From the NCBI GenBank assembly GCA_052327205.1, contig CM126206.1:298778001-298842000 (forward strand): a stretch of 64,000 bases of DNA, read 5' to 3'. Each line of letters opens with the position of its first letter. The first letter of the stretch is position 1. Positions 1 through 64,000 of the stretch are shown piece after piece. This DNA comes from Somniosus microcephalus (taxonomy: Eukaryota). The position numbers were made by a program, and so were the translations under genes. The notes under the pieces are model-generated. The model had not been told where the DNA came from, ran no database searches, and saw only the letters and a list, made by a program, of their open reading frames with translations.

Positions 1-9
1 TGATCATGG

Positions 10-245
10 AAGCTATCCCAGCCAAGCCCACGATGGCTTCACCTGCTGTCTACACACACCTTCTGACAGGGATACCTATGCAGTAATGAATGGGAACTTT
101 GGGTAGTTTTTCCACCTCCCTAGACCAGGGACACAGAGAGCCAATTGTAGTATCCAAATATTGTCCTGATTAAATAACCTAACCAAACACATCCGGGTTC
201 GAGCCTGAGATTCTAATATGTATAGTTCATGACAACCCAGTGTCC
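10..245 (-). mobile_element. AmnSINE2-like SINE fragment
   Basis: Similar to 27290-27485 (CCAGCCAAGCCCA...GCCAATTGTAG); family name from recalled consensus. Confidence 0.45.
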
Positions 246-1469
246 ATCATTTACTTTAACAATTCTGGTTCAGCATGAAAGAAAAGCAATGATAATTGTG
301 TTGTATTCTCACCAGCAGGACGTAGAGAATAAGCAGACATGGTGCTTAACTAGCTGTAATAAGTTGTAATGCTATCTAACACATCCTTGTTTATTAAACT
401 TTTTACCTAGTCAATCATTATCAGCATGTTATCTCTGATGTATTATGTATTCTTTGCACATTGTTTATTCTATTGAATACATTTACTTTTCAACATGAAA
501 GCCAATACAAATATGAAAGTGTTTGTAAGTGATTGCTGTTCTGTTCAACTAATATTTAATAAAGTGACAATTGTGACAAGTTCTGTCTGTTGAATATTCC
601 GTACAAACTAAATATATCTAGCTCAACACAAAGTTATTATAGTGTAGACACAAGATGTTTTTTCCTCCATGTTATAGGTGGAACCAAGACTTCACATTTT
701 GATATGGCAGAAATCATACCAAACAGTAAAGAAAATATTTAAATGATACTAAAGAATGACTTGGTGTAAAAAAAAACCACACACACAAGAAATTAAGAGA
801 AAATGTTTCTGTGCTTGATGAAGAGTTGGTTAAGAAGAGGGACGTGTGAAAACTGTTTATGAACAGGTCATTCCATCATTGAGACATGTCTAAAGTTAAA
901 TCTGTTTTACTAAAGGCCCAAATATTAAGTGAAACTGCAATTCTCAGATTGGATCACTGTTAAAAATGCAGTCAATGCTGCATTGTTGTAACTGTAGTGT
1001 AAGTGACATAAAATTGAGACACACATGCGTGTTAAATTTTATGTCTGAATATATACTTCTAATTGAGCATTAGACATAGCTGTACTTTTATTGCTGTTTA
1101 TAAAGAGCCCCAGTGTCATATGGACTTTGATAGTATTGCTGTTTCTACATTGATAAAGTTGAATTATGAAAGAGAACAATGCTATGTTGGTTACTTGTTC
1201 AAACGTGGAAACAATAGCTTGTGTTAGCTTAAATATTGTGAAGTCCTCACAAAAGACTATAAAAATTACTCTGGGGGGGGGGGGTGGAATCCAAAAGGAA
1301 GTTGAATAAAATGGATAAATCCAGCAGAAGTCATTAGATAACAAACAGCAAAACAAAGACTGCTTTTCCCCTTCTCCAGTCTGTGGACAATAAAGTCTCT
1401 TGTAACATCCGTAACTGTCATCATGATGAGAACAACCAACCCTTTTCTTCTGCTAACTTTCTTTCCTTC

Positions 1470-1745
1470 CTTCCTGCTCTACTGAATATGTTGACTCTTC
1501 GCTGGGGTGTGGTTCCTTTGCCCTCAATACCTAACACAGGCAGCCATTATTCACGTGTTAACCTAAACAGTGTTGGCAAATTACTCAAAAACAGGTGTGT
1601 GTGTGTGGGGGGTGATTTTCTCCACACATTCCAGCTGGAATCCTCAGAAATGTTCTGGTCCCTAATTGAGAGGGACTAAGACTATGGTTAGCTGATGGAG
1701 GATTGAACCGAGAGCCTTCCTGTCTATAGCTCAGATGCTCACTCC
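1470..1745 (-). mobile_element. AmnSINE2-like SINE, decayed
   Basis: Shares segments with 27170-27280 (GGTTCC...GCCATT.TTCACGTG...CCTA.ACAG). Confidence 0.35.
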
Positions 1746-1869
1746 TTTAATGAGCGGAGCCACTGGGGGAAACTAAGGCAATTAGGTCTACACAATGAGG
1801 AATCCGAAATAAAAACAGAAAATGCTGGAAAAACACAGTAAGTGTGTTGGTATTTTTAATCTGCAAGCA

Positions 1870-2408
1870 GCTGAGATCCTGCAAATCCATTGGCAGGATA
1901 GGCGCACCAACGTTAGTGTTCTCGCTCAGGCCAACATCCCCAGCATCGAAGCTTTGACCACGCTCGATCAGCTCTGATGGACGGGTCACATTGTCCGCAT
2001 GCCCGATACGAGACTCCCAAAACAAGCGCTCTACTCGGAGCTCCGACACGGCAAGAGAGCCCCAGGTGGGCAGAGGAAACGCTTCAAGGACACCCTCAAA
2101 GCCTCCTTGAAAACACCCACCGACACCTGGGAATCCCTGGCCCAAGACCGCACAAAGTGGAGGAGAAGCATCCAGGAAGGCGCCGAACACTTCGAGTCTC
2201 TTCTCCGGGACCAAGCAGAAGCCAAGCGCAAACAGCGGAAGGAGCGCACGTCAACCCAAGCACCCCACCCACCCGCCCCTTCAACCACCGTCTGCCCCAC
2301 CTCTGACAGAGACTGTAGGTCCCACATTGGACTCATCAGTCACCTGAGAACTCATTTTTAGTGTGGAAGCAAGTCATCCTCGGTTCTGAGGGACTGCCCA
2401 AGAAGAAG
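1870..2408 (+). mobile_element. RTE-clade LINE 3' end
   Basis: MPDTRLPKQALYSEL..GKRAPGGQRKRFKD..WESLAQDR.KWR with a C-terminal CPT..C.SHIGLISHLRTH motif and (AAG)n tail. Confidence 0.85.
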
Positions 2409-2454
2409 CAAATGAGCATACTTCTTGGTCCATATGGCTCAATACTATACCAGT

Positions 2455-3227
2455 AGGGGGGGTGTTGGTTGTGGGGCTGGAGGAGATTAGAGAGATAGGG
2501 AGATGTGAGGCCATGGAAGGATTTGAAAACAAGGATGAGAATTTTGAAATCGAGGCGTTGCTTAACCGGGAGCCAATGTAGGTCAGTGAGCACGGGTGAT
2601 GGGTGAACGGAACTTGGTGCGAGTTAGGGCACGGGCAGCCGAGTTTTGGATGAACTCAAGTATACGTAGGGTTGGATGTGGGAGGCCAGCCAGGATTGCG
2701 TTGGAATAGTCAAGTCTAGAGATAACAAAGGCAGGGATGAGGGTTTCAGCAGCGAATGAGCTGAGGCAAGGGCAGAGACGGGCGATGTTACGGAGGTGGA
2801 AATAGGCGATCTTAGTTATGCTGTGGATATGTGGTCGGATATGACGCCAAGGTTGCAAACAGTGTGGTTCAGCCTCAGACAGATGTTAGGGAGAGGGATG
2901 GAGTGGCTAGGGAACGGAGTTCGTGGCGGGGACAGAAAACAATGGCTTTGGTCTTCCCAATATTTAATTGGACAAGCAGTCTGACAATTTAGAGACCGTG
3001 GAGGGGTCGAGAGAAGAGGAAGTGAGGTAGAGCTGGGTGTCGTCAGCGTACATGTGGAAACTGGCGCTGTGTTTTCAGATGATGCCGCCAAGGGGCAGCA
3101 AGTAGATGAGAAATAGGAGGAGGCCAAGGATAGATCCTTGGGGGACACCAGAGGTAACGATGCGGGAGCGGGAAGAGAAGCCGTTGCAGGTGATTCTCTG
3201 GCTACGATCAGATAGATAAGAATGGAT
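2455..3227 (-). mobile_element. L2-clade LINE fragment
   Basis: AYFHLRNIARL, AETLI.AFVISRLDYSNA, LHWLPVKQRLDFKIL; frameshifted. Confidence 0.88.
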
Positions 3228-3267
3228 GGAGTGTCAAAGGCTGCAGACACACAATCTAAGTATTAAT

Positions 3268-3447
3268 ACAAAAGCAAAATACTGTGGCTGTTGGAAACAC
3301 TCAGCAGACCAGGCAGCATCTGTGGAGAAAGTAACAGAATTAACGCTTCGTAAGAACTGTTTTTACCTATTCAGTTGTCTTTCCTCTTTACAGTTGGTGA
3401 CATACCTCTATATATATTCTACCAATTTCTGTTTTTATTTCAGATTT
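3268..3447. mobile_element. Decayed Penelope-derived palindromic element
   Basis: ACAAAAGCAAAATAC...CTCAGCAG.CCAGGCAGCATCTGTGGAGA and TTTCTGTTTTTATTTCAGA match both arms of 54725-54962. Confidence 0.65.
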
Positions 3448-3585
3448 CTAGTTTCTTTTGATTTGATTGTTTTGCACATAAAATATGGCAGATTCTAAAT
3501 TAACCTCTAACAGGGAGAGAGAGACAGAGATAGCAGTCAACAGGTTTGGCCACTCAATGGCCCCTGCAGCCCCAGTTCTGCCTCG

Positions 3586-3595
3586 GCGCATGCGC
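3586..3595. promoter_or_regulatory. NRF1 site
   Basis: GCGCATGCGC palindrome matching the NRF1 consensus. Confidence 0.7.
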
Positions 3596-3613
3596 GCTGG
3601 GTTGGGTGACCGA

Positions 3614-3703
3614 GCGCGGTTGCATTGTGGGATGGTGGAGGAGGTGGTGCGCGGCTGCATTGTGGGATACTGGAGGAGGAGGTGCGCGGGTGCATTGTGG
3701 GGA
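3614..3703 (-). promoter_or_regulatory. Three tandem ZNF143/Staf-type sites (35-bp period)
   Basis: GCGCGGNTGCATTGTGGG at 3614, 3649 and 3684; the reverse complement CCCACAATGCANCCGCG fits the SBS consensus. Confidence 0.72.
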
Positions 3704-3745
3704 AGTGGCAGAGCGGAGCTGATGGCGAGAGACGGCCCCGGCGAA

Positions 3746-52217
<48,472 letters not shown>

Positions 52218-53860
52218 TCGGAGGATTTAACGGGTTTGAGCAATTAAACAAAGACTGGAAAAGTCAGAGAAAAGTATTTTAGTATATGTGAAACACGATG
52301 TTTACCGTGAAATATGCATGAAGTTAAGTTAAAAGAAAAATGTTACTTCTAGTAGGAATATGAGTCACTGTAAATATATTGATTTGTTTTTTCCAAATGT
52401 TTTCTTCATACTTACACTGTAGTTTTGTTGAATTGTTTTAACTGCTAAGACTGCACACAAACTGTTTATTAAAAAAAAAAGTTATTTTAAGATCTTGTAA
52501 ACGATGGTGTTTCTGTAGAAGAATTTTGGCTGCAAATCTGCAAAATGCACCTTTTTGTTTTTGTGCAGGCTTAGCCCATCCTTGTCTCTGTAACAATGGC
52601 CGAGGTAAAATGATGTTTATATTCACATTTTCCTAGGTGTGTGTGCGCAGGCCAGCATGCCCTTGGTGTACTCAGTGCCGAAGGGGTCTGTCCCTACCTG
52701 TGCCTGCTCGCAGGGATGGTCACATCATTTAAAGCAGGTTGTGTACCACTTTCAGTACACTGAAGGTAAGCTAAACCATCAACATTACTGGTGTACTAGC
52801 ATTCATTGTCACAGATAGGCACAGCTCATGAATGAGGAGTATTGGCATCATGGCAGAATGCCTTGCATGCTGGCGAATGTGATAAGATATTAACTAGCTT
52901 GTGAATTTGCTAATGTACTGCTGAAACTATGCCAATTTATAGACTTCAGTGCGGGGAAGCTTGATGAGTATAGCACCTTCAGTGTACTGTTCATTACCCT
53001 TTGAAGTTGTTATAGAATTGTGGTAGAAATATGTCAATGCCATAAAATTCTGTTTCTTAGTAAATCTGTACCTATAGTCCATTAATAAACAGAAGCAGTT
53101 TCATTTAGTCATTAAAATGGAAAAAGATTGGGATTTTATATTTCTTTGTAGATGTCTAAAATATGACTGAATTTTTAAAAATTAAAATTAAGATTGTTTT
53201 ACAGTAAGAATTTCCTTTGCTACGTTATGTGCATTGGTTTCATTATTTGTGATCATGTTGTCTCTCAATACAGGCATACATAACCTTCCACTCTTGAGCA
53301 AAGCAGCTGCTTTTTAAAGCGGTAATTGCTTCTTTACCTTTTTTCTTTTGTACATTTAATTTGGTTTTTAGTTTTCTTTTGTTTAAGATGAGTTGTGATG
53401 ACTTTGAATTGTAGTTCTGTACTTAGCCCCTTCACTGGCACAAGCTACCATTTGATTTCAGACTGCAAAAGGATCTATTAAACCCTCCAGTTTCTGAGTG
53501 CAGAACAGCTTTTTTTTTTGATTCAGTAAACCTTTGCACCTGTGTGCAAATAATCCATGCATTAAATGGGCATAAAATTTTTGATAGCGACTTGTTGAAA
53601 TAACCAACAAAGAAAGGTAACATTCAAAGACTAGCTGATCAGAACTTAGCGATGCACTAAGGCCTGCAGACTTGCAACTGGCCAGTGAAGGAGTTAAAAT
53701 AATTGCACAATGCCTTTGCTTATATATAAAGGTAAGTTGGGGCATTTTGTCAGACAGCAGCACACTCTTCCTGCATCTAAAGTTACCCTTGCAGAATACC
53801 GGAGGATTTTGGTATGCATTATAGATACATTGATGAATAAAGTATTCGTTTTGGATAAAC
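52218..53860 (+). other. PRPF4B: PRPF4B 3'UTR (end uncertain)
   Basis: AU-rich stretch after the stop with no recognisable repeats; AATAAA at 53084-53089 and 53836-53841, with further signals downstream. Confidence 0.65.
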
Positions 53861-54724
53861 ATTATTATAGCTGTTTCACAGTGGCCCTACGTGCAGTCAA
53901 GTCTCTGTACAGCCATAAAACTACAGTGGTGACTTGCTGATCTGATCTGTTTTTTTAATTTTATTTTGTTATCCCAATTGTCTTGGTATGAAATGTTTAA
54001 CGAGCGTCATTTTCTATGTAAATGTGACATTTTTATCCAACAACCTTTTGTACAAAGTAAAAAAAAAAGTAAGATTATCAAGTCACAAATCAATGCACTC
54101 AACGTAAATTGCCTTTAGTTGCTGTAAGCCTTTCACTTACTATTTCAAAAAAAAATAAAAACTGGTAAAAATGATTTATGCAAAGGAGTAGTTGATCAGT
54201 TTCCTAGTGTCTCTTTTCAACATCAGTTTAGTTAATGTTTTAACTTACTGTGAAAGTACCTTTTTAAAAGGTGGTTACTTATTGGAAATGAGTGTCTCAG
54301 AATAAGTTAAAGGTCACCACAATTCACAAAGCTGTTTGGAAGTCTGATCCAGTTACCCTGTTACTGTAAAATGACTAATGTTTTGTACTGTTTTCTTACT
54401 TCCCTTCGCTGGTGCTGAGAGAGAAAAGAAAGCACGTTATGTTGCTATGCTGGGAGGCAACAGGCCACGTCGCCTATTCCATGGGCCTGCTTTGAATGAG
54501 ACACCTTCTCCTTCACCTTCTCCACAAGGTCATTTCTGACGGCATGCCTAGATAAGCATTTCATACCAGATGAAACGTGCATTTCTTGCAACTGTTATCT
54601 TTTAAGAAAATAAAACACTTTTCTTTGAATAGCTGACACTTCTAAGGGTTCTTTGCTTTGCTCCTGTTGAATTGTGATGAATGTAAAGTTTTTAAATTAA
54701 GTCTGAGAGCTTCACACTTGACGT

Positions 54725-54962
54725 ACAAAAGCAAAATACCGCGGATGCTGGACGTCTGAAATAAAAACAGAAAATGCTGGAAATACTCAGCAGGCCAGGC
54801 AGCATCTGTGGAGAGAGAAACAGAGTTAACGTTTCAGGGCGATGACCTTCCATCAGAACCGGATGAAAGGTCATCGACTTGAAACTTTAACTCTGTTTCT
54901 CTCTCCACAGATGCTGCCTGGCCTGCTGAGTATTTCCAGCATTTTCTGTTTTTATTTCAGAC
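54725..54962. mobile_element. Penelope-derived palindrome with two degenerate minimal hammerhead motifs
   Basis: 101-bp arms 54754-54854 and 54862-54962, 7-nt loop, 4 mismatches; arm sequence matches the Penelope terminus at 27541-27632. Confidence 0.88.
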
Positions 54963-56039
54963 TTGGTGTTTACTCAAGAAAATTATTTAAATTCCTTATT
55001 GTTATGCAGAATTCTTTCACAGGCATTTTTTTTTTTTTTTTTAAAGCACAGCAAAACTTAAGGGATCAAGGTGTTTCTTTACTTGTTCTCTGTCTCTTAG
55101 GTGCACCCTGATGGGAGACGATGCATATTGCAAGAAAATGAAGACTGAATTAAGGTTTCTGTCCCATAAAGACAACACTTACAGTGACTTTAAGTAACTG
55201 GAATATCACTGTTTGCTTGTGATTTTTTTCAATTAAAATGGTGTCTTTAAAGACCTTCATTGCTAACTCTCAACTGGCAGGGACCAGTATCTTACCTTTA
55301 TTGTTACTCTTCTAAGTGAGAGATTGACAAATTGGTTACAGGTTTAAATGAACTGTGCATGTTTTACATTATAATTTGGGTAGTTCATTTAGTAAAGTAA
55401 GGTAGTGTAAGATTGGCCTAGAGTCGTAACCTTGTAAAATCAAGGTGCCCGACATTTGTATCTTTACCAAAGACTGTTTAGTGATTTCAGAAACCAAAAT
55501 AGCCCCACTTTTTGTTGGATATTGTCTTTATAGTGAAAAGAAATGATTTGCTGCAAGTGTAGTAAGGTTTTTTAAAAAGCTATAATTCTGTCAGCCTAGC
55601 TTGAACTCTGTAGTACAGTCTCTGGTGGTAAATTTTGGTTATCTTCAGACTTTTGTTTGTTTTCTTTTTGCAGGGTCTATTTAGGTTATATGTGAAAGCT
55701 TTAATATGCAGTGAAATTGATATAGCAGATAATCCATATCTCAATTATCATTCTGTATGTGAATGACCTAACTGCCATTATAGCAGGCAATATCCAGGTT
55801 TGACCCCCATTTCCCATTGGCCTAGTTAAATATTGCACTGCATTTTTGTTGCAGGGAACCTAGTTAAAGAGAGTTTATAAATAGACGGGCTATGTTGCAA
55901 ATTGAGGGGTAATTCATAAGTAAGCTTGTTTCATGTTTGAATCATGTTATACTATTTTCTTATCCTGTGTTTTATTTCATAGGTAGGGACCACAATGTAA
56001 AATGCCTACACCTGCGAATGATGATTCATTATCTTAGCT

Positions 56040-56130
56040 TCAACACCAGTTACTGACAGCAAAGAGTTCTTCAGTATTGAATGAAAGTGAAGACGGTGGT
56101 TTCACACACTTATTTTTCAATACGGTTATA
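56040..56130 (-). CDS. Candidate terminal exon of a convergent gene (unidentified)
   Basis: acttttag acceptor, ITVLKNKCVKPPSSLSFNTEELFAVSNWC then stop, minus-strand AATAAA at 55976-55971; phase matches the donor at 59614. Confidence 0.3.
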
Positions 56131-56594
56131 CTAAAAGTATAATTGTATTGCTGTTTGTTGAAATATTTCAGCTTTAAGTTGCAGATATATATAAATAAAA
56201 TGCAAGAATTTGCCTGTTTTACTAATCTTGGGTACTGGTCATTCTGAAACACTAAGAAACCCTACAAACTCAATAAAACATCTTCAACTCAATAAGACAT
56301 CTTGACAGTGGACTAGAATGCTAATTTCTAGGTGTTGAAACCACAGTAATGTGTGCATTTTGTCGACATTTTGTATTGTCTAGCTGCAACATTGTAAATG
56401 TAATACTTTGGCAATGCTTAAAATATTTTTATTGCTTTCATTAAAAGAATTTAGTATCAAAGTGATTGTTTTCTTTTAAGATTCTGTTATCACTAAGTGA
56501 AGATCAATTTTATGTCCTGGTTGCTGAAGAAAATTTCCCCATTAGCGCATTAGCAAAGCATATTTATTTTTCTCCTCTTGTCAATGTTACGAAC

Positions 56595-57550
56595 ATTAGG
56601 AACAGGAGAGTAGGCCATTCAGCCCCTCTGGTCTGCTCTGCCATTCAATCAGATCATAGCTTATCGGCACCTCAAATCCATTTTCCCCCCTTGCTTCATA
56701 TCCCTTGATACCCTTACAAGCAAAAAAAAAACCTATCTGTTGAAAGTTTCAATTGTCCTAGCATCCACAGCCATTTGGGAGAGAGTTTTCAAGATTTCTG
56801 CTACCATTTTGTGTGGGGGAAAGTGCTTCCTGATCTCACTCCTGAATGGCCTGACTCTAATTTTATGATCCCTTGTTCTTGATTCCCCTACCAGAGGAAA
56901 TAGTTTTTCTACATCTACCCTATCAAATCCTTTTTATTAAAAAAAATTTAAACACCTTGATCAGATCACTCCTCAATCTCCTATACTCAAGGGAATACAA
57001 ACCAAGTTTATGCCACCTGCCCTCATAATTTAACCCTGTAAGCCCCTGTATCATTCTGGTGAACATGCACTGCACTCTCTCCAAGGCCAATATATCCTTA
57101 CTGGAATGCAGTATTCCAGATCAGGTTTGACCAAGGTCCTATACAACTGATTTTAATGATGTGTGTACTTGCACTCCCAAATCTCCTCCCTCCTCTAAAG
57201 CTCATCACCATTTAGAAAAAATACGATTTATCTTTCTTGCATCCAAAGTGGATGGCCTCAGACTTGCCCACATTGAAATGCATTTGCAAAAAGTTTGCCC
57301 ACTTGCTTAATCTGTCTGCCCCTCTTCCATCTACACTGCTTGCTGTCCCTCCAAACTTTGTGTCATCTGCAAACTTAGATATACAACTCTCCCATCATTC
57401 AAATCATTAATAAATATGAAACACCACTTGTTGCATCCCGCCAATCGGATTACATACCCTTTAACCTCACTTTGTCTCCTACCTCACAATCAATTTCCAA
57501 CCAAGTCAAAAGGCTACCTCCAACTTCGTTCACCCTCTCATTTTTGCTAA
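56595..57550 (-). mobile_element. CR1 LINE 3' fragment
   Basis: GGAGAGTAGGCCATTCAGCCCCT tail; reverse KFADDTKFG at ~57355-57380. Confidence 0.8.
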
Positions 57551-57814
57551 TAAAAGTGGTGGTAATAAATGTTGGCACCAGTTTCCATTTTGAGCAGCAT
57601 GCTAGAAAAAGTTCATGATCTCTGTTTAATCGGGCCTTTCACATTGAAAATATTCTTTTAAAGTACTCTGGCTGGGTGATCTCTCCCCCCTCCTTAAAGG
57701 CTATATCAGCACCAAATCTAGAGTTAGGACAGAGGATAGCCCTGGAATAAGTTTCTCTAGGTGAGTCACTCCATATGTCTGAACACCTTGCTGAAGCAAA
57801 GAATGTCACAACTG

Positions 57815-57935
57815 GTTTTGCAGGGCTATGGGGGAAAGGTGGGGGAGTGGGACTAGCTGAAGTGCTCTTGCAGAGAGCCAGCATAGGCTTGATGGGCCGA
57901 ATGGCCTCCTGTGCTGTAACCATTCAATGATTCTC
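57815..57935 (+). mobile_element. CR1 extreme 3' tail
   Basis: GGGCTATGGGGAAAGG...GATGGGCCGAATGGCCTCCTGTGCTGTAACCATTC. Confidence 0.75.
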
Positions 57936-58159
57936 GGTAACTTGGGCTCAGCCTATCATTCAGCTCAAAACAATCTGGTTCACCTTTGGCCAACGATGTC
58001 TCAAAAATTAAGCATTTTTGTGGAATCTTCCTTTGTACTTTCTGGACCTGTACTTCACAGGGTTATCTCCATAGGTCACTGAGTCGTTCATTTTAAAATT
58101 TTTGCAGTCTTATTGTCACAAAGGGAAAGATTGGAAACATGTGGAGTGGACTGCAATAG

Positions 58160-58897
58160 GAAGCAGTGAGGGTTGATAAACTTGCAGAATGGGTGTGCAA
58201 ATGAGATGAATTTCAATATAGATAAGTGTGACGTGATGTAGTTTGGTAGGAATAAAGAGGCCAAGAAAATAAAGTCTAAATGGGGTAGAGGAGCAAAGGG
58301 ATCTAGAGTAGATTCACAAATCAAAGTAATGACAGTTAATCAGGCCCTAAAATAAGCAAACCAAGCACTGGGATTCATTTCTAGAGGGATAGAATTGAAG
58401 AACAGTGAAGTTAAGTTAAACCTGTATAGAACCTTGGTTAGACTACACTTGGAATACTATGCACAGTTCTGGTCTCCACATTGCAAAAAGGAAATAGAGG
58501 CACTGGAGAAGGTGCAAAATGATTTAAGGATGATACCAGAACTGAGGTTAGCACCATCAGGAAAGACTGAACGGGCTGGGACTCTTCAGAAAGCTGAGGG
58601 GATGACCGAATAAAGGTCTAAAATTATGATGGTCACTAATAAATTCAGTAACAGATTTAGGAGAAGCTTCTTTACCCAGAGAGTGGTTAGATGTGGAATT
58701 TGCTACCACTTGGAGTGGTTAAGGTGAATAGCATAGATGCATTGAAGGGGAAGCTAGATAGGAGGGTGAAAGGAATAGAAGGATATGCTGACAGGGTTAG
58801 ATGAAGTAGAGTGGGAGGAGGCTCATGTAGGGGCATAAACACTGGCACGGAACTGTTAGGCTTGAATGGCCTGCTCCTGCGCTGTAAATTCTATGTT
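58160..58897 (+). mobile_element. CR1 LINE 3' fragment
   Basis: NLYRTLVRLHLEYYAQFWSP; same subfamily as 24370-25068. Confidence 0.85.
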
Positions 58898-59064
58898 GGT
58901 GTATAGAAATTGGAGGGAGAAGAGGATGGAGTATAAAATGCTTAGGATGAATTGGAGAAATTTTTGAGGGAGTGGTGATTTGAGCCATATTTGTTTTTTT
59001 TAGACTGGCCAGATGGATTGCAGAGCCTTTCCTGGTCCTGTACCTTCCTATGTTTAAAAACATC

Positions 59065-59455
59065 CCAATATTTCACATACAATGAATCACTTTGAGATAC
59101 AATGGCTGTTATGCAGAGAAAATCAAATCATTCAGCACAAAGCAAAATCCCACAAACAGCAATGACACGTGACTGGTTAATCTGTTTTTAGTGGCATTGG
59201 TTGTGGGAGGAATGTTAATCAAGACATCAAAAGAACTCTGTTGTCTTCAAACAGTGTCATGTGGTCTTTTACGTTCACCAGAGCAGCTAGACAGGTCCTC
59301 AGTTTAATGTATTAGCTGAGGAATGGCACCTTCATCAATGCACCACTCAGTACAACACTGGAGTGTCAGCCTAGATTATGTGCTCAAGCCCCAGTGTAAC
59401 ACTTGAACCAATGACCTGATTCAGAGGCAGGAGTGCGACCAATTGAGCTAAGCTA
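59065..59455 (-). mobile_element. Deu-domain SINE, old
   Basis: CACTGGAGTGTCAGCCTAGATTATGTGCTCAAG and other segments shared with 7445-7878. Confidence 0.7.
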
Positions 59456-59613
59456 GAGTATTATCAATGTTAAGCAAAGATGGAGAAAAAGGAGCTTCTA
59501 GTGCTGTGGAAATGTCATGCCATGGAAGACCACTAGAAATTGGAACAATTTTCATGAAGCTATATAAATGCAAGTTGTTGTATAGTAAAGTCAGAGTTAA
59601 ACTTGAAATTTAC

Positions 59614-59776
59614 CTTTGAATGGGAGGGGAATCACTGCGTATATTGGCAATGAGAACTTCCTCTTTCACTGATGTACATGCAGCTAAGGAATCTTTCAGC
59701 AGGAAGTTAAAAGTGGGTAAAGACCACGATAGAGCACGTTGTACATGGAAGCAACCGGCCTTTTCTTGTTTCATAC
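59614..59776 (-). CDS. Candidate internal exon of a convergent gene (5' boundary uncertain)
   Basis: Non-repeat island with open frame MKQEKAGCFHVQRALSWSLPTFNFLLKDS...SPPIQ ending at AAG|GTAAAT; acceptor is weak. Confidence 0.3.
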
Positions 59777-60104
59777 CTATTATATCTATTAACCATAACC
59801 ATTTATTACCACGTGTCACTTGTGACCAATGCAGCTGCTTGAAGCACCAGATTGCAAAATTCGGTGATTTTGTGAACACTACACTGAAATTTCAACTTTA
59901 CTCAAAGTTGCATTTTTATTACTAGGGTTTGTGGAATTTCAGGCATTTGAATTTTCTAGGAGTAAAATTATTTCCTTGTTCTGGGAAGCCATGTTGGAAA
60001 ATGATACGTCAGGAAGCAAATTAAGGAATTCGGAAAATGGTGTTGAAAACTGCAGTTAATTTCAGAATGGCCTAATTCACAAACTAATTTATACATCTAT
60101 ATCA

Positions 60105-60505
60105 ACCACTTGCATTTATATAGCACCTTAACAAAACATCCCAAGGTGCTTCACATGAGCGTTATCAGACAAAATTTGACACAGCCACATGAGATATTAG
60201 GACAGGTGATCAAAAGCATCGTCAAAGAAGTTGGTTTTAAGGGGCAGCTTAAAGGACAGATATGTAAAAAGGCGCGGAGAGGTTTTGGGATTGAATTCCA
60301 GTGGCTTGGGGACCAGGCAGCTGAAGGCACAGCCGCCAATGGTGGGGCGAAGGAAATCGGGGGGATGTACAAGAGGCCAGAATTGGAGGAACACAGAGAT
60401 ATTGGTGGGCTGGAGCAGGCCATGGAGGCATTTGAACACGAGCATAAGAATTTTAAAATCGATGTGCCAATGTAGGTCAGCGAGAACGGGATTTGGTGAG
60501 AGTTA
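60105..60505 (-). mobile_element. L2 LINE 3' end
   Basis: LVFKCLHGL, IGGCAFS; CTTGCATTTATATAGCACC tail. Confidence 0.8.
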
Positions 60506-60584
60506 GCATATCACTCTGCTGGCTCAGACTGTGGCACACTCATGACCTGTGTGGCCCGATCTTGCACTCCGTCTAATGTGCAGT

Positions 60585-61175
60585 CAACAACAACAGCTTA
60601 CATTTATACAGCGCCTTTAAAGTAGTAAATTGTCCAAAGGCGCTTCGCAGGAGCGTCATCAAACAAACTTTGATACCGAGCCACGTAAGGGGATATTAGG
60701 GCAGACGACCAAAAGCTTGGTCAAAGAGGATTTAAGGAGCGTCTTAAAGGAGGAAAGAGAGGTAGCGAGGTGGAGCGGCTTAGGGAGGGAATTCCAGAGC
60801 TCAGAGGCTCAGCAGCCGAAGGCACGGCCACCAATGGTGGAGCGATTAAATTCGGGGATGCCCAAGAGGCCAGAATTGGAGGAGCGCAGATATCGCGGAG
60901 GGTTGTGGGGCTGAAGGAGATTACGGAGATAGGGTGGGGCGAGGCCATGGAGGGATTTGAAAACCAGGATGAGAATTTTAAAATCGAGGCGTTGCTTAAC
61001 CGGGAGCCAGTGTAGGTCAACGAGCACAGGGGTGATGGGCGAACGGGACTTGGTGCGAGTTAGGACACAGGCAGCAGAGTTTAGGACGAGCTTAATTTTA
61101 TGGAGGGTGAAAGATGGGAGGCCGGCCAGGAGTGTATTGGAATAGTCAAGTCTAGAAGTAACAAAGGCATAGATG
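60585..61175 (-). mobile_element. L2 LINE 3' end, young
   Basis: LHWLPVKQRLDFKILILVFKSLHGLAPPYL; (CAA)n tail. Confidence 0.88.
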
Positions 61176-61969
61176 GTCAGTCCGTTTAGCCTTCACCAAC
61201 TGGGCACAGCACAATCAACTGTTCCCTGAAATATGAAAAATCCTCTGTTGCTTCGCACACTCCTAGAAGTTCCTACCCCACAGTGGAACATGTTTACCAC
61301 ATGGTGAGCTGCTGAGTCTAAAGTTTCGGTTGTGAAATTTAATGCTGTGGAACACTGCCAACAGCACCAGCTGGTACTTCCTTAGTCTGGTTTTCAGCCT
61401 GTTTGAGCTGTTTCTCCCCCATACCTTCATTTGTTCTCCAGTAATATATCATGGTTTAATCCTTTTCTGGCCCCTGCATGCATTTGCCTGTTCAGAATGG
61501 ACAGTCCAGTTAACACTTTAAGCGATCTTTGGTTTTTCCTGTAAAACCACAGATGAAGACCCTTTCCGCCTTTAGCTAGTAATTTGTTCCTACAAACTGT
61601 TAGGGTACACCCTGAATCCCGTAAGGCAAATACGGGCTGATTATTCTCGAGTACTGGGATTGTGAACTGCTTAAGGTTTTGTTGAGACTACCTTGATGCA
61701 TAATTTTTGCATCTCACCAGAGTTTTGCACCAATATTTGGTCTCCTCGACTGTGCTCCAGACCCCGTTCCCAATTTCATTACACTTGGAACATCATTATT
61801 TACTAATTTCACCCATTTCAGTCTTATTCTTTGGCTGTAGCTTATCCCACTATCTGCTGTATCATCCTCTGTCAGCCAACATGAGCAGTTTGCTCTTCTG
61901 CTCATTTACTGGTTCCCTAAACGTATGGGACTAATAGTTGACATTCTTAATCAGAGTCATCTGACTTCC

Positions 61970-62795
61970 AATTAAATATTGGGAAGTCTGAAGCCATTGT
62001 CTTTGATCCCCGCCACAAACTCTGTTCCTTAACCACCAACTCCGTCCCTCTCCTTGGCCACTGTCTGAGGCTGAACCAGACCATTCGCAACCTTGCCATC
62101 CTATTTAATCCTGAGCTGAGCTACTGACCCCATATCCTCGCCGTCTACTTCCACCTCCGTAATATCGCCCGTCTCTGCCCCTGCCTCAGCTCATCTGCTG
62201 CTGAAACCCTCATCCATGATTTTGTTACCTCTAGACTTGACTATTCCAACGCTCTCCCGGCCGGCCTCCTAGCTTGCATCCTCCGTAAACTTTAGATCAT
62301 CCAAAACTCTGCTGCCCGTATCCTACCTCACACCAAATCCTGTTCACCCATTAACTCTGTGCTCGGTGACCTACATTGGCTCCTAGCCTGGCAATACCTT
62401 GATTTTAAAATTCTCATCCATGTTTTCAAGTCCCTCCACAGCCTTGCCCCTCCTTATCACTGTAACCTCCTCTAGCCCTACCATGCTCCAAGATCTCTGC
62501 GCTCCTCAAATTCTGGCCTCTTGCGCATCCCTGATCTTCATCACTCCACTATTGGCAGCCGTGCCTTCAGCTGCCTAGGCCCTAAGTTCTGGAATTCCCT
62601 CCCTAAATCTCTCCACCTCTCCTCTTTTAAGACGCTCCTTAAAATCTACCTCTTTGACCAAGCTTTTGGTCACCTGTCTAAATATTTCCTTATGTGGTTC
62701 GGTGTCAAATTTTGTTTGTTAACATTCCTGCGAAGTACATTGGAAGGTTTTACTATGTTAAAGGTGCTATATAAATGCAAATTGTTGTTGTTAGT
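61970..62795 (+). mobile_element. L2 LINE 3' portion
   Basis: YFHLRNIARL, AETLIH.FVTSRLDYSN; ATAAATGCAAATTGTTGTTG tail. Confidence 0.88.
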
Positions 62796-63039
62796 CTGAT
62801 TCATCTGAATCAAGGTTTCCCATTTGCTGTCCTGTAACCATACATGCAAATTATCTGGAATGATGACTGCTAGAAACTGATCTTTCAGCATGAGTTCACT
62901 TACCTTCCCACTTAATTCTGCATATTCCATTTCTAACCAGCTTCTGTGCATCCTACATCTCCTGAGCTAATTCTTTCTACCTGCAATTAGGCACAATTCT
63001 TTGTATTATAGTTGATGCAGAGTTCAGGATCTCTTTATC

Positions 63040-63186
63040 TCTTTGTGGGAGCTTGCTGTGCGCTAATTGGCTGCCCCATTCCCTGCGTTACAGCAGTGAC
63101 TACTCTTCAAAAGTACTTAATTGGCTGCAAAGCGCTTTGGGACGTCCCGAGGTCATGAAAGGCGCTATAGAAATGCAAGCCTTTCA
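63040..63186 (+). mobile_element. Deu-SINE 3' tail
   Basis: TGTGGGAGCTTGCTGTGCGC...AAAGCGCTTTGGGACGTCC...AATGCAAG. Confidence 0.75.
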
Positions 63187-63431
63187 TTTTTTGGGATAAT
63201 GCAGTAAGGCCACATCCACTGTGTAACACTACTCATCTTTCTGCCCATTGTTTCACAGGCCCGCCTGTGATGACCTGCTCACAATTCAAATGCCCTTAAA
63301 AATCCAACTACTGTATGTCTGCCTAGTCAATAAATATTGCAATAAGATTGGACTTACTGCGTCTATTATATACCGGGCCAGATTTCCCATACTTCCACTT
63401 GGGACTGTTTCTGTTGGAAATCATCCTGCTA

Positions 63432-63730
63432 CAGGAAACTCTCTTTTAACCGGCACCTAAATATCCGGAAATCTCTCTTAACCGGCAAAATTCAGGAGTA
63501 GGTTCAGGTAAGTTTTACTATATATTAGTGGCCGTGTAACCGGGGTTCCTGGATCAGTGGCCGTGCAACAGGGACTCCTGGATCTGTGGCCGTGTAACCG
63601 GGACTCCTGCACCTGTGGCCGTGGTACGGGGCTCTCGTACCTTGGTAAATATACCTCTCTGTAATCCGGACTTTTTGATCAACCAGCACCACGCCGGTCC
63701 CGTCGGTGCTGGATAAAAAAGAATTTCCTG
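63432..63730. mobile_element. MITE with internal ~29-bp minisatellite
   Basis: TA|CAGGAAACTCT...AGAATTTCCTG|TA; GTGGCCGTG...TCCTG unit about 3.5 times at 63528-63635. Confidence 0.8.
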
Positions 63731-63959
63731 TATTGTGAAGTCATGCAGCCACTGCTGCTCCATTACTTCAGCGTCCTGCCTGTACAGAGCCCGCACGTGC
63801 TGGCGGAGTTGCACATTTTCTTCCTCCTCGTGCTTGCACTGCTCCCTACAGTCTCCAGTTTAAGAACTTTTAACTGGTGCACGTGTTCTTTATCTTTTTC
63901 CTCTGCTGCCAGACCGGCTAATTCTCACTATTTTTCTCGCCCTGGGCTAATTTTTCCCA

Positions 63960-64000
63960 ATGAAGCTCAATGGAAGCTCGAGGAACAGCACCTCATCTTT
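63960..64000 (+). mobile_element. Penelope GIY-YIG fragment at the window edge
   Basis: EAQWKLEEQHLIF matches the protein at 27902-28231. Confidence 0.75.

Follow-up and report, generated by a model that had tools for sequence, protein, structure and literature searches.

The structure ISTL1 in intron 7 of SMN2 has been both probed and mutated, and its loop measures 279 nt (PMC3783185). In the PCCR catalogue (PMC8052449), conserved complementary regions are reported as depleted at splice sites with high usage, and enrichment is reported at those with weak usage. The catalogue contains 29 rows for PRPF4B, in which clusters of about 110 pairs extend into the PRPF4B UTR. The route from splicing to decay of PRPF4B 3' UTR introns is already known in human: the legend of Suppl. 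Fig. 1D of bioRxiv 10.1101/847004 names this gene as an example of 3' UTR introns yielding NMD isoforms. A review describes the product, PRP4K, as a kinase of the spliceosome that is essential and constitutes a cancer dependency. A literature search, with subscription journals mostly outside its coverage, found no published helix in the PRPF4B 3' UTR, and no control element or feedback was found described for the 3' UTR-intron isoforms in the literature searched. PRPF4B rows are absent from the available parts of the supplements of PMC8361881 and PMC6547761, only expression rows occur among the matches listed for the supplement of PMC8116631, and the accessible main text of PMC11387194 does not mention the gene. 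Two of the 29 PRPF4B rows in PMC8052449 do not contain the helix pair described below, which may already be an anonymous entry elsewhere in that catalogue.

The window analysed here is a stretch of 64,000 nucleotides from Somniosus microcephalus. An earlier note had assigned a 3' UTR in this window to PRPF4B and had proposed that a long-range helix sequesters a 5' splice site there, acting as a switch on UTR splicing and PRP4K level. The identity of the gene was confirmed by protein comparison. The segment 52017-52214 of the forward strand encodes 66 residues, of which 61 are identical to the C-terminus of the human PRP4 kinase (6qx9_K 942-1007, E value 1e-33; identities counted on the printed alignment), and kinase exons located upstream of the last one are recognisable in plain translation. 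The host gene therefore encodes a splicing regulator, the PRP4 kinase, as expected for the class of 3' UTR introns linked to AS-NMD. The last coding exon also contains, at 52097-52111, the site of a human cryptic donor (hg38 4060501). The site is weak here (U1 energy of -1.9 kcal/mol), so the minor human junction is probably not conserved in this species. The coordinates of the features are collected in Table 1.

Table 1. Features of the PRPF4B 3' terminal region (positions in the window)
Feature	Position	Strand	Remarks
PRPF4B last coding exon	52014..52217	+	Stop codon 52215-52217; from translation and match to 6qx9_K
3' UTR acceptor	52627..52641	+	Last intron base 52636; counterpart of hg38 chr6:4061014
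Internal 3' UTR exon	52637..52765	+	Putative; 129 nt (133 nt in human)
Local 8-bp hairpin	52748..52767	+	Predicted before transcription of the 3' arm; covers donor positions -3 to +2
Long helix, 5' strand	52753..52782	+	Predicted; 52753-52767 perfect, bulge, 52770-52773, 52775-52782
5' splice site	52763..52771	+	Intron starts at 52766; hg19 chr6:4061382 is its likely counterpart in human
3' UTR intron	52766..53273	+	Putative; 508 nt (507 nt in human); contains the 3' arm
Long helix, 3' strand	52957..52989	+	Predicted; perfect part 52975-52989
Second UTR exon	53274..53321	+	Putative; 48 nt (46 nt in human)
Next UTR donor	53301..53331	+	Intron start 53322; counterpart of hg38 chr6:4061701; local hairpin, pair probabilities 0.87 and 0.57

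The intron chain of the UTR was reconstructed from human junctions. All five PRPF4B rows of Table S3 of PMC8091538 were considered; two of them are the unannotated junctions used here, which involve the acceptor hg38 chr6:4061014 and the donor hg38 chr6:4061701 and whose partner sites are given with 15-mers. The acceptor 15-mer has a single match in the window, at 52627-52641 with one mismatch (0.13 matches expected at two mismatches or fewer), and the donor 15-mer has a single, exact match at 53317-53331. The two 15-mers are spaced by 686 nt here versus 687 nt in human. A third human 15-mer was rejected as too loose (12 matches at three mismatches or fewer, including one at 54414 within the UTR). 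Five PRPF4B 3' UTR junctions, corresponding to all five PRPF4B rows of supplementary file 10 (hg19), are included in the figure source data of PMC9203280 on common 3' UTR splicing events, where "common" designates events spliced at more than 10% in over half the samples. An offset of 234 between hg19 and hg38 was derived from the shared donor (4061935 versus 4061701). By arithmetic from the two sequence anchors, without alignment, the human junction hg19 chr6:4061382-4061888 maps to positions 52769-52770 and 53275-53276, 3-4 nt away from the donor 52766 and 2-3 nt away from an AG whose last base is 53273 (joint chance of about 0.0035). Around the predicted acceptor, no other AG lies at 20 nt or less, and the donor 52766 is the only one of the 49 GT sites between the two human anchors with a U1 energy of -9 kcal/mol or better. 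The exon lengths (133 versus 129 nt, 46 versus 48 nt) imply small indels in this mapping. Concerning conservation, the flanking acceptor and the next donor match the human 15-mers, and the donor 52766 is placed by distance alone.

From these positions, the donor 52766 likely closes an internal UTR exon within a chain that comprises at least six UTR introns in human, and it is probably ancient and linked to NMD. The distal human UTR exons (87, 77 and 46 nt) were also searched by length, an approach abandoned after it gave 6, 7 and 9 candidates respectively and no clear chain. Strong acceptor-like tracts at 55100 and 55673 and poly(A) hexamers at 56194 and 56272 are present in the region 55050-56280, which suggests that the UTR and its intron chain extend to about 56.3 kb. 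Upstream, a mini-exon of 36 nt (52569-52604) lies between an acceptor-like site at 52568 and a donor-like site at 52605 (U1 energy of -6.9 kcal/mol); located 32 nt before the acceptor 52636, it may serve as a decoy or represent an alternative UTR exon. Among the donor-like sites of the terminal region, 53732 is the strongest (U1 energy of -10.6 kcal/mol); it sits inside a hairpin of -17.5 kcal/mol at 53705-53750, and no human junction among the PRPF4B rows of Table S3 of PMC8091538 or supplementary file 10 of PMC9203280 maps to it.

Over 15 nt, the segments 52753-52767 and 52975-52989 are exact reverse complements of each other, as the earlier note had stated, and the next in-register pairs, both outward and inward, are mismatches. 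The folding of 52740-53000 gives a z-score of -3.04, with none of 200 shuffles as stable; that of 52750-52994, a segment positioned on the feature, gives -5.1 (25 shuffles) versus -2.3 to +1.3 for 18 tiles of the UTR. In all five sequence contexts, from 261 to 1886 nt, the 15 pairs of the arms are predicted with probabilities of 0.88-1.00. The predicted stem is composed of these 15 pairs, a 2-nt bulge at intron positions +3/+4, 4 pairs and then 6-8 pairs. About 27 stacked pairs, including 13 exonic bases, would thus close a structured interior. The inward continuation proposed earlier is recovered for 52770-52773/52971-52974 (0.97-1.0) and 52777-52782/52961-52966 (0.70-1.0); its innermost part, which starts from 52797 and would involve about 52902-52912, has low probabilities (0.24-0.29) and was rejected as weak, an alternative being predicted at 0.56. 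A local hairpin on the 5' arm also exists in the prediction, with 8 bp (52748-52755/52760-52767; -8.2 kcal/mol) rather than the 5 bp given earlier. The 5' arm pairs with the 3' arm at -24.7 kcal/mol, versus -15.3 with 52659-52674, -12.5 with 52942-52956 and -10.7 with 52787-52800. Since these rival partners are 9-14 kcal/mol weaker, a two-state equilibrium switch is unlikely, and bistability at equilibrium is not supported.

Duplex energies were calculated against the U1 5' end of the same genome, in which U1 snRNA genes form a tandem array (G000:C25:53255221-53560662, spacing of about 3.1 kb; 42 scored genome matches). With a U1 duplex of -9.5 kcal/mol, the donor 52766 ranks third of the 292 GT sites in 52015-56500, in agreement with the strong donor announced by the earlier note. 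In the prediction, the helix pairs seven of the nine U1-pairing positions (-3 to +6), and freeing them costs 15.6 kcal/mol when the 3' arm is present. Before the 3' arm is made, the cost is lower: 7.0 kcal/mol when 40 nt downstream of the donor are included and 5.5 kcal/mol when 190 nt are. The 43 control donors never exceed 10.5 kcal/mol: seven coding donors, a subset of those of the gene found by eye, require 2.8-8.7 kcal/mol, and all 36 strong intragenic GT sites require 10.5 kcal/mol or less (median 5.05). The other strong UTR donors (53322, 53732 and 55983) open at 7.5-7.9 kcal/mol, inside the background range. The hairpin of the donor 53322 resembles the layout at 52766, being paired through +2, bulged from +3 and paired again; its opening cost of 7.5 kcal/mol is exceeded by 3 of the 36 background sites and is not exceptional. 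By RNA energies alone, in a model that omits U1 proteins, pseudouridines and other modified bases, and helicases, U1 binding at 52766 is predicted to be favourable before the 3' arm appears and unfavourable afterwards.

A splice junction located well beyond 55 nt past the stop codon marks an mRNA for decay. The donor 52766 lies 549 nt past the stop in the unspliced UTR, and at least 129 nt past it if the upstream UTR intron is removed, in both cases beyond the 50-55 nt of AS-NMD. We give about even chances to the reading in which the helix is a kinetic brake on this NMD-triggering donor. During the transcription of the first 200 nt or so after the donor, only the weak local hairpin would cover it, and U1 could win at this stage because the opening cost (5.5-7.0 kcal/mol) is below the pairing gain (-9.5 kcal/mol). 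Once 52961-52989 is made, the long helix would close, and U1 pairing alone would be insufficient because the cost then exceeds this gain. A donor engaged within the window of about 200 nt would be spliced, and the transcript would lose the 3' arm, carry a junction more than 55 nt past the stop and be degraded; splicing of 52766-53273 would remove the helix, because this intron contains the 3' arm. Transcripts whose donor is not engaged in time would retain the intron and be translated into PRP4K. Elongation speed and early spliceosome activity would then set the PRP4K level. The fold likely limits the destruction of the message, because the likely human counterpart of the donor is in use and the gene has been reported to yield NMD isoforms through such splicing.

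Several parts of the interpretation advanced by the earlier note are thus retained: the gene, the donor, a helix that buries it in silico and the link to NMD (through the human junction and 10.1101/847004). The idea of a switch at equilibrium is not, no open state being predicted; for this reason any switching would have to be kinetic or driven by proteins. Nor can the term "sequesters" be taken as absolute, because the likely human counterpart figures among the common 3' UTR splicing events. This common splicing and the depletion of complementary regions over highly used sites in PMC8052449 count against the brake. In addition, the local hairpin already masks positions -3 to +2 of the donor at an early stage, which blunts a simple picture of a site first open and then closed.

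PRP4K acts at the pre-B-to-B transition, where the 5' splice site passes from U1 to U5/U6. PRP4K chains occur in spliceosome structure entries such as 6qx9. It would be a long shot that the helix is a vertebrate-wide sensor of this very step. Under such a reading, the helix would pair 13 exonic bases and the GU that are due for the hand-over from U1 to U5/U6; a slow hand-over would let the 3' arm snap shut and the message survive, and plentiful PRP4K would let splicing be completed and the message be destroyed. If true, a spliceosomal kinase without an RNA-binding role would be autoregulated by a race in which RNA folding competes with activation of the spliceosome.

Another explanation, which we regard as unlikely and which fares best among the alternatives, is that the helix functions in the mature intron-retaining mRNA, for example through a dsRNA-binding protein such as Staufen, in localisation, stability or translation, the covering of the donor only preventing excision of the intron. 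Both arms persist only in the productive, unspliced UTR; the stacked pairs around a structured interior would suit a protein-binding duplex, and the one-sided equilibrium fits a fixed structure rather than a switch. Against this explanation, the predicted helix coincides precisely with the end of the exon and with the GU of the donor that is strongest between the human anchors.

It is improbable that the complementarity arose by chance or is specific to this lineage, in a region conserved for splice signals or protein sites. In favour of such an origin, the pair is the best case picked from 64 kb, the false discovery rate of PCCR predictions is given as 10% to over 50% in PMC8052449, and real DNA is richer in inverted repeats than shuffled sequences. 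A perfect inverted repeat of at least 15 nt with arms within 300 nt appears in 2 of 1000 dinucleotide shuffles of the UTR (52218-54200, 1983 nt) and in 1 of 40 shuffles of the whole window; the real window contains five such pairs versus 0.025 per shuffled window, and shuffles therefore understate the background. However, the UTR figure counts the 15-mer pair by itself; neither the 10-12 additional pairs nor the overlap with a donor enters into it. The four other perfect pairs of the window are repeats with further copies (5, 4, 2 and 8 blastn hits), whereas the PRPF4B pair has none, and the near-identical length of the human intron suggests a constrained interior. In the 6.4-Gb genome of the species, searched with very common words skipped, the only match of 52640-53010 is itself. 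The statement that no repeat explains the arms therefore holds, and an origin from the terminal inverted repeats of a transposon (MITE) was rejected. Rfam covariance models, applied to 51900-55500 at E values up to 1, gave no match on the helix, pre-miRNA included; the four matches obtained all fall on a repeat at 54773-54964, far under their gathering scores.

This same part of the probable 3' UTR carries a MITE-like element (54754-54962) with arms of 101 nt, 96% complementarity and eight related hits in the window, which would fold in the mRNA as a hairpin of -179 kcal/mol. Around the helix, one 5-mer occurs at 52667, 52742, 52792, 52914 and 52983, that is five times in 364 nt versus 0.42 expected from the window rate, an uncorrected figure for the best of all 5-mers. 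This 5-mer, which contains the UGUA core of CFIm25, shows complementarity to a portion of the 5' arm as well.

Duplexes between an exon end and the downstream intron are known ADAR substrates in GluA2 (R/G site) and filamin A (Q/R site). That the helix is such a substrate, splicing being tuned by edits within the stem or close to the donor, is very doubtful: in its favour, the prediction joins an exon end to a complementary intronic segment about 210 nt further downstream through a long and slightly irregular duplex, and PCCRs are enriched for A-to-I sites according to PMC8052449, but the adenosines at -3 and -2 are in A-U pairs without A-C mismatch, those at +3/+4 are bulged, a 3' UTR offers no codon to recode, and the literature found on PRPF4B and A-to-I editing sites concerns PRPF4B in other matters.

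Concerning the significance of a brake on the donor 52766, the NMD isoforms of the PRPF4B 3' UTR introns are on record and the helix is a candidate for the element that sets their share. The intronic 3' arm can be altered without touching the splice site, which offers a clean test of how the PRP4K level is held. If the brake is real, this arm would be a handle for lowering PRP4K, and the folding race at this 5' splice site would be an unusually strong example from nature.

In comparison with known systems, the locus likely belongs to the class of 3' UTR introns linked to AS-NMD. On an in-silico test, it is also a candidate for the conserved donor-masking helices, a stable helix being predicted over the U1-pairing bases in the manner of ISTL1 and PCCR-type pairs. 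In layout, the locus looks most like ISTL1 with TSL2 of SMN2 (PMC3783185): the U1-binding bases of a donor are covered through pairing with a strand from deep in the intron, across a loop of a few hundred nucleotides (279 nt in ISTL1, about 180-210 nt in PRPF4B), and a local hairpin is present on the donor in both cases. ISTL1 is however intra-intronic and concerns a coding cassette exon, whereas the PRPF4B helix includes exonic bases and concerns a 3' UTR donor. Contrary to ISTL1, masking in PRPF4B would raise the productive mRNA, and the PRPF4B helix is so far a prediction. In BRD2 and BRD3, as reported in PMC10789245, a long-range complementary pair is likewise tied to an NMD splice choice with a dependence on elongation speed; these pairs and the PCCR-type ones flank and loop out a poison exon, whereas the PRPF4B pair lies over a UTR intron's donor. 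PCCRs are moreover defined by conservation in PMC8052449, whereas the PRPF4B pair is known from the sequence of one species. As in SRSF2/SC35 (PMC2831310) and hnRNPA1, splicing past the normal stop creates an NMD target in the gene of a splicing regulator, and human PRPF4B, described in 10.1101/847004 and PMC8091538, is the very gene considered here, with junctions that are the same ones according to the mapping. In SC35, according to PMC2831310, control is exerted by protein binding at the terminal acceptor exon; in PRPF4B, it is the helix that would supply the control element.
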